In this document: one piece after another, positions 1 to 64,000 of the stretch
Layout: each line of letters begins with the position of its first letter
Position numbering within the stretch: position 1 is the stretch's first letter
From: Shigella phage ESh26
Sequence record: ON528736
Direction: 5' to 3' (one strand)
Length of the DNA stretch: 64,000 bases
Translations under genes and position numbers: made by a program
The notes under the pieces: model-generated
The model's input: the letters and a program-made list of their open reading frames with translations, nothing else
Database searches by the model: none
What the model was told of the DNA's origin: nothing

Positions 1-541
1 AATTATCAGTCTGTTCATCATGTTTATCAATTATATTTAAAAACGAATCAAGCAAGATAAACGTCTCAAACGAAATTATATTCGATTGAAGTAGTTTAAA
101 AATATAACTTGATTGAACTTTTGGATTATACTCAAAGATTTCTTTAAAAGCAGAAACTTCAACTTTTTTACTAAAATAATAAATGTTGCGAATATCTTCT
201 TCAAACTTAAATTTAATTTGCTTTAAGCGTCCGATATATTCACGATAAAACACAAGTGCATCAGCGTCAGAGATGTCACCAATCCAAGCATCTTGGTTAG
301 CAACAAGATTGCTTATAAAGATTAAAGCAAGTTCCTTTAATTTATATTTTTCTGATAACTTCTGGAAAAAATACTTATCCCTTCGCTTTTGATAAGCGGC
401 ATCAGACACCCGCATGCACCAATTATACTTAATTACATCATACTTTCCATTCATATGTTGTTTTATCATTAAGTATAATTTATAAACTGATTTACCATCA
501 ATGTATCTTTCACCACCAGCAGGCATGCGGAGTTTAATCAT
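1..541 (-). CDS. 59: Helicase-loading protein gp59, N-terminal part (3' end lies beyond window start)
   Basis: Reverse complement of 520-541 reads MIKLRMPAGGERYIDGK...; frame stays open to position 1; ATG overlaps gp33 stop (ATGA); synteny 32-59-33. Confidence 0.85.
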   Translation of the reverse strand, partial: MIKLRMPAGGERYIDGKSVYKLYLMIKQHMNGKYDVIKYNWCMRVSDAAYQKRRDKYFFQKLSEKYKLKELALIFISNLVANQDAWIGDISDADALVFYREYIGRLKQIKFKFEEDIRNIYYFSKKVEVSAFKEIFEYNPKVQSSYIFKLLQSNIISFETFILLDSFLNIIDKHDEQTDN

Positions 542-876
542 AGTAGAAAATCTAATGTATTAGTTTTTTCACAACGAACAACAGAAGGACGTAAAAGATT
601 TTCGTCAATAGCTTCTGACTGAATTTTTTCAATTATACCCGAAGGAATAAATTTAGCAAATTGAGTTTCAGGAATAGAATTTTCTTCTAAGAATGCTGTT
701 GTAGCTTCAAGATAACTCATTCCAAACTCTTCTACCATTTTTTCAATAATAAATCCATTTTCTTGACGGTCAAGAAGCTTTGCAATTTCATCCTTTTCTT
801 TCTTAATTGAAAGTTCTTTTTCTGAAAGACCGGTCTCATCGACCGGACGAATATCATTTAGAGAAAACTGTGTCAT
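538..876 (-). CDS. 33: Late transcription co-activator gp33
   Basis: ORF track 538..885; internal start MTQFSLNDIRPVDETG... gives 112 aa, matching T4 gp33 from memory; synteny. Confidence 0.9.
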   Translation of the reverse strand: MTQFSLNDIRPVDETGLSEKELSIKKEKDEIAKLLDRQENGFIIEKMVEEFGMSYLEATTAFLEENSIPETQFAKFIPSGIIEKIQSEAIDENLLRPSVVRCEKTNTLDFLL

Positions 877-1123
877 AAAGTTCAACTACCTCTTCAGTTT
901 CAGCTTCAAACACATCACGGTTATCTTTATGATACAAAGCTAACAGACGATTAAACATCTTACCATCAACGCCAAGTTCATCTTTGGCACGAATTCGAAT
1001 ATCTTTAATCAATTCATTATAACCAGAAATTTTCAGTTTATGATCAGATGCTTCTTTAATAAATTTAGCCAAGTCTTCGCCATGGATAGCTTCATCAAAT
1101 TCAACCATTTCTTTTTTAGCCAT
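854..1123 (-). CDS. dsbA: DsbA double-stranded DNA-binding protein (late transcription enhancer)
   Basis: 89-aa ORF MAKKEMVEFDEAIHGEDLAKF...; size and position between rnh and 33 as in T4. Confidence 0.88.
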   Translation of the reverse strand: MAKKEMVEFDEAIHGEDLAKFIKEASDHKLKISGYNELIKDIRIRAKDELGVDGKMFNRLLALYHKDNRDVFEAETEEVVELYDTVFSK

Positions 1124-1131
1124 TATTCACC

Positions 1132-2049
1132 TCAAAATTCATTAATGCTATTAGTTAATTTAGAAAGACCCGCTTTTACAAAATATGAATAAATTTTGCC
1201 ACGCGGCGGTAATTTATATGAATTATAGTAATTCACAATGTTTGAAGCAATATTATCAGGAATATAATCAAAATCAATTAGAACTAAATTTTCTTTATAT
1301 CGATTATATTCAGATTCAGTGAGAAGCACCTTAGCTTGCTCGCGGTCATTAGCAATAGCTTCAACAATAGAGGTTTTCATTGAAGGAGTTCGTTCACCTT
1401 CAACTCTGGTAAACCAAAAGTCAGATCGTACTTTAACTGAAGCAACGTTATCCTTTTTGTCACCTTTAAGGATTTTAGTCATACAGTCAATTTCAGCAGA
1501 ACCGCTTTTAATTTTAACCCATTTCTTGTGCATCGGTGACCATTGCTTAACATTTGGGTATTTATGAAGTTGAGTAAAGTCACCATCCGATGAAATGATT
1601 AAAATCTTGTGTCCTTCTAAAGAGAACTTTTTAACAAGAACAGCAATATGGTCATCTGCTTCATACTTATCAATATCCATAACAATGTATGGCATATAAG
1701 CTTTCAATTCATCTATAACTTTATGACTGGATTCAAAATAACCTTCCCAGTCCCAAGTAGATTCTTCTCGTGCTTTTCCACGGTTTTTCTTATAATAATA
1801 AGCAAAATCACGACGCCAGTATCCAGATTTCGCATTATCAATACACAGTACAATTTTAGTGTATCCAAGAGCTTTTGCTTTTTTGACATTAAACTTAATT
1901 GAGTTCAATATCAAATGACGAACCATTGATAAATTAATTTTTTCTTTATCTGGAAAGTTTACCAAAGCAGTTGAAAGCGCAATTTGACTAAAGTCAATTA
2001 AGCAGATTCCTTCTTTGTAATCTTCATCCAGCATCATTTCTAAATCCAT
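1132..2049 (-). CDS. rnh: RNase H (5'-3' exonuclease, FEN-1 family)
   Basis: ORF track 1132..2064; ATG start MDLEMMLDEDYKEGICLIDFSQ... gives 305 aa; acidic-residue nuclease motifs; synteny. Confidence 0.92.
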   Translation of the reverse strand: MDLEMMLDEDYKEGICLIDFSQIALSTALVNFPDKEKINLSMVRHLILNSIKFNVKKAKALGYTKIVLCIDNAKSGYWRRDFAYYYKKNRGKAREESTWDWEGYFESSHKVIDELKAYMPYIVMDIDKYEADDHIAVLVKKFSLEGHKILIISSDGDFTQLHKYPNVKQWSPMHKKWVKIKSGSAEIDCMTKILKGDKKDNVASVKVRSDFWFTRVEGERTPSMKTSIVEAIANDREQAKVLLTESEYNRYKENLVLIDFDYIPDNIASNIVNYYNSYKLPPRGKIYSYFVKAGLSKLTNSINEF

Positions 2050-2078
2050 ATGAACCTCGTTCAATTAGTGAGATTTCT

Positions 2079-2108
2079 ATTATATACCATCCAAATCTTA
2101 AAGTAAAC
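2079..2108 (-). promoter_or_regulatory. T4-type early promoter upstream of rnh (-35 GTTTAC, 16-nt spacer, TGG-TATATAAT extended -10)
   Basis: Minus strand reads GTTTAC-tttaagatttggatgg-TATATAAT about 30 nt upstream of rnh ATG. Confidence 0.6.
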
Positions 2109-2111
2109 AAG

Positions 2112-2119
2112 TATAAATA
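2112..2119 (+). promoter_or_regulatory. Late promoter (TATAAATA) for gene 34
   Basis: Exact TATAAATA 34 nt upstream of gene 34 ATG; T4 late promoters are this octamer recognised by gp55. Confidence 0.8.
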
Positions 2120-2153
2120 CTTATTATTGAAAACACAATAGGAGCCCGGGAGA

Positions 2154-5100
2154 ATGGCCGAGATTAAAAGAAAGTTCAGAGCAGAAGATGGTCTGGACGC
2201 AGGTGGCGATAAAATAATCAACGTAGCTTTAGCTGATCGTGCCGTAGGAACTGACGGTGTTAACGTTGATTACCTAATTCAAGAAAATACAGTTCAACAA
2301 TACGATCCAACTCGTGGATATTTAAAAGATTTTGTAATCATTTATGATAACCGCTTTTGGGCTGCTATAAATGATATTCCAAAACCGGCAGGAGCTTTTA
2401 ATAGCGGACGCTGGAGAGCATTACGTACCGATGCTAACTGGATTACAGTCTCATCTGGTTCATATCAATTAAAATCTGGTGAAGCTATTTCGGTTAACAC
2501 TGCAGCTGGTAATGATATTACATTTACTTTACCATCTACTCCAATTGATGGTGATACTATCGTTCTCCAAGATATTGGAGGAAAACCTGGAGTTAACCAA
2601 GTTTTAATTGTAGCTCCAGTGCAAAGTATTGTAAACTTCAGAGGCGAGCAAGTACGTTCAGTACTAATGACTCATCCAAAGTCACAGTTAGTTTTAATTT
2701 TTAGTAATCGTCTGTGGCAAATGTATGTAGCTGATTATAGTAGAGAAGCTGTAGTTGTAACACCAGCGAATACTTATCAAGCGCAATCTAATGATTTTAT
2801 CGTACGTAGATTTACTTCTGCTGCACCGATAAATATTAAACTTCCGAGATTTGCTAATCACGGCGATATTATTAATTTCGTCGATTTGGATAAATTAAAC
2901 CCTCTTTATCATACAATTGTTACGACATATGATGAAACGACATCAGTACAAGAAGATGGAACTCATTCCATTGAAGGCCGTACATCGATTGACGGTTTCT
3001 TGATGTTTGATGATAATGAGAAATTATGGAGATTGTTTGACGGGGACAGTAAAGCACGTTTACGTATCATAACGACTAATTCAAATATTCGTCCAAACGA
3101 AGAAGTTATGGTATTTGGTGCAAATAACGGAACAACTCAAACGATTGAGCTTCAGCTTCCAACTAATATTTCTGTTGGTGATACTGTTAAAATTTCCATG
3201 AATTACATGAGAAAAGGACAAACGGTTAAAATCAAAGCTGCCGGTGAAGATAAAATTGCTTCTTCAGTTCAATTGCTGCAATTCCCAAAACGTTCAGAAT
3301 ATCCACCTGAAGCTGAATGGGTGACTGTCCAAGAATTAGTTTTTAATGGCGAAACTAATTATGTTCCAGTTTTACAACTTGCTTATATAGAAGATTCTGA
3401 TGGAAAATACTGGGTTGTACAACAAAACGTTCCAACCGTAGAAAGAGTTGATTCTTTAAACGATTCTACTAGAGCAAGATTAGGCGTGATTGCTTTAGCT
3501 ACACAAGCGCAAGCTAATGTCGATTTAGAAAATTCTCCACAAAAAGAATTAGCAATTACTCCAGAAACATTAGCTAACCGTACTGCTACAGAAACTCGTA
3601 GAGGTATCGCGAGAATAGCAACTACTGCTCAAGTGAATCAGAACACCACATTCTCTTTTGCTGATGATATTATCATCACTCCTAAAAAGCTGAATGAAAG
3701 AACTGCTACAGAAACTCGTAGAGGTGTTGCTGAAATTGCTACGCAACAGGAAACTAATGCAGGTACTGATGATACTACAATCATCACTCCTAAAAAGCTT
3801 CAAGCTCGACAAGGTTCTGAATCATTATCTGGTATTGTAACCTTTGTATCTACCGCAGGAGCTACTCCAGCTTCTAGTCGTGAATTAAATGGTACAAACG
3901 TTTATAATAAAAACACTAATAATTTAGTTGTTTCGCCTAAAGCACTGGATCAGTATAAAGCTACTCCAACGCAACAAGGTGCAGTAATTTTAGCAGTTGA
4001 AAGTGAAGTAATTGCTGGACAGAGTCAAGAAGGATGGGCAAATGCGGTTGTAACGCCAGAAACGTTACATAAAAAGACATCAACTGATGGAAGAATTGGT
4101 TTAATTGAAATTGCTACGCAAAGTGAAGTTAATACAGGAACTGATTATACTCGTGCAGTCACTCCTAAAACTTTAAATGACCGTAAAGCAACTGAAAGTT
4201 TAAGTGGTATAGCTGAAATTGCTACACAAGTTGAATTCGACGCAGGCGTCGACGATACTCGTATCTCTACACCATTAAAAATTAAAACTAGATTTGATAG
4301 TACTGATCGTACTTCTGTTGTTGCTCTATCTGGATTAGTTGAATCAGGAACTCTCTGGGACCATTATACCCTTAATATTCTTGAAGCAAATGAGACACAG
4401 CGTGGTACACTTCGTGTAGCTACACAGGTTGAAGCTGCTGCAGGAACATTAGATAATGTTTTAATAACTCCTAAAAAGCTTTTAGGTACTAAATCTACCG
4501 AATCGCAGGAAGGTGTTATTAAAGTTGCAACTCAGTCTGAAACTGTAACTGGAGCGTCAGCAAATACTGCTGTATCTCCAAAAAATTTAAAATGGATTGT
4601 ACAGAGTGAACCTACTTGGGCAGCTACTACTGCGATAAGAGGCTTTGTTAAAACTTCATCTGGTTCAATTACATTCGTTGGTAATGATACAGCTGGTTCT
4701 ACGCAGGACTTAGAGCTATACGAGAAAAATAGCTATGCAGTATCACCATATGAATTAAACCGTGTATTAGCAAATTATTTGCCATTAAAAGCAAAAGCTG
4801 CTGATACAAATTTATTGGATGGTCTAGATTCATCTCAGTTCATTCGTAGGGATATTGCACAGACGGTTAATGGTTCACTAACCTTAACCCAACAAACGAA
4901 TCTGAGTGCCCCTCTTGTATCATCTAGTACTGCTACGTTTGGCGGATCAGTTTCGGCAAACAGCACATTAACTATTTCTAATACTGGAACGGCAACTCGT
5001 CTGATTTTTGAGAAAGGACCTCAAACTGGAACTAACCCAGTACAGACGATGACTATCAGAGTTTGGGGAAATCAGTTTGGTGGCGGTTCAGATACAACAC

Positions 5101-6023
5101 GTTCTACTGTATTTGAAGTTGGTGATGAAACGTCTAATCACTTTTATTCTCAACGTAATAAAGCTGGGAATATAACGTTTAGTATCAATGGTACTGTAAT
5201 GCCAATAAATGTTAATGCTTCGGGTTCTTTGAATGCGAACGGCGTTGCAACATTTGGTAGTTCAGTTACAGCCAATGGCGAATTCATCAGCAAGTCTGCA
5301 AATGCTTTCAGAGCAATAAATGGCGATTATGGATTCTTTATTCGCAATGATGCTGCTAACACCTATTTTATGCTTACTGCATCGGGTGATCAGACTGGTG
5401 GATTTAATGGATTACGTCCTTTAGCTATTAATAATGCATCTGGTCAAGTAACGATTGGTGAAAGCTTAATCATTGCCAAAGGTGCTACTATAAATTCAGG
5501 TGGTTTAACTGTTAACTCGAGAATTCGTTCTCAGGGCACTAAAACATCTGACTTATATACCCGTGCTCCAACGTCTGATACTGTAGGATTCTGGTCAATC
5601 GATATTAATGATTCAGCTACTTATAACCAGTTCCCAGGTTATTTTAAAATGGTTGAAAAAACTAATGAAGTGACTGGGCTTCCGTACTTAGAACGTGGCG
5701 AAGAAGTTAAATCTCCTGGTACATTGACTCAGTTTGGTAACACACTTGATTCGCTTTACCAAGATTGGATTACTTATCCAACGACTCCAGAAGCACGTAC
5801 CACTCGCTGGACACGTACATGGCAGAAAACCAAAAACTCTTGGTCGAGTTTTGTTCAGGTATTTGATGGAGGTAACCCTCCTCAGCCGTCTGATATCGGT
5901 GCTTTACCATCTGATAATGCTACAATGGGGAATCTTACTATTCGTGATTTCTTACGAATTGGTAATGTTCGCATTATTCCTGACCCAGTGAATAAAACGG
6001 TTAAATTTGAATGGGTTGAATAA
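2154..6023 (+). CDS. 34: Long tail fibre proximal subunit gp34
   Basis: 1289-aa ORF, same length as T4 gp34; repeated ITPKKL/ATETRRG motifs; synteny 34-35-36-37. Confidence 0.95.
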   Translation: MAEIKRKFRAEDGLDAGGDKIINVALADRAVGTDGVNVDYLIQENTVQQYDPTRGYLKDFVIIYDNRFWAAINDIPKPAGAFNSGRWRALRTDANWITVSSGSYQLKSGEAISVNTAAGNDITFTLPSTPIDGDTIVLQDIGGKPGVNQVLIVAPVQSIVNFRGEQVRSVLMTHPKSQLVLIFSNRLWQMYVADYSREAVVVTPANTYQAQSNDFIVRRFTSAAPINIKLPRFANHGDIINFVDLDKLNPLYHTIVTTYDETTSVQEDGTHSIEGRTSIDGFLMFDDNEKLWRLFDGDSKARLRIITTNSNIRPNEEVMVFGANNGTTQTIELQLPTNISVGDTVKISMNYMRKGQTVKIKAAGEDKIASSVQLLQFPKRSEYPPEAEWVTVQELVFNGETNYVPVLQLAYIEDSDGKYWVVQQNVPTVERVDSLNDSTRARLGVIALATQAQANVDLENSPQKELAITPETLANRTATETRRGIARIATTAQVNQNTTFSFADDIIITPKKLNERTATETRRGVAEIATQQETNAGTDDTTIITPKKLQARQGSESLSGIVTFVSTAGATPASSRELNGTNVYNKNTNNLVVSPKALDQYKATPTQQGAVILAVESEVIAGQSQEGWANAVVTPETLHKKTSTDGRIGLIEIATQSEVNTGTDYTRAVTPKTLNDRKATESLSGIAEIATQVEFDAGVDDTRISTPLKIKTRFDSTDRTSVVALSGLVESGTLWDHYTLNILEANETQRGTLRVATQVEAAAGTLDNVLITPKKLLGTKSTESQEGVIKVATQSETVTGASANTAVSPKNLKWIVQSEPTWAATTAIRGFVKTSSGSITFVGNDTAGSTQDLELYEKNSYAVSPYELNRVLANYLPLKAKAADTNLLDGLDSSQFIRRDIAQTVNGSLTLTQQTNLSAPLVSSSTATFGGSVSANSTLTISNTGTATRLIFEKGPQTGTNPVQTMTIRVWGNQFGGGSDTTRSTVFEVGDETSNHFYSQRNKAGNITFSINGTVMPINVNASGSLNANGVATFGSSVTANGEFISKSANAFRAINGDYGFFIRNDAANTYFMLTASGDQTGGFNGLRPLAINNASGQVTIGESLIIAKGATINSGGLTVNSRIRSQGTKTSDLYTRAPTSDTVGFWSIDINDSATYNQFPGYFKMVEKTNEVTGLPYLERGEEVKSPGTLTQFGNTLDSLYQDWITYPTTPEARTTRWTRTWQKTKNSWSSFVQVFDGGNPPQPSDIGALPSDNATMGNLTIRDFLRIGNVRIIPDPVNKTVKFEWVE
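3540..4560 (+). repeat. Internal tandem peptide repeats within gene 34 (about six copies of a ~35-40 aa unit)
   Basis: Repeated units ...ITPKKLNERTATETRRGVAEIATQ..., ...VTPKTLNDRKATESLSGIAEIATQ...; nucleotide string actgctacagaaactcgtagaggt occurs twice. Confidence 0.7.
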
Positions 6024-6031
6024 GAGGTATT

Positions 6032-7147
6032 ATGGAAAAATTTATGGCAGAGTTTGGACAAGGATATGTCCAAACGCCATTTTTATCGGAAAGTAATTCA
6101 GTAAGATATAAAATAAGTATAGCGGGTTCTTGCCCGCTTTCTACGGCAGGACCATACGTTAAATTTCAGGATAATCCTGTTGGAAGTCAAACATTTAGCG
6201 CAGGACTTCATCTAAGAGTTTTTGACCCTTCCACCGGAGCATTAGTTGATAGTAAGTCATATGCTTTTTCTACTTCAAATGATACTACATCGGCTGCTTT
6301 TGTTAGTTTCATGAATTCTTTGACGAATAACAGACTTGTTGCTATATTAACTAGCGGAAAGGTTAATTTTCCTCCTGAAGTAGTATCTTGGTTAAGAACC
6401 GCAGGAACGTCTGCTTTTCCATCTGATTCTTTGCTGTCAAGATTTGACGTATCATATGCTGCTTTTTACACTTCTTCTAAAAGAGCTATTGCATTAGAAC
6501 ACGTTAAACTAAGTAATAGAAAAAGCACAGATGATTATCAAACTATTTTAGATGTTGTATTTGACAGTTTAGAAGACGTTGGAGCTACCGGGTTTCCAAG
6601 AAGAACATATGAAAGCGTTGAGCAATTTATGTCGGCAGTTGGCGGAACTAATAACGAAATTGCACGTCTACCAACTTCAGCTGCGATAAGTAAATTATCT
6701 GACTATAATTTAATCCCTGGTGATGTTCTTTATCTTAAAGCACAGTTATATGCTGATGCCGATTTACTTGCGCTTGGAACTACAAATATATCTATCCGTT
6801 TTTATAATGCATCGAATGGATATATTTCCTCGACACAAGCTGAGTTTACCGGGCAAGCTGGGTCTTGGGAATTAAAGGAAGATTATGTGGTTGTTCCAGA
6901 AAACGCTGTCGGATTTACGATATATGCACAAAGAACAGCACAAGCTGGCCAAGGTGGCATGAGAAGTTTAAGCTTTTCTGAAGTGTCAAGAAATGGAGGT
7001 ATTTCGAAACCCGCTGAATTTGGCGTCAATGGCATTCGTGTTAATTATATCTGTGAATCTGCTTCACCTCCGGATATAATGGTACTTCCTACACAAGCAT
7101 CGTCTAAAACTGGTAAAGTGTTTGGGCAAGAATTTAGAGAAGTATAA
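6032..7147 (+). CDS. 35: Long tail fibre hinge connector gp35
   Basis: 371-aa ORF immediately after gene 34 (9-nt gap); size as T4 gp35; synteny. Confidence 0.9.
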   Translation: MEKFMAEFGQGYVQTPFLSESNSVRYKISIAGSCPLSTAGPYVKFQDNPVGSQTFSAGLHLRVFDPSTGALVDSKSYAFSTSNDTTSAAFVSFMNSLTNNRLVAILTSGKVNFPPEVVSWLRTAGTSAFPSDSLLSRFDVSYAAFYTSSKRAIALEHVKLSNRKSTDDYQTILDVVFDSLEDVGATGFPRRTYESVEQFMSAVGGTNNEIARLPTSAAISKLSDYNLIPGDVLYLKAQLYADADLLALGTTNISIRFYNASNGYISSTQAEFTGQAGSWELKEDYVVVPENAVGFTIYAQRTAQAGQGGMRSLSFSEVSRNGGISKPAEFGVNGIRVNYICESASPPDIMVLPTQASSKTGKVFGQEFREV

Positions 7148-7152
7148 ATTGA

Positions 7153-7175
7153 GGGAGCCTTCGGGTTCCCTTTTT
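7153..7175 (+). terminator. UUCG-loop hairpin plus T-run after gene 35
   Basis: GGGAGCC-TTCG-GGTTCCC followed by TTTTT, 6 nt after gene 35 stop. Confidence 0.65.
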
Positions 7176-7178
7176 CTT

Positions 7179-7186
7179 TATAAATA
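7179..7186 (+). promoter_or_regulatory. Late promoter (TATAAATA) for gene 36
   Basis: Exact TATAAATA 24 nt upstream of gene 36 ATG. Confidence 0.8.
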
Positions 7187-7209
7187 CTATTAAAATAAAG
7201 GGGCATACA

Positions 7210-7875
7210 ATGGCTGATTTAAAAGTAGGTTCAACAACTGGAGGCTCTGTCATTTGGCATCAAGGAAATTTTCCATTGAATCCGGCCGGTGACGATGTAC
7301 TCTATAAATCATTTAAAATATATTCAGAATATAATAAACCACAAGCTGTTGATAACGATTTCGTTTCTAAAGCTAATGGTGGTACTTTTGCGTCAAAGGT
7401 AACATTTAATGCTGGTGTTCAAGTACCATATGCTGTAAACAATACAAACCCGTGCGGTATTTATCCAGGTAATGGCGATGCAGCTACTTTTGCTACAGCA
7501 AATATTGATATTGTTTCATGGTATGGTATTGGTTTTAAATCATCACAGGGTTCAGCAGCCCGAACTGTGGTAATTAACACACGTAATGGTGATATTAGTA
7601 CAAAAGGTGTTGTGTCGGCAGCTGGTCAAGTAAGAAGTGATGCTACTGCTCCTATAGCAGCAAATGACCTTACTAGAAAGGACTATGTTGATGGAGCAAT
7701 AAATACTGTTACGGCAAATGCAAACTCTAGAGTGTTACGATCTGGTGACACTATGACAGGAAACTTAACCGCACCAAACTTTTTCTCGCAGAATCCTGCG
7801 TCTCAACCTTCACACGTTCCGCGATTTGACCAAATCGTAATTAAGGATTCTGTTCAAGATTTCGGCTATTATTAA
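7210..7875 (+). CDS. 36: Long tail fibre distal connector gp36
   Basis: 221-aa ORF, same size as T4 gp36; synteny. Confidence 0.9.
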   Translation: MADLKVGSTTGGSVIWHQGNFPLNPAGDDVLYKSFKIYSEYNKPQAVDNDFVSKANGGTFASKVTFNAGVQVPYAVNNTNPCGIYPGNGDAATFATANIDIVSWYGIGFKSSQGSAARTVVINTRNGDISTKGVVSAAGQVRSDATAPIAANDLTRKDYVDGAINTVTANANSRVLRSGDTMTGNLTAPNFFSQNPASQPSHVPRFDQIVIKDSVQDFGYY

Positions 7876-7883
7876 GAGGACTT

Positions 7884-10800
7884 ATGGCTACTTTAAAACA
7901 AATACAATTTAAAAGAAGCAAAATCGCAGGTGCACGTCCTGCTGCTTCAGTATTAGCCGAAGGTGAATTGGCTATAAACTTAAAAGATAGAACAATTTTT
8001 ACTAAAGATGATTCAGGAAATATCATTGATTTAAGCATTTCCGCTGGCGGTAATATCAGTGGAAATATCACTCAAACTGGAGATTATTTACAGAACGGTA
8101 CATATAATCTCAATGGAAATCAGTTTGTTTATGCAGGAAAATATATTGAATTTTTACCTAAAACAGCTGGTAATGGTGCATGGGCAAATCAACACCTAAA
8201 TAAAGCTCCTATCTTTACAGATTTGAGCTCAACTACTTCCGTTTCAGAATATCATCCGCTGATTAAACAACGCTATAAAGATGGAACTTTTTCTGTTGGT
8301 ACGTTAGTAAACGAAGGAAGTTTTAAAATTCATTATATCAACGAATCGGGAACTTCAAAATACTGGACATTTCGTAGAGATGGCGGATTTGTTGTTGATA
8401 CAGGAAGTTTGACAGTAACAGATGGAAATATTTCTGCTTCTGGTAATATTAATTCGGCTACTGGGGTAGTTTCTGCTCCGCAAATCAATACAAAGACTAT
8501 AGTATTTGACACAAAAGCATTTGGACAATACGATTCACAATCATTAGTTCAATATGTTTACCCTGGAACTGGTGAAACAAACGGAATCAATTACCTTCGC
8601 AAATTCCGTGCAAAATCTGGTGGTACAATTTATCATGAATTAGCTTCTGCACAAACCGGAAAAAGTGATGAACTTTCTTGGTGGACTGGTAATACAGCGG
8701 TTAATAAACAAATGGGCCTTCGCAATGATGGTTCTTTAGTATTACGACGTTCACTTGCAATTGGTACAATTACAACAGATGAAAACATCAATAACTACGG
8801 CTCCACTGGAGCAATGGGTGAATGCTATATAGTAATTGGAGACGCCGCAACAGGTGTATCATATAAAAGATCTGGTGTATACGATTTAGTTGCTAACGGT
8901 CTTTCTATAGCATCTATTACTCCTGACAGTTTCCGTAGTACTCGTAAAGCGTTATTTGGGCGTTCAGAAGACCAAGGCGGAACGTGGATTATGCCTGGAA
9001 CGAATGCTGCATTTTTATCAGTTCAAACACAGGCTGATGAAAACGCTGCTGGAGACGGCCAGACACATATTGGCTATAACTCAGGCGGAAAAATGAACCA
9101 CTATTTCCGTGGTAAAGGCAAAACTAATATTAATACTCAAGAAGGCATGGAAGTTAACCCGGGTATTCTTAAAATAGTAACCGGTGCAAATAATGTAATG
9201 TTTTATGCTGATGGCGGTATTACATCCACTAAGCAGCTTTCAATATATAATGGTGTATATTTAGCAGCTAATAATTCTACTGCTGGGCTAACATTCGCTC
9301 CAACTACTACAATTGATGGCACTAAGCAAATTTTGTGGGAAGGCGGTACTCGTGCTGGACAGAATAAAAGCTATGTAACTGTTAAAGCGTGGGGTAATTC
9401 ATTTAACGCATCTGGCGATCGTAATCGTGAAACGGTTTTTGAAGTAGCTGACGGACAAGGTTATTATTTTTATGCGCAGCGTGTAGCTCCTGCATCAGGT
9501 TCAACAACTGGAGTAATTCAATTTAGAATTGCTGGAGCATTATTAACCGGTGGGGGTATTACATCATCAGGTTCTATTGTTACTGAGTCAAGTTTAGTTG
9601 CAAATAATGGATTGTCTGTAAATGGACAAGCTAAATTTGGTGGAACAGCAGATGCATTAAGAATTTGGAATGCTGAATACGGTGCTATTTTCCGCCGTTC
9701 GGAAACTAACTTTTATATTATTCCAACTTTACAAAATGCCGGAGAATCGGGCGGTATAAGTAATTTACGCCCATTTACCATCAATCTCGCAAATGGTAGT
9801 GTTATGATGGGCAATCATACACAAGCCGGAAAAAATTTGCTTACTATTGATAACGTATCAAAATTCGTTCAAACCGATGTTAGACTTCGAGTTAATATGG
9901 ATTCTGACGCTATTGTGGTAAATGCTTCTTCTCAAGCAGCGTCTAACTTTATCCAAGGACGTAAGGCTGATGTTACAAAATGGTATTTAGGTATTGGCGA
10001 TGGCGGAAACGTCGTTCGTATGCATAATTACACCTACTCTCACGGTATTGCATTAAACTCTGATACTGTCGATATTACTAAACCTCTTAAAATTAATGAT
10101 ATTCGAATTGGTACAGATGGTAACATCACAGGTGGTACTGGTAATTTTGCCAACTTAAATACAACGTTAAATCGTAAAACCAGCGTGGGCGGTTGGGCTG
10201 GTAGTTCTGTTGACGGATGGTATAAATTTGCTACGGTAACAATTCCTCAGGGTACTGGTACAGTGACTTTTAAGATTTCCGGCGGCGCTGGTTTTAATTT
10301 TAAAAGCTATGGCCAAGCTTCTGTTGCAGAAATAGTTCTTCGCACAGGTAATAATAATCCTAAAGGCATAAACGCTGTACTGTGGAATAGGTCAGACCTG
10401 AGTTTTAATCAGATAGCTACTATGAATACATCTGGCGATACTTATGATGTATACGTGTTCTGTGCCGGTTATACAAATGCATTAGTGGTTGAATATTCCT
10501 GTAGTGAAAACTCTTCAGTAACCGTAGTCGGTCTTAACGGAGGCATTCAGCCAGTTGTTGATGCATTGCCTGAGGGACATGTTGTAGGTAAAACAGTTCG
10601 TCTGTTAAATAATATTGGCGGAACTTTCGCAGCTGGAGAATCTAACATTGTTACTCGCGGTGAATACGTTACTGATAATCAAAAAGGCATGCGTATTAAA
10701 TCTAACGGTAATAATATCGGTTCTAACGCAGCTTTAATTAGAAATGATGGCGGAAGTTTTTATATTTTAGCTACAGATAAAAATACGGAAGAAAAACCCG

Positions 10801-11762
10801 ATGCAGCTAATGGTGATTGGAATGGCTTAAGACCTTTCTCTATTAATATGACTGATGGCCGCGTTGGTATGAACCATGGGTTGAATATTACTGGTGGTGG
10901 ATTAAACGTTACTGGCGGTAATACTAACTTAGGTAATATTAGCTCAAGACTAGTTTCATACGCCCGCGCAGCATCTGGATGGGGAGATACCTCAGATGCC
11001 ATGAAATCTAAAATCACCTTTATGGCAGATCATGGTGATTTATCTAATTCAGGTAGTTATTATCCTATTGTCGGTGCATGGAGTAACTATGGTTCAGCGG
11101 GTTATCGTCAAACCTTTGAGTTCGGATGGGTCGGTTCCGGCACTACAGCGGGTTGGCGCGATGGTATTATTCGTATTCGCGGAGATAATGCTAATGGCCA
11201 GCAAGCAAGATGGCGCTTTACAATGGACGGTACTTTAGATTGCCCTGGTAAAGTACTGCTACCACAAACAGGTGCCTTTGGTGTCAATACATCAAATGGT
11301 CTAGGTGGAAATAGTATAACATTTGGTGATAGCGATACTGGTATTAAGCAAAATGGTGATGGATTATTAGACATATATGCGAACAGCGTACAAGTATTCC
11401 GTTTCCAAAACGGTGATTTGTACTCATACAAAAATATAAATGCTCCAAACGTTTATATTCGTTCTGATATTCGTTTAAAATCCAACTTCAAACCTATCGA
11501 AAATGCGCTTGATAAAGTTGAAAAACTTAACGGTGTCATTTACGATAAAGCTGAATACATCGGTGGAGAGGCAATTGAAACTGAAGCGGGTATTGTGGCT
11601 CAAACGTTGCAAGACGTTTTACCAGAAGCTGTCCGTGAAACAGAAGACAGCAAGGGTAATAAAATACTCACTGTTTCTTCTCAAGCCCAGATTGCTCTTC
11701 TAGTTGAAGCTGTGAAAACACTTTCTTCTCGTGTAAAAGAACTTGAATCTAAACTTATGTAA
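7884..11762 (+). CDS. 37: Long tail fibre distal subunit gp37, T2-type with C-terminal intramolecular chaperone domain
   Basis: 1292-aa ORF (T4 gp37 is 1026 aa); C-terminus ...SDIRLKSNFKPIENALDKVEKLNGVIYDKAEYIGGEA... has the S-D-x-R-L-K autocleavage signature of fibre chaperone domains. Confidence 0.9.
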   Translation: MATLKQIQFKRSKIAGARPAASVLAEGELAINLKDRTIFTKDDSGNIIDLSISAGGNISGNITQTGDYLQNGTYNLNGNQFVYAGKYIEFLPKTAGNGAWANQHLNKAPIFTDLSSTTSVSEYHPLIKQRYKDGTFSVGTLVNEGSFKIHYINESGTSKYWTFRRDGGFVVDTGSLTVTDGNISASGNINSATGVVSAPQINTKTIVFDTKAFGQYDSQSLVQYVYPGTGETNGINYLRKFRAKSGGTIYHELASAQTGKSDELSWWTGNTAVNKQMGLRNDGSLVLRRSLAIGTITTDENINNYGSTGAMGECYIVIGDAATGVSYKRSGVYDLVANGLSIASITPDSFRSTRKALFGRSEDQGGTWIMPGTNAAFLSVQTQADENAAGDGQTHIGYNSGGKMNHYFRGKGKTNINTQEGMEVNPGILKIVTGANNVMFYADGGITSTKQLSIYNGVYLAANNSTAGLTFAPTTTIDGTKQILWEGGTRAGQNKSYVTVKAWGNSFNASGDRNRETVFEVADGQGYYFYAQRVAPASGSTTGVIQFRIAGALLTGGGITSSGSIVTESSLVANNGLSVNGQAKFGGTADALRIWNAEYGAIFRRSETNFYIIPTLQNAGESGGISNLRPFTINLANGSVMMGNHTQAGKNLLTIDNVSKFVQTDVRLRVNMDSDAIVVNASSQAASNFIQGRKADVTKWYLGIGDGGNVVRMHNYTYSHGIALNSDTVDITKPLKINDIRIGTDGNITGGTGNFANLNTTLNRKTSVGGWAGSSVDGWYKFATVTIPQGTGTVTFKISGGAGFNFKSYGQASVAEIVLRTGNNNPKGINAVLWNRSDLSFNQIATMNTSGDTYDVYVFCAGYTNALVVEYSCSENSSVTVVGLNGGIQPVVDALPEGHVVGKTVRLLNNIGGTFAAGESNIVTRGEYVTDNQKGMRIKSNGNNIGSNAALIRNDGGSFYILATDKNTEEKPDAANGDWNGLRPFSINMTDGRVGMNHGLNITGGGLNVTGGNTNLGNISSRLVSYARAASGWGDTSDAMKSKITFMADHGDLSNSGSYYPIVGAWSNYGSAGYRQTFEFGWVGSGTTAGWRDGIIRIRGDNANGQQARWRFTMDGTLDCPGKVLLPQTGAFGVNTSNGLGGNSITFGDSDTGIKQNGDGLLDIYANSVQVFRFQNGDLYSYKNINAPNVYIRSDIRLKSNFKPIENALDKVEKLNGVIYDKAEYIGGEAIETEAGIVAQTLQDVLPEAVRETEDSKGNKILTVSSQAQIALLVEAVKTLSSRVKELESKLM

Positions 11763-11763
11763 A

Positions 11764-11781
11764 AGAGGGCTTCGGCCCTCT
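11764..11781 (+). promoter_or_regulatory. UUCG-tetraloop hairpin between genes 37 and 38
   Basis: AGAGGGC-TTCG-GCCCTCT, 2 nt after gene 37 stop, followed by AAGGA Shine-Dalgarno of gene 38. Confidence 0.6.
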
Positions 11782-11792
11782 AAGGATTTTTA

Positions 11793-12587
11793 ATGGCAAT
11801 TGTAGGTGTTCCTGGCTGGATTGGTGAATCTGCCGTGAATGAAACTGGACAACGTTGGATGGATGCTGCGATGAGAGCAGTTCGTGTTTCAGTTCCTGGT
11901 TGGATGAGCTCAATGGCCGGACAATCTAAAGAAGTATATTACAGCATTGGTGCTAGCAATTCTTATAATAAAGACACACTAATAAATTATCTCAAATCTC
12001 AAGGTAGTACTCCTGTTGTTGTTACTATTACTGGTAACTTAGTTTCTTCATCTGCCGGGCAACCTTGCTTAGATTTTCCTAGTTCATTAACTAATGCTTA
12101 TGTAACGCTTATTATAAATGGCGGTGTAACAGTATATGGTCGCGGAGGACGCGGCGCGCAAGCGGGAAACCAGGCGGGTGAAGCTGGTGGTACTGCAATT
12201 AACAATGGTATAGGTACTCGTCTACGAATCACTAACAATGGAGCGATTGCTGGCGGCGGTGGCGGCGGTGGCGCCCAATCAACTGATAATGGATGGGGAG
12301 GTAAATATGTTTCTGGCGGCGGCGGCGGACGTCCTTTCGGAGCTGGTGGTAATAATGGAGCAAAAGCTCCGGGTGCATCAGCATCTTTAACATCTCCAGG
12401 CGCAGGCGGAAAAATGTATTCCGGCGTTGGATACTACGGTGGTGACGGTGGTAATGTTGGTGAACGAGGTAAGGATGCGGTTAGATTGAACGGCTATTCG
12501 AACTCACCTGGCGCAGCAGGTAAAGCTGTTACTGGTAATGCTCCAACTTGGACTAAAGTTGGTACAATATATGGTGCAAGAGTATAA
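11793..12587 (+). CDS. 38: gp38, T2-type tail-fibre tip adhesin with glycine-rich motifs
   Basis: 264-aa ORF with poly-Gly blocks (GGGGGGGAQ, SGGGGGRPFGAGG) between variable segments; position after 37. Confidence 0.85.
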   Translation: MAIVGVPGWIGESAVNETGQRWMDAAMRAVRVSVPGWMSSMAGQSKEVYYSIGASNSYNKDTLINYLKSQGSTPVVVTITGNLVSSSAGQPCLDFPSSLTNAYVTLIINGGVTVYGRGGRGAQAGNQAGEAGGTAINNGIGTRLRITNNGAIAGGGGGGGAQSTDNGWGGKYVSGGGGGRPFGAGGNNGAKAPGASASLTSPGAGGKMYSGVGYYGGDGGNVGERGKDAVRLNGYSNSPGAAGKAVTGNAPTWTKVGTIYGARV

Positions 12588-12618
12588 TTTTGAATAAATA
12601 TCCTTAAAAGGAGGGTCT

Positions 12619-13275
12619 ATGGCAGCACCTAGAATATCATTTTCGCCCTCTGATATTCTGTTTGGTGTTCTAGATCGCTTGTTCAAAGATAACGCTACCG
12701 GGAAAGTTCTTGCTTCCCGGGTAGCTGTCGTAATTCTTTTGTTTATAATGGCGATTGTTTGGTATAGGGGAGATAGTTTCTTTGAGTACTATAAGCAATC
12801 AAAGTATGAAACATACAGTGAAATTATTGAAAAGGAAAGAAATGCACGCTTTGAATCTGTCGCCCTGGAACAACTCCAGATAGTTCATATATCATCTGAG
12901 GCAGACTTTAGTGCGGTGTATTCTTTCCGCCCTAAAAACTTAAACTATTTTGTTGATATTATAGCATATGAAGGAAAATTACCTTCAACAATAAGTGAAA
13001 AATCACTTGGAGGATATCCTGTTGATAAAACTATGGATGAATATGCAGTTCATTTAAATGGACGTCATTATTATTCCGACTCAAAATTTGCTTTTTTACC
13101 AACCAAAAAGCCTACTCCCGAAATAAATTACATGTACAGTTGTCCATATTTCAATTTGGATAATATCTATGCTGGAACAATAACCATGTACTGGTATAGA
13201 AATGATCATATAAGTAATGACCGCCTTGAATCAATATGTGCTCAGGCGGCCAGAATATTAGGAAGGGCTAAATAA
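12619..13275 (+). CDS. t: Holin T
   Basis: 218-aa ORF MAAPRISFSPSDILFGVLDRLFKD... with one N-terminal TM segment; size and position as T4 t. Confidence 0.92.
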   Translation: MAAPRISFSPSDILFGVLDRLFKDNATGKVLASRVAVVILLFIMAIVWYRGDSFFEYYKQSKYETYSEIIEKERNARFESVALEQLQIVHISSEADFSAVYSFRPKNLNYFVDIIAYEGKLPSTISEKSLGGYPVDKTMDEYAVHLNGRHYYSDSKFAFLPTKKPTPEINYMYSCPYFNLDNIYAGTITMYWYRNDHISNDRLESICAQAARILGRAK

Positions 13276-13548
13276 TTATTTGTTCGTATACATCTCTAGA
13301 TATCGATATACACCCTCAAAACCCTCGTTGAATTCGTCGATGAGGGTTTTCTTATCTTCTTGAGTTAATTCAGAAACAATTTTACGGAATGAATTCTGAT
13401 TCAACTTTCTACCTTCATGCGTTACTCCAATCTCATTCAGAAATGCAATAAAATTAGCACGATTCTCAACAATATCTTCTCGGGAAAATTTAATCAAAAT
13501 AGACGCAACAGTAATAATTTCACGAACTGTATCAATATTTTTATTCAT
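13276..13548 (-). CDS. asiA: AsiA anti-sigma-70 factor
   Basis: 90-aa ORF MNKNIDTVREIITVASILIKFSREDIVENRANF... recognised as T4 AsiA. Confidence 0.92.
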   Translation of the reverse strand: MNKNIDTVREIITVASILIKFSREDIVENRANFIAFLNEIGVTHEGRKLNQNSFRKIVSELTQEDKKTLIDEFNEGFEGVYRYLEMYTNK

Positions 13549-13560
13549 TAACTATACCAC

Positions 13561-13713
13561 TCAATTAGTTGACTTTACTATAATATCATCAGACGTTTGA
13601 TTTGTAAACTGGTCTGTGGTATTTTCTTCAAAAATTTTTTCTACGAATTCCTTGAACGACTTACGTTCCTGAGCTACATTGTGCTCGATTACCTTTTCAA
13701 GATTATGACTCAT
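13561..13713 (-). CDS. Hypothetical small acidic protein (50 aa)
   Basis: ORF below track cutoff; ATG overlaps arn stop (ATGA); MSHNLEKVIEHNVAQERKSF...; overlaps the asiA promoter so uncertain. Confidence 0.3.
   Translation of the reverse strand: MSHNLEKVIEHNVAQERKSFKEFVEKIFEENTTDQFTNQTSDDIIVKSTN
13580..13609 (-). promoter_or_regulatory. T4-type early promoter upstream of asiA
   Basis: Minus strand GTTTAC-18 nt-TGA-TATTAT about 30 nt upstream of asiA ATG. Confidence 0.6.
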
Positions 13714-13988
13714 TCGAAATAATCTTCAATTTCATAATCAAGAACATAAATCATTATAGTTTTTAATACATCATCAATACTTTTTCCTGGAGCTGGAATT
13801 ACGTAAAAATATCCTGCTTTTGAGAGGTCTTTATAAGTTCCAACCAAGAAATCATTATTCTCAAGATGCAGTTCTTCAACTAATTCATTAACAATTGAGT
13901 GGTATAAATTTGGTAGAAACTTATATAGCTTTTCTAGAATATCAATTTTGATTGTGTATTGAACCACAGACTGAGAATCAATAATCAT
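13710..13988 (-). CDS. arn: Arn anti-restriction protein (McrBC inhibitor, DNA mimic)
   Basis: 92-aa acidic ORF MIIDSQSVVQYTIKIDILEKLYKFLPNLYH...; position between asiA and motA. Confidence 0.8.
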   Translation of the reverse strand: MIIDSQSVVQYTIKIDILEKLYKFLPNLYHSIVNELVEELHLENNDFLVGTYKDLSKAGYFYVIPAPGKSIDDVLKTIMIYVLDYEIEDYFE

Positions 13989-14071
13989 AGACCTTCCCCT
14001 TATGTTTCTGTTTGCGATTAGATTCTTTAAACGCTTTCTTCTTATCCTTATGGACAGAAGCTTTATTAAAA

Positions 14072-14290
14072 TTATGTTTTGCGACTAAATTGTTCATAGT
14101 GCTGAATTACCTCTCTTAAACATTTGCATGTGAATGAAAACTTTTTAGCTACACCACATTCAAATATATGTTCTCTTAAATCGCGTGTGTCAGTATATCC
14201 CATCTCAACAATAAAATGTCGTATTAGATTTTTATCTTTATCATTGAGAGAATTAAAATAATCGGATTTTGAATTAATTTCCCTGGCCAA
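14072..14290 (-). CDS. Hypothetical protein (arn.1 position), Cys-containing
   Basis: 72-aa ORF in compact minus-strand operon. Confidence 0.5.
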   Translation of the reverse strand: MAREINSKSDYFNSLNDKDKNLIRHFIVEMGYTDTRDLREHIFECGVAKKFSFTCKCLREVIQHYEQFSRKT

Positions 14291-14570
14291 ATTGAATCAC
14301 CTTCAGTTGACGTTTTAGTTCTTTTATCATTTCTTCGTTCATCGCAATATAAAGATCGCGTAAAGCAGGTTTTAGCATTCCATTTATTGGGGAACTAAAT
14401 GGACATACATAATCTTTTCCTACGAGCTTTTTGGTGAATTCCATATTACAGAATTGAAATGCCGGTTCATTGGCATAAATTCCCCAATTAGTTGACATCA
14501 TTTTATTGGCATATTCCAGTGCCTGGATTTGATTCTTAATTCCATCAATTTGAAACTTTTTAATATTCAT
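14274..14570 (-). CDS. Hypothetical protein (arn.2 position)
   Basis: 98-aa ORF, overlaps neighbours by a few codons. Confidence 0.5.
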   Translation of the reverse strand: MNIKKFQIDGIKNQIQALEYANKMMSTNWGIYANEPAFQFCNMEFTKKLVGKDYVCPFSSPINGMLKPALRDLYIAMNEEMIKELKRQLKVIQFGQGN

Positions 14571-15031
14571 TAGTAAAGGTCCTCAGAGTAAAGTTCTTTT
14601 TCACTACCACCACGTTCAATACGTACTTGTCCAGCGTAAGTTGCAATAATCATTGCTTCTTCACGTGTCCAGTAATTACTATATTGGTCAATAAACCCTT
14701 GGTCATCATCACAAACTTGTTGAGTAACTAATTGAGGTTTAACTACATCTAAAACTTCTGCCATATCTTTAGAATAATGACGAGCACCTGGAATAACAAG
14801 AGTTCGTCCATCTTTTAATTTAAAACGGTTGGCTGCGCAAACAATTCGTCGTTGATATTTTTGATTTTCGTCCCAATATGCAGACTGCCAACAGATTTCA
14901 GGAACTTCTGCAAGAATATCTTCTTCTGTGCATTTATAACCATGCGCTTTAAATTTTTCAACAAGACTTTCTGGAGTTTCACGAGATAAAGGAACATTCA
15001 GCATTTTTAAACGATTAATAAATGGGTTCAT
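14570..15031 (-). CDS. Hypothetical protein (arn.3 position)
   Basis: 153-aa ORF, start overlaps upstream stop. Confidence 0.55.
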
Positions 15032-15357
15032 TTAAACCATCCTTTAATACGCTGCCACAAAGTTTTCTGTTGAGCTTTGTTAACACCAATTGAGCGAATA
15101 ACTGGTTGAGATTCCTGGAATTCTTTATAATCAGCAAGGTAAATTTCGTAAGCTGCATCCGTAAATGAACTTATCGCCGCCATAAAATTATTGCGAATAC
15201 CTACTGGAGCATCTTTACTTTCACGAATAATCATGTATTTACCAGTCTTAATCTTTACGATAGTTCCAAGATAAGCTCCATGGTACCAGATGTCCCACCC
15301 CTCTTGAGTGGGTTCTGCACAACGACGAAGTTCATTAACAATTTCTAACTTGTTCAT
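15028..15357 (-). CDS. Hypothetical protein (arn.4 position)
   Basis: 109-aa ORF. Confidence 0.55.
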
Positions 15358-15367
15358 TATTTATTCC

Positions 15368-16003
15368 TCACAGTTCAGATGCTACGGTGATTACTGCTTC
15401 AATGTTTTCTGCCGAGCGTTTAATGTCAAGATACACATTACCGTTTTTAGCGATTTTACATGACATTCCGATATCAGTAAATTTCTGAATATGGTGTTCC
15501 ATCATTTTGTATCCAAAAATTCGCATATTTCCATTGTTATTAATTTCAAAATTACGAATTCCGTGAGTGCGTTTTTCTAAAATAGCAAGATAGTTACTGC
15601 GGTAAGTTTCAACCTTTTTAAGAACAAATCCATTTTCATCTAAAAGTTTTAACATGAAGTCTTTATCTTCTTCCATATCGGAAGTAATCTCACGAGCTTT
15701 ACGAGTTGCTCGTTTTTTCAGCAGTTCAGGAGCATTTTCCTGCGCATATAAAGTTGCCGCATTTGAAATAATATCCTGAGCTTCACCAGTAATGATTAAT
15801 CCATCACCAGATTTTTCCACCAGGCCTTTTTTAATCAATACCCCAATATTACTATTAACTACTGCGTTACCTAAATCTGGATGCACCTCACGAACTTCTG
15901 CAGCTGTAATGAAATCTTTCTTAGCAATGGTAATTAAAATCGCAGCAGTTTTTTCATTCAGAACATCGTTAGAAGCTTTGATGATGTAAGTTACTTTAGA
16001 CAT
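15368..16003 (-). CDS. motA: MotA middle-transcription activator
   Basis: 211-aa ORF MSKVTYIIKASNDVLNEKTAAILITIAKKDF... recognised as T4 MotA. Confidence 0.92.
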   Translation of the reverse strand: MSKVTYIIKASNDVLNEKTAAILITIAKKDFITAAEVREVHPDLGNAVVNSNIGVLIKKGLVEKSGDGLIITGEAQDIISNAATLYAQENAPELLKKRATRKAREITSDMEEDKDFMLKLLDENGFVLKKVETYRSNYLAILEKRTHGIRNFEINNNGNMRIFGYKMMEHHIQKFTDIGMSCKIAKNGNVYLDIKRSAENIEAVITVASEL

Positions 16004-16044
16004 TTTCTAATCTCCGTAATTCTGTATCAGTAGTTGATAGTTGT

Positions 16045-16074
16045 ATAGTACCACAGTATGCTTTGGTTGTAAAC
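16045..16074 (-). promoter_or_regulatory. Early promoter of motA (cassette copy A)
   Basis: Minus strand GTTTAC-18 nt-TGG-TACTAT, A/T-rich upstream element, 5'UTR caactatcaactactgatacag shared with other copies. Confidence 0.7.
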
Positions 16075-16098
16075 CGTTTTGTGAAAAAATTTTTGAAA

Positions 16099-16126
16099 TA
16101 AAAAAAGGGAGAGCCGAGGCTCTCCC
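16099..16126 (-). terminator. Rho-independent terminator upstream of the motA promoter
   Basis: GGGAGAGCC-(2 nt)-GGCTCTCCC inverted repeat followed on minus strand by a 7-U run. Confidence 0.7.
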
Positions 16127-16132
16127 TAAAAA

Positions 16133-16282
16133 TTACTGCATGACTGTGATAACTGTCATGATAACACGTTGAATTCCGAATGCAAGAAGACCTCCTGCTA
16201 CAGCTGGAACAACACCTAAACCCGCCAGTAAAATGCTACCAGATACTAATGCAGCGCTTGTAATACCTATAAATGGACTCAT
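16133..16282 (-). CDS. Small hydrophobic membrane protein (49 aa)
   Basis: ORF below cutoff; ATG overlaps gene 52 stop (ATGA); MSPFIGITSAALVSGSILLAGLGVVPAVAGG...; ends 7 nt before terminator. Confidence 0.4.
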   Translation of the reverse strand: MSPFIGITSAALVSGSILLAGLGVVPAVAGGLLAFGIQRVIMTVITVMQ

Positions 16283-17607
16283 TTGATTTCCTCTAAATCT
16301 TTGGTGTATTCTGTAACTACATCAGTAGTTTTCCAATATTCGTTTTCTTCTTTTTTAGATTTAGCTTCTTCAGCAAGTTTCTTTGCTTCGTCGGAAGTCA
16401 TATGAAAAATGTTCATTCCAACTAGTTTATCAACATAAGAAGAATACATATCAATTTTAGAAAGTTCTTCTGTCAGTTCTTTACGAGTTTTACCTTGTAC
16501 AACAATTTCACCTGAAATTACTTTCTTAATGAAATGTGCCTTGGCAAAGGCTAAACGAAATGCTGATTCAGTTTCTTTGATTTTGTTATCAATTCGTTTC
16601 TGAACATAAGTTTTACGAACTTCAACGAAGTCTTTGATTAAATCAACTACGTTATCGTAAACTTGCAGCTTTCCTTTCTCATTAATAACAGTAATATTCT
16701 GGGAACGACGCTCAATCAACCCGAAGTCTTTCATAATTTTCGCGTGACGTTCTTCTTCATTATCGCTCAAAGAGTATTCTTTGCGGAATTTAACTTTGAA
16801 GCCAAAACCATGCTCACCACAAGCATCATCCCACGTAATGAAGCCTTTATCTTCAAGCGGATCTAAGATTTTACTCACATAAGTTTCACGATCATACTTA
16901 TACGGAATCTCAGTGATATTCATTTGAGTTCGTGAAGTAAACTTGTACGTTCCACGAATTTCATATTGACCGTCAATTTCAACGACTTCACCACGAAATT
17001 CTGGGAATTCTACCTTCGGTTTAGTTACTTTCTTTCCTTGAAGAGCTTGTAGTACAGCTTTCTTGACAGAAGAAACACTATGAGGAAGAATGTAAGTTGC
17101 ATAACCAGTTGCAATACCGGAAACACCGTTAAGAAGAACAGTAGGAATAATAGGCAAATAGAAAGCAGGCGGAATGTGTTCTTTATCTTGATGTACCGGA
17201 GCATATTCAGTATCTTTATATACGCTATAGAAATTTTTACTTACACGAGCAAAAATATAACGACTTGCCGCTGCTTTTTGAACGGTACGAGAACCAAAGT
17301 TTCCTTGACCATCTAACAAAGGAAAGTTATTATTCCAAGTATTAGCCATCAAAGCACCGGCGTCTTGTGCAGAGTTTTCACCATGATGATATCCAAGGTC
17401 CGCTACACCACCTGCAATAGAAGCGAGTTTGTGAAACTTATCTTTATTTCCTCGTGCCAAATCAAGAGCTCGAGCAATAACAAATCGTTGAACTGGCTTA
17501 AATCCATCAATCATATTTGGGATAGCACGATTTTCAACCGTGTACATAGCATAAGCCAATGCTTCATTATCAATGATACTTTTTAAATCGCGATTATTCA
17601 GTTGCAT
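16279..17607 (-). CDS. 52: DNA topoisomerase II medium subunit gp52
   Basis: 442-aa ORF MQLNNRDLKSIIDNEALAYAMYTVENRAIP... GyrA-like N-terminus; size as T4 gp52. Confidence 0.92.
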   Translation of the reverse strand: MQLNNRDLKSIIDNEALAYAMYTVENRAIPNMIDGFKPVQRFVIARALDLARGNKDKFHKLASIAGGVADLGYHHGENSAQDAGALMANTWNNNFPLLDGQGNFGSRTVQKAAASRYIFARVSKNFYSVYKDTEYAPVHQDKEHIPPAFYLPIIPTVLLNGVSGIATGYATYILPHSVSSVKKAVLQALQGKKVTKPKVEFPEFRGEVVEIDGQYEIRGTYKFTSRTQMNITEIPYKYDRETYVSKILDPLEDKGFITWDDACGEHGFGFKVKFRKEYSLSDNEEERHAKIMKDFGLIERRSQNITVINEKGKLQVYDNVVDLIKDFVEVRKTYVQKRIDNKIKETESAFRLAFAKAHFIKKVISGEIVVQGKTRKELTEELSKIDMYSSYVDKLVGMNIFHMTSDEAKKLAEEAKSKKEENEYWKTTDVVTEYTKDLEEIK

Positions 17608-17611
17608 AAAT

Positions 17612-17752
17612 TTACCATACTAGTGAATGTAGTGCCATAATAACATCAGAAATGAAAAGCACGACTTGAATTAATCCGAACATTACTCCATAATATAGTG
17701 CTACTAATAAAGTAGCAAGGGCTAATGAATAGCCCAAGATTTTCTTAATCAT
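17612..17752 (-). CDS. Small hydrophobic membrane protein (46 aa)
   Basis: Hand-translated: MIKKILGYSLALATLLVALYYGVMFGLIQVVLFISDVIMALHSLVW; overlaps upstream ORF end. Confidence 0.4.
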   Translation of the reverse strand: MIKKILGYSLALATLLVALYYGVMFGLIQVVLFISDVIMALHSLVW

Positions 17753-17903
17753 TAGTAGATAACAACACAAATGTTAAATATGCACACATACCCTGGGCTA
17801 AAGCTTGTGAAAACACACTGCTAGCATCGATACAGATAGTTAAAACACATGCTACTATCCAACAAACAAATGAAATAACTCCTAATAATTTTGCGATATT
17901 CAT
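17745..17903 (-). CDS. Small hydrophobic membrane protein (52 aa), possibly the ac homologue
   Basis: Hand-translated: MNIAKLLGVISFVCWIVACVLTICIDASSVFSQALAQGMCAYLTFVLLSTND; T4 ac is a ~51-aa membrane protein at this locus (from memory). Confidence 0.4.
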   Translation of the reverse strand: MNIAKLLGVISFVCWIVACVLTICIDASSVFSQALAQGMCAYLTFVLLSTND

Positions 17904-17910
17904 ATTTTCC

Positions 17911-17991
17911 TCACTGGCGTCCAAAGACGCCTTTTGTTTTAAGATTGTTACGATAGAACTGCATCACATGTTCGTTATGGAAATTACTCAT
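17911..17991 (-). CDS. stp: Stp peptide (26 aa; modulator of host EcoprrI/PrrC anticodon nuclease)
   Basis: Hand-translated [26 protein letters not shown], matching the T4 Stp peptide as remembered; ATG overlaps upstream stop. Confidence 0.8.
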
Positions 17992-18157
17992 ACACACCAC
18001 ACATTTTGCATAAACGTTCAAAACAGATAAATCCGCCACCTACACACATCACGACAGCCACATTATCATTAAGAGGTAGACCTAAAGCCGTAAAGATTCC
18101 AGTCAATGTGAATAAGGCTAAAACTAATAGGTAACCCATTACAAATAGAGCTTTCAT
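17984..18157 (-). CDS. Small hydrophobic membrane protein (57 aa)
   Basis: Hand-translated: [57 protein letters not shown]; ATG overlaps ndd stop (TAATG). Confidence 0.4.
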
Positions 18158-18612
18158 TAGTATGCCTGCAAAACAAATTTAAAGTTATCAGCCAACATAC
18201 GGTTCATTTCTTCAAGCGTTTGATACTCAGAATGATGATTACGAGTAAACGCCAAAGCTAACTGACCTTTTCCAAATCCTGTCGTCAAAGGTTTCATCTT
18301 AGAAGTAGGAAGATAAAATACTGTGTATGGAACATTGTTATTTGCAATAGTACGCGCAAGCTGAGACCGACGCTGACGAATATGACTTAGAACTGCACTG
18401 AACCCTTGTTTAGAACGCTGATTACCTACATAAAATCGTGCAGATACACACGGACTATCAAATGGACCACCAAATTTGCTCACTAAAAAGTAAAATCCAG
18501 GGTTAGACAAAATGTCTTTATGCGGAGTTCCAAAAACCCATTCACCGCCCTTGATTGTACCAATAACAGTTGCGCCTGCATTATTCAAATCAGTAACAGT
18601 CATATATTTCAT
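18157..18612 (-). CDS. ndd: Ndd nucleoid disruption protein
   Basis: 151-aa [36 protein letters not shown]... recognised as T4 Ndd. Confidence 0.9.
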
Positions 18613-18672
18613 GTTAATTTCCTCTAATTATTTTCTACTCCAAGGCCGCATGAATACATACGGCCCGATAAA

Positions 18673-18888
18673 TTAATCGTCGCAGTCGACGCTCAATTCC
18701 CAAAACTCTTCTACGGTATAAGTTTCAGTATCATTTTCAATACAGAAACGTTCATTGCTGTTGTTTGCTAAAGTAGCATTAACTGTCATTTTCTCGCTAG
18801 TGCTCTTAAGAGGTGAAATACGAATTAACTGATCACCATTATCTAAGCAAAAAATTTCACCAACTTTTACATCTTTAAAAATTTTCAT
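18673..18888 (-). CDS. Hypothetical protein (ndd.x)
   Basis: 71-aa ORF. Confidence 0.5.
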   Translation of the reverse strand: MKIFKDVKVGEIFCLDNGDQLIRISPLKSTSEKMTVNATLANNSNERFCIENDTETYTVEEFWELSVDCDD

Positions 18889-19003
18889 AATTCACCTCAG
18901 GGAGTATAAAATCCAAATGCAGTTGTTGACCATCCCATCCAATACGGAAAATTTGCACCAACGTAAAACATGAGAATATAAAACCAACCACTCAGCAAAT
19001 TTA

Positions 19004-19222
19004 TCATTTTACACCATTCCAAATTGTTTCAACCACAGATTTTAAGCCATTTTGATGAATGTCCATTCCGACAACCGCCATCAAATAAATTCCAACTACA
19101 ACTGAACCTAAGGCAAAAATCAGCATGAAAATGAATAAAGCTGGAAAAATATTATCGAAAAACCATTTAATAAATGTAAAAGCACTGCGTTTACGCTTCA
19201 TATTTTCCTCACATAAATCCAA
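19004..19222 (-). CDS. Hypothetical membrane protein (ndd.x)
   Basis: 72-aa ORF with one strongly hydrophobic helix (FPALFIFMLIFALGSVVVGIYLMAVVG). Confidence 0.45.
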   Translation of the reverse strand: MDLCEENMKRKRSAFTFIKWFFDNIFPALFIFMLIFALGSVVVGIYLMAVVGMDIHQNGLKSVVETIWNGVK

Positions 19223-19322
19223 AGTAAGCGTTTAATACATCAATCATTAAAACGATTGGGAATATACTCAAAACTATTAATATTATAACTACATTCCATA
19301 TAGCTTTAACAATCTTTTTCAT
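19209..19322 (-). CDS. Small hydrophobic membrane protein (37 aa)
   Basis: Track ORF 19209..19418 starts non-ATG inside 5'UTR; ATG at 19322 follows GGAGG SD and gives MKKIVKAIWNVVIILIVLSIFPIVLMIDVLNAYFGFM. Confidence 0.4.
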   Translation of the reverse strand: MKKIVKAIWNVVIILIVLSIFPIVLMIDVLNAYFGFM

Positions 19323-19350
19323 TTTCTGTTCCTCCGTAGTTGATAGGGTA

Positions 19351-19380
19351 ATAATACCACAGAGGAACAGTCTTGTAAAC
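19351..19380 (-). promoter_or_regulatory. T4-type early promoter
   Basis: Minus strand GTTTAC-18 nt-TGG-TATTAT, then UTR with GGAGG SD before ATG at 19322. Confidence 0.6.
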
Positions 19381-19596
19381 AACTTTTTAAAAATATTCGT
19401 AATAAATGTGAATACCAATCACCACTGCCGAAACTTGCGCAACCCACCATGCACAAGCAATAAGTACAGAATTCAAAATTTTCATAATAACCTCATTACA
19501 AAAGTAAATATTAAACAAATTAATGGAATACTAACTAACCAAACAAAACACCACCACAATGAACTCATAGTTCAATCTCAACGATTTTCATTTTAC

Positions 19597-19803
19597 TCAA
19601 TAATCTGCTAAAAGATTGACGATTGCATCACGAAGACACTTATTCGCAATACGTTTAAGAGCAATTTCAGTTTCTGGAGCATTTTGAATAATCATTGAAT
19701 TCAATTCAGCCTCAGCAAACTGAAGTTCTTTAACTAATTCAGCTTTATATTTTCCTTGCCCTTTCTTAGCTTTTGCTCGTTTTAATTCAGCTGTAGTAAA
19801 CAT
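19597..19803 (-). CDS. Hypothetical protein (68 aa; denB-downstream)
   Basis: Track ORF 19597..19911 begins at TTG inside the UTR; ATG at 19803 (MFTTAELKRAKAKKGQGKYK...) follows the cassette SD ggagaataaa. Confidence 0.5.
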   Translation of the reverse strand: MFTTAELKRAKAKKGQGKYKAELVKELQFAEAELNSMIIQNAPETEIALKRIANKCLRDAIVNLLADY

Positions 19804-19844
19804 TTTATTCTCCAAATCCGTATCAGTTGATAGTTGATAGTTGT

Positions 19845-19874
19845 ATAGTACCACAGTCCTTGTGGTATGTAAAC
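19845..19874 (-). promoter_or_regulatory. Early promoter (cassette copy B)
   Basis: Minus strand GTTTAC-18 nt-TGG-TACTAT; promoter and UTR near-identical to copy at 46920-46983. Confidence 0.65.
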
Positions 19875-19892
19875 CGTTTTGTGAAAATTTTT

Positions 19893-20450
19893 TTAAATGG
19901 AAAGATACCATCCGTTGTAGTTGCTTTTTCTTACAACCTTACGAAGGTCTTCTCTATCACCGATGAACTTCGGAGTGTACTGGATGACACCTGGGTGAAT
20001 TTCTTTAGTGTTGAATATAATTATACAGTCAGCGACCTGATGATTCAGAATGGGCCCTAGATTTATTCCAGAACCGTATGGATACTCTCCGCTGCATCCT
20101 GTTGTTACAGAAATCCAACGTGAGTCAGTTTGATGTGTCTTAACTTCTACACGAAGCCCGCAGTATCTTGGATGCGCCAATACATCCCATGCGTATGTAT
20201 ACGGGTCATTAACATCCTCTTGGCCTTTGTTAACATACCCGCTTAGCCAATCTGCTACAAAAAACTCTGCGTACACCGCGATACGACATCTTTCGATAAC
20301 TTCTGCTTTATCCTGGTTCGGGTTTTGTTTTAAAGAGTATCTTGCTGTATCAGCAATTTTGACCTTCATTTCACTAGTCAAGTCACTGTTCGATAGGGTA
20401 AATGTCGGAATCTGAAATAGTCTCTGTAAACCCGGATTCGTTTTCTGCAT
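19893..20450 (-). CDS. denB: Endonuclease IV (DenB), cytosine-DNA-specific
   Basis: 185-aa ORF MQKTNPGLQRLFQIPTFTLSNSDLTSEMKVKIAD... recognised as T4 DenB. Confidence 0.9.
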   Translation of the reverse strand: MQKTNPGLQRLFQIPTFTLSNSDLTSEMKVKIADTARYSLKQNPNQDKAEVIERCRIAVYAEFFVADWLSGYVNKGQEDVNDPYTYAWDVLAHPRYCGLRVEVKTHQTDSRWISVTTGCSGEYPYGSGINLGPILNHQVADCIIIFNTKEIHPGVIQYTPKFIGDREDLRKVVRKSNYNGWYLSI

Positions 20451-20712
20451 TTAGACTTTCCTTTTTACCGCTGAGATAAGCGTTATATACTTTAAGAGTG
20501 CCGTAATAAATTCGGTCATTTTCATCTAAAGACTCACAGTCAAGTTCATCGAGTTCCTTTTTATCCATGACTATAATATCATTGCAGTAAAGAAACCCAA
20601 GTTTTTCGTGACCAAACTCAAATTTATTGCAGTACACAATATTAGCGTGATGATTTCCGTGCAGTTTAATCTCTTTTATGTCGGAATCACCGATATTCAT
20701 ACAATAAATCAT
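20383..20712 (-). CDS. Hypothetical protein (denB.1 position)
   Basis: 109-aa ORF, acidic C-terminus. Confidence 0.5.
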   Translation of the reverse strand: MIYCMNIGDSDIKEIKLHGNHHANIVYCNKFEFGHEKLGFLYCNDIIVMDKKELDELDCESLDENDRIYYGTLKVYNAYLSGKKESLNAENESGFTETISDSDIYPIEQ

Positions 20713-20730
20713 AATTTTTCCTTAAAACAA

Positions 20731-20748
20731 AAGGGTCGAAGCCCCTTA
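20731..20748 (-). promoter_or_regulatory. Hairpin with UUCG loop (imperfect stem)
   Basis: Plus strand aagggtcgaagcccctt reads AAGGGGC-UUCG-ACCCUU on the minus-strand transcript. Confidence 0.4.
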
Positions 20749-20750
20749 TT

Positions 20751-20945
20751 TTATTTGAATTGTGAAATTCTTTTTTCTAAACAATCTGCGTAAGATTTCA
20801 TTGAGATGAACTGTGAAAGCAGTAATTCTTGCTCAACTTCATTAATCGTTAGAAACTTTGTGCTTTCTAAAAATTTGCTCAGTGCATTAATTTTGAGCAT
20901 TAATTGATCGTATTCTTCTTTTACTCGTGCTTGATAACCTAACAT
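20751..20945 (-). CDS. Hypothetical protein (64 aa)
   Basis: ORF between rIIB and denB.1. Confidence 0.5.
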   Translation of the reverse strand: MLGYQARVKEEYDQLMLKINALSKFLESTKFLTINEVEQELLLSQFISMKSYADCLEKRISQFK

Positions 20946-20959
20946 AATTTTCCTTAGTT

Positions 20960-20975
20960 AAGGGCCGAAGCCCTT
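20960..20975 (-). promoter_or_regulatory. UUCG-tetraloop hairpin overlapping rIIB stop codon
   Basis: Minus-strand RNA AAGGGC-UUCG-GCCCUU; plus-strand text aagggccgaagccctt. Confidence 0.6.
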
Positions 20976-21912
20976 ATTTAAATTGTTCAGTAACGTCTTC
21001 AACTACTTCGTATTGGCAGGTACGCATTTTAGCATCGTTGTAATCAATTGGAATTGATACTACATCACGCGGATGTACTTTAACTTTTACAACTCGGCTG
21101 GTTGAACTGCCAAAGTGACGAATATAAGATTTAGAACACACATGCAGACCACGAGAACAAGTTTGTGTATCATCGTCATTCACACGAGTACGTGGCATTT
21201 TAACTACTTTACCAGGACTGTTATCAAAAGTATTTGAATGACAGTCAAAGTAATTACTGCGAACTACTTTCCAAGCATAGAAGTAACCATCTTCTGTAAT
21301 TTCAATATCGTTTGCTACCAAGAAATCGAAGAGTCGAGATACCGCTTTTTGGCTCGGGTTTTCCAACAGATTTTCCAAGAACGGAAAATAAAATTCAAAG
21401 TTTTCGCCTTTTTCCATCGAATCGAGAATACGATCAACTAAACCAGACCGCAATTCAATATTTTGATAGAACAAGCTTCCACCTTCAATTCGAACATCAC
21501 CGGAAATATATTTTTCAACAGCGCGACGAACATTAATTTTTTGTGCCGCTTCTTCCAATTTATCTGCAACAAGCAGATTAAGAATTTCCTGGAAGTTTGA
21601 ATGAGTATTAGGAGTTGCGTTATAAGTTACACCATCAACAGTAATTGAAATGAATTTTTTAGATGCATTCCAAATAATGTCAGATTTAGCAACTGGAGCA
21701 ATAGCGGTATCGCTATTAACTTTAACTGTAATATCACCGCTAATGGTAACTTTGGAGCGCTCAGCTTCTTCAGCATTTTTCAAAACACGACGGATTGTGT
21801 CAACCGATACACCTTGCCAATCAGCCAATTCCTGCTGGGTGTAATTACCACTTGAATACAGTTTGACAATTTCAGCTTGTTCGTTTTTGGTCAGGCATTT
21901 AATATTGTACAT
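20974..21912 (-). CDS. rIIB: rIIB membrane-associated protein
   Basis: 312-aa ORF MYNIKCLTKNEQAEIVKLYSSGNYTQQELADWQG...; size and position as T4 rIIB. Confidence 0.92.
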   Translation of the reverse strand: MYNIKCLTKNEQAEIVKLYSSGNYTQQELADWQGVSVDTIRRVLKNAEEAERSKVTISGDITVKVNSDTAIAPVAKSDIIWNASKKFISITVDGVTYNATPNTHSNFQEILNLLVADKLEEAAQKINVRRAVEKYISGDVRIEGGSLFYQNIELRSGLVDRILDSMEKGENFEFYFPFLENLLENPSQKAVSRLFDFLVANDIEITEDGYFYAWKVVRSNYFDCHSNTFDNSPGKVVKMPRTRVNDDDTQTCSRGLHVCSKSYIRHFGSSTSRVVKVKVHPRDVVSIPIDYNDAKMRTCQYEVVEDVTEQFK

Positions 21913-21923
21913 AATTTTCCTTA

Positions 21924-24101
21924 TTAGGCCGCAAGGGCCTTCATAGTTTTAGCGATTTGGGAAACTTCATCATCACTTAAAGAGTTGCGATAACCGATGA
22001 AGTCGGAAACAATACGGAATTTCTTGGTAAACTCAGCAACCATTTTATCACTATTTTTTGAAGCATTATTTGACAATACATCAAAAAGATTAGTTACTGT
22101 CCAGATGTCATGACCGATGGTACCTTTTCCACCGTTGAAATATATGCCCTGTAATGAACTAACCATATTACCAAGGCGAGTATATTCTTCAGAAACTTCA
22201 TCTACACTGAAGTACTTCATCATAAAATCGAGTTCAGGATACTTAATAATTTTATCAATATATCGTTTAGCTGAACTTGAATAACCTACATACTTATCAT
22301 AATCTACAGCATCAAAAGCATCTACATATAAATCACGTAGAGTTTCAAAAATACATTGGCACTGACCAAGTTCTTTTACCTTTTTCTGTAAAAGTGGACG
22401 AATAACATAAAACTCATTAATGCCAATAAGATTAGCCATACGAGTCAAAATACTCGTAGATGGATGACAAAGCGATGTAGTACCATCCATAGAGAAAATA
22501 TCAGAACGATGCATATACGCTACATAACCAGTAATTTCATCTGCTTCTGACGTAAGTGTAAACAATTCCTCTTTTTCCCAGCGCCCATCTTTAATTTCAA
22601 ACTTAAACGCAGTAGCAGTTTTAGGACGAGGAGCTTTACTTTTAACTGCCTTCGGAATATAACTTTTAACTAAAGCTTCAATTTCTGACAAATAATGAAT
22701 GTTAACTTCATCACTTTCAAACATTGCCATAATATCAGGGAGTAAATCAATCTGCGATTCTACTTCCGGATTAATAAACAGAAGACGCTCATTATGATGA
22801 ATATTCAAAGTGTTGTTAAATTCTTTATCATCTAACGCATGCGCTAATCCACGGACAATATTAACACGATTTTTAATATTATCAATAACGATATTAATTT
22901 TTGTTGTATTAATACCGAACAGACGATAACTTGATGCAATGGCTGAAGTTTCATGGCTTTGCTTAATGCGTTTCAGTCGAGGGTCAAGATTTACTTCATA
23001 CACAACTCCTGCATTGCATAGTTTACTATCAGGTTCAAACATGCTTTGCATCTTCTTATATGACAGATTTTTAGTCGTAAATTTGACTGAATTACTAATC
23101 ATATAATCTCGAGCAGAATATCCCATCTTCATCAATTCACGGTATGTATGACGAGGAGATGTAGATTCTTTAAATCGTTTTACATCTTCATTGAATGCCT
23201 TCTCACTAAGCTCTTTAACACGCTCAATAATATTTTTACGGGTACGATCATCTAGTGAAAGAGCTTCGCGTGATGGAGCAATATCAAGTGAACCCATTGG
23301 AAACTTAATGTAATTCACTTCATTGCGGATGCTTAACCAGTTACGGTCTCTAATAACACCATCGATAGGATAAACAATACCACCATAGATAGCATACAAT
23401 CCACCACGATCTGGCCAGTATCTTTCTGGATTTACGCCATAATAATCATCAAAATCCGGAAAATAATCAATTTCGCGGTCAAGACCATTAATAATAGCCA
23501 AATCTTTGAATGGTCGCATGATATAAGAAACTTCATAAGCAAAGTTTCTAAAGTCTTTTTCTTCAACTGGAACTACGATTTCAATACCAGTTTTATCATC
23601 TGGACCCATTTCTTTTACGAATGTAGGTTTAATTTGTGGACCATCGCCATCCATGTAAGCTACATAACCACGAATTTCGCCTTTATGATATGAAGTAATA
23701 CTAAATGTATCAGTATAACTAAACGGAGATTTAGAACCTAAACCAAATCCGCCAATGAAATCGTTAGATTCAGCCTTAGATGAACTAAAGTATGAATTAT
23801 ACAACCCAGGAGAATTATCATCACCTTGAATATCAAAATCGCTCATACCCGGACCAAAATCTCGGCAAACAAATCGCGGATCTAATCGTCCTGGAACTTG
23901 AATGATAAATTTTTCAGGATTTCCATTGAGAGCATGGGCATCAATCATGTTGGTAATCAATTCACGGACTACTGCGCGAATCTTGTTTGTATACAAATCA
24001 GATGACAGAATTTTAAATACTTTAGGATTTGCTGCGATGCTAAATGCTTTTGATTTAGAACCATTACCAAGAATTGTTTCTTTTTCAGTGGTGATAATCA
24101 T
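21924..24101 (-). CDS. rIIA: rIIA membrane-associated protein
   Basis: 725-aa [33 protein letters not shown]...; size as T4 rIIA. Confidence 0.92.
21926..21940 (-). promoter_or_regulatory. Hairpin between rIIA and rIIB
   Basis: AGGCC-GCAAG-GGCCT inverted repeat overlapping rIIA stop. Confidence 0.45.
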
Positions 24102-24111
24102 AATTTCCTCA

Positions 24112-24315
24112 TTAATTCATATTGCGTTTAATAACTTCAGCAACTTCTAGTAGTTCATCTTTAGTTGCAGTGTCAGATTGAATTTTATCTCTAATATCCT
24201 TAAAGCGGTTTTTAAACTCTTCGGCTTCTCCCATATCGAAAAAGCGTTGAATGATTCTATATTCTCGATGAACTGCTTTATCAAAAAGTTCTAAATTTAC
24301 TTTATATGATTTCAT
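24112..24315 (-). CDS. Hypothetical protein (rIIA.1 position)
   Basis: 67-aa ORF downstream of an early promoter. Confidence 0.6.
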
Positions 24316-24340
24316 TTCAATATCCTCATTTGCCCAATTA

Positions 24341-24370
24341 ATTATACCACATCCTTGTGGTAAAGTAAAC
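24341..24370 (-). promoter_or_regulatory. T4-type early promoter upstream of rIIA.1/rIIA (overlaps gene 39 stop)
   Basis: Minus strand GTTTAC-18 nt-TGG-TATAAT; spacer contains ccaca/tgtgg palindrome. Confidence 0.65.
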
Positions 24371-26187
24371 TACTGGCTCATCCATTCTTTACGAAGGTCA
24401 GCATTATCTCCCATGAGCATTTCAAAAAGCTCTTTCCAGTTCTCAGGAAGTTTAACAACATCATATACTGGGTTTTGAATCATCTCACGATATTCAGATT
24501 TTTCCAAAGAGCCAAGTCCCTTAATATAACGGATGCTATGTTTAGGTAGAGCATCTTTGGCACTCTCATATTCAGCGACTGTATAAAACCATTCTTGTTT
24601 TTTACCGACCTGAGCGATGATTACAGGAGTTTTGACGAAACGAATTCTTCCTTGTTCAAACAGTTCTGGCCAATTACTAAAAAATCCGAGCAGAGAAGGA
24701 TAAATGCTTCCTAGACCATCATGGTCAGCATCGGTCATAATAGCAATATTATGATAATTCAAGTTTTCAGCTTTTTCACCAAGAACTAATCCAGTGATTG
24801 CGCAAATATCAAACAGTTCTTTGTTTTTAAGCATATCAGCATATGACATACCCCAACTGTTGAGAACTTTACCACGCAATGGATAACCACCATGAAGTTC
24901 TTTATCACGAACATCAATGAGATATCCGATAGCAGAATCACCCTCAGTCAAGAAAAGAGTCGTGTCAGCATCTTTACCACAAAGATTCGCTTTAATATGT
25001 TTATGAACCTTAGCTTTAGAAGCCTTTTTAGCTGCTTTAGTTTCTGCTGCCTTTTCTGCCGCCAATTTACGAGCCAAGGCAGCTTCAATAATTGGCATTA
25101 AAATTGCTTCATTATTTAAAATAGCGCGTGAAATCTTTTTAGCATCAAGCTGAATATGACTACGAATTTCACCAAATGGAGAAGTCAAACGCTCTTTAGT
25201 TTGAGAATCAAATCGCATGTTTTTCATATCACGAACAAACATGACGATAGTCAAACATTCTTTAACACGTGCTTTAGTTACATCAATTTTGAACTTGCGT
25301 TTGATTTGTGGAATAAGGTCTTCACAAATATCATCCATAACACAATCAATGTGATGGCCACCATTCTTAGTATGAATGTTATTGACGTATGTTAATTGAC
25401 GAAAACCATCCGGTGAACGACCAACCGCAATAGAACAATTTTCTTGTTCTTGAACAATAGCATGCTCATCATATTGGCGTGCATATTTCTTAAAATTACC
25501 CTGAACCTTTTTACCGTTAAAGGTAAATTGAATATCAGGATAAACTACTGCAAGTGTCTGGAGACGATCTAATGTAATGTCAAGATAAACTTGAGATAGC
25601 TCATTAGTTTCAAATGACATAAAATCAGGAATGAAAGTAACACGAGTTCCTTTCCATTTTCCGGGAATATCTTCCCATGATTTATTTTCCATGCCATTTG
25701 AACAACGAACTACAATATTATTTTGACCGTCGCCAGTTTCACCGACAAACATCACAGAAAAAATGTTAGTTAAACTAGAACCAACACCATTCATACCGCC
25801 AGTGACGCGTTCTTTGTCATCACCAAAGTTACCACCTGCTTTTGGAATAGTCCAGGCAGCAACAGGACCAGGAATTTCTTCACCAGTAGGTGTTTTAACC
25901 ATCGCCTGTGGAATACCGCGACCGTTATCTTCAACTGTTACTTGATTGTTTTTGATAGTAACATTAATTTTATTTGCGAATTTAAACTTAGTACGAATAC
26001 CTTCATCTACTGAGTTATCGATAATTTCATCAATAAGCTTAACAAGACCAGGTACATACTGAACACTTTCCCATTTACCAAACAGAAAGCGCTCATGCAT
26101 TTCATTAGCAGAAGAACCAATGTACATGCCGCTACGCTTTTTGATATGTTCAATATCGCTCAGAATTTTAATTTCATTCTTAATCAT
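24370..26187 (-). CDS. 39: DNA topoisomerase II large subunit gp39, unsplit (includes the region that is a separate gene 60 in T4)
   Basis: ORF track 606 aa starting at GTG; ATG one codon in gives 605 aa; GHKL ATPase N-terminus plus TOPRIM-like EGDSA motif in one frame. Confidence 0.9.
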   Translation of the reverse strand: MIKNEIKILSDIEHIKKRSGMYIGSSANEMHERFLFGKWESVQYVPGLVKLIDEIIDNSVDEGIRTKFKFANKINVTIKNNQVTVEDNGRGIPQAMVKTPTGEEIPGPVAAWTIPKAGGNFGDDKERVTGGMNGVGSSLTNIFSVMFVGETGDGQNNIVVRCSNGMENKSWEDIPGKWKGTRVTFIPDFMSFETNELSQVYLDITLDRLQTLAVVYPDIQFTFNGKKVQGNFKKYARQYDEHAIVQEQENCSIAVGRSPDGFRQLTYVNNIHTKNGGHHIDCVMDDICEDLIPQIKRKFKIDVTKARVKECLTIVMFVRDMKNMRFDSQTKERLTSPFGEIRSHIQLDAKKISRAILNNEAILMPIIEAALARKLAAEKAAETKAAKKASKAKVHKHIKANLCGKDADTTLFLTEGDSAIGYLIDVRDKELHGGYPLRGKVLNSWGMSYADMLKNKELFDICAITGLVLGEKAENLNYHNIAIMTDADHDGLGSIYPSLLGFFSNWPELFEQGRIRFVKTPVIIAQVGKKQEWFYTVAEYESAKDALPKHSIRYIKGLGSLEKSEYREMIQNPVYDVVKLPENWKELFEMLMGDNADLRKEWMSQ

Positions 26188-26214
26188 CACTTATCCTCGT
26201 TTGGTTTCGGGAAT

Positions 26215-26240
26215 ATTATACTCCGGTAATCATAAAGCTA
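26215..26240 (-). promoter_or_regulatory. MotA-dependent middle promoter for gene 39
   Basis: Minus strand tAGCTTTA (MotA-box-like) - 12 nt - TATAAT, about 25 nt upstream of gene 39 ATG. Confidence 0.5.
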
Positions 26241-26256
26241 AAGGCCCGAAGGCCTT
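26241..26256 (-). promoter_or_regulatory. UUCG-tetraloop hairpin
   Basis: Minus-strand RNA AAGGCC-UUCG-GGCCUU, 1 nt from upstream ORF stop. Confidence 0.6.
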
Positions 26257-26529
26257 TTATTTAAAACGGATAGTCGAATCCTTGAAGAATAGACCAGAAC
26301 ATACGGTTCCTTCTACTTTCTGCCCGGTAGGTCCAATAGCACGAAATCCAGTATGTTGGAAATCATTTTCAGAGCAACCGAACCAATTGTATCCAGTGAT
26401 TTCAATATTAGTAAACCCACTTGAATACAAAACTTTGGTTGCATTATCAGCATCAGTACATCCTGCTAAAGACACTGCTAATACTAATGCCGCGATAGAA
26501 CGATTAACATATTTCATAATTTCACTCAA
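26257..26529 (-). CDS. Putative lipoprotein (90 aa)
   Basis: Signal peptide with lipobox MKYVNRSIAALVLAVSLAGC. Confidence 0.55.
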   Translation of the reverse strand: MSEIMKYVNRSIAALVLAVSLAGCTDADNATKVLYSSGFTNIEITGYNWFGCSENDFQHTGFRAIGPTGQKVEGTVCSGLFFKDSTIRFK

Positions 26530-26893
26530 ATTTAATGGCTTGAAGGAGACTAATAATTCTCAAGCGGCTTCTTTCATCTTTAACCGTAAAAGAAAGAGGG
26601 TCGCCAGATTTCATAGTGATAGTGCATTCAAAACTAAAATCTTCTGTAACTTCTTCGAAGAAGTCAAATTCTTCATCATAAATTAGAACATTACTCTGAA
26701 AACTGTGAAGAATTTTTCCATCATTTCCAGATGCTGTACTAATCATTGTAACATTATGGCCTTTCATATCTTCAACGATAAATTCGCTTGTAGATATTAC
26801 GGCATTAATAGAACCATTCCTATAAATAGAAGAAAGTAGATATTTCTTTTCTTCACCTTCGCGAACACGATATTTCTTACCGATTTTAAACAT
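26522..26893 (-). CDS. Hypothetical protein (123 aa)
   Basis: ORF overlapping neighbours. Confidence 0.5.
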   Translation of the reverse strand: MFKIGKKYRVREGEEKKYLLSSIYRNGSINAVISTSEFIVEDMKGHNVTMISTASGNDGKILHSFQSNVLIYDEEFDFFEEVTEDFSFECTITMKSGDPLSFTVKDERSRLRIISLLQAIKFE

Positions 26894-26895
26894 AA

Positions 26896-27072
26896 TTACC
26901 CTTTAAGTAAGTCGTAAAATCCACCATTCACATGCTTAGGAGCAGAAGGCCGACGAGTAGACAGACGATGACATTTAGGGCAAACATCATTTTCTCGTTC
27001 AGAAATCTTTTTAATTTTTTCATATTCATGCCCGCAATCTTCGGATTGGCATTTATAATCATACATTGGCAT
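26896..27072 (-). CDS. FmdB-like zinc-ribbon small protein (58 aa)
   Basis: Hand-translated MPMYDYKCQSEDCGHEYEKIKKISERENDVCPKCHRLS...; two CxxC pairs with typical MP-x-Y-D/E-Y-K-C start; below track cutoff. Confidence 0.5.
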   Translation of the reverse strand: MPMYDYKCQSEDCGHEYEKIKKISERENDVCPKCHRLSTRRPSAPKHVNGGFYDLLKG

Positions 27073-27074
27073 AA

Positions 27075-27494
27075 TTATTCCTTAAAGTGTGCTTTCAACA
27101 TCTGATACAAGGACCATGCCTGTTCATTATTTTCAATAGTAACTTTCATGACAGGAAATGCTGTGAAATCTTCTATTTGTTCTTGCTCTTCCTGCTCTTG
27201 CTCTTCAGCTGCCTGATATGGATTTTCAACTTCATCAAAGAACTCAGCTTCGTTAGTAGAAAGCCAGATAAAGTTTTCATCAAGGATATCACCATGTTTT
27301 GCATATCCAATTGTGCCAGTAAATGACATAATTTTAGTAGGACGCCCAAGATAATCAGCATCTAAAATTTTAAAAGGATGCATACCTAAACGGCGCGCAT
27401 AGATTCCATTATCAGTATGGTCTTTAATAAAATTTTCTTGAGCTTGTTTATTTTTAAATTGATACCATTTATTAACTTCAAATTTAATAGCCAT
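27075..27494 (-). CDS. Hypothetical acidic protein (139 aa; goF position)
   Basis: ORF with poly-Glu/Gln stretch [12 protein letters not shown]. Confidence 0.5.
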
Positions 27495-27709
27495 TAATAA
27501 ATTTCCTTCCAGTAAGTTGTGCCATCTTCAGTAATTTCACGGAATACACCGTAAATTGGTTGTTTATCGCCGACTTTCTCATACACATAAACCGAAGTCA
27601 AGTGAGTAAACTTAACAGTATGTTCCTTTTGAACTACTACCAAATCTGGATCGAATAATACATCTTCAAATTCATCATTAGTGCAATTCTGAACAATTTT
27701 GCGTTTCAT
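27494..27709 (-). CDS. Hypothetical protein (71 aa; cef position)
   Basis: 71-aa ORF; T4 cef is about this size at this position, identity not verified. Confidence 0.45.
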
Positions 27710-27722
27710 TACAATTTCCTCA

Positions 27723-27992
27723 TTAATTGAACAGTGGAGCGATGCGTTTCAGAAGAGTAGCAGCACCTTTGGCGAATTTTACATCATGAAAAACAGTTTC
27801 TTCTTCCGTTACAACACGAGCTTTAATGTTTTCACAATCCCAATTTTTACGAACAATCTTCAAAAGCTGCAGTAAATCTTTACATTCAGCAATATCGATA
27901 ACACATCCACGAGAATCTTCCATTATCGCACGATAACCGTAAGCCATACCATAATCGTTGAAAGATTGTTCGATGATAATTAAGTTTTCCAT
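27723..27992 (-). CDS. Hypothetical protein (89 aa)
   Basis: Track ORF starts at TTG inside UTR; ATG at 27992 follows cassette SD ggagaataaa (MENLIIIEQSFNDYG...). Confidence 0.5.
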   Translation of the reverse strand: MENLIIIEQSFNDYGMAYGYRAIMEDSRGCVIDIAECKDLLQLLKIVRKNWDCENIKARVVTEEETVFHDVKFAKGAATLLKRIAPLFN

Positions 27993-28035
27993 TTTATTCT
28001 CCAAGTTGTTTTCTGTATCAGTAGTTGATATTGAT

Positions 28036-28065
28036 ATAGTACCATAATCAACTACTGATGTATAT
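28036..28065 (-). promoter_or_regulatory. Early promoter (cassette copy D) with -10 inside a 13-bp inverted repeat
   Basis: TGG-TACTAT extended -10, degenerate -35 (ATATAC), A/T-rich upstream; flanked by atcagtagttgat (28017-28029) and atcaactactgat (28047-28059). Confidence 0.55.
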
Positions 28066-28089
28066 AGTTTTATGAAAAAATTTTAAACT

Positions 28090-28587
28090 TTATGCACAGC
28101 GAGCTTTGCTATAGTGTTTAATCCAACTTTCAGGAATGACTTTGTATGTTCCTAAAAATACCGCGTTGTACAACTTAACGCCATCTTCTACCCACTGATC
28201 GGTAATGTATGCACACATAGCGCGAGTACGATGTTTTTGAACAACACCTTCCTCATCTTCAGTAAATTCGAATTCATAAGGAGCAACGAACTTAATAGCT
28301 TGACCGAGTTTCCACTTAAAGTCTACGCCTACATGCGAAGTATCAATCGTTTCAATTCCTTTAGCAGGAACAGCTTTCAAAAACGCAGACTCAAGAAATT
28401 TCGCACGAACATAGCCAAACTGAGGTTTAGACTTTCCATCTTTAGGAATGATACGCACTTTTACTTCAGAATCTTCATCTTTAACACCGTGTTTAAGCTG
28501 AATGCTTACAATTTCAACCAATTTTCCTGCTGCTTTAGAGCGGGATTTATCAGATACACGAGCTAATTCACCAATATTAATAATCAT
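28090..28587 (-). CDS. Hypothetical protein (165 aa; motB position), paralogue of 28664..29206
   Basis: C-terminal motif YITDQWVEDGVKLYNAVFLGTYKVIPESW shared with the next ORF. Confidence 0.5.
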   Translation of the reverse strand: MIINIGELARVSDKSRSKAAGKLVEIVSIQLKHGVKDEDSEVKVRIIPKDGKSKPQFGYVRAKFLESAFLKAVPAKGIETIDTSHVGVDFKWKLGQAIKFVAPYEFEFTEDEEGVVQKHRTRAMCAYITDQWVEDGVKLYNAVFLGTYKVIPESWIKHYSKARCA

Positions 28588-28663
28588 AGTTATCTCTCAC
28601 TTGTTAAAAAGATTTTATACTCCACAGGACCATTATACTCTGGTCCCAAGAGTTTGTAAACTA

Positions 28664-29206
28664 TTAATTCAAAATAGCTACCACTGCACTACGAGGTACT
28701 ACACTAAAATCACCCGCATGAACAACGTTCAGAAGTTCAACACCATCTTCAATCCACTGGTCTGTTACCCAACCACAGACCGAAATAAATGGGGTCTTGA
28801 TAGCTACAGCACGAGTTAGAAGGTCAGTAGGATCGCATTCTTGGAAGAGGATAAGCTCTGCTTCAAAGACTATAGTTTTAATTACTTCATCATTATCTAA
28901 GCGTTGTGCTCGAATCACGTAAGCTTTATTCTTATCATGCCAATTACTTTTTGAAAAACTTTTAACCACAAACTCGCCTTCACCCAAAACACTGGTCAAT
29001 GCTTTATAACCCAAACTTAGTTCAGTAGTTTTAATTTCAGTTTCAACCAGTTTGTAGGTTTTGCCAATTTCGATGGTCCGAGCAGTCATAAAGGTTTCCT
29101 TAATTTCTAATGGTTTAACAAGAGTGCCGTACATGCTTGCTATATCCATATCAAATATTTTATCTATAGGATTTGGGGTGTATTCAGGATTATAATTAAA
29201 TTTCAT
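28664..29206 (-). CDS. Hypothetical protein (180 aa), paralogue of 28090..28587
   Basis: C-terminal WVTDQWIEDGVELLNVVHAGDFSVVPRSA matches the motif of the neighbour. Confidence 0.5.
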   Translation of the reverse strand: MKFNYNPEYTPNPIDKIFDMDIASMYGTLVKPLEIKETFMTARTIEIGKTYKLVETEIKTTELSLGYKALTSVLGEGEFVVKSFSKSNWHDKNKAYVIRAQRLDNDEVIKTIVFEAELILFQECDPTDLLTRAVAIKTPFISVCGWVTDQWIEDGVELLNVVHAGDFSVVPRSAVVAILN

Positions 29207-29208
29207 AA

Positions 29209-29721
29209 TTATCTCATTTCAATAAAATCTACAAGTTCAGCATGGGATTTGCGGAACATTACTTGGTGTCCGCCAATGATAACTTCATCTTCAGGAACTT
29301 CATAAATCGCAATGTACATTCCACGATCTTTTAAGTCTTCACGCTCTTCTCGGGTGAACCATCTCATCATATCATATTCATTAGCGAAAGCAAAATGATA
29401 TAATGAAATAAGCCACAATGGAATATAATTTTCAAATTGTGAATAATCTTTATTCCATTTAGTTTTAATAGCATCATTAGCATTTTCAACTAATAACTTA
29501 TCATCATGCGGAATAGGAATACTTTCATGGCTTTCATAATTATCGCTATGATGATGAAATGATGATGAATTAATACCACAAAATTTTAGCCAGGTTCGAG
29601 TTTTCATAGAATCAAATCCACGGTAAGGAGTTGATTGAACGCATAACTCTTGCCTAATTTTCACTATACCACTATCATCATTTAATGCGCTAAACGATGA
29701 TTCAACACGATAAATTTTCAT
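29209..29721 (-). CDS. Hypothetical protein (170 aa)
   Basis: Track ORF 29209..29760; ATG at 29721 (MKIYRVESSF...) sits downstream of early promoter. Confidence 0.5.
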   Translation of the reverse strand: MKIYRVESSFSALNDDSGIVKIRQELCVQSTPYRGFDSMKTRTWLKFCGINSSSFHHHSDNYESHESIPIPHDDKLLVENANDAIKTKWNKDYSQFENYIPLWLISLYHFAFANEYDMMRWFTREEREDLKDRGMYIAIYEVPEDEVIIGGHQVMFRKSHAELVDFIEMR

Positions 29722-29748
29722 TTTATTATCCTCAGTAGCTATGGTGTT

Positions 29749-29778
29749 ATAATACCACAACTAACCGAGGAAGTAAAC
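29749..29778 (-). promoter_or_regulatory. T4-type early promoter
   Basis: Minus strand GTTTAC-18 nt-TGG-TATTAT between dexA stop and next ORF. Confidence 0.6.
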
Positions 29779-29784
29779 AACTTT

Positions 29785-30468
29785 TTATCGTTTTGTTGGA
29801 AGAGAAAGAGGATCGCACTCTTCCTCTGACGGAGCATCTTCAAGACCCATAGCATATCGCAAAGCATACTTCATCATCAGGATGTCTTTCGCGCAGTCAT
29901 GAATAGAATCATGTGCAACGAATCCATCTAAAGTTCCCTTTGGAAGAGGACACGTGGTCATATCACGAACAAGCAGAAGTGCTTCAATTCTGGTACGAAT
30001 ATCACGCTGATTCCAGAATTTACAAGGTTCTAACTTAAACGTATCAAGCTCATTCTCAGATACACCATTGAGACGCTGAATATCGCGAATGAGATCAACT
30101 AAAATAGGAAAATCAAACGACATTCCACGGCACCAGCCTTGAGATTTCCAAGGATCGATGTTATGTGCATTGATGTAATCATTAAATTTTGCAATACCAT
30201 CGATAGTGCTTACATCTTCATCTGATGGTGCAATATTTTTTCGAGCTTCAGGAGATTGATTTTTCCACCATTCGATAGTGCTTTTAGTAAAAAGACGATG
30301 TCCTTTTTGGCTTTTTAAATCAAACTTGATTTTAATGCCGCGTGAAACTAATTCATCAAATGTTTCAACTACTTCCGGATTAGGGTCAAAGGCAATAACA
30401 GCCAAATCAATAACAGCTGCCTTTTCACCGCTTCCCATTGTTTCAAAATCTATAATAAAATCAAACAT
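29785..30468 (-). CDS. dexA: Exonuclease A (DEDDh 3'-5' exonuclease)
   Basis: 227-aa ORF MFDFIIDFETMGSGEKAAVIDLAV... with D-x-E exonuclease motif; size as T4 DexA. Confidence 0.9.
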   Translation of the reverse strand: MFDFIIDFETMGSGEKAAVIDLAVIAFDPNPEVVETFDELVSRGIKIKFDLKSQKGHRLFTKSTIEWWKNQSPEARKNIAPSDEDVSTIDGIAKFNDYINAHNIDPWKSQGWCRGMSFDFPILVDLIRDIQRLNGVSENELDTFKLEPCKFWNQRDIRTRIEALLLVRDMTTCPLPKGTLDGFVAHDSIHDCAKDILMMKYALRYAMGLEDAPSEEECDPLSLPTKR

Positions 30469-30743
30469 TAAATTTTCCTCGCTAAATCGCGAATTTGACC
30501 TACAGTATAATCTTGGATATAAACTTTATTAATGGGCTCATCAATAAATTTTGCCATAGATTCAATATCTTTTTGTATCTCTTCAAGACTGTATACTATC
30601 TTTAAAGCTTTTTCGCGAATAGTAACATTATCAGGTCCTGAATTTTCTTGGATGACAGCTTTAACATTTGTCATAAGAGATTTAAACTGCTGCAAACTTA
30701 ATTCAATCATTAATAACCGCCTTATAAAGATGGCTAATTTCAC
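30468..30743 (-). CDS. Hypothetical protein (dexA.1 position)
   Basis: 91-aa ORF. Confidence 0.45.
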   Translation of the reverse strand: MKLAIFIRRLLMIELSLQQFKSLMTNVKAVIQENSGPDNVTIREKALKIVYSLEEIQKDIESMAKFIDEPINKVYIQDYTVGQIRDLARKI

Positions 30744-30963
30744 CTAAAACATAATCACTGATTGTAACAGTTTTCACTTCACCGCAAAAGAATTCTAATG
30801 CAATCAAATCTCGTTCAATTTCTTCCAATTGAAGCATTAACTTGCCTGATTCAATTTTCACGTTTTTGCGATTTTTACTATAAGCTATTTCATAAATTTC
30901 GCTCACTTTATCTTGAAGTAGATAAAACTGGTCTTTAGTTATTTCCACGAATAGCTTCCTCAA
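30703..30963 (-). CDS. Hypothetical protein (dexA.2 position)
   Basis: 86-aa ORF. Confidence 0.45.
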   Translation of the reverse strand: MRKLFVEITKDQFYLLQDKVSEIYEIAYSKNRKNVKIESGKLMLQLEEIERDLIALEFFCGEVKTVTISDYVLGEISHLYKAVIND

Positions 30964-31195
30964 ATTTAATCAGCAGCTTACAGACACTTTCATCTAGCGT
31001 AATTACCGTGTCTGTGTTACTGTGATATGATTGTTTTTCAATTCGTTTAATTGCTAGTATAGTATCACTTATAAGATTAAGCTTATAAAGGAGCTCAGCT
31101 CCTGTTACCATAACACTGAGGTTATCTTGCTTATCAGTATGCTTCTTTATACCATCTATTAGACGATTTAAATATTTTGAATTGATGTTAATCAT
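30935..31195 (-). CDS. Hypothetical protein (86 aa)
   Basis: ORF just downstream of dda. Confidence 0.45.
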   Translation of the reverse strand: MININSKYLNRLIDGIKKHTDKQDNLSVMVTGAELLYKLNLISDTILAIKRIEKQSYHSNTDTVITLDESVCKLLIKFEEAIRGNN

Positions 31196-31201
31196 ATATC
31201 C

Positions 31202-32521
31202 TCACACATAAAACACATCATAACGACCACGAGTGACACCAACATAAAGAAGCTGCTGAGCCAATTCAGCATCTGCATAATGAATACAAGGCGTATAGAT
31301 GAAAGCCCGGTCTACAGACATGCCCTGAGCTTTGTGGAATGTTGATGCAGGAAGTGCTTTCACTTTACTAAACTGTGATTTAGCATCCCAAAAATCACTC
31401 CACGGAGCTTTTCCACCTTTATTCCAATTTTTATAAGTTTCTGCCGTTTTACCTAAAAATAAGTTAAACTTATACAGCTCTTCATCGGATGAAATTATTT
31501 TAATCTTTTCACGATAATATTCATCATCGCCGTAAGTTTCTACTGTTAAATCCCAATGACGAATTAGATATTCTCCAGAAACACCACGAGCTTTAACAAA
31601 CGTTGATGTATACTCTGCTTCTATAATACGAACTAATTGTCCGTTATTAAAAATAATTTCTGACACAGGCTTTCCATCAATTTTATATGTTTTAATTAAT
31701 GGTTCCTGCATTACAATAATTTCACCAACGATAAAATCTTTATCAGTTTCAAAAATCTTTTTGCGAATAATGCTATTTAACTTATCAACAGATTTATTCG
31801 TAAATGCCATTACGCGATTTTCAAACAAATCATCTAGTGATTTTACGATTGAAAAATAATTTACCATAAAATCGCGTAAAGCGGTATCACCAGTAAATCC
31901 ACGTACTCCATGCCCGTCAACAACTTTATCATAAATCCACTTACCGTTGCGAACATCAGTAGCTACATCAATAATAGGAGCATTACTGCGTTTAACTTCA
32001 GTGAGTTCACACTGATAAAAATCTTTATGTGTAAAGAACGGACTGATATAAGCGGTGTTTTCTCCTGGGTCAACAGGTCTAATTTGCTTATTATCCCCTA
32101 TTCCAATTATAGTACACCACGGCGGGATAGTTGAAAGCAGAATTTTAAATAGCTTTCTATCATACATTGACACTTCGTCGCAGATTAATACTCTGCATTT
32201 AGCTAAATCCGGTACTTCTTTTTGTTCAAAAAGAACGTTTTCTTCATATGTTACCGGGTTAATTTTGAGAATACTGTGAATAGTACTCGCTTCTTTCCCC
32301 GATAGTTTTGAAAGAATCTTTTTAGCCGCATGCGTAGGAGCTGCTAAAATAATACCAGTTTCGCCTGTAGATATTAAGGCTTCAATGATGAACTTAGTAA
32401 GAGTAGTCTTACCAGTACCAGCAGGTCCATTAATAGTTACATGATGTTTCTTTTCTTTAATAGCCCTCATAACGATGTTAAAGGCATTTTTCTGGCCTTC
32501 TGTCAAATCATCAAATGTCAT
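31202..32521 (-). CDS. dda: Dda DNA helicase (SF1B)
   Basis: 439-aa ORF with Walker A GPAGTGKT and DEVSM Walker B; size as T4 Dda. Confidence 0.92.
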   Translation of the reverse strand: MTFDDLTEGQKNAFNIVMRAIKEKKHHVTINGPAGTGKTTLTKFIIEALISTGETGIILAAPTHAAKKILSKLSGKEASTIHSILKINPVTYEENVLFEQKEVPDLAKCRVLICDEVSMYDRKLFKILLSTIPPWCTIIGIGDNKQIRPVDPGENTAYISPFFTHKDFYQCELTEVKRSNAPIIDVATDVRNGKWIYDKVVDGHGVRGFTGDTALRDFMVNYFSIVKSLDDLFENRVMAFTNKSVDKLNSIIRKKIFETDKDFIVGEIIVMQEPLIKTYKIDGKPVSEIIFNNGQLVRIIEAEYTSTFVKARGVSGEYLIRHWDLTVETYGDDEYYREKIKIISSDEELYKFNLFLGKTAETYKNWNKGGKAPWSDFWDAKSQFSKVKALPASTFHKAQGMSVDRAFIYTPCIHYADAELAQQLLYVGVTRGRYDVFYV

Positions 32522-32829
32522 CGTAAATTCCCTGCAATTGGTATACTAACAATACGCCCAGTATCTAAAATTCGCCGATATAATCTTTGTGTGTCTACAT
32601 CAGGCTTAACATGTTTAACTTCTATTTTATTAAACCAAAACTTGCGTGGAGTCTCGACTAATCTCGGAATTCCCATACCTAAAGCTAGTCGATACTGATC
32701 TTTAAGAGTTGTAAATACTTTATCAGCAATCTCCCTTTCAAAAAATACAGCAGGGCGATGTTCATCAAGCGGAACTGGCACTGCAAATCCATCTTTATCT
32801 CTATACACTATCGCATATACATAAAACAT
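32518..32829 (-). CDS. Hypothetical protein (dda.1 position)
   Basis: 103-aa ORF, stop overlaps dda start. Confidence 0.5.
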   Translation of the reverse strand: MFYVYAIVYRDKDGFAVPVPLDEHRPAVFFEREIADKVFTTLKDQYRLALGMGIPRLVETPRKFWFNKIEVKHVKPDVDTQRLYRRILDTGRIVSIPIAGNLR

Positions 32830-32830
32830 A

Positions 32831-33577
32831 TTATCCTCGGATAAGTTTAAAAATTGAACAATTTAGCGGGTATCCTCTTTTCAGTTTAAGTTTATCAATA
32901 AAAGACAAGTTTTGATACCGCTCTACACCTTGAATAATTTTATCACACATATCATATTGCATTTCTGCTTCTGACAACTTTTTCACAGTTTTCCAATCAG
33001 AGCCTTTAAGAAGAACGTTCAATTTAACAACTTCAGTGCCTTCTGCTATACGAGAACCATCAATACGAGCTTTGAGTGCTACAATCGTTAGCTTAATATC
33101 AGAGGTTTGTTTTGATTTAGAAAGCTGAGAAATGTGTTCAATTCGGTTTTCACGTTTTTTCTGTATAGCTTTAATTTGATTATAAGTCTTTTTGATTTTA
33201 GCCCATTTCTTTTCATCTAAATTTAGTTTATGAACTTTTTTCGCAGATGAACGACCAATTCGCAAAGCAAATAAATCACGCTTTTCAATCAACTCTTCTA
33301 AAGTATAATCAGAACGAAATGTATTATACTTTTTCTTTACTGCAATAACATTCCCTTTAATGTATCCAACGTTATTATCAAAACGTTCTAATGATAATTT
33401 CTCTCCTTCAATACGATTATCAAAAGGTTCTCCAGAGTAAGCGCAAACTTTCTGATCTAAAATGTTCTTAATGTAATTGAAGTCTAAGTTAAAATCTTTA
33501 GAACGTCTTTTAGCAGATGCCTGAGTATGCTCTAGACGACGTGTAATTTTACGAATTTGATTTTTAGACAGTTTCAT
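32831..33577 (-). CDS. srd: Srd (sigma-related early protein)
   Basis: 248-aa basic ORF at the position of T4 srd between dda.1 and modA; identity by synteny and size. Confidence 0.6.
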   Translation of the reverse strand: MKLSKNQIRKITRRLEHTQASAKRRSKDFNLDFNYIKNILDQKVCAYSGEPFDNRIEGEKLSLERFDNNVGYIKGNVIAVKKKYNTFRSDYTLEELIEKRDLFALRIGRSSAKKVHKLNLDEKKWAKIKKTYNQIKAIQKKRENRIEHISQLSKSKQTSDIKLTIVALKARIDGSRIAEGTEVVKLNVLLKGSDWKTVKKLSEAEMQYDMCDKIIQGVERYQNLSFIDKLKLKRGYPLNCSIFKLIRG

Positions 33578-33606
33578 ATTTTTCTCACGGACGGTTAACT
33601 ACTTAT

Positions 33607-33636
33607 ACTATAACATTTTTACTTCAGCTTGTAAAC
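33607..33636 (-). promoter_or_regulatory. T4-type early promoter upstream of srd
   Basis: Minus strand GTTTAC-18 nt-TGT-TATAGT about 30 nt upstream of ATG. Confidence 0.6.
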
Positions 33637-33692
33637 AACTTTATGAAAAATGCTTTAAAACTTTCATGGTATAATGAATCTAAGTCCTTCCA

Positions 33693-34295
33693 TTATAGAT
33701 TAAATCCTTCAAAGTCAAGAGTATAGATAGTGTATGTTGAATACTTTTTATACTCGTATCTATCCGCAATTTTAAATACACTTCCAGCTGGTATCATTAC
33801 TTCTTGTTCATCTGAAACTAATTCCATATTACGATAGCGATGGCTATCTGGAAACTTAAAACTCGGGCTGTATTCTTTACAACGTAGAGCTTTTATAGCA
33901 TACTCCTGGAAATTAAACACCATAGGAGCTTTGAATTCAAAAATAACTTGTGTATTGTATTCTAATCCAGAAGCAAAATGTAGAGCTATATTTTTATCAT
34001 ATGAAGCTGATACTACTTTATCAAATGTAATAATATCAATTCCTTGATTTAACACCTGCTTAGTCTCAACTGGAACACCTCTCCAAAGAGGTTTATCGTT
34101 TGGAACCAAACGAGATTTGATTATTTCATTTAACCAAGAATGATCGTCTGGCTTATTAGTAATACAATGAATTAAAAGTTCAATTTCAGATAAATTAAAT
34201 CCTTCGGAAAGTAATTCTTCACGAATAGAAGCACGCACGGATGCATCCATTGATTTGATTTTAAAATCTTTTAATTGCATTGCTGAATATTTCAT
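33693..34295 (-). CDS. modA: ModA ADP-ribosyltransferase
   Basis: 200-aa ORF; size, position and paralogy with adjacent modB. Confidence 0.8.
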   Translation of the reverse strand: MKYSAMQLKDFKIKSMDASVRASIREELLSEGFNLSEIELLIHCITNKPDDHSWLNEIIKSRLVPNDKPLWRGVPVETKQVLNQGIDIITFDKVVSASYDKNIALHFASGLEYNTQVIFEFKAPMVFNFQEYAIKALRCKEYSPSFKFPDSHRYRNMELVSDEQEVMIPAGSVFKIADRYEYKKYSTYTIYTLDFEGFNL

Positions 34296-34915
34296 TCAAC
34301 TACCTCAATATCATACACTTTAAATGTTCCAAATGAATCGTGTAATTTTTCTTTTGAAATAGAAGTTATTTTATACTTTCCAATTGGAATCATCCATTCT
34401 TGTTCACGTACAATCATCATTAAGTTATCAGTACGTTCTGAATCTAATCCATCAGTATCTTCATATGTATACTTAAACTCAGTATTAGGAGAAGAAAGTA
34501 TAATATCGCTGATATGGTCAGAATAATTAAAAGCTTTATCAGTTTTTAAGCGAAATATTATTTCAGTGAAATATTCGGCATAAGAAAAAGAACACGCTGT
34601 ATGCAAACTAGTAGTAAATGAATCTACTCTGTTCGTTGAAAACACTTCTCCAACTTGTAAATCTTTAATGAGTTCTTTTGTCGATTTTGATATACCACGA
34701 TATAGCTGATAAGGCGATTTAGTTAAATGCTTTTTAACGATTTTATTCAACTGCTGATGAAGAGCTTCATTCTTTTTGGCTTCCATACATTGCCAAAGAA
34801 TTGACTGTTCAAAGTCAGTAAATTTTTCACAGACCTTTTTATACATATCATATTGAAAATCGACACTTTCAGCTTTTATAGATAATTGTTCAACATCTGC
34901 AAGATTAATAATCAT
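34292..34915 (-). CDS. modB: ModB ADP-ribosyltransferase
   Basis: 207-aa ORF; stop overlaps modA start; shares fold-level motifs with modA. Confidence 0.8.
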   Translation of the reverse strand: MIINLADVEQLSIKAESVDFQYDMYKKVCEKFTDFEQSILWQCMEAKKNEALHQQLNKIVKKHLTKSPYQLYRGISKSTKELIKDLQVGEVFSTNRVDSFTTSLHTACSFSYAEYFTEIIFRLKTDKAFNYSDHISDIILSSPNTEFKYTYEDTDGLDSERTDNLMMIVREQEWMIPIGKYKITSISKEKLHDSFGTFKVYDIEVVE

Positions 34916-34941
34916 GATAGCCTCCGTATACTTCAGAAGCT

Positions 34942-34971
34942 ATCATATCATTGTTAGGAAGGAAAGTAAAC
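34942..34971 (-). promoter_or_regulatory. T4-type early promoter upstream of modB
   Basis: Minus strand GTTTAC-18 nt-TGA-TATGAT. Confidence 0.6.
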
Positions 34972-34982
34972 AACTTTTTGAA

Positions 34983-35165
34983 TTATTTTGCCCAGGGAGC
35001 CCAGGGCGGAGGGTCAAGATGGTATGAAGCTAGTTCTTCTAGAAGAGCATCTGGGGCTTCAATTCCATAATTCTGTAATACTATACGGTACTCTTTCTTA
35101 TAATCACTAGAATCATTCTGGATATTCGTAGAATGATTATCTTCTAACATCTCAAATAAATCCAT
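34983..35165 (-). CDS. Hypothetical protein (60 aa)
   Basis: ORF. Confidence 0.4.
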   Translation of the reverse strand: MDLFEMLEDNHSTNIQNDSSDYKKEYRIVLQNYGIEAPDALLEELASYHLDPPPWAPWAK

Positions 35166-35173
35166 ATTAATTC

Positions 35174-35644
35174 CTAGCGATAAAAACCAAAATGACGATT
35201 AGCTTCAATAATCTTTCTTTCTTCTTCGGACATTCTCCAGCGTAGTCCAACATCAAAATGAGCCCAGACCATCTTAACAAATGCATTTATATCTTTAATA
35301 TCTTCAATAATGAATGTTTTACTTTTAGAAGGTTGACTAGCTAATTTAACTTTATCGTCTTCAAACAGGTCAAAAAGACCATATTCATTAGCTCTTTTAT
35401 AGCCTTTAATAGTTAAAGCTTCAGAAGAAGAAAACGGTGAATCTGTATTATGTAAAATATCTTCAGTATGCTTTATAATTAGAATAACATTTTCTGGATA
35501 TTTTCTTTCTTTTATATCTTTAATTAAACGATCCGGATTTTCTGCTAAAGGAATAATTAATGAGCAATTTTTATTAAGTGTATTTACTGATTTACCTTCT
35601 TTAGACATAAATTCTATTGAATATCGTTTTGCTACTTCAATCAT
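35174..35644 (-). CDS. Hypothetical protein (156 aa; mrh region)
   Basis: ORF. Confidence 0.5.
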
Positions 35645-35797
35645 GTGATTTCCTTTTGCCTACTAATGGACCGTCAGGAATTTTGTTTTCCTGGATATAT
35701 TTCTCATTTTCTTCCATCATTTTACTGCCAATTTTAAGAAGCAAATCCATTGCTTCATTTGCTTTAGCTTTAGCCTCTTCTAATGTCATATCTCTGT

Positions 35798-36001
35798 TCA
35801 CGATTTATCCCCATAGATGTCTCTCATTAATTTAAGCGCTGAGCGTTCTAATTTCTTTTCTTTCTCAGCACTAATCATTGATTTCATCCATTCTTCTGAT
35901 TCGTTCTGCATTTCTTTATTTGCTTGTTCAACCCAACCATCATCAATATACATTGAGTTTGGTCTACTGAACCATTCAAGCATTTTCTTCAGAACTTTCA
36001 T
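35798..36001 (-). CDS. Hypothetical protein (67 aa)
   Basis: ORF. Confidence 0.4.
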
Positions 36002-36473
36002 TTGTTTTACCTAAAACAACAGTAGGAGCATCATCAAATTCATGAATTTTTAGCAAATTTGGATGTAAACTATTCCACACAGAAGAAATAAAGTATGATA
36101 AAGCATCTTCACTTGCAATTATAAATTTATTTCCTTTATCTATTTTCCAACTATATACTGAATCATACGAATAAAAAGATAAAGGGTTATCATTATATTG
36201 TTCTGCGCTAACATTAATGTATTCTGATTTAGTAAATGCTTCAATTGCTCTAAACGGAATATTTGGTACAGTTTCAATAATACCAATCTTTTTAAGTTTT
36301 ATTTCAGCATCTTCTGGAACTGGCATTGAAACGAAATTTTCTACGAGATACATTGGGTCACAATAACCCTTATCAATCATTACCGCTACGGTAATTGGAA
36401 CATCTTTAGCAAACGACAAACTATTACTGCTAATATACATTTCAAACAAAATCGCTTCCATAATTTTCCTCAA
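35976..36473 (-). CDS. Hypothetical protein (165 aa)
   Basis: ORF. Confidence 0.5.
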
Positions 36474-36808
36474 TCACAAGATGTAGATGAACAACTAAAA
36501 TCACAAGAACTTCCACATGAATCACCCGTCCACACATGAACAGGAACATTAGTATCATATGAATCAGAACTAGACTGTGTATTCTGCGTATTAGATGATG
36601 TAGGTGTTGACCAACGCCAAGGATTTTTATAATATTCTTGGGCTTCTTCATAAGTCATAGTAACTGCTTCTACTGTTCCATCTCCCATATAAACATATTC
36701 AACTACAGTTAAAGGAAGGTAGTCGTTTGAAATAGGAACTACACCTTCTCCGGGAGTTGTAGAGAAAAAATCCGTAAAGAAACTTTTAAACCAATTAAAG
36801 ATAAACAT
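36470..36808 (-). CDS. Hypothetical Cys/Ser-rich protein (112 aa)
   Basis: ORF with C-terminal ...[18 protein letters not shown]. Confidence 0.45.
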
Positions 36809-37014
36809 TACAAAAAGCCTCTCTTGAATTCGACTTGCTTTTCGCCATAATCATATCGAATCTCTGCATTAAATTCGACAGAACCATCTGCGTACATCAT
36901 AAATGAATGCACAACAACTTCTGTAGACCATGGCTGCAGTTCATATTTTTTCATTACATGCCGTGAAATGATAATATCTAAATCTTCATTTGGTTTAATC
37001 CAGCGATTTAACAT
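36808..37014 (-). CDS. Hypothetical protein (68 aa)
   Basis: ORF downstream of early promoter. Confidence 0.45.
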   Translation of the reverse strand: MLNRWIKPNEDLDIIISRHVMKKYELQPWSTEVVVHSFMMYADGSVEFNAEIRYDYGEKQVEFKRGFL

Positions 37015-37040
37015 AGTGCTCTCCTCTATAAGATAATTCT

Positions 37041-37070
37041 ATTATACCATACTCATTTTGGAAAGTAAAC
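37041..37070 (-). promoter_or_regulatory. T4-type early promoter
   Basis: Minus strand GTTTAC-18 nt-TGG-TATAAT. Confidence 0.65.
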
Positions 37071-37079
37071 CGGTAAAAT

Positions 37080-37105
37080 GAAAAAAGGACTCCCGAAGGA
37101 GTCCT
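37080..37105 (-). terminator. Rho-independent terminator after soc (UUCG loop)
   Basis: Minus-strand RNA AGGACUCC-UUCG-GGAGUCCU followed by 6-U run, 5 nt after soc stop. Confidence 0.7.
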
Positions 37106-37110
37106 TGAAT

Positions 37111-37356
37111 TTATTCACCAGTTACTTTCCACAAATCTTCGTTTGCAGTAATCCATTCAGTACGTTGATTTTCTTCATATACTGTAGAATATGCTGCTTT
37201 TTCTGAAGGGAATGTCTGGTAATGAGCGCCAGAAATTTTGTGAACGTCAGAATAAAGAGGGAAAGCTACAGAAATTTCCTTTCCTTCAATTTTCTTATTT
37301 CCATCTAATTTTTGCTCAAATGTTTTAATATTAACATAACCGCGAGTACTAGCCAT
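37111..37356 (-). CDS. soc: Small outer capsid protein Soc
   Basis: 81-aa ORF MASTRGYVNIKTFEQKLDGNKKIEGKEISVAFPLYSDVHKISGAHYQTF... recognised as T4 Soc. Confidence 0.92.
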   Translation of the reverse strand: MASTRGYVNIKTFEQKLDGNKKIEGKEISVAFPLYSDVHKISGAHYQTFPSEKAAYSTVYEENQRTEWITANEDLWKVTGE

Positions 37357-37372
37357 GTAATTCTCCTTTTAT

Positions 37373-37582
37373 TTAAATTACATGACTATTTATAATAAAT
37401 TCTTGCGGAACGTTAAAATACCCAATTTTAGTTAATATAACAACATCACCGTTAATAATTACCGGAGAATAATCGGCTGGAGCATTAAACTTCCAATGGG
37501 CTCTAATATTATATCCATCAGAACCAAATGCTCGACTAGCCGGTCTCCCGGCTTTTTGCCATGCATAAAAATCAAATTTCAT
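37373..37582 (-). CDS. Hypothetical protein (69 aa)
   Basis: ORF between soc and 56, where T4 carries gene 69/segF (from memory). Confidence 0.4.
   Translation of the reverse strand: MKFDFYAWQKAGRPASRAFGSDGYNIRAHWKFNAPADYSPVIINGDVVILTKIGYFNVPQEFIINSHVI
37387..37394 (-). promoter_or_regulatory. Late promoter (TATAAATA) for soc
   Basis: Plus-strand tatttata is TATAAATA on the minus strand, 30 nt upstream of soc ATG. Confidence 0.7.
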
Positions 37583-37782
37583 TTTGAATGCTCTACAATT
37601 AATTTTAAGGCTTCTTCATGCACACACTTACCTAATGGTATATGTCCAGTTTTAATTGTGTAAGCTTTGTGGAGCTGATTAGATAAGAGCTCGTATGTGA
37701 GCTCCTTGTCATAATTTTTAAATAGCTGGTCAATACGTTTCTTGTGGGCTTTCTTAAGCTGACGTTTATTTAAACGAGCCAT
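37579..37782 (-). CDS. Hypothetical basic protein (67 aa)
   Basis: ORF. Confidence 0.4.
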   Translation of the reverse strand: MARLNKRQLKKAHKKRIDQLFKNYDKELTYELLSNQLHKAYTIKTGHIPLGKCVHEEALKLIVEHSK

Positions 37783-38300
37783 TAATAACCTCGGTCTTGA
37801 CGAGCGAAGTTTTCAGCATTTTTCAGATAATAAAGTTTAAAGATTTCTTCAGCCGTAAGACCGAGACCTTGGAACATGTTCAGAACGAAATGAAGAATAT
37901 CAATCATTTCGAATTTAATTTCCAACTGGTCTTGTGGAGACAAATCAGTAATTAAAGTTTCACGACGTTCACCATGCTGTGACTTCCAAGGTTTCCATAC
38001 AGCAGATGCATCTTTTTCGCCATTGCTCATACCACCAAGAGAAGTCAGAAGTTCGCGGAATTCATCATCAATATAATCTTTCTGATTACGCAGCCAATCA
38101 ACAACTTCGCCTGCAGTAGCCAAATCATCAGGATGACGGTTATATTCAGGTTTATCTTTAGCTAAACGAACCTGCAGAGATTTCTGCATATCAAGCATAA
38201 CTTGCAGCGGGTCTTTTTCATCACCGAGAATATCCCAGTATTCATTTTGAGCTTTATCAGCGCCTTCAATCAGTTGTGAACATTCGTTAAAGTATGCCAT
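37782..38300 (-). CDS. 56: dCTPase/dUTPase gp56 (MazG-like NTP pyrophosphohydrolase)
   Basis: Track ORF 37782..38393 begins upstream at a non-ATG codon; ATG at 38300 (MAYFNECSQLIEGADKAQNEYWDILGDEKDPLQVMLDMQ...) gives 172 aa, similar to T4 gp56. Confidence 0.88.
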   Translation of the reverse strand: MAYFNECSQLIEGADKAQNEYWDILGDEKDPLQVMLDMQKSLQVRLAKDKPEYNRHPDDLATAGEVVDWLRNQKDYIDDEFRELLTSLGGMSNGEKDASAVWKPWKSQHGERRETLITDLSPQDQLEIKFEMIDILHFVLNMFQGLGLTAEEIFKLYYLKNAENFARQDRGY

Positions 38301-38334
38301 TATTTTTCCTTTCAATTCATGGGTTAGTAGATTA

Positions 38335-38359
38335 ATTATACAATAAATATATAAAGCAA
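38335..38359 (-). promoter_or_regulatory. MotA-dependent middle promoter for gene 56
   Basis: Minus strand TTGCTTTA (MotA box) - 11 nt - TATAAT about 35 nt upstream of gene 56 ATG. Confidence 0.6.
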
Positions 38360-38371
38360 TAAGGAGGACAT

Positions 38372-38572
38372 ATGGTACAAAAATTAATGGCACTTGTTAA
38401 TGCCATAAAAGGTAATAAAAAACGTATAGCTTTTACTATTTCTGCTATGGTAGGAATTTTACTCTGGAATTTTGTTTTATCACCAATTGCTATTGCTCAT
38501 GGTGTTAATATTCCAGTAATTACTCTTGATACATTCGTAGATTTAGCATTTGCTTTGGTTGGGTTAATTTAA
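38372..38572 (+). CDS. Plus-strand small two-TM membrane protein (66 aa)
   Basis: ATG preceded by AAGGAGG with 4-nt spacing; MVQKLMALVNAIKGNKKRIAFTISAMVGILLWNFVLSPIAIAHGVNIPVITLDTFVDLAFALVGLI; stop overlaps gene 61 stop on the opposite strand. Confidence 0.45.
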   Translation: MVQKLMALVNAIKGNKKRIAFTISAMVGILLWNFVLSPIAIAHGVNIPVITLDTFVDLAFALVGLI

Positions 38573-39597
38573 ATCTTAGCGTATTTAGATAGCCGCATTT
38601 TAGCCATCAACCCTTGGGCAATATTATTTTTCATATATTCCATAATTTGTTTAGGGGTTGCACCTTCCTTTCTAATCATATCATTAACATCCTTTGATTT
38701 CCAGGGAGATTTATCCCAAAACATAACCCTTTCTCCTGCATCAACTAATTTAGTCATTCGTTTAATAGTGTCAGGGTGACGAGGTTCATTATCTAAAACC
38801 CACACACGTCTATCTTTAAATGGAACAATTTCTAGGTCTAATTGACCACCCGTAATAGCTATACCATTTTCAATAAAAAGTGAATCTATAGGTCCTTCTA
38901 GAACATATACATCACCATCTTTGACTCGTTCAACTCCATAGATTTTTGTTGCCTCAGGATAAGCTTTGATGGTGATATATTTTTGAGGAGCATCTTTCTT
39001 TAATGCACGTCCTTGAAAAGACTCGGCTTTTCCGTTAGCATTATAAATTGGAATAACAAGACGAGGCTCGGGCATTTCCTTTTTATATGTTCCTGGCGCT
39101 ATACTATTAACTAATTTAGGCCATTCGGTTGTAAACCAAAGATATTTCCATTTATCCTTTGGAATACAACGAGCTTTTACATATTTTATAATTGGATGGT
39201 CTTCCGCCAGTTTATCTAGTCTAATGCATGACGGAAGAGATTTAATTATTTTCTTCTCAGGTTGTTTAGAAAGTTCTTTAGGTTTTTCTACTGGACGACT
39301 TTTACCTTTTTCTTTTCTTATTTCAAAGATATACTCACGATATAAATCAGGTTCAAACTCCTTTAAATATATTCCGATTGGTGCATGATAGTTACAGTTA
39401 TAACAATGAATATTTCCTTCATTATTATCGCCATAATACCATCCACGGGCTTTATTTTGATCGGTTTTTGAATCTCCACAAACAGGACATCTAAACCGTA
39501 ATTTAAAAGTTGAACTATTATTTACTTGTGCGAATTTAGGTAAATGAGCTAATGCACGGTATGCAAACTCATTATCAATCCAAGGTATTGATGACAT
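38569..39597 (-). CDS. 61: DNA primase gp61
   Basis: 342-aa ORF with N-terminal zinc-binding CPVCGDS...HCYNCNYH; size as T4 gp61. Confidence 0.92.
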   Translation of the reverse strand: MSSIPWIDNEFAYRALAHLPKFAQVNNSSTFKLRFRCPVCGDSKTDQNKARGWYYGDNNEGNIHCYNCNYHAPIGIYLKEFEPDLYREYIFEIRKEKGKSRPVEKPKELSKQPEKKIIKSLPSCIRLDKLAEDHPIIKYVKARCIPKDKWKYLWFTTEWPKLVNSIAPGTYKKEMPEPRLVIPIYNANGKAESFQGRALKKDAPQKYITIKAYPEATKIYGVERVKDGDVYVLEGPIDSLFIENGIAITGGQLDLEIVPFKDRRVWVLDNEPRHPDTIKRMTKLVDAGERVMFWDKSPWKSKDVNDMIRKEGATPKQIMEYMKNNIAQGLMAKMRLSKYAKI

Positions 39598-39599
39598 TT

Positions 39600-39764
39600 T
39601 TACTCTTCTTTTTCTTTAGATTCCTCTTTTTTCTTTTTAGGAATCTGTTCAGGACCTTTATTTACTACAGCGCCTGACGTTGTTCCAGTGGAGATATTTT
39701 CAGGATTACCACCTGAATCTCCAGCTACCATATCTTCTTTGATAAATTCTTTATATGTTTTCAT
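39600..39764 (-). CDS. Hypothetical protein (54 aa; 61.1 position)
   Basis: Hand-translated MKTYKEFIKEDMVAGDSGGNPENISTGTTSGAVVNKGPEQIPKKKKEESKEKEE; below track cutoff. Confidence 0.5.
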   Translation of the reverse strand: MKTYKEFIKEDMVAGDSGGNPENISTGTTSGAVVNKGPEQIPKKKKEESKEKEE

Positions 39765-39765
39765 A

Positions 39766-40392
39766 TTAACCTCTATTCATAAAAGCATTAAAAATTTGGT
39801 CATCAATAGAAACATTTACTTTAGACTGTTTTTCTGATAGTAATTCATATCCACATATTACAATTTTGTGATCAATATCAAAATGCACAGAAGCAATATG
39901 ATTAATGATGTTTTCAGTAAAGTCTAAATCAACATCAATATCTTTTTGACCACAGCCCAAAGGATAAATAATGCGAGTAATTCGATTATCTTTAACAAAG
40001 ATTCCACCGACATACTCTGTGCTGCGTTTAAAGTCTACACGCCGACGAAATGAAAAATATTCAGGCTCTTTATGAGCTCGGCTCATAGGACACAACGAGT
40101 AACTAGAATAAGAGATGTCAAATCCTACGCCTTCAATATGAGCCAAAGTATTACGATTAAACCAATTATAATCGTACGCCAAATCCATTAGATTATAATA
40201 TGTAAAAGGCACCGGATTAACATCATTAGTCACAAGCACGTAATTAGCAATTGCTATAATTTCATTGTTTTTAACGAATACAAACCGTGATTGATGGGAA
40301 TGACCTGGACCCGCGTTTTCACGATTAATGATATAACACTGGGCACCTTTATATTTGTATGTATCTTTGCACTTGTGCATTTGATAGAGCAT
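39766..40392 (-). CDS. Hypothetical protein (208 aa; 61.2 position)
   Basis: ORF. Confidence 0.55.
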   Translation of the reverse strand: MLYQMHKCKDTYKYKGAQCYIINRENAGPGHSHQSRFVFVKNNEIIAIANYVLVTNDVNPVPFTYYNLMDLAYDYNWFNRNTLAHIEGVGFDISYSSYSLCPMSRAHKEPEYFSFRRRVDFKRSTEYVGGIFVKDNRITRIIYPLGCGQKDIDVDLDFTENIINHIASVHFDIDHKIVICGYELLSEKQSKVNVSIDDQIFNAFMNRG

Positions 40393-40685
40393 TATTCACC
40401 TACCACTTCAGCGATGATATTTTTATTATTAAAGTTTTTATCGCAATACAGAACATAATTATACTGCATTACACCACCAGACTTAAGCTGTTTTTGCACT
40501 TCAGCTTTCATTTCAGGACGATCACGCTCAACAATATTCATAATATCTGCTTCAATTTGAGTTTCAACTTCAGTCTGATCTGCAGTCATAGACCATTCAC
40601 ACAAATCTTTGTCATAACCCGCCATAGCAGGCTGAGCAGCACAAGAAGATAAAGCAAAAATTATAGCAAAGATAAATTTTTTCAT
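40392..40685 (-). CDS. Putative secreted/periplasmic protein (97 aa)
   Basis: N-terminal signal peptide MKKFIFAIIFALSSCAAQPAMA. Confidence 0.5.
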   Translation of the reverse strand: MKKFIFAIIFALSSCAAQPAMAGYDKDLCEWSMTADQTEVETQIEADIMNIVERDRPEMKAEVQKQLKSGGVMQYNYVLYCDKNFNNKNIIAEVVGE

Positions 40686-40745
40686 GATAATCTCCTCAGT
40701 AGTTTATGTTTATATAGTATCTCAATTTCCAATAAAAGTAAACAG

Positions 40746-41045
40746 CTATTTTAAAACTTCTGCATAATCACATGTTACAAACTGTTTCTCTAACTTGACG
40801 ATTTTACGAAAGTATCTTTTGCATTGGCGAATCTGTCGCTTCGTAGGGCGCACAGCAAACTTAATAAATTCCACTCGACCAAATGGAGGACTTTCTTCTG
40901 CTGGAATATCTAATACCAATTCCCACGTATCTGCGATAAGTGCTTTGAATTGAGTATTTTTCCTGACGTTATACGGTGTAGGTTTAAATAAAACAATATG
41001 CATATTATCCTCGGCAATCCACTTCGCATACTTTCTTGTCATCAA
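40746..41045 (-). CDS. Hypothetical protein (99 aa)
   Basis: ORF. Confidence 0.5.
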   Translation of the reverse strand: MMTRKYAKWIAEDNMHIVLFKPTPYNVRKNTQFKALIADTWELVLDIPAEESPPFGRVEFIKFAVRPTKRQIRQCKRYFRKIVKLEKQFVTCDYAEVLK

Positions 41046-41187
41046 TGAAAGCTTTAACTAGCGCTTTATTAACTTCAGCATATTGAGTAGTAGCCCATTG
41101 AACGTCATCTTTCATCATTGTGATTTCTTTAGTAAACATGCTTTCGTTCTTAAACCACCCCATAAAAACTACCTTTACCAATTCCAT
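41005..41187 (-). CDS. Hypothetical protein (60 aa)
   Basis: ORF with GAGGAG SD downstream of early promoter. Confidence 0.4.
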   Translation of the reverse strand: MELVKVVFMGWFKNESMFTKEITMMKDDVQWATTQYAEVNKALVKAFIDDKKVCEVDCRG

Positions 41188-41216
41188 AAAAATCTCCTCA
41201 TTTAACCAACAAGACT

Positions 41217-41246
41217 ACTATACCATAGTCTTGTCGGCTTGTAAAC
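41217..41246 (-). promoter_or_regulatory. T4-type early promoter; -10 lies inside an 8-bp inverted repeat; -35 overlaps gene 41 stop
   Basis: Minus strand GTTTAC-18 nt-TGG-TATAGT; inverted repeat caagacta (41210-41217) / tagtcttg (41226-41233). Confidence 0.6.
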
Positions 41247-42673
41247 TAAAATTTTAATTCATTTGCCAAAGCATCTAACTGAGCTCGAGCGGATTCGTTT
41301 CTTTGATAGCGATTCTGTTCAGCCTGAATCTGCTGTGAACCTGCTACTTCGTTCACTTCGGTTGGAGTAGAATCTTGCTCAATTTCTACCCATTTCTGAT
41401 TTCCTTTTTGAACACCCATCAAAAACTTATTCCATTTATTCTTATCACCGTATCGTGATTTGATTTGCTTAATGAGTTGTTGTTCAGCAGCTGCTAGCTC
41501 CTCGGTTTCAATGACCGCAAGCATAAAATCAGCTGTTGCTGGAAGACCGGCAGATTCTGCAATATCGCTCATGTTAACATCAGAAGAGTCCCAAGCTTGC
41601 TTACCAACCTGTGCTGCAGTCCAAAGAACAGTTTCGGTTTCAACAGCCAGAGCACGCAATTCCTCTGCGATAGCTTTAACAGTCGTGTAACTATTTTCTG
41701 AATAAACTCTGATGCGGCAAGATTTACAAATACCCAGATAGTCAACAATAATGATTGTTGGAACAAAATTCTTCTTGAGCTTTAATTCATTTAAAAGCGA
41801 CCGAAATGTATTAGCGTCTGCTCCACCAGTAGGATATTGCTTAACGATTAAACGACCGAGAGTAGATTTCTCACGCCATTTTTCCATTTTTCCTTTATAC
41901 TCAGCGTAAGAAATATGCCCATCATCAATGTCATCAAGGGAAACATCAAGCATATTAGCATCAATACGTTTAGCACAAACTTCTTCTGCCATTTCCATGG
42001 AAATGTAAAGAACATTGTGTCCGAGCTGCAAATAATCTGCTGCCAATGAACACAATCCTAATGACTTGCCAACGTTAACACCGGCCATTAAAACGTTCAG
42101 TGTTCCAGTTTCAGCTCCGCCTTTAGTAATTTTATTTAGAATTTTGAGTTTAAATGGAACCTTACGAGCTTTATTCATATAAGATAGCCAACGTGCTTCG
42201 TAGTCATCCATCCAATCATGACCAACGTAACTATCAAATGAAATTGATAATGCTTGGCGCATGATGTCAGGAATAGCACCAACATCCGGCATTTTCTTAT
42301 TTCGTTTTTCTGGAGGAAGCTCAGCATTAGTTTGAATTTCAATTATTTTAGACGTAGCATTAAACATCGCCCTTTGCTGAACATATTTTTCTGTTTCTTT
42401 TACTAACCAGCTGTGGTCTTCTGGAGAATCGGCTAGTTTCGAAATAAGTGTTTTTACACCAGAATATTCTGTTTCAGTAAATGAACTATTTTCTAATGCA
42501 ACATTTAACGCATTAATAGATGGAACGCTATGGTATTCATTAACATGAGATTTAATTAATTTGAATGTATTTTTAGCTGGACCACTTTCAAAATATTCTG
42601 AATCCATATATGGCCAAACTTTTGAAAAATAAGCTTGATCAAATATGAGATGAGAAAGAATAATTTCTACCAC
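41246..42673 (-). CDS. 41: Replicative DNA helicase gp41 (DnaB-like)
   Basis: 475-aa ORF, Walker A GVNVGKS; size as T4 gp41. Confidence 0.92.
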   Translation of the reverse strand: MVEIILSHLIFDQAYFSKVWPYMDSEYFESGPAKNTFKLIKSHVNEYHSVPSINALNVALENSSFTETEYSGVKTLISKLADSPEDHSWLVKETEKYVQQRAMFNATSKIIEIQTNAELPPEKRNKKMPDVGAIPDIMRQALSISFDSYVGHDWMDDYEARWLSYMNKARKVPFKLKILNKITKGGAETGTLNVLMAGVNVGKSLGLCSLAADYLQLGHNVLYISMEMAEEVCAKRIDANMLDVSLDDIDDGHISYAEYKGKMEKWREKSTLGRLIVKQYPTGGADANTFRSLLNELKLKKNFVPTIIIVDYLGICKSCRIRVYSENSYTTVKAIAEELRALAVETETVLWTAAQVGKQAWDSSDVNMSDIAESAGLPATADFMLAVIETEELAAAEQQLIKQIKSRYGDKNKWNKFLMGVQKGNQKWVEIEQDSTPTEVNEVAGSQQIQAEQNRYQRNESARAQLDALANELKF

Positions 42674-42682
42674 ACTTACTCC

Positions 42683-43045
42683 TTAAAAGAATTTAAATTT
42701 TTTCTTTGACCTTTTATTAAATGCATCTTGTAGTTGCATTGTAATACATTTTTCTACATGAGGAGCTAACTCAGCTTTTCTTTCTTGGTCAAGAACAGCA
42801 AAGTCCATTACGACTTTTCCATCAACCCAATCTAATTTTGTCACATACACAATGTGTGTAGAACCGTCTTCTAGTTTAATGACAATCTCCTGGATAACAT
42901 TTTCCATGGCAGATTTAATTATCTTAAGAGATTCATTAAAAAGACGTTCTTTTCTTTCTTCTTCCCCCTCCGAAGAGGGGGATTCATCGATAATTTCTAG
43001 ATCTAAATCTAAATCATCTTTATTCATTAAATTCTTCCATATCAC
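42683..43045 (-). CDS. 40: gp40 head-assembly protein
   Basis: 120-aa ORF between uvsX and 41 as in T4; call by synteny and size. Confidence 0.6.
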   Translation of the reverse strand: MIWKNLMNKDDLDLDLEIIDESPSSEGEEERKERLFNESLKIIKSAMENVIQEIVIKLEDGSTHIVYVTKLDWVDGKVVMDFAVLDQERKAELAPHVEKCITMQLQDAFNKRSKKKFKFF

Positions 43046-44201
43046 TTAACTGATCTAGGTCAGTTTCTAAATCAGCTGCTGATTTACTTTTACTTTCTGG
43101 AGATTTAAATTTTTCAACCTTTGAGTTAATCAATTCATCAACTTCAGCTTCAACAATTTCATTACTATCAATAGCACCTAACTGATAAGCACGTTTAATA
43201 GCATCTCGGAATGGCTGATGCTTAAATAAAGGACCCCAGAATGTAGTGCAGTTGGTATCTTTTGCACGCCAAGATTTTTCTTCGCGAATCATCTCACCGG
43301 TTTCTTCGTCAAGAAATTCACGAGCATACCAGCCATTTTTAGGTTTTACCACAAATCCTAATTCTAGAGCCATATCTAACAATCCAGAATAAGGATCGAT
43401 GCCACCGTCAAATTTAACATCAATAAAGAATTTACTTTTTTCTTTAACGGTACGAGATTTTTCTACATTTAGAACAAATTGATACCCCTGAAGATCAGAA
43501 CCATCTTTAATCTGGCGCTTACCGATAATGAATACGGTATCAGCCGAATACATTACGCCTGTACCACCTGTCATCACGGTTTTACTAAACATTTCAATTG
43601 TTTCAATTGTATGGTTAACCGCAACGCATGGAATGTTTTTAATACTAAAATAAGGAGTAACAATACGGAATAATGACTTCAGTGATTTAGCACGAGTCAT
43701 ATCTGCTACAGATTTTTCATTCAAGGCATCTTCCGTTTCTTTCTTAGAAGCCATATTACCGATTGAGTCGATGAATACAATAACTTTTTCACCGCGCTCA
43801 ATAGCTTCAAGCTGATTCACCATATCAATTTTCAGCTGTTCAACTGACTGAATTGGTGTATGAATTACTCGTTCCGGGTCAACTCCCATGGATCGCAAAT
43901 AAGCTGGAGTAATACCAAATTCGCTATCATAAAATAGACAAACCGCGTCAGGATATTTGTTCAAATACGCCGCAACCATAGTCAAAGACATATTTGATTT
44001 AAAGTGTTTAGAAGGACCTGCAAAAATGGTTAAACCAGACTGCATACCACCATCAATCGCACCAGAAATAGCGATATTAAGCATTGGGATTTTTGTACGG
44101 ATTACATCCTTTTCATTAAAGAATTTAGATGCAGTCAGTTCAGCAGTCATTTTAGAAGTGGAAGCTTTAATCAAACGGGATTTTAAATCTGCAATAGACA
44201 T
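43020..44201 (-). CDS. uvsX: UvsX recombinase (RecA-like)
   Basis: 393-aa ORF MSIADLKSRLIKASTSKMTAELTASKFFNEKD...; RecA-fold ATPase motifs; close to but not identical with remembered T4 UvsX. Confidence 0.92.
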   Translation of the reverse strand: MSIADLKSRLIKASTSKMTAELTASKFFNEKDVIRTKIPMLNIAISGAIDGGMQSGLTIFAGPSKHFKSNMSLTMVAAYLNKYPDAVCLFYDSEFGITPAYLRSMGVDPERVIHTPIQSVEQLKIDMVNQLEAIERGEKVIVFIDSIGNMASKKETEDALNEKSVADMTRAKSLKSLFRIVTPYFSIKNIPCVAVNHTIETIEMFSKTVMTGGTGVMYSADTVFIIGKRQIKDGSDLQGYQFVLNVEKSRTVKEKSKFFIDVKFDGGIDPYSGLLDMALELGFVVKPKNGWYAREFLDEETGEMIREEKSWRAKDTNCTTFWGPLFKHQPFRDAIKRAYQLGAIDSNEIVEAEVDELINSKVEKFKSPESKSKSAADLETDLDQLSDMEEFNE

Positions 44202-44278
44202 TCATTTTTTCCATAGGCATCATTATATTTTCCTCACTGGTTAAAGATAGAGTAATTATAACACAATAAATTTAGGCA

Positions 44279-45127
44279 TTAATCGACTGCTATTGGATGA
44301 ATAGCATTAAACTTATGAAACGCTTCTGATTTTTCTTTGCGTGAAACACACATGCGAAGAACCTTTAATGGCTCGTCTTCTTCACCCAACGATTTTCTCT
44401 TTTCGATATTCGATGTTTTCCAACGAGCTTGCTCTGGAAACTCTCTATTGATTTGCTCAAGAGCTCTATTATGTTTTGAATTACTACGAATTGAACTACA
44501 TCCGCCAGGAGCTTGTGCTTTTCCAGATACAACCAGATATTTGAACAAGGCCAAATGCGGATAACCTTGATTAATTAAATTGAGAAATGCATACATATCT
44601 TCGCATAAATCAATTTTTCCATACCCAATTTGTTCTGTCGTGAGTTTTCCAAGGTCATACCATGTATTCGTGAATCCATATGAATTTTCACGATAATTAC
44701 CCCAAGATGAAGTAATTTTAAAAATTGGTAGACGAGCATGGCCATGATAATACCCACAATCCATGGCATCTTCAACGTATTGAATCAATTCATAGAACTG
44801 TTCACGAGTTAATTGATTAATTTTATCTACACAGCGACGATCATCTTTCTTTCGCATTGAACTCATACGAATAGTAGTATCATCGTCAATCATCCAGATT
44901 CGTTGACCTGCATACATATCAGTAATTGCTTTACGAGTACCAGCAATTCCATTAACATCATCAGGAATAGTTATAATTTTGGCTTTAGACCCGTAAGCGT
45001 CATAATAAGCTTTTTCTTCGTGTTCACGTACTACAATATGAGGTTCATAATCAGTCGGAAACATATCAAGGGCAGAAACTGCCCCTACGCGTTGATAGCT
45101 TGGAATTACGAATTGAATCATTTCCAC
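44279..45127 (-). CDS. Glycosyltransferase (282 aa) at the beta-gt locus; candidate beta-glucosyl-HMC alpha-glucosyltransferase
   Basis: ORF with DDD motif (RIWMIDDDTTI); occupies the uvsX-42 interval where T4 has 351-aa beta-gt; no resemblance to remembered T4 beta-gt. Confidence 0.55.
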   Translation of the reverse strand: MEMIQFVIPSYQRVGAVSALDMFPTDYEPHIVVREHEEKAYYDAYGSKAKIITIPDDVNGIAGTRKAITDMYAGQRIWMIDDDTTIRMSSMRKKDDRRCVDKINQLTREQFYELIQYVEDAMDCGYYHGHARLPIFKITSSWGNYRENSYGFTNTWYDLGKLTTEQIGYGKIDLCEDMYAFLNLINQGYPHLALFKYLVVSGKAQAPGGCSSIRSNSKHNRALEQINREFPEQARWKTSNIEKRKSLGEEDEPLKVLRMCVSRKEKSEAFHKFNAIHPIAVD

Positions 45128-45858
45128 TCACCATTATAATCTTTTTTCACAATATGAGTTTCGCCAGTATTCCACCAATGATCAACCAAGTAAAAATGAC
45201 GAGAATATACATGAAGACTTCCAACATTCCATATAATAGAACCTGCTTTATACTGACGAGTTGAATCACCTGCATTCAAATCAGATACTAATTTATCTAG
45301 TACGTATTTTTGCCATGCATAATCATTACGGAATCCGAAGACAACGTCATTTGAACGCATGCTCACTACTGCATTGACTTTCTTATCACGAATCAGGTAC
45401 TGTACTGTATTCGTACACATGAAATCTGACATACCATCTTTATTGTAGTCAAACTGCATGGATGGACGAGTATAAATCATGATACCGCGTCGAGAATCAG
45501 GATTTTGACCAAGTTCAGCTAAACACATATCATATTGGGCATAGTTATCTTCTGACCAGATGGCCCAACCATAATTCGAATTAATTTCGCCTTTAGAAGA
45601 TGCTACCTGTTGCCAAATCTTCGGTGTTTCACCTGGAATATCTTTAACAAACAAACTTTTAGATTTATACCATTCAAGTTCACGCTGAATGTATTCATCA
45701 TTAAGAGCGCCAAAAATAAATGGTTCATCTGCTACAAATGATGCGCCAATAATTTCAATAGTTTTAACGCCAGTTTTATCAACTACGAAATCTTTTTCCT
45801 TTAATGCAAGCCCCAAATGAAGACGGATTTCTTCAACTGTCATAGAGTCACTAATCAT
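45118..45858 (-). CDS. 42: dCMP hydroxymethylase gp42
   Basis: 246-aa ORF; thymidylate-synthase-like fold; size as T4 gp42. Confidence 0.92.
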   Translation of the reverse strand: MISDSMTVEEIRLHLGLALKEKDFVVDKTGVKTIEIIGASFVADEPFIFGALNDEYIQRELEWYKSKSLFVKDIPGETPKIWQQVASSKGEINSNYGWAIWSEDNYAQYDMCLAELGQNPDSRRGIMIYTRPSMQFDYNKDGMSDFMCTNTVQYLIRDKKVNAVVSMRSNDVVFGFRNDYAWQKYVLDKLVSDLNAGDSTRQYKAGSIIWNVGSLHVYSRHFYLVDHWWNTGETHIVKKDYNGEWK

Positions 45859-45865
45859 TTAAACC

Positions 45866-46015
45866 TCAATTGATACATTCATATTTAACTTGTAACAGTA
45901 ATAAACCCCAACCTATAATAAGTGTCGGAATCATACAAGGAACCGTTACGCTATAGTATATACTTATTATAATCATCAAGATTAAAAGCAATACTGCTAA
46001 AATTTTGCTTTTCAT
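45866..46015 (-). CDS. Small hydrophobic membrane protein (49 aa)
   Basis: Hand-translated MKSKILAVLLLILMIIISIYYSVTVPCMIPTLIIGWGLLLLQVKYECIN; ATG overlaps imm stop (ATGA). Confidence 0.35.
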   Translation of the reverse strand: MKSKILAVLLLILMIIISIYYSVTVPCMIPTLIIGWGLLLLQVKYECIN

Positions 46016-46263
46016 TCCTTCTCTCTGATGATAATTACTTGATTCGGTTGTGCAGATTTTTTAGTTTCACCCGCAATTGACCAAATAAATGTAATAAACC
46101 AACCAATAATTGACCAATTAAACAGTAAAGATGTGAAAAAGATTCCTACTGTCGATTTTGACCCACGCATCAAGGCGATGAACCACGGAAGCATGTATAT
46201 AATGATAGCCAACACGCCTGAAACTAAAACCATAAAAATTGAACCTGCTACTAAAGTTTCCAT
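46012..46263 (-). CDS. imm: Imm superinfection immunity protein
   Basis: 83-aa two-TM ORF METLVAGSIFMVLVSGVLAIIIYMLPWFIALMRGSK... recognised as T4 Imm. Confidence 0.88.
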   Translation of the reverse strand: METLVAGSIFMVLVSGVLAIIIYMLPWFIALMRGSKSTVGIFFTSLLFNWSIIGWFITFIWSIAGETKKSAQPNQVIIIREKE

Positions 46264-46270
46264 GTTTTCC

Positions 46271-46651
46271 TCACTTAGTCAAATTTTTTACACATGAATT
46301 ATAAGAATTCACTACATACTCCATCGGAGCATTTTTACCGGTACGCCATTGGTAATTATTAGCCCAATTAGCCCAAAGTTCGGCGCAGTAGTTTTCAATT
46401 TTTTCTTCGCGTGTAATTACATCTGAATTACGATATGCTTGAGCAGATTCATCTGGACGAATAGCTTCGTCAAAATTCGCCTGCATTTGTTCTACTGTCT
46501 GTTTTGGAGCTTCTTTATAACACTTGACGTTAGGATTATAAAATTTGCTTGAACAGTTTACAATTTTTCCTACATCAGATTGATTTACTACCGGTCCTTG
46601 AGCTACACAGCCAGTAAGACCCAATGTAATAACCAAAATAGCAATTTTCAT
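46271..46651 (-). CDS. Putative lipoprotein (126 aa)
   Basis: Signal peptide with lipobox MKIAILVITLGLTGC. Confidence 0.55.
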   Translation of the reverse strand: MKIAILVITLGLTGCVAQGPVVNQSDVGKIVNCSSKFYNPNVKCYKEAPKQTVEQMQANFDEAIRPDESAQAYRNSDVITREEKIENYCAELWANWANNYQWRTGKNAPMEYVVNSYNSCVKNLTK

Positions 46652-46661
46652 AATAATTTCC

Positions 46662-46919
46662 TCAAATACAAGCAGTAATTACTCCAGTAGTGCTTACACA
46701 GGTATTACCTAATTGAACACCAAGCGTTCCATTAGTATTCATATGAAGATTATCATCAATTTTTGTTGATACTTTACCATTCATGTGAATAACAGTATTA
46801 GATTCAATCACATTCTGAGTGTCATTTTCAATATCAATAAATGGAACAGCTGCTAATGCAACTAGAACAACTGCTAATGCAACTAAACACGCTGCTAAAC
46901 AACCATAAACAATTTTCAT
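46662..46919 (-). CDS. Hypothetical membrane/secreted protein (85 aa)
   Basis: Track ORF starts upstream inside UTR; ATG at 46919 follows cassette SD ggagaataaa; MKIVYGCLAACLVALAVVLVALAAV... Confidence 0.5.
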   Translation of the reverse strand: MKIVYGCLAACLVALAVVLVALAAVPFIDIENDTQNVIESNTVIHMNGKVSTKIDDNLHMNTNGTLGVQLGNTCVSTTGVITACI

Positions 46920-46953
46920 TTTATTCTCCAAATCCGTATCAGTTGATAGTTGT

Positions 46954-46983
46954 ATAGTACCATGGAAGAACAGAGATGTAAAC
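46954..46983 (-). promoter_or_regulatory. Early promoter (cassette copy C)
   Basis: Minus strand GTTTAC-18 nt-TGG-TACTAT; UTR identical to copy B apart from a 7-nt duplication. Confidence 0.65.
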
Positions 46984-47065
46984 CGTTTTGTGAAAAAATT
47001 TTTAATGAATTTACAGGACCTAGAATCATCTATTTTTCCTAAGTATAGATTTATATTACTTGTAT

Positions 47066-47087
47066 GAAAAAGGGACCCGGAGGTCCC
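47066..47087 (-). terminator. Terminator hairpin after gene 43
   Basis: GGGACC-(4-nt loop)-GGTCCC followed on minus strand by 5-U run, 14 nt after gene 43 stop. Confidence 0.6.
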
Positions 47088-47100
47088 TAGATTTATTCTA

Positions 47101-49797
47101 TCAGCCAAACAGGAAGTCTAACGAAGCTTTTTCCTCATAGTCCATACCTGCCGATTCACACATACCCGCAAGCGGTTTAACAAACGATTTTTGGAACAAA
47201 GTTGAGTAGTCAATCCAAGACAGTACGTCAGAACGAATTTCTTTTGGAAGTTCTGTACCCGATGGCCAAGCAATGCACTTATCACCAAATGGATTTCCTT
47301 CACGCAATGGAAGAACCATTACCTTATTTCCATCCAAAATTGGAGCTACACCTAAACCACTAACAGCTCGACGATAAGTTAGCACACCACGAATATGGAA
47401 CGGACATTTAAATCCTGGCCACCCTTTATCATCATATTTCGCTATATCGTTCGCAGTTTTTACTTCAGCAATAACTTTATAGTCAAGTTGACGATATTCT
47501 TTCTCAAAGTTCTTGTAATATTCTTGGACAGACTCTTCACCTTCCTGAAGAATACGACGAATACTTTCTTCGAGAGCTTCTTGTACTGCTTTTGGTGTTG
47601 AACTCTGTTGAGTTTCCATACCCATAATTTTTAGATGCGGTTCGGCAAATCGCTTATCTTCCATATCATAAACGTTCAGAGCATAACGTTTTTTCGCTTT
47701 CCAAAATCCACCAACACCCTTTGAACCAAGTGGAGGGCAAGAAATAGCTTCACGGTCCATATGCATCAGATGCTCGCGGTTATTCATATAATCACATAAC
47801 TCACGATATGCAACATCAATCATAGGTTCCATCTTTTTCTTACCAAACTGATTCATGAATTCAACTAAATCATTTTGTTCTTTAAAGCGATCAAGACCTA
47901 CTTTTTCAATAACTTTATCTACACAGACATATACCGAATCAGTATCACCTGCTGCGATGAAATCTTCACCATTAGTTCCACATACTTTATTCAGATATTC
48001 ATTAATTTTGCGAGCAATCCACTGAATACCGACTTGACCGAAAATTGTGATAGCAGTAGCATTTCGCAAATCATAGTAACGGAAATGAATATTACCAAGA
48101 GCACCATAAAGACTGTTAATAAGAATTTTACGGTTCAGCTGATTTGTGTTAGCAAGTGTAGCTGCTTTTTCACATTCTTCGATCAGACTATTAAGAACAG
48201 ATTCGGTGTAATTCGATAATTCGTTTAAGAAATCATCACTGAACTTAACATATCGTTCAACTTCTGGTTTAGTTGAGCAAGACCCTGCACCTTTCATAAT
48301 AATCTTTTTAATAGCTTCGGCATTCATTTCTTCCGCGAACATTTTCTTTTTCCAATCTTTACGCTGGAAAAATACTTTAGCGATTTCCTTTGGAATGATA
48401 CCTTCTTGGTGCTTATCATACATCCATCCATTCGGAGAGCAAGAATATTCATCACTTGGCTTAGGAGCTGTTCCTGCGATATATTCATGAATTGGATGAA
48501 CTTTAAACTGCCCGCGAATAGTCTCAGGACTAATGTTAACCTGACGAATAATGCTAGGATACAGAGACGTCAAGTCAAAACTCATAATGTATCGACGAGC
48601 AATCGGTTTAGGTTCAAATACAAATGCACCTGGAAAACTCTGTTTAACGTGCGAACCTTGTTGAGGAATAACCTTATGTTCACCTTTCAGTGAGTTAAAA
48701 ATAATAGCATCCCAAGTTTTAATAGGACTCATTACACCAGAAAAAGGCATTTTAGCGTAATAAGACATACTTAAAACTAGATCGATAAACCCACGAATTT
48801 TATCAATTGCTTGAACTGATTCTACGTCAATGATGTTATAACTAATGTATCGTTGATGATTAGTCTCACGAAGTTTATTAATAGGACCATCGTACGGCAA
48901 TTTACCTTTTTTGGTTTCATGTTGAGCAACTGATTCCAAAGAGAACGATGGCAAATTAGTAAATGCGAACTTCTTGTATAAATCTAAATAATCAAGAATA
49001 GATACGCCATCAATAGAATAAATTTCTTTGCTACCGTACATATTTTGAATTAGTTTAGATTTTACTCGACCGATTGGAGAGAAGCGTTTCATACTGCGTT
49101 CACCGAGAACCATTTTAACACGGTTCATGATATACGGAACGTCAAATCCCTCAATATTCCAACCAGTAAAAATAGCAGGTCGTTTCTGTTCCCAGAGATT
49201 AATATATTCCATGAGCATATCACGCTCATTATCGAATGGCATATAAATTACTCGGTCAAGAATTTCTTGAGGAACTTCATCACCACCTTCACAGTCAAGC
49301 TTAGCAGCTAACTTTGCATCCCATTTTGATACTGAACCGTACATTGAATTCAACAAATCAAAGACGTAAAAACGATCGTCAATTGAATCATAATGAGTGA
49401 TAGCATCAATTTCATATTCTGCTTTCATTGGGTCAGGAAATTTATCACCAGTAACCTCAATGTCACAGTTAGCTACACGAACAAATTTTCGGTCATAAAC
49501 AATTTCTGAACCATATGTATCACTGATATAAGCGAGTTTAAAATCGTTCATACCGAGAGCTTCGAGACCGATGTCTTCCATTCGCTTCATCCAGTCTCGT
49601 GCATCTTTCATTGATGGAAATTTTTGAGGAGCACAGTTTTTACCATAAATGTCTTTGTATTTTGACTCTTCCTTACAATGTCTAAACATAGTCGGAAGAT
49701 ATTCTACTTCACGAGTACGTTCCTTTCCGTTTTCATCAATATAACGCTCAACAATATTATTTCCGACTGTTTCGATAGAGATATAAAATTCTTTCAT
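47101..49797 (-). CDS. 43: DNA polymerase gp43 (family B)
   Basis: 898-aa ORF, same length as T4 gp43; MKEFYISIETVGNNIVERYIDENGKERTREVEY... Confidence 0.95.
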   Translation of the reverse strand: MKEFYISIETVGNNIVERYIDENGKERTREVEYLPTMFRHCKEESKYKDIYGKNCAPQKFPSMKDARDWMKRMEDIGLEALGMNDFKLAYISDTYGSEIVYDRKFVRVANCDIEVTGDKFPDPMKAEYEIDAITHYDSIDDRFYVFDLLNSMYGSVSKWDAKLAAKLDCEGGDEVPQEILDRVIYMPFDNERDMLMEYINLWEQKRPAIFTGWNIEGFDVPYIMNRVKMVLGERSMKRFSPIGRVKSKLIQNMYGSKEIYSIDGVSILDYLDLYKKFAFTNLPSFSLESVAQHETKKGKLPYDGPINKLRETNHQRYISYNIIDVESVQAIDKIRGFIDLVLSMSYYAKMPFSGVMSPIKTWDAIIFNSLKGEHKVIPQQGSHVKQSFPGAFVFEPKPIARRYIMSFDLTSLYPSIIRQVNISPETIRGQFKVHPIHEYIAGTAPKPSDEYSCSPNGWMYDKHQEGIIPKEIAKVFFQRKDWKKKMFAEEMNAEAIKKIIMKGAGSCSTKPEVERYVKFSDDFLNELSNYTESVLNSLIEECEKAATLANTNQLNRKILINSLYGALGNIHFRYYDLRNATAITIFGQVGIQWIARKINEYLNKVCGTNGEDFIAAGDTDSVYVCVDKVIEKVGLDRFKEQNDLVEFMNQFGKKKMEPMIDVAYRELCDYMNNREHLMHMDREAISCPPLGSKGVGGFWKAKKRYALNVYDMEDKRFAEPHLKIMGMETQQSSTPKAVQEALEESIRRILQEGEESVQEYYKNFEKEYRQLDYKVIAEVKTANDIAKYDDKGWPGFKCPFHIRGVLTYRRAVSGLGVAPILDGNKVMVLPLREGNPFGDKCIAWPSGTELPKEIRSDVLSWIDYSTLFQKSFVKPLAGMCESAGMDYEEKASLDFLFG

Positions 49798-49835
49798 AGA
49801 TATTCCTTAGTTTATAGCCCGAGTTATTAGGCTCT
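49798..49835 (-). promoter_or_regulatory. Gene 43 translational operator (gp43 autoregulation site)
   Basis: Minus-strand RNA GAGCCUAAUAACUCGGGCUAUAAACUAAGGAAUAUCUAUG: hairpin plus SD region matching the known T4 gp43 operator as remembered. Confidence 0.7.
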
Positions 49836-49856
49836 TAATATATTATACTCCAAATA

Positions 49857-49872
49857 AGGGGCCGAAGCCCCT
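49857..49872 (-). promoter_or_regulatory. UUCG-tetraloop hairpin upstream of gene 43 operator
   Basis: Minus-strand RNA AGGGGC-UUCG-GCCCCU. Confidence 0.6.
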
Positions 49873-49877
49873 TTGCT

Positions 49878-50114
49878 TTAAATTTCTATTGTACGACGCG
49901 ATATAACGGACTTGCCATCTTTATTTGTGGTTTTGATAATCGCATGAAATGCGAGCTGGTGCGGGTAAACTAATCGTTGGAATTCTTTTTGGAATTCTAT
50001 TTGTTTATCTTCCGGGAGGTCAAAAACCAGTTGGGTAGAAGACAGACCATATGTTTGTTTTAGATTTTCGAATATTAGAAAAGCTTCGGTAAACTGAATC
50101 TCTGATTGTGTCAT
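49878..50114 (-). CDS. Hypothetical protein (78 aa) between regA and gene 43
   Basis: Track ORF 49878..50135 starts at TTG; first ATG at 50114 (MTQSEIQFTEAFLIFENLKQ...); overlaps regA 3' end; weak SD. Confidence 0.35.
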   Translation of the reverse strand: MTQSEIQFTEAFLIFENLKQTYGLSSTQLVFDLPEDKQIEFQKEFQRLVYPHQLAFHAIIKTTNKDGKSVISRRTIEI

Positions 50115-50124
50115 ATAATTTGCC

Positions 50125-50493
50125 TTAATTACCAATCGTATATTTAGGAACGAGTTTCCATTCGTGTTTTTGTTTAAAAGAAATAACTCGGAAGTTATTA
50201 GTTAAATCTTTCATAAAAGTTCTTTGACCAGGAACGATTTCAATCAGTCCCCAATCTTCTAACAGCCACGCAATCGAATCACGACGAACTTCATCTTCTT
50301 CTGTCATTTCAACCTGACGGCCATCCATACGAAGCATTTCTTTAAAATGAACGATATAGTATAGTCCTTTTTTCTGAAGAATATGACAGGACTGATACAG
50401 AACTTTATCTTTATTATTAGCAATTCCCATACGAGTCAAGGTTTCTTTTACTTTCAGAAAATCTTCAGGTTTTTTAAGAGTAATTTCAATCAT
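50125..50493 (-). CDS. regA: RegA translational repressor
   Basis: 122-aa ORF MIEITLKKPEDFLKVKETLTRMGIANNKDKVLYQSCHILQK... recognised as T4 RegA. Confidence 0.9.
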   Translation of the reverse strand: MIEITLKKPEDFLKVKETLTRMGIANNKDKVLYQSCHILQKKGLYYIVHFKEMLRMDGRQVEMTEEDEVRRDSIAWLLEDWGLIEIVPGQRTFMKDLTNNFRVISFKQKHEWKLVPKYTIGN

Positions 50494-50494
50494 T

Positions 50495-51058
50495 TTACCA
50501 TTCCAATGCTAGTTTTTTGAGTTGTTTCTGTTCTTTTACATTCTTAGTCACTTCTTTCAAAAAATCATCCGTGACTAAACCTTTTAGTTCTTTTAATACT
50601 AAAGGAAGTTTTCCATTTTTAGTAAGAATTGATTTATAGTTAATTGCATCATTTGTATTAACTTGATACCGCTTAGCAAGTAACTTAATAATCAATACTT
50701 CGGTAGAATCTTCGACCAGTTTTGCCCATTTACCATATCTTTTACCACGAGGAACAGCAGCCATCAGATAATTAAAATGGGCTTCATCACTTAAACCTGA
50801 TCCAATTAAATTCATCGCATATACAGCTGGCATGCATTCAGGAAATTGTGATAATGCATTCTCAACCATGTATTTTGAATAATCTTTTTGAGCAATAGAG
50901 CATTTAGTTTTATTATTAATAGCTCCAATTATTTCAAAAAATTCATTTTCAGCTTTTTCCTTAAAAGAATCAGCAGCAGATTGGACAGCTGTCCAATCTT
51001 TTGAATACCAAGCAACTTGATGCTCGTTTAATTGAATATCATCTTCAAATAAGCTCAT
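50495..51058 (-). CDS. 62: Clamp-loader subunit gp62
   Basis: 187-aa ORF, size and position as T4 gp62. Confidence 0.9.
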
Positions 51059-51059
51059 A

Positions 51060-52019
51060 TCACTTCCACTGCATTTCGCATGCTAATTGAATGAAAAGAT
51101 ATGCTAAATGTAATTCCGTATTAGCCGCAATTCCATGATATTGGTTATTTTCACCAACAATTTCATACATACGAATAATACTTTGCGGAGTTACGCGTGT
51201 ATAAATTTCTTCGGCAAGTTTACCTACGAACCACGAATAATCAGCTGCATATTTTGGCGCTAAAGCTCTGAGCTGTTTAACATCTTTATTTTTGAGAGAT
51301 TCAAGAACATCATCAATAGCACCACGATCGTTAGTAACCAGTGATAAAATACCAGCATCCAAAACACCTTTAGATGAATAACTATCGAGCTCACCAATAG
51401 TTTTACGAAAATCAGGAAAATTCTTTTTAACCAAAGCTGCTACAACTTTCATATCAGCTATAGCAATTCCTTCATGCTTGCAGATTTCAGTCAATCGACG
51501 AATCATCTGCTTCATCATTTCAATTTTATCTTCATCGGTCGGCTGACCGAACGTAATAACTCGGCAGCGTGACTGAAGCGGTTTAATAATACCATCAATA
51601 TTGTTAGCAGTAATAATAATACTACAGTTTGAACTATAAGCTTCCATAAAGGAACGAAGATGTCGCTGAGACTCTGCTAACCCTGAACGGTCAAATTCAT
51701 CAATAATGATTACTTTTTGACGACCATCAAATGAAGCTGCACTAGCAAAATTAGTCAAAGGACCACGAACGAAATCAATTTTACAATCTGACCCATTCAC
51801 AAACATCATATCAGCATTTACATCATGACACAATGCTTTTGCTACAGTTGTTTTACCTGTTCCTGGAGAAGGAGAATGAAGAATAATATGTGGAATCTTA
51901 CCTTTACTTGTAATAGATTTAAAGGTTTCTTTATCAAAGGCGGGAAGAATACATTCATCGATAGTAGATGGACGATATTTCTGTTCAAGAATGTGTTCTT
52001 TTTCATTTACAGTAATCAT
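51060..52019 (-). CDS. 44: Clamp-loader ATPase gp44
   Basis: Track ORF 324 aa; ATG start [22 protein letters not shown]... gives 319 aa as T4 gp44; Walker A SPGTGKTT. Confidence 0.92.
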
Positions 52020-52051
52020 AATTTCCTCATTCAAGTTTTAGTGTAAATTAT

Positions 52052-52069
52052 AAAGGGCCGAAGCCCTTT
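52052..52069 (-). promoter_or_regulatory. UUCG-tetraloop hairpin between genes 45 and 44
   Basis: Minus-strand RNA AAAGGGC-UUCG-GCCCUUU. Confidence 0.6.
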
Positions 52070-52070
52070 A

Positions 52071-52757
52071 TTAAAAATCGTGGGTAGAATCAGCTTCAAG
52101 AGCTACTACATAATTCGCGTGTTCACCTTCAAATTTAGCAGCACCTTGTTTACCTTTTGCCCAGAGCAGAAGTTTATAATTTCCTGGTTGCATTTTCATA
52201 TTTGCCATATTGATAATGAAATTAAATGTATTTTCACCATCATAATCACCAAGAGTCAAAGAATATTTAACGCGAGTCAAAGCAGAATCTTCTACTTTGT
52301 TAAAACCGTTAATTACAATTTTACCTTCTTTTACTGTGATAGCAATTGTATCAATCTGCAGACCACGAGATACACGCAACAGCTGTTGAAGGTCTTCAGC
52401 TTTAATTTCGGTAACAACAGATGCTACCGGGAATGGAATTGGTTTATTAGGAGCAACTACTGTACTCGGATCGGCTGCTGGCCAAAAAATTGTTGAACGA
52501 GCATCAGCAATTTTAATATTTCCATCTTCTGACTGGGAAATTTCTGCATCGTCATTAACTAAAGACAGAATACCGAGAAAACCGTTCAAATCGTAAATTG
52601 CTACATCAAAATCAATAGTGTCAGAAATATTTGCTTCCGCATAAGTTGTACCATTAACTGCGCGAGTCATAATAAATTGACCAGATTTAAGCATAATACC
52701 AGAGTTAATAGTAGCGAAATTTTTGAGCAGAGCAGTAGTATCTTTAGACAGTTTCAT
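52071..52757 (-). CDS. 45: Sliding clamp gp45
   Basis: 228-aa ORF MKLSKDTTALLKNFATINSGIMLKSGQFIMTRAV... recognised as T4 gp45. Confidence 0.92.
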   Translation of the reverse strand: MKLSKDTTALLKNFATINSGIMLKSGQFIMTRAVNGTTYAEANISDTIDFDVAIYDLNGFLGILSLVNDDAEISQSEDGNIKIADARSTIFWPAADPSTVVAPNKPIPFPVASVVTEIKAEDLQQLLRVSRGLQIDTIAITVKEGKIVINGFNKVEDSALTRVKYSLTLGDYDGENTFNFIINMANMKMQPGNYKLLLWAKGKQGAAKFEGEHANYVVALEADSTHDF

Positions 52758-52812
52758 GTAATTTCCTTCAATTCAAATGAGATTTAATTTTATAACTAAT
52801 TTAATCAAGCAA

Positions 52813-53202
52813 TTAACGATTAAAATCGGCAGCAATTGTTTCTGCAACAATTTGAGCAGCAACAATTAGACGTTCATCTGCATTACCACAATAATCATCT
52901 TCAAGACGTTCACCACATGAAGTCATAATAAATTTAGCACCAGCATTTAAAGATTCTGTCGTATGTTTGCGCATTAGTTCAATCCATTTATTACTTACTT
53001 CACGATCGATAGCTTCATAATACGCATGACGAGCAGGTGCAGATTTAATTTTGCTCTGAATAACTTCCATCGCGTTATCAGAAAGAGACAAAACCCATGC
53101 TCGACGAATTTTATTTTGGTTTTGTGGATTTGAATCAGAACGCACGTGTTTTGGCTGAATATCTTTTACATCAACAGTATAATTCACAGTAATTTTAGTC
53201 AT
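52813..53202 (-). CDS. rpbA: RpbA RNA polymerase-binding protein
   Basis: 129-aa ORF at the 45/46 junction as in T4. Confidence 0.8.
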
Positions 53203-53211
53203 AATACACCT

Positions 53212-53400
53212 TTAGTCATAATAATCAGTAACAGTCCAAGCTTCATTCCTGTTGGACATTATTTTCGTATATTCTGATTTAAATGCATTCTTAAGCATAG
53301 ATTCAGTAACTATATGCTCTTCATTAGAAAAATTATTTCTCAGAATATATCGTTTTATTTCAGGAATAGTTAATAGATGCTGTCCAGTTGAATATTCCAT
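53212..53400 (-). CDS. Hypothetical protein (62 aa; 45.2 position)
   Basis: ORF. Confidence 0.45.
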   Translation of the reverse strand: MEYSTGQHLLTIPEIKRYILRNNFSNEEHIVTESMLKNAFKSEYTKIMSNRNEAWTVTDYYD

Positions 53401-53455
53401 GTTTTTCCTCCATAGAGATTATACTCTAATAAATTAAAGCATAATCTCTTATAAA

Positions 53456-55138
53456 TTAAACCATTACAGTAAATCGACCAACTTTCTTCATTTGAAGATG
53501 CTGACCATATGCTTGCGGGTCATGGTCTCTATGTGAAATAACAAAAACATTAGTATTTTTTAAACTATCTAAAATAGTTGAAATAGCTTTTACACCTTCA
53601 ACATCGGTTGCTGAATCAAAAACTTCATCAAGAATTAATGTGTTTATTTTAACACCTGAAACTTTTTCAGCAATATCACGCCAAGTAAATAAAAGAGCAA
53701 TATCAATTCGTGCTTTTTCACCTTGACTAAATGAAGCATAACTAAAATCTTCACGACCGCGGGATTTAATTGTCTCATTAAATTCTTCATCTAATGTAAA
53801 CACATAATCCGCTTCCATTATTTTAAGATAATGGTTAATCTGCTTATTAAATAATGGAATGTACTTTTTAATAATAGCACCTTTAATACCAGAATCTTTT
53901 AGCATATCAGTCAAAATTCCTCGGTGGTATTTTTCCATTACTAAATTAGTTTTTGTCTTAACAATTTTATCAAGTTCTTCTTGAAGCAGTGCTATTTCAT
54001 CAGCATGGTCAATAAACTCGGATGATGCTTTTTCTATAGCTGCTTTAACTTTTTTAGCTTTATCTACCGTCGTGATTAGAGATTGCTTTTTATTGCGAAT
54101 ATCATTCGCCAACGTCTGCTGGGTTTTAATATTATCTCGGTATTCATCAACGAGAACTTTTAAATTATCACGATGTGTTGAAAGCTGTTCAAACGAATGT
54201 GTGCATTCAGAAACTTTATCTTTAATTTTAGAAACAACTTTATCACCGGAACTTAATTGTGACAAACAAGTTGGACATAATCCACCTTCGTGATACATAT
54301 TAATGACTTTATTATACGAGTCAATTTTTGATTTAATTAAAAATGCTTCTTGACCGATTTTATTAAATGCATCAGTTGGATCTTCATCCAAAACAATATT
54401 AACTAATCTTTCATTAGCTTCTTCTATTTCCGATTTTAACGTTCTAGCTTCTTTTGCCAAATCATCATACATATTCTGTAGACGAGTAAGGTTATCACCA
54501 GTTAATTTTTTCTGGCGTTCAACGTTATCATTATATATTTTAATTTGTTGGATAATACTATCTTTTTTAACATCAAGCACTTGGTTTTGTGAATTTAATT
54601 CACGTATTAGTGCTTTATTGAGCTTATCCATTTCAGCTAATGTTCCTACCTCGAGTAGGTCTTCGACGAGTTTTCTTCTTGCAGGAGTGGATAGGCCCAT
54701 AAAAGGGGTATATCCAGCCGTGCCGAGTACGACGATCTGTTTGAAACTGGCGTATGACATTCCGATAAGCTGTTCAAATTCTGCTTGGAAATCTTTACTG
54801 CTGGCAGATTCATTAAGACGTGTACCGTTAACGGTGATTTCGAAAACGTTTGGTTTTTGTCCTCTTTTGATATAGTACTTTTTCTCATCATATTCCATCC
54901 ACAGTTCAACTAAAAGTTCTTTCTTATTCGTGCTGTTTATTAATTGACCTTTCTTTACATCACGAAATGGCTTGCCAAAAAGCCCAAATGTAATGGCTTC
55001 TAACATAGTAGACTTACCACCGCCATTTCGCCCAGTAATAAGAGTTTTTTGAACCTTATCTAGTTGAATGTCAATAGGATTTCCACCTACTGACATTATA
55101 TTTTGATACCTAACTCGGTTTAGTTTAAAATTCTTCAC
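53456..55138 (-). CDS. 46: Recombination endonuclease subunit gp46 (Rad50/SbcC-like)
   Basis: 560-aa ORF with N-terminal Walker A GRNGGGKST, coiled-coil middle, C-terminal signature/D-loop; size as T4 gp46. Confidence 0.92.
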   Translation of the reverse strand: MKNFKLNRVRYQNIMSVGGNPIDIQLDKVQKTLITGRNGGGKSTMLEAITFGLFGKPFRDVKKGQLINSTNKKELLVELWMEYDEKKYYIKRGQKPNVFEITVNGTRLNESASSKDFQAEFEQLIGMSYASFKQIVVLGTAGYTPFMGLSTPARRKLVEDLLEVGTLAEMDKLNKALIRELNSQNQVLDVKKDSIIQQIKIYNDNVERQKKLTGDNLTRLQNMYDDLAKEARTLKSEIEEANERLVNIVLDEDPTDAFNKIGQEAFLIKSKIDSYNKVINMYHEGGLCPTCLSQLSSGDKVVSKIKDKVSECTHSFEQLSTHRDNLKVLVDEYRDNIKTQQTLANDIRNKKQSLITTVDKAKKVKAAIEKASSEFIDHADEIALLQEELDKIVKTKTNLVMEKYHRGILTDMLKDSGIKGAIIKKYIPLFNKQINHYLKIMEADYVFTLDEEFNETIKSRGREDFSYASFSQGEKARIDIALLFTWRDIAEKVSGVKINTLILDEVFDSATDVEGVKAISTILDSLKNTNVFVISHRDHDPQAYGQHLQMKKVGRFTVMV

Positions 55139-55350
55139 AAAAGATTCCTTTTAATGTATCTTTTAGACCATTCTATCATATCATCATAATCTAAAAAGTA
55201 TTCATCAAATTCAGCCATGCAAACAACACCTTGTGCTGCTTTTGATGTGATATAAATTATTCCAACATATCTAGAATCTTCTTCGGTGTAATCAATATTT
55301 GCTACGAATTCATCGTTAATGTCAAATGTCGAAAACTTCACAGTATGCAT
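55135..55350 (-). CDS. Hypothetical protein (46.1 position)
   Basis: Track ORF 55135..55398; ATG at 55350 (MHTVKFSTFD...) gives 71 aa. Confidence 0.4.
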   Translation of the reverse strand: MHTVKFSTFDINDEFVANIDYTEEDSRYVGIIYITSKAAQGVVCMAEFDEYFLDYDDMIEWSKRYIKRNLL

Positions 55351-55585
55351 CCTTAATACAAGATACAGCCATATCTTGTAATGATTTAGGTGTGTCATTA
55401 TCTAAAATGTTGAAGTTAAAAGATACAGCCCAGTCAGTGCAGACCGTAACCTTTTTAATACAATTATCTTCAACCTCTAGCGGTTCAAACCAATATTCAA
55501 TAATTTCTTTATGCCCAATATCATCTTTTACTTCGCATTCAAAATGCTGACTCATCATAACATTTTTAAATTCATCAAAAGTCAT
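55322..55585 (-). CDS. Hypothetical protein (87 aa; 46.2 position)
   Basis: ORF, stop overlaps gp47 start. Confidence 0.45.
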   Translation of the reverse strand: MTFDEFKNVMMSQHFECEVKDDIGHKEIIEYWFEPLEVEDNCIKKVTVCTDWAVSFNFNILDNDTPKSLQDMAVSCIKDAYCEVFDI

Positions 55586-56601
55586 TGTGTTGCCTCTACA
55601 TATAACTGATTTGCATATTGAATAAGTGCTTCGCGGTCAGAATCAGTGATGTCTGGAATTGCATTAATGTATTCTTCCATCAACGTCTGAAGAGATTGAA
55701 CTTCAACTTCTTCACTATCATCTGACTCGACTGAGTTATCAATCTTTGACACAACTCGTAATGAATGCACAACTTTTTCTAGTTCAGATTCGAACTTCGT
55801 TAAATTTTTGTCTACTTCAGTTACTATAACACGCACTGATAGATTTGTAAAATCTTTATAGTCAATTTTTCCCTTAAATGGATATTGAATTCGACGATGC
55901 CAGGTGGTGTTGTTTGGAATAAATTCCATTCGTTCTGTTTCTGTATCAAACATCCAGAACCCACGAGGGTCATTCTCGTCACCTGCAGTTAGTGTCCATG
56001 GTGTCCCAATATATCTGACGTTAGCAGCCTCAGAGATAGTATGGAAGTGACCAGACCACACCTCTTTATAAGTCTTAAGGAAATCAGGTTCAAGACCGTG
56101 AGATTTCATTCCTTTATAAAAATAAAATCCATTCAGTTCCCAGTGACCAACACAAAAAGAAGCAGATGAAGTTTTGATGTGTTCAAGAATTTCACCAGTA
56201 TTTTCTTCGCACATCCAAGGAATTAAATCAATCAAACACCCGTCAAAATCTACTGTAGTAGGCTTATCATATACTTTAACATTAGGATATTTAGCCAAAA
56301 GCTCAGTAGAAGCATTTGGAGTTAAAGTATTTTTAAAGTGCATATCATGGTTTCCTACGACAGTATGTAGGGTAATACCAGCATCATCAAGCATTTGAAC
56401 TATTTCACGAGCGAACTCCATAGTTTTATGTGTGATTGCTTTTCGCACATCAAAAATATCGCCGTATTGAATCCATGTAGTAATTCCGTTTTTCTTAGAA
56501 TATTCTATTGCTTGTTTAATTCCATCCAACTGAATGGATTGAACCCACTCATCATCGGCTTTAACACCTAAATGCCAATCACCTAAATTTAAAATTTTCA
56601 T
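55582..56601 (-). CDS. 47: Recombination endonuclease subunit gp47 (Mre11/SbcD-like)
   Basis: 339-aa ORF with metallophosphoesterase motifs (GDWH, GNHD); size as T4 gp47. Confidence 0.92.
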   Translation of the reverse strand: MKILNLGDWHLGVKADDEWVQSIQLDGIKQAIEYSKKNGITTWIQYGDIFDVRKAITHKTMEFAREIVQMLDDAGITLHTVVGNHDMHFKNTLTPNASTELLAKYPNVKVYDKPTTVDFDGCLIDLIPWMCEENTGEILEHIKTSSASFCVGHWELNGFYFYKGMKSHGLEPDFLKTYKEVWSGHFHTISEAANVRYIGTPWTLTAGDENDPRGFWMFDTETERMEFIPNNTTWHRRIQYPFKGKIDYKDFTNLSVRVIVTEVDKNLTKFESELEKVVHSLRVVSKIDNSVESDDSEEVEVQSLQTLMEEYINAIPDITDSDREALIQYANQLYVEATQ

Positions 56602-56761
56602 ATATCAAGAACCGTCATTGAAATGCAAAATAAAATTATTGAAATAAATCCATCTGGAGTGCTAAAGAACCCAATCCAACATGCTCTAGTGAATAGATAA
56701 AACGCGAGAAAAAGTATCACATATCCAAGAAATATCATTATATCAAACTCCGTATAAAGCT

Positions 56762-56779
56762 AAAGGGCCGAAGCCCTTT
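56762..56779 (-). promoter_or_regulatory. UUCG-tetraloop hairpin overlapping a-gt stop
   Basis: Minus-strand RNA AAAGGGC-UUCG-GCCCUUU. Confidence 0.6.
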
Positions 56780-57980
56780 ATTTTGTAATAATGTCAAACT
56801 GTTCTTTAAAGCAGAAGCTTGAATCTTGATGCTGATACAAAAATTCATAAGCTTTTTCGCGTTCACGGTCATAAAGAGCTCGGTCAGATGACAGTTCTTT
56901 AATACGCTCAAATGTTGATTCCATGTCATTTTCATCAAACCAAACGATACCGCTATCATGAGAAATTAACGGAGTATTATCAACACGGAATTTTAAATTT
57001 TCGCCAGTAGATTTCCAAAATACCGGAATTGTTCCGCACGCACCAAGCTCGAGATGAGTATATTCTAAAGAACGTTGTAGATATTTTTTGTCCAACTTAC
57101 TCAACTGATAACCAAATCCGGATTTACTCATGCGTTCAAGCATTTCGCTATTTACATAACGGTCGAGAATTTGCGTTGGCAAATTAGGAGCAATTTTAAT
57201 TTGGTCTACTTGATGAAGACGATAATACTCGTATGGAATTCCTTTTTCTTTAATAGGAATGAACGCTGGAGAACGTTCCAGACCTTCCATAATAGTACTT
57301 AGTCCAGCAGGTTTAAGATGTTTTTCGTGAAAATCAAACATCTGATAAAAGCCTTTCCATGTAGTCGTACGACCAATCCAACGGTTGACATTCATGTTAA
57401 TTTCAGAAACATCTTTCCAGTATGTTGATCGAACTTTCGCAATATCCATAGGAGGCTGAAAGTTGTATACGGTCGGTGCTTCTTCAATATCATCAAACAG
57501 AGAAACTGTTTCTGGATACCATTCTTTCATCAGAACTTTATTAAAATCACCATTATCAGAATGACTAAAAATAACATCAGCTCGGCGAACAGTTTCTTCT
57601 AATCCCAAATTTCGACGCAAAGAAAGAGAAGAATGGTCATGTTGATAAACTACAACACGAACCGAAGGTTTAATGTTATCAATAATTTTTTTATAGTTAT
57701 TAATAGTGTCTTCTTCGACTGAAGTAGCAGGAACTGAATTGATAATTAGAATATCACAATCATTTACCAGCTTAAGTGTTTTATCGTATTCTTTTGCCAA
57801 TAAAACCGGAATTGAAAATGATTTATAATCATGCGCGCAATTACGTGTAAATGATTTATCTTTAGCATAAACCAAAGTTACTTCATGACCATTTTTAATA
57901 AACCAATCACGCTGCTCAAGAGAAAATTTAGTTACGCCGCAACCTTCAAGACCTCGAGCCATAAAAATGCATACTTTCAT
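56778..57980 (-). CDS. a-gt: DNA alpha-glucosyltransferase
   Basis: 400-aa ORF MKVCIFMARGLEGCGVTKFSLEQRDWFIKNGHEVTL... recognised as T4 AGT. Confidence 0.9.
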   Translation of the reverse strand: MKVCIFMARGLEGCGVTKFSLEQRDWFIKNGHEVTLVYAKDKSFTRNCAHDYKSFSIPVLLAKEYDKTLKLVNDCDILIINSVPATSVEEDTINNYKKIIDNIKPSVRVVVYQHDHSSLSLRRNLGLEETVRRADVIFSHSDNGDFNKVLMKEWYPETVSLFDDIEEAPTVYNFQPPMDIAKVRSTYWKDVSEINMNVNRWIGRTTTWKGFYQMFDFHEKHLKPAGLSTIMEGLERSPAFIPIKEKGIPYEYYRLHQVDQIKIAPNLPTQILDRYVNSEMLERMSKSGFGYQLSKLDKKYLQRSLEYTHLELGACGTIPVFWKSTGENLKFRVDNTPLISHDSGIVWFDENDMESTFERIKELSSDRALYDREREKAYEFLYQHQDSSFCFKEQFDIITK

Positions 57981-58031
57981 TTAATATCCTCATTGTTTTG
58001 GTTTATTTTACCAAAAATTTATAAAGCAATA

Positions 58032-58049
58032 TAGGAGCCGAAGCTCCTA
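58032..58049 (-). promoter_or_regulatory. UUCG-tetraloop hairpin upstream of a-gt
   Basis: Minus-strand RNA UAGGAGC-UUCG-GCUCCUA. Confidence 0.55.
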
Positions 58050-58223
58050 TCCGCATAATACACCGTACAGAGGCTCATTAGAGCTTCTAAATTTTATACG
58101 CTTATATGTTATAGTTCCTTCTGCTTTAGCTTTATCATGAGACTCTTTAAAGCGTCTCATCATTTCTACTTTAGAGGAACGAATTTTATTATAATCTATT
58201 TCAGAAGTCTGGGTGTTCATCTT

Positions 58224-58430
58224 TCACAGTTGCCACCATTTTTTGACTTGATAGGAATCAACCCACACTTTCATATTAGGGTCTGCTCTTACAATAGGAG
58301 GATTAACTTCTTTAATTGAACTATCATGGTATTCTTTTTCAGAAATTTTCACACAAAGATGACCATTCAAAGATTCAGTAAATCCGGCATTAATTTTAAG
58401 ACGCTTGAATTTTACGTGTGTAAGCATCAA
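58224..58430 (-). CDS. Hypothetical protein (68 aa)
   Basis: ORF. Confidence 0.4.
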   Translation of the reverse strand: MMLTHVKFKRLKINAGFTESLNGHLCVKISEKEYHDSSIKEVNPPIVRADPNMKVWVDSYQVKKWWQL

Positions 58431-58713
58431 TCATATCCTCAATCTGCGATCTAGTAGTCTTCCAAAGAATACTAATGAGTTCATCGTTATATGGCTGTTT
58501 TAGAATATCCCGACTTTTCTTGATAGCATATTCGTATTGAGCAAAATTATTGTTTTCAGCTGCAAGCTGAGCGTGCTTATAAAGACGGTTCAATTCGCGT
58601 TTGTTTTTAGACAATAACTTATTTGCTTTTCTTTCTGCTTCAAGACGGTTCTTTTCTTCAATAGAAGAAATAAGCTTTTCCACTTCATCATTAATTTCGG
58701 GTTTATCAGTCAT
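58396..58713 (-). CDS. Hypothetical protein (105 aa)
   Basis: ORF. Confidence 0.45.
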   Translation of the reverse strand: MTDKPEINDEVEKLISSIEEKNRLEAERKANKLLSKNKRELNRLYKHAQLAAENNNFAQYEYAIKKSRDILKQPYNDELISILWKTTRSQIEDMIDAYTRKIQAS

Positions 58714-58714
58714 A

Positions 58715-58933
58715 TTATTTCTCTAATATAAAATAAAAATCATCATCTGTTAAATGATACCGATAGTTTAATTCTACACCATTAGATTTAAAAGCGGTAT
58801 CATACGGATTTTCTGGATCAATATCAATGTCAAGAGCTAAAACTTCCCTGAGATACATTTTAAGTAAATAGGGAATAGCTTCAACTTCAGGTATTTCTTC
58901 CAAGAATCCGGAGAGGTTAATCGTTAGCCTCAT
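58715..58933 (-). CDS. Hypothetical protein (72 aa)
   Basis: ORF. Confidence 0.45.
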
Positions 58934-59474
58934 ATAAAAAATCCAAACTAGGAGAATCGTCTACAACACTTTTCTTTTCAGCCCCCGGTGTTCTATAGGT
59001 TGATTCTTCGTAATGCGTCATTTTATCGTAGATGTCTTGAATAAAAGTTTCATCTACTAACGCAACCATATCGTCGTCACGACTGTCATAGACATTGTGA
59101 ACGAAGTAACTGTATTTCTTTGCAACTTCCTTACGTTCTTTTTTAATACGTTGGACGAATGCATTAAAACAAGCTTGAGTTATATATGCATGTGGGTTTT
59201 TATATTTCGTTTCATCAAAATTATGAAGCCCCTTAATAGAAGCTTCTATACCATCTGCAATCATTTCTTGTTTCCAGGATTGGGTGTATCCTGAAAAGTT
59301 GAAACGTTTAGATAAGCCTTCTGCGATAAGCATAATGGCTAATCCGATAGTATCATTCTGACGAACTACTTTATTTGGGTCTTTATTATTTGCTAATTCT
59401 GTTTTCCAATCAATAATAGCTTGTAAAAGCTCTTTATTGTTTACGTAATTATATTTAGGCTTAGTTTCTGACAT
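58917..59474 (-). CDS. 55: Late sigma factor gp55
   Basis: Track ORF 187 aa; ATG start [26 protein letters not shown]... gives 185 aa as T4 gp55. Confidence 0.9.
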
Positions 59475-59552
59475 TTTCACCTCTTAGCTCAATTCATAGA
59501 TCTATTATATCATAATATTTGAAGATCTATCTTAAAGCATAGAGGATATCAG

Positions 59553-59822
59553 TTATCTAAGTAAGCAGTATGCTTGGAATACTTTCTCCATCATCTTTTT
59601 AAATTCATGAATATCTATATAATGACTAGTTAAATCAGCATGATATAAAAAGTCTAAAAACTTTTCATGTGTGCTAGCATATTCACTTTCATTTAATTCA
59701 GAAACATGGCTTTCCCAATATCCAACACCAGTCTTATTTGGGAAAAATGAAATTTTCATGTATTGGTCAACATAGAAAATTCCATAATTTTCAATAGTAA
59801 TAGAAATATTAATAAATTTCAT
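59553..59822 (-). CDS. Hypothetical protein (89 aa; 55.x)
   Basis: ORF. Confidence 0.45.
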   Translation of the reverse strand: MKFINISITIENYGIFYVDQYMKISFFPNKTGVGYWESHVSELNESEYASTHEKFLDFLYHADLTSHYIDIHEFKKMMEKVFQAYCLLR

Positions 59823-60040
59823 ACATTCATCAACTTAGCCGCTTCAAGAGCTGCATCTAACGAATCAAACTGGTCAACGTATTCAATCAATTCGCCATAA
59901 TTAGCGTATAACCACCATTGGCTAAATTCATACTCAAGGATGAATCCATTTCCTTCAATTTGAGTTAAACCAATGCCATTTGTATTTACTTCATATCCGG
60001 CAAGACGCAAATCGTTAATAAGAGCTTCGTTCATATTCAT
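59819..60040 (-). CDS. Hypothetical acidic protein (73 aa; 55.x)
   Basis: ORF. Confidence 0.45.
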   Translation of the reverse strand: MNMNEALINDLRLAGYEVNTNGIGLTQIEGNGFILEYEFSQWWLYANYGELIEYVDQFDSLDAALEAAKLMNV

Positions 60041-60363
60041 ACCTTAGCAATTTTCAGGTCAGCAAATTTTTTCTTGCGTTGATTTTTCATACGACGAATA
60101 GTTTTATCGGAAATTTCATGCTTTTGATAAGCTTTAGATTCTACGCCAAAAGCTTTAACATCAAATTCTGACAAGATATATTGAACCAACAATTCACGGA
60201 CAGTATTGCGCCCAATCTTCTGATCATTCTGTTTCATCGTCTGATGAAGCTCTTTTTCCCATTTATCCAAAATTTGAGGAGTTACAATATCACCTTTTTC
60301 TAGCAAAGAAACTACTTTATCATATGCATAAGAATTGATGGCGTTTTTAATTTGAATAGTCAT
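60037..60363 (-). CDS. Hypothetical protein (108 aa; 55.x)
   Basis: ORF. Confidence 0.5.
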   Translation of the reverse strand: MTIQIKNAINSYAYDKVVSLLEKGDIVTPQILDKWEKELHQTMKQNDQKIGRNTVRELLVQYILSEFDVKAFGVESKAYQKHEISDKTIRRMKNQRKKKFADLKIAKV

Positions 60364-60400
60364 ACATTATCCTCAATTACATTAAAATTTTATTATCCAA

Positions 60401-60416
60401 AAGGGCCGAAGCCCTT
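60401..60416 (-). promoter_or_regulatory. UUCG-tetraloop hairpin
   Basis: Minus-strand RNA AAGGGC-UUCG-GCCCUU overlapping stop of 60415..60615 ORF. Confidence 0.6.
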
Positions 60417-60615
60417 AGCTAAATTTTTTGGCACCCTTCCAGCCTTCGTACATCATTGCAGCTGATATTAATATTGCTCCTGCGCATTTTGAATATTTGT
60501 GATTCCAAAACCAGTTTAGAAAAACTTCGTCATCAATACCTTGGGCTATCATATTTTCAAAGAACTGACGACGAGCTTCAGCAATTCGTTGCGATAATTT
60601 AGATTCAGGATTCAT
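60415..60615 (-). CDS. Hypothetical protein (66 aa)
   Basis: ORF. Confidence 0.45.
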   Translation of the reverse strand: MNPESKLSQRIAEARRQFFENMIAQGIDDEVFLNWFWNHKYSKCAGAILISAAMMYEGWKGAKKFS

Positions 60616-60831
60616 TTAAATTTTCCAGTTACCATTTTCATCAATAAATTTAATCCAGTCATTTACTGACCACTTGGTCGTATCGCCTTTTGGAGCAACA
60701 TTTAAAGTGTATAATCCTTGTTTAAAAAGCATGCGTTTGATATTCATATTTTCCTCAGCTATAACGATAACACTCGTTTGATTTACGCTTAGCAACTCGT
60801 TGAGAAGTATTGTAATCAAAATCATCGTCAA
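60616..60831 (-). CDS. Hypothetical protein (71 aa)
   Basis: ORF. Confidence 0.4.
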   Translation of the reverse strand: MTMILITILLNELLSVNQTSVIVIAEENMNIKRMLFKQGLYTLNVAPKGDTTKWSVNDWIKFIDENGNWKI

Positions 60832-61048
60832 TGTAAACTGATTTTTTCAACTTTCTTACTTCACCACGTAATTGACGATTTAGCTCATCTTTAACTTCTG
60901 AATCAATGCCTTTCATTCTACGCCATTTATCTGAGCGAAAAATGTTTTCAACCATATCTTTATGACTTACACCATCAGGAGCTTTACGCTTTCCGAAATA
61001 GTCATAATCACGAACTTTCAAGTCTTTACGACGATACGTTTTACCCAT
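60755..61048 (-). CDS. Hypothetical highly basic protein
   Basis: Track ORF 60755..61093; first ATG at 61048 gives MGKTYRRKDLKVRDYDYFGKRKAPDG... (97 aa); Lys/Arg-rich. Confidence 0.4.
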   Translation of the reverse strand: MGKTYRRKDLKVRDYDYFGKRKAPDGVSHKDMVENIFRSDKWRRMKGIDSEVKDELNRQLRGEVRKLKKSVYIDDDFDYNTSQRVAKRKSNECYRYS

Positions 61049-61223
61049 GGAGTTTAATTTCCTTAGCAACTGAACTAAATACAGCACGATCACAAATCAT
61101 CTGTTTATGTAACTTGAGTATAAGATAATAAACTTCAAAACCGTTTACATAAGTAACACGAACAACATTACCATTAATAAAATAATATTGTCCCTTTTTA
61201 ATTTCTTTATCAACCACAACCAT
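61041..61223 (-). CDS. Hypothetical protein (60 aa)
   Basis: ORF downstream of early promoter. Confidence 0.4.
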   Translation of the reverse strand: MVVVDKEIKKGQYYFINGNVVRVTYVNGFEVYYLILKLHKQMICDRAVFSSVAKEIKLHG

Positions 61224-61253
61224 ATCAAATCCTCAAAGGCAATTCATATGTTA

Positions 61254-61283
61254 ATAATACCATAGTTTGAACTTCTTGTAAAC
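61254..61283 (-). promoter_or_regulatory. T4-type early promoter
   Basis: Minus strand GTTTAC-18 nt-TGG-TATTAT. Confidence 0.6.
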
Positions 61284-61363
61284 AACTTTGTGAAATTATT
61301 TTAGGGAACGATAAGAAGGGAACGATAGATTAGAATGGTAATATACAGAATGCGAGAAAGAAA

Positions 61364-61376
61364 GGCCCAGAGGGCC
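61364..61376 (-). promoter_or_regulatory. Short GC hairpin after nrdH
   Basis: GGCCC-AGA-GGGCC inverted repeat 5 nt after nrdH stop. Confidence 0.4.
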
Positions 61377-61380
61377 CGTC

Positions 61381-61689
61381 TTAGTCTTCTATGATATCTC
61401 TATCATATCCAAGTGAAATGAGAGTTTCTTTGAAGTGTTTAATGTTCTTTTGTCTAGAATCATTGATGAAAATGACTGGATAACGAATGTTAAGAGATGT
61501 GAATCCAGCGCGTTTAGCAAGAGATACAATCAGTGGACGATCATACTCAATCTTACCATTATTTGTAAGAACTTTATAGAAAGTAAAAGGAGCATTGAGC
61601 TCCTTTAGAAGTTTTGTAACTGATTGACATCCAGGACAACGACCTACTTCATCTGGAATTCCATAGACTTCAATCTTATTTTGTTTCAC
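61381..61689 (-). CDS. nrdH: NrdH glutaredoxin-like protein
   Basis: 102-aa ORF with CPGC redox motif, adjacent to nrdG/nrdD. Confidence 0.75.
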   Translation of the reverse strand: MKQNKIEVYGIPDEVGRCPGCQSVTKLLKELNAPFTFYKVLTNNGKIEYDRPLIVSLAKRAGFTSLNIRYPVIFINDSRQKNIKHFKETLISLGYDRDIIED

Positions 61690-61691
61690 AA

Positions 61692-61904
61692 CTATTCCTT
61701 ACTAAGAGCAGCATTCAGCTTATTAGTAATTTTATCCAGACGCTCATTGAACTCGCTAGAAGACAGTCCTTTTTCTGGAGAAATCAAACTAATCACGAAA
61801 AATATAACAATAAAAGGAATAAGGAAAATAGCTCCAACTGCCATAAACAAAAAGAATGTTACGGTTGTAAGAAAATCAGCTAAACCTTTACGAAATTTAT
61901 ACAT
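61692..61904 (-). CDS. Hypothetical single-TM membrane protein (70 aa)
   Basis: ORF with hydrophobic helix FLFMAVGAIFLIPFIVIFFVISLI. Confidence 0.45.
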   Translation of the reverse strand: MYKFRKGLADFLTTVTFFLFMAVGAIFLIPFIVIFFVISLISPEKGLSSSEFNERLDKITNKLNAALSKE

Positions 61905-62019
61905 ATTTTACCCTTAATTGATTAACCAAGCATTGATAAGCACTAAACTATATTGCGAATAAAATTCTGGACCAAAATGAAAAATCATATCATTTATAGT
62001 GTCCATAATATAATTCAAT

Positions 62020-62490
62020 TTAATCATGTTTCCACACCCCATCGGTATTTGACCAAAGTCGCTGATTATCTGATCCTCGCCACAGCTTTTTGGTCGGAAG
62101 ATTTTTCTCATACTTCCCATCAATAATAACATCAACATATTTAAGCATTTCTAGTTGTTTAATATCTTCAAACTTATATCCTGTCCACAACCAAATGCTT
62201 TTATTTGGATAAAGATTTTTTACTGTTTGAACCACAGAGTGAATAACATCTCGGTTATCGGGATAGAGAGGGTCTCCTCCAGTTATAGTTAATCCTTCTA
62301 TATAATCATTATTCAAACATTCAATTAATTGTTCTAGTGTTTCACCAGTGAATGGAACGCCATTTCTAGCGTTCCATGTTGATTTATTATAACACCCTTC
62401 GCATTTATGCAAACAACCTGTAACGAAAAGAACGACCCTGCATCCAGGGCCATTCACAAAATCGCAAGGATAAAATCTATCATAATTCAT
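62020..62490 (-). CDS. nrdG: Anaerobic ribonucleotide reductase activating protein NrdG (radical SAM)
   Basis: 156-aa ORF with CxxxCxxC cluster (GCLHKCEGCYN); size as T4 NrdG. Confidence 0.9.
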   Translation of the reverse strand: MNYDRFYPCDFVNGPGCRVVLFVTGCLHKCEGCYNKSTWNARNGVPFTGETLEQLIECLNNDYIEGLTITGGDPLYPDNRDVIHSVVQTVKNLYPNKSIWLWTGYKFEDIKQLEMLKYVDVIIDGKYEKNLPTKKLWRGSDNQRLWSNTDGVWKHD

Positions 62491-64000
62491 TGGTGTTTAA
62501 CCCTATGCATGATTTCTTTATTTTTGCCGAGATTAAATCCGCGTTCGTTCGGATTTCCCAAATAACCACAAGTTCTTCTTATTGTGTTCATCTTTTTAGG
62601 ATCAGTTTCTCCACAAATAGAACAAACAAATCCGTTTTCAGTAGGAGTCATTTCATGGGTACTTCCACATGTAAAACATTTATCTACTGGCATATTAACG
62701 CCAAAATAATCTAAATGTTGTGCAGCATAATCCCATACAGCCTCAAGACCTTTTAGGTTATTTTTCATATCAGGAAGTTCAACATAAGAAATGTGACCGC
62801 CTGTCGCAATGAAATGATATGGTGCTTCGCGAGAAATCTTTTCAAACGGAGTGATATTTTCTTCTACTGAAACATGGAAACTGTTAGTGTACCATCCTTT
62901 ATCAGTAACGTCTTTTACACTTCCATATTTTTCAGTATCAAGTTTACAGAAGCGATAACAAAGGTTTTCAGCAGGTGTAGAATACAAACTAAAAGCAAAA
63001 CCGGTTCTTTCAGTCCACTGTTTAAGACGAGCATTCATTTTAGTCAAAATTTCCTGTCCAATATCACGACCGACAAGAATATTCAATTCGTGAATACCAA
63101 TGTATCCTAGGGACACTGAACTTCTACCGTTTTTAAATAACTCAATTATGTCGTCATCAGGTTTAAGACGAACCCCGAATGCACCTTCTTGGTAAAGAAT
63201 AGGAGCAACAGTCGCTTTAACTCCTTTTAAGGAACTAATTCTACACATCAAAGCTTCAAAACACAAATCCATTCGTTCATTGAACAATTCGGTAAATTTC
63301 TGTTCATTGAACTGTGTTCCAATATAAGAATCTAATGCGATACGAGGAAGATTCAGTGTTACAACACCGAGATTATTACGTCCATCAAGAATTTCATTAC
63401 CAGTCGAATCTTTCCATACACTCAAGAAACTACGGCAACCCATTGGAGAAACAGGAATAGATGAACCGGTGATAGCTTTATTATTCTTAACTGAAATAAT
63501 ATCAGGATACATTCTTTTGCTTGCACACTCTAGAGCAAGCTGCTTAATATCATAGTTCGGATCGTCTTTATAAAGATTAACGCCTTCTTCAACGAACATA
63601 ACAAGTTTAGGGAAAATAGGAGTTATCCCATCGCGACCAAGGCCTTTAATACGATTTTTCAGAATTGCTTTCTGAATCATTCGTTCAGTCCAGTCAGTTC
63701 CCGTACCAAACGTAATTGTCACAAAAGGCGTTTGCCCATTTGAACTAAAGAGAGTATTTACTTCATATTCATAAGCTTGGAATGCATCGTATACGTCTTT
63801 TTCTGTTTTAGATTGAGCGTAATTCAACGCATCAGCGATTTGCCATTTTTCTGCATCCTCAATATGTTTTGCATAGGTGCGTTTAACATAAGGAGAAAGT
63901 ACTTTATCTACATTAGCAAAAGTCGTTCCGCCATATTGATGAGAAGCAACCTGCGCAGTAATTTGTGCCATAATTGCAGTAGCAACGCCGATTGATTTAG
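62487..64000 (-). CDS. nrdD: Anaerobic ribonucleoside-triphosphate reductase NrdD, C-terminal ~500 aa (5' end beyond window)
   Basis: ORF open to the window end; C-terminal glycyl-radical motif RRTCGYLG and Zn-ribbon CxxC...CxxC; stop overlaps nrdG start. Confidence 0.9.
   Translation of the reverse strand, partial: KSIGVATAIMAQITAQVASHQYGGTTFANVDKVLSPYVKRTYAKHIEDAEKWQIADALNYAQSKTEKDVYDAFQAYEYEVNTLFSSNGQTPFVTITFGTGTDWTERMIQKAILKNRIKGLGRDGITPIFPKLVMFVEEGVNLYKDDPNYDIKQLALECASKRMYPDIISVKNNKAITGSSIPVSPMGCRSFLSVWKDSTGNEILDGRNNLGVVTLNLPRIALDSYIGTQFNEQKFTELFNERMDLCFEALMCRISSLKGVKATVAPILYQEGAFGVRLKPDDDIIELFKNGRSSVSLGYIGIHELNILVGRDIGQEILTKMNARLKQWTERTGFAFSLYSTPAENLCYRFCKLDTEKYGSVKDVTDKGWYTNSFHVSVEENITPFEKISREAPYHFIATGGHISYVELPDMKNNLKGLEAVWDYAAQHLDYFGVNMPVDKCFTCGSTHEMTPTENGFVCSICGETDPKKMNTIRRTCGYLGNPNERGFNLGKNKEIMHRVKHQ

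Follow-up and report, generated by a model that had tools for sequence, protein, structure and literature searches.

Positions 59553-61223 of the window, by which we mean the whole analysed stretch of 64,000 nucleotides from Shigella phage ESh26 (ON528736), very probably hold the orthologue of the T4 early accessory cluster 55.6-55.1 together with a DUF7200 gene that was deleted in T2, T4 and T6, and the products would be early-expressed, small and non-essential proteins that adjust the host. The cluster as such is already known: T4 and hundreds of its relatives have it annotated, and mechanisms have been published for two of the genes.

Expression of the cluster would begin right after infection, with host sigma-70 RNA polymerase starting at 61282-61254. 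Transcription would run leftwards through 55.6-55.3, past a weak hairpin (presumably by read-through), and then through 55.2, 55.1 and DUF7200 towards gene 55, with translation coupled by abutting or overlapping stops and starts. The small, non-essential proteins so made would act on host processes. For gp55.2 this step would be inhibition of topoisomerase I, as for the T4 protein, which differs by one residue; for gp55.1 it would be binding of FolD and UvrA, as in T4, where the protein ends in a different C-terminal tail. The products of 55.3, 55.4, 55.5, 55.6 and DUF7200 are presumably binders of host or phage macromolecules, and their description as host modulators is drawn from context. 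Early expression and non-essentiality were taken from the T4 orthologues, the phage of the window being known here from its sequence alone.

Identity and layout of the cluster

The window was 98% identical to Tequatrovirus genomes in sequence comparison and is assigned to that genus. Between gene 55 and nrdH, positions 59553-61223 are filled by seven close-packed ORFs, all on the minus strand. Gene-by-gene correspondence with the annotated clusters of T4 and ime09 identifies them as orthologues of T4 55.6, 55.5, 55.4, 55.3, 55.2 and 55.1 plus one DUF7200 gene, the six 55.x orthologues sharing 76-100% amino-acid identity with T4. Genes 55.1-55.6 of T4 (NC_000866, 40193-41646) likewise lie between gene 55 and nrdH, in the same order and on the same strand, and share the early promoter and hairpins; the window differs in its additional 89-aa DUF7200 gene, located between 55.1 and gene 55. 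The initial annotation had treated the set as uncharacterised, a description that does not hold for the orthologues of T4 55.1-55.6, since functions of gp55.2 and gp55.1 have been published (PMC4396842 and PMC10653837).

The ORF starts were set by Shine-Dalgarno sites and orthologues, with two corrections. Read from the sequence, the overlap of 55.6 with 55.5 is 8 nt long, 55.4 runs directly into 55.3 (TAAATG), 55.2 and 55.1 are separated by 2 nt, and 55.1 and DUF7200 share an ATGA overlap. Pfam DUF families were matched by six of the seven proteins (E 1e-34 to 1e-65) and PHROGs families by all seven. Wherever dS was estimable, dN/dS was 0.03-0.41 (comparisons with T4, a Mosigvirus and a Gaprivervirus), as under purifying selection; synonymous sites were saturated for DUF7200 in both comparisons and for 55.1 against the Gaprivervirus, and there pN was far below pS. 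Because of these dN/dS values and the Pfam DUF and PHROG matches, the seven ORFs are taken to be real genes, so that the packed run of small ORFs between gene 55 and nrdH noted by the initial annotation was borne out. The ORFs did not all turn out to be housekeeping proteins. The NCBIfam scan of the cluster gave no match, and the Rfam scan gave only sub-threshold chance matches.

Promoter, terminators and expression

A T4-type early promoter for host sigma-70 is located at 61254..61282 (minus strand), with the sequence TTTACA-N17-TATTAT and a TG extension. With 10 of 12 matches plus the TG, it was the best sigma-70-like match in a scan of the region, and the early promoter proposed at this place by the initial annotation was thus recovered. 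The site is kept in T4, has been labelled T4-early-promoter-like in phage SA20RB, and fits the PST/T4 PeSL promoter consensus TTTACW-N17-TAYWAT (PMC4122927).

Directly after nrdH, the terminator scan found an intrinsic terminator (61363..61377, minus strand) consisting of a GC-rich hairpin followed by a T-run. This hairpin is conserved in T4 and ime09, carries a terminator annotation in SA20RB, and is interpreted as the stem-loop member of a terminator/promoter pair. In the promoter-early stem-loop (PeSL) cassettes known from hyperplastic regions of T4-type phages (Arbiol et al. 2010; Comeau et al. 2014, PMC4122927), a stem-loop terminator is likewise followed by an early promoter, as it is on the upstream side of the island; those cassettes are compact, whereas the stem-loop and promoter of the window are approximately 80 nt apart. 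No PeSL-mediated indel was seen at the island among close relatives. A second hairpin, AAGGGC-TTCG-GCCCTT (60401..60416, minus strand; read from the sequence), directly follows the 55.3 stop codon and divides the cluster into a 55.6-55.3 block and a 55.2-55.1-DUF7200 block. SA20RB has a rho-independent terminator annotated there, and the hairpin is regarded here as a weak terminator or an RNA-stabilising stem. Upstream of gene 55, the intergenic stretch 59481..59552 (minus strand) contains TATAAT-type promoter elements, and a sigma-70-like site is annotated there in SA20RB; alignments with T4, T6 and T2 showed that part of this stretch is translated in T4 as the C-terminal tail of gp55.1.

According to T4 omics data, all six 55.x orthologues are transcribed as early RNA, and 55.2, 55.4, 55.5 and 55.6 are detected as early proteins (PMC9697503 supplements). 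In CRISPRi-ART knock-down, T4 55.1-55.6 were scored "Not Fit" and gene 55 was scored "Fit" (PMC11879866 supplement). Deletion mutants are viable, with slightly reduced fitness (PMC4396842).

The 55.2 and 55.1 orthologues

The 55.2 orthologue (60037..60363, minus strand; 108 aa) belongs to DUF7570 (PF24454; Pfam E 3.1e-42). Its product is basic (pI 9.7) and identical to T4 gp55.2 at 107 of 108 residues (99%), T106A being the sole difference; the T4 protein has the same length and genomic context. T4 gp55.2 is a DNA-binding protein that inhibits the topoisomerase I of E. coli (Mattenberger et al. 2015, PMC4396842). The window protein is accordingly placed in the T4 55.2 family by sequence, and its likeness to the T4 protein suggests that it would also inhibit topoisomerase I. 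The gene was found in all eight genera compared. The PDB search with 55.2 gave matches with the Scm SAM domain and AbiV that were not significant (E 0.013-0.3).

The 55.1 orthologue (59819..60034, minus strand; 71 aa) belongs to DUF5495 (PF17599; Pfam E 4.5e-45 over residues 1-70), and its product is acidic (pI 4.05). An alternative ATG is present at 60040. Identity to T4 is 94% over 71 aligned codons, with residues 1-63 nearly identical and the tails different. T4 gp55.1 binds FolD and UvrA (Mattenberger et al. 2011, cited by PMC4396842 and PMC10653837); according to the same two papers, it forms a complex with FolD, causes trimethoprim hypersensitivity and blocks nucleotide excision repair. 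The T4 protein is 87 aa long, and its last ~23 residues come from a +1 G frameshift found only in T4, which leads the reading frame into the DUF7200 remnant and the gene-55 promoter region. The window protein lacks this tail and ends in ...AAKLMNV; the 55.1 proteins of T2, T6 and the further genera compared, like that of the window, have a different and unrelated C-terminus and an overall length of 71-88 aa. Because the published work was done on a protein with the 23-residue tail that is missing here, FolD and UvrA binding may or may not carry over to the gp55.1 of the window.

The four genes proximal to nrdH

The first gene of the cluster, 55.6 (61041..61223, minus strand; 60 aa), had a PHROGs match (phrog_2283, E 3e-37), no Pfam match, 93% amino-acid identity to T4 and a dN/dS of 0.18-0.20. 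The ime09 allele has only ~70% nucleotide identity, and is thus a divergent allele within the genus.

The 55.5 orthologue (60755..61048, minus strand; 97 aa; DUF5499, Pfam E 3.5e-65) is 100% identical to T4 at the amino-acid level. It is the protein singled out by the initial annotation as highly rich in Lys and Arg, and its composition agrees (27 K+R in 97 residues, 28%; D+E 18%; pI 9.8). An alignment of 44 members showed a nearly invariant N-terminus, MGKTxRRK. The AF2 model built from 44 sequences (pLDDT 62, pTM 0.32) was too poor for a fold search, and by itself the protein is predicted to be largely disordered. Searched with a profile, the PDB sequences gave no match. The family comprises 24 clusters, nearly all of them ~90 aa long and stand-alone, and in three more genera 55.5 is directly upstream of a 55.2 homologue or of a 55.2-sized ORF (the latter judged by size and position only). 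Given its basic composition, predicted disorder and conserved N-terminus, we infer that 55.5 is the best candidate in the cluster for a nucleic-acid- or ribonucleoprotein-binding protein.

The short 55.4 orthologue (60616..60747, minus strand; 43 aa; DUF5484, Pfam E 1.3e-34; 95% amino-acid identity to T4) has a strong GAGGA ribosome-binding site and a dN/dS of 0.03-0.08. A 71-aa version with a TTG start, present in the mechanical ORF list, was rejected as a by-product of the 55.5 coding sequence, its start not being real.

The 55.3 orthologue (60415..60615, minus strand; 66 aa; DUF5490, Pfam E 4.8e-35) was 76% identical to T4 and 88% identical to Gaprivervirus VR25 at the amino-acid level. The surrounding DNA showed the same trend, with 91-95% identity to Gapriver/Dhaka phages and 75-83% to T4. 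In T4, 55.3 is 79 aa long through a 1-nt insertion that produces a frameshift tail. A match of 55.3 to the designer propeller Tako8 (E 1.5e-6) contained zero significant stretches, the score being inflated by the eight identical repeats of the target. The literature search on gp55.3 to gp55.6 yielded no more than a brief reference to gp55.4, which is named there as an early-to-middle transcript.

Conservation and gene content

At least 80% of the 2-kb stretch was present in 499 of 594 matching phage records, at 92-98% identity, and the only difference in gene content among the Tequatrovirus records inspected was the loss of DUF7200 in the T2/T4/T6 clade. These comparisons suggest that gene content is almost fixed across ~500 Tequatrovirus genomes and that the island is not isolate-variable, contrary to the variation between isolates that had been expected. 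Plasticity appears to take three forms: the deletion of DUF7200, mosaic alleles of 55.3 and 55.6, and changes in content between genera, in which 55.3, 55.4 and 55.6 are genus-restricted and extra ORFs are inserted elsewhere.

A recently shuffled, mobile hyperplastic module lying between PeSL cassettes and carrying essentially arbitrary cargo is unlikely. Such a module would account for the terminator and the consensus-fitting early promoter at the upstream edge, for the inserted ORF or promoter-like motifs found in other genera at the point of the hairpin that follows 55.3, and for the 55.3-55.4 segment, which is 91-95% identical across genera against a background of 55-65%. However, the order 55.2-55.1-DUF7200-gene 55 is kept in eight genera (T4, with DUF7200 deleted, being the exception), all genes are under purifying selection, and Tequatrovirus content is nearly invariant. 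Shuffling therefore seems to act on alleles and on the nrdH-proximal half, and not on the whole island.

It is distinctly improbable that the island is mainly an anti-defence cassette, whose early proteins would inhibit immune systems and whose content would be turned over between isolates by an arms race. The near-fixed content of ~500 Tequatrovirus genomes argues against such turnover, although the mosaic 55.3 and 55.6 alleles, the genus-restricted genes and the insertions in other genera would fit it. The proteins also resemble many anti-defence proteins in being small, made early and not required in the laboratory host, but both characterised members target housekeeping host proteins rather than immune systems. 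Scans with PADLOC, NCBIfam, Pfam and PHROGs yielded no anti-defence evidence: PADLOC returned a single match at chance level (E 0.014), NCBIfam returned none, and Pfam and PHROGs returned only families of unknown function. In addition, 55.x genes go unnamed in the main text that describes the HIDEN-SEQ defence screens of T4/Bas37. Of the host-takeover and anti-defence role that the initial annotation had associated with such regions, the general host-takeover label stands, and the anti-defence part found no support in these scans or in that main text.

The DUF7200 gene and reference bias

The last gene of the cluster (59553..59822, minus strand; 89 aa) is of the "RB69ORF072c" type (DUF7200, PF23830; Pfam E 1.9e-35). 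The Pfam match reached 121.6 bits (gathering cut-off, 27) and covered positions 1-89 of 89; RB69ORF072c has the same position upstream of gene 55, and the window protein is an ordinary member of the family. DUF7200 was found in 866 phage records. It lies directly upstream of gene 55, which encodes the late sigma factor, in at least eight other genera of Tevenvirinae, some of which have tandem duplicates. T2, T4 and T6 lack it through one common 262-bp deletion, which points to a single loss in their ancestor.

The AF2 model of DUF7200 (pLDDT 92.6) is a four-strand beta-meander with two helices. Foldseek found nothing in the PDB at E ≤ 1e-3, and the search against BFVD returned family members only. 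A match to yeast Spo16 in a single-sequence PDB search (E 6e-4) was lost when the family profile was used. The profile itself matched calmodulin through an EF-hand-like helix (E 0.013); this match was not significant, had no calcium ligands and is attributed to chance.

Beyond its membership of the accessory cluster, there is only a slender chance that DUF7200 is an accessory gene of Tevenvirinae that is conserved and important in function and was missed by all classical T4 genetics, which never tested it because it is absent from T4. Its features would be in keeping with a factor linked to host range, anti-defence or late transcription, one required by natural T-even phages but not by laboratory strains.

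The mildly new point is one of reference bias, DUF7200 being conserved, with a confident fold and no solved relative, and absent from T4. The value of the cluster as a discovery is small. Its practical value is in the correction of this bias: T4 is atypical, having no DUF7200 and frameshift-derived tails on 55.1 and 55.3, and results obtained with T4 gp55.1 may therefore not be directly applicable to the more usual form of 71 aa. Interaction screens could reasonably be directed at the five proteins other than gp55.2 and gp55.1, which are conserved and early; four of them are detected by T4 proteomics.

Database fusions of 55.5 and 55.4

A 55.5::55.4 fusion made by programmed frameshifting or slippage at an A6 run in 55.5 (near 60842-60847) is highly improbable. 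Exactly such a fusion occurs in three independent 143-aa database proteins (P0080, P0084 and P0087), and each of the four genera with both genes has the A6 run together with an open +1 frame. However, not one of 491 phage genome records encodes the fusion, 55.4 is preceded by a strong ribosome-binding site of its own, and openness of the +1 frame carries no signal, since synonymous resampling of 55.5 keeps it open with a probability of 0.48-1.0. The three fused proteins are best read as 1-nt deletions or homopolymer assembly errors.

Identity and coding capacity of the island

The seven ORFs at 59553-61223 constitute the known 55.x cluster of T4, in the form that is usual outside T4, and the genes are accessory and early. 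All seven were found on the minus strand by ORF calling, and in the annotated ime09 and T4 records the island is flanked by nrdH and by gene 55, which encodes the late sigma factor. True ORF limits were fixed from ribosome-binding sites and orthologues. Given with their amino acid identity to T4, the orthologues are 55.6 (61041-61223; 60 aa, 93%), 55.5 (60755-61048; 97 aa, DUF5499, 100%), 55.4 (60616-60747; 43 aa, DUF5484, 95%), 55.3 (60415-60615; 66 aa, DUF5490, 76%), 55.2 (60037-60363; 108 aa, DUF7570, 99%, with one substitution), and 55.1 (59819-60034; 71 aa, DUF5495, 94% over the shared part). The seventh ORF, the DUF7200 gene (59553-59822; 89 aa), corresponds to no T4 gene and is noted as "RB69ORF072c" in ime09. 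The translated T4 locus matched the island one-to-one for 55.1-55.6. The tight packing first noted by eye was borne out, neighboring stop and start codons overlapping or abutting, and the Lys/Arg-rich protein was identified as the 55.5 orthologue (28% Lys+Arg, pI 9.8).

Where dS could be estimated, dN/dS was 0.03-0.41 (Nei-Gojobori; comparisons with T4, Mosigvirus, and Gaprivervirus). Saturation at synonymous sites affected both comparisons of DUF7200 and the comparison of 55.1 with Gaprivervirus, pN remaining far lower than pS in each. These substitution patterns argue firmly that the ORFs are real genes. Pfam returned DUF families only (the six listed, DUF7200 included), and PHROGs returned only families of "unknown function".

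Conservation within Tequatrovirus and exchange between genera

The 4-kb stretch around the island matched 960 phage records, and many Tequatrovirus genomes were 98% identical to it. Gene content proved nearly fixed within Tequatrovirus, against the variation between isolates proposed in the initial annotation: 499 of 594 matching records covered the 2-kb stretch to 80% or more, with 92-98% identity, and the sole difference in gene content within Tequatrovirus was the DUF7200 gene. The 262-bp deletion junction of this gene is identical in T4, T2, T6, and Pu-Krd-SF5, which points to a single ancestral loss. The term hyperplastic therefore applies to the exchange of alleles and, between genera, to the nrdH-proximal half of the island, but not to gene content from isolate to isolate. 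A mosaic segment at 60450-60800, covering 55.3, 55.4, and the last part of 55.5, was 91-95% identical in nucleotide sequence to Gaprivervirus VR25 and Dhakavirus IME08, against a background and flanks of 55-65%, and its 55.3 part (60450-60600) was only 75-83% identical to T4. The segment looks like a recent exchange of a short cassette between genera. The 55.6 allele of ime09 was approximately 70% identical to that of the window, with 97-100% identity over the rest of the ime09 stretch.

All eight genera compared contain 55.2, 55.1, and DUF7200, the last always adjoining, or almost adjoining, gene 55. A tandem DUF7200 paralogue beside gene 55 was confirmed in Karamvirus CC31 (locus L008, 2332-2876); second copies at the same position in Kanagawavirus and a Klebsiella phage (L007, 2595-3115; L009, 2559-3103) are doubtful, being alignable at 16-19% identity and escaping detection by phmmer. 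The genes 55.3, 55.4, and 55.6 were restricted to Tequatro-, Mosig-, Gapriver-, and Dhakavirus. Gene 55.5 also occurs in Serratia phage 4S, a Roskildevirus, and another Klebsiella phage; in all three it immediately precedes an ORF as large as 55.2, recognized by size and position only. DUF7200 was present in 866 phage records and 55.5 in 815. In Mosig-, Gapriver-, and Dhakavirus, 55.6 and 55.5 are separated by an additional ORF of 82-85 aa, and in Mosigvirus another ORF lies at the hairpin that follows 55.3; both are absent from the window and T4. The extra ORFs (79-85 aa) lie at 790-1038 and 1742-1981 of the Mosigvirus locus (L004), 1036-1290 of L010, and 809-1066 of L005, the last two from related genera. 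Promoter-like and stem-loop-like motifs were seen in the alignment at some insertion points.

T4 as the atypical member

An extra G found in T4 alone removes the 55.1 stop codon, and the C-terminal residues of the 87-aa T4 gp55.1 are encoded by a DUF7200 remnant and the gene-55 promoter region (window 59510-59900; T4 locus 640-990). A T4-specific extra C likewise abolishes the stop codon of 55.3, and T4 gp55.3 (79 aa) gains 13 residues encoded across the hairpin. The 71-aa 55.1 and 66-aa 55.3 are the forms of T2, T6, and most relatives; the T4 tails are non-ancestral. The cluster is already known, and some interest attaches only to T4 being the odd one out: because T4 is atypical here, the conserved DUF7200 gene has been kept outside T4 genetics.

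Expression

The early promoter proposed initially (61282-61254, minus strand; TTTACA-N17-TATTAT with a TG extension) is T4-type, is the best sigma-70-like site of the region, is kept in T4, and is T4-early-like in the annotation of phage SA20RB. It matches the consensus TTTACW-N17-TAYWAT reported for promoter/stem-loop (PeSL) cassettes of T4-type hyperplastic regions (PMC4122927), which agrees with the allele shuffling found at the island. A scan placed a hairpin terminator after nrdH (61377-61363, minus strand); sequence inspection and the SA20RB annotation place a second, AAGGGC-TTCG-GCCCTT, after the 55.3 stop (60416-60401, minus strand). Host RNA polymerase would initiate at the early promoter at once upon infection, and the transcript would span 55.6-55.3, in part reading past the hairpin. 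Since no separate promoter was found ahead of 55.2, we infer that it runs on via 55.2, 55.1, and DUF7200 toward gene 55. In time-resolved omics of T4, all six genes 55.1-55.6 fell in the early RNA class, and 55.2, 55.4, 55.5, and 55.6 were detected as early proteins (PMC9697503 supplements). Genome-wide dCas13d knock-down of T4 in a laboratory host had no fitness effect for 55.1-55.6, whereas gene 55 was required (PMC11879866 supplement).

Functions of the products

The initial annotation considered the set uncharacterized; it comprises T4 genes 55.1-55.6, and functions have been published for two products. T4 gp55.2 inhibits topoisomerase I of Escherichia coli and is toxic when overexpressed (PMC4396842), and T4 gp55.1 acts through FolD and UvrA to influence folate metabolism and to block nucleotide excision repair (Mattenberger 2011, as summarized in PMC4396842 and PMC10653837). 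The products would be small nonessential modulators, a role established in T4 for 55.2 and, with the caveat of its tail, for 55.1, and presumed for the other five. A literature search returned no functional work on 55.3-55.6 or DUF7200. The suggested anti-defense genes received no support (NCBIfam, 0 matches; PADLOC, one chance-level match, E 0.014), and, in its main text, the HIDEN-SEQ transposon study (T4 and Bas37 on defense-carrying hosts) does not mention the 55.x genes.

The AlphaFold2 model of DUF7200 (33-sequence alignment) was confident (pLDDT 92.6, pTM 0.81), with a predicted fold of four beta-strands followed by two helices. Foldseek gave no PDB relatives at E ≤ 1e-3, and BFVD gave family members alone, all uncharacterized. 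A single-sequence match to yeast Spo16 disappeared under the family profile.

The 55.5 model was poor (pLDDT 62). In the alignment of 44 homologues, the N-terminus MGKTxRRK was nearly invariant, with a few conserved basic or acidic positions, and HMMER, run exhaustively against 1.84 billion representatives, yielded only 24 clusters, nearly all stand-alone and approximately 90 aa long. Together these features suggest that 55.5 may fold upon a partner, plausibly nucleic acid or a ribonucleoprotein. In three metagenome-derived proteins of 143 aa (P0080, P0084, and P0087), loss of 1 nt from an A6 run (60842-60847) joins 55.5 residues 1-68 to 55.4. This fusion was dismissed, being encoded in 0 of 491 phage genomes; the open +1 frame in 55.5 lends it no support, since the protein sequence of 55.5 by itself leads one to expect such a frame with P = 0.48-1.0.

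Neighboring regions

The regions initially listed as similar islands also consist of named T4 genes according to the annotation of relatives: 14072-15357 corresponds to arn.x genes (Arn.2 and Arn.3 named), and 34983-37014 to the modA.2/modA.3-srh-mrh.2-mrh.1-mrh cluster. Some of these genes are characterized, among them those for Srh, a sigma-32 decoy, and Mrh. The two stretches 61914-62138 and 61692-61904, between nrdG and nrdH, together encode the 70-aa predicted membrane protein 55.8 and a short ORF, the latter annotated in ime09 and not in T4. In T4 the homing endonuclease gene mobC separates nrdG from nrdD; the window lacks it, and nrdG (62020-62490) shares its last bases directly with the nrdD ORF (62487 upward) at the end of the latter.
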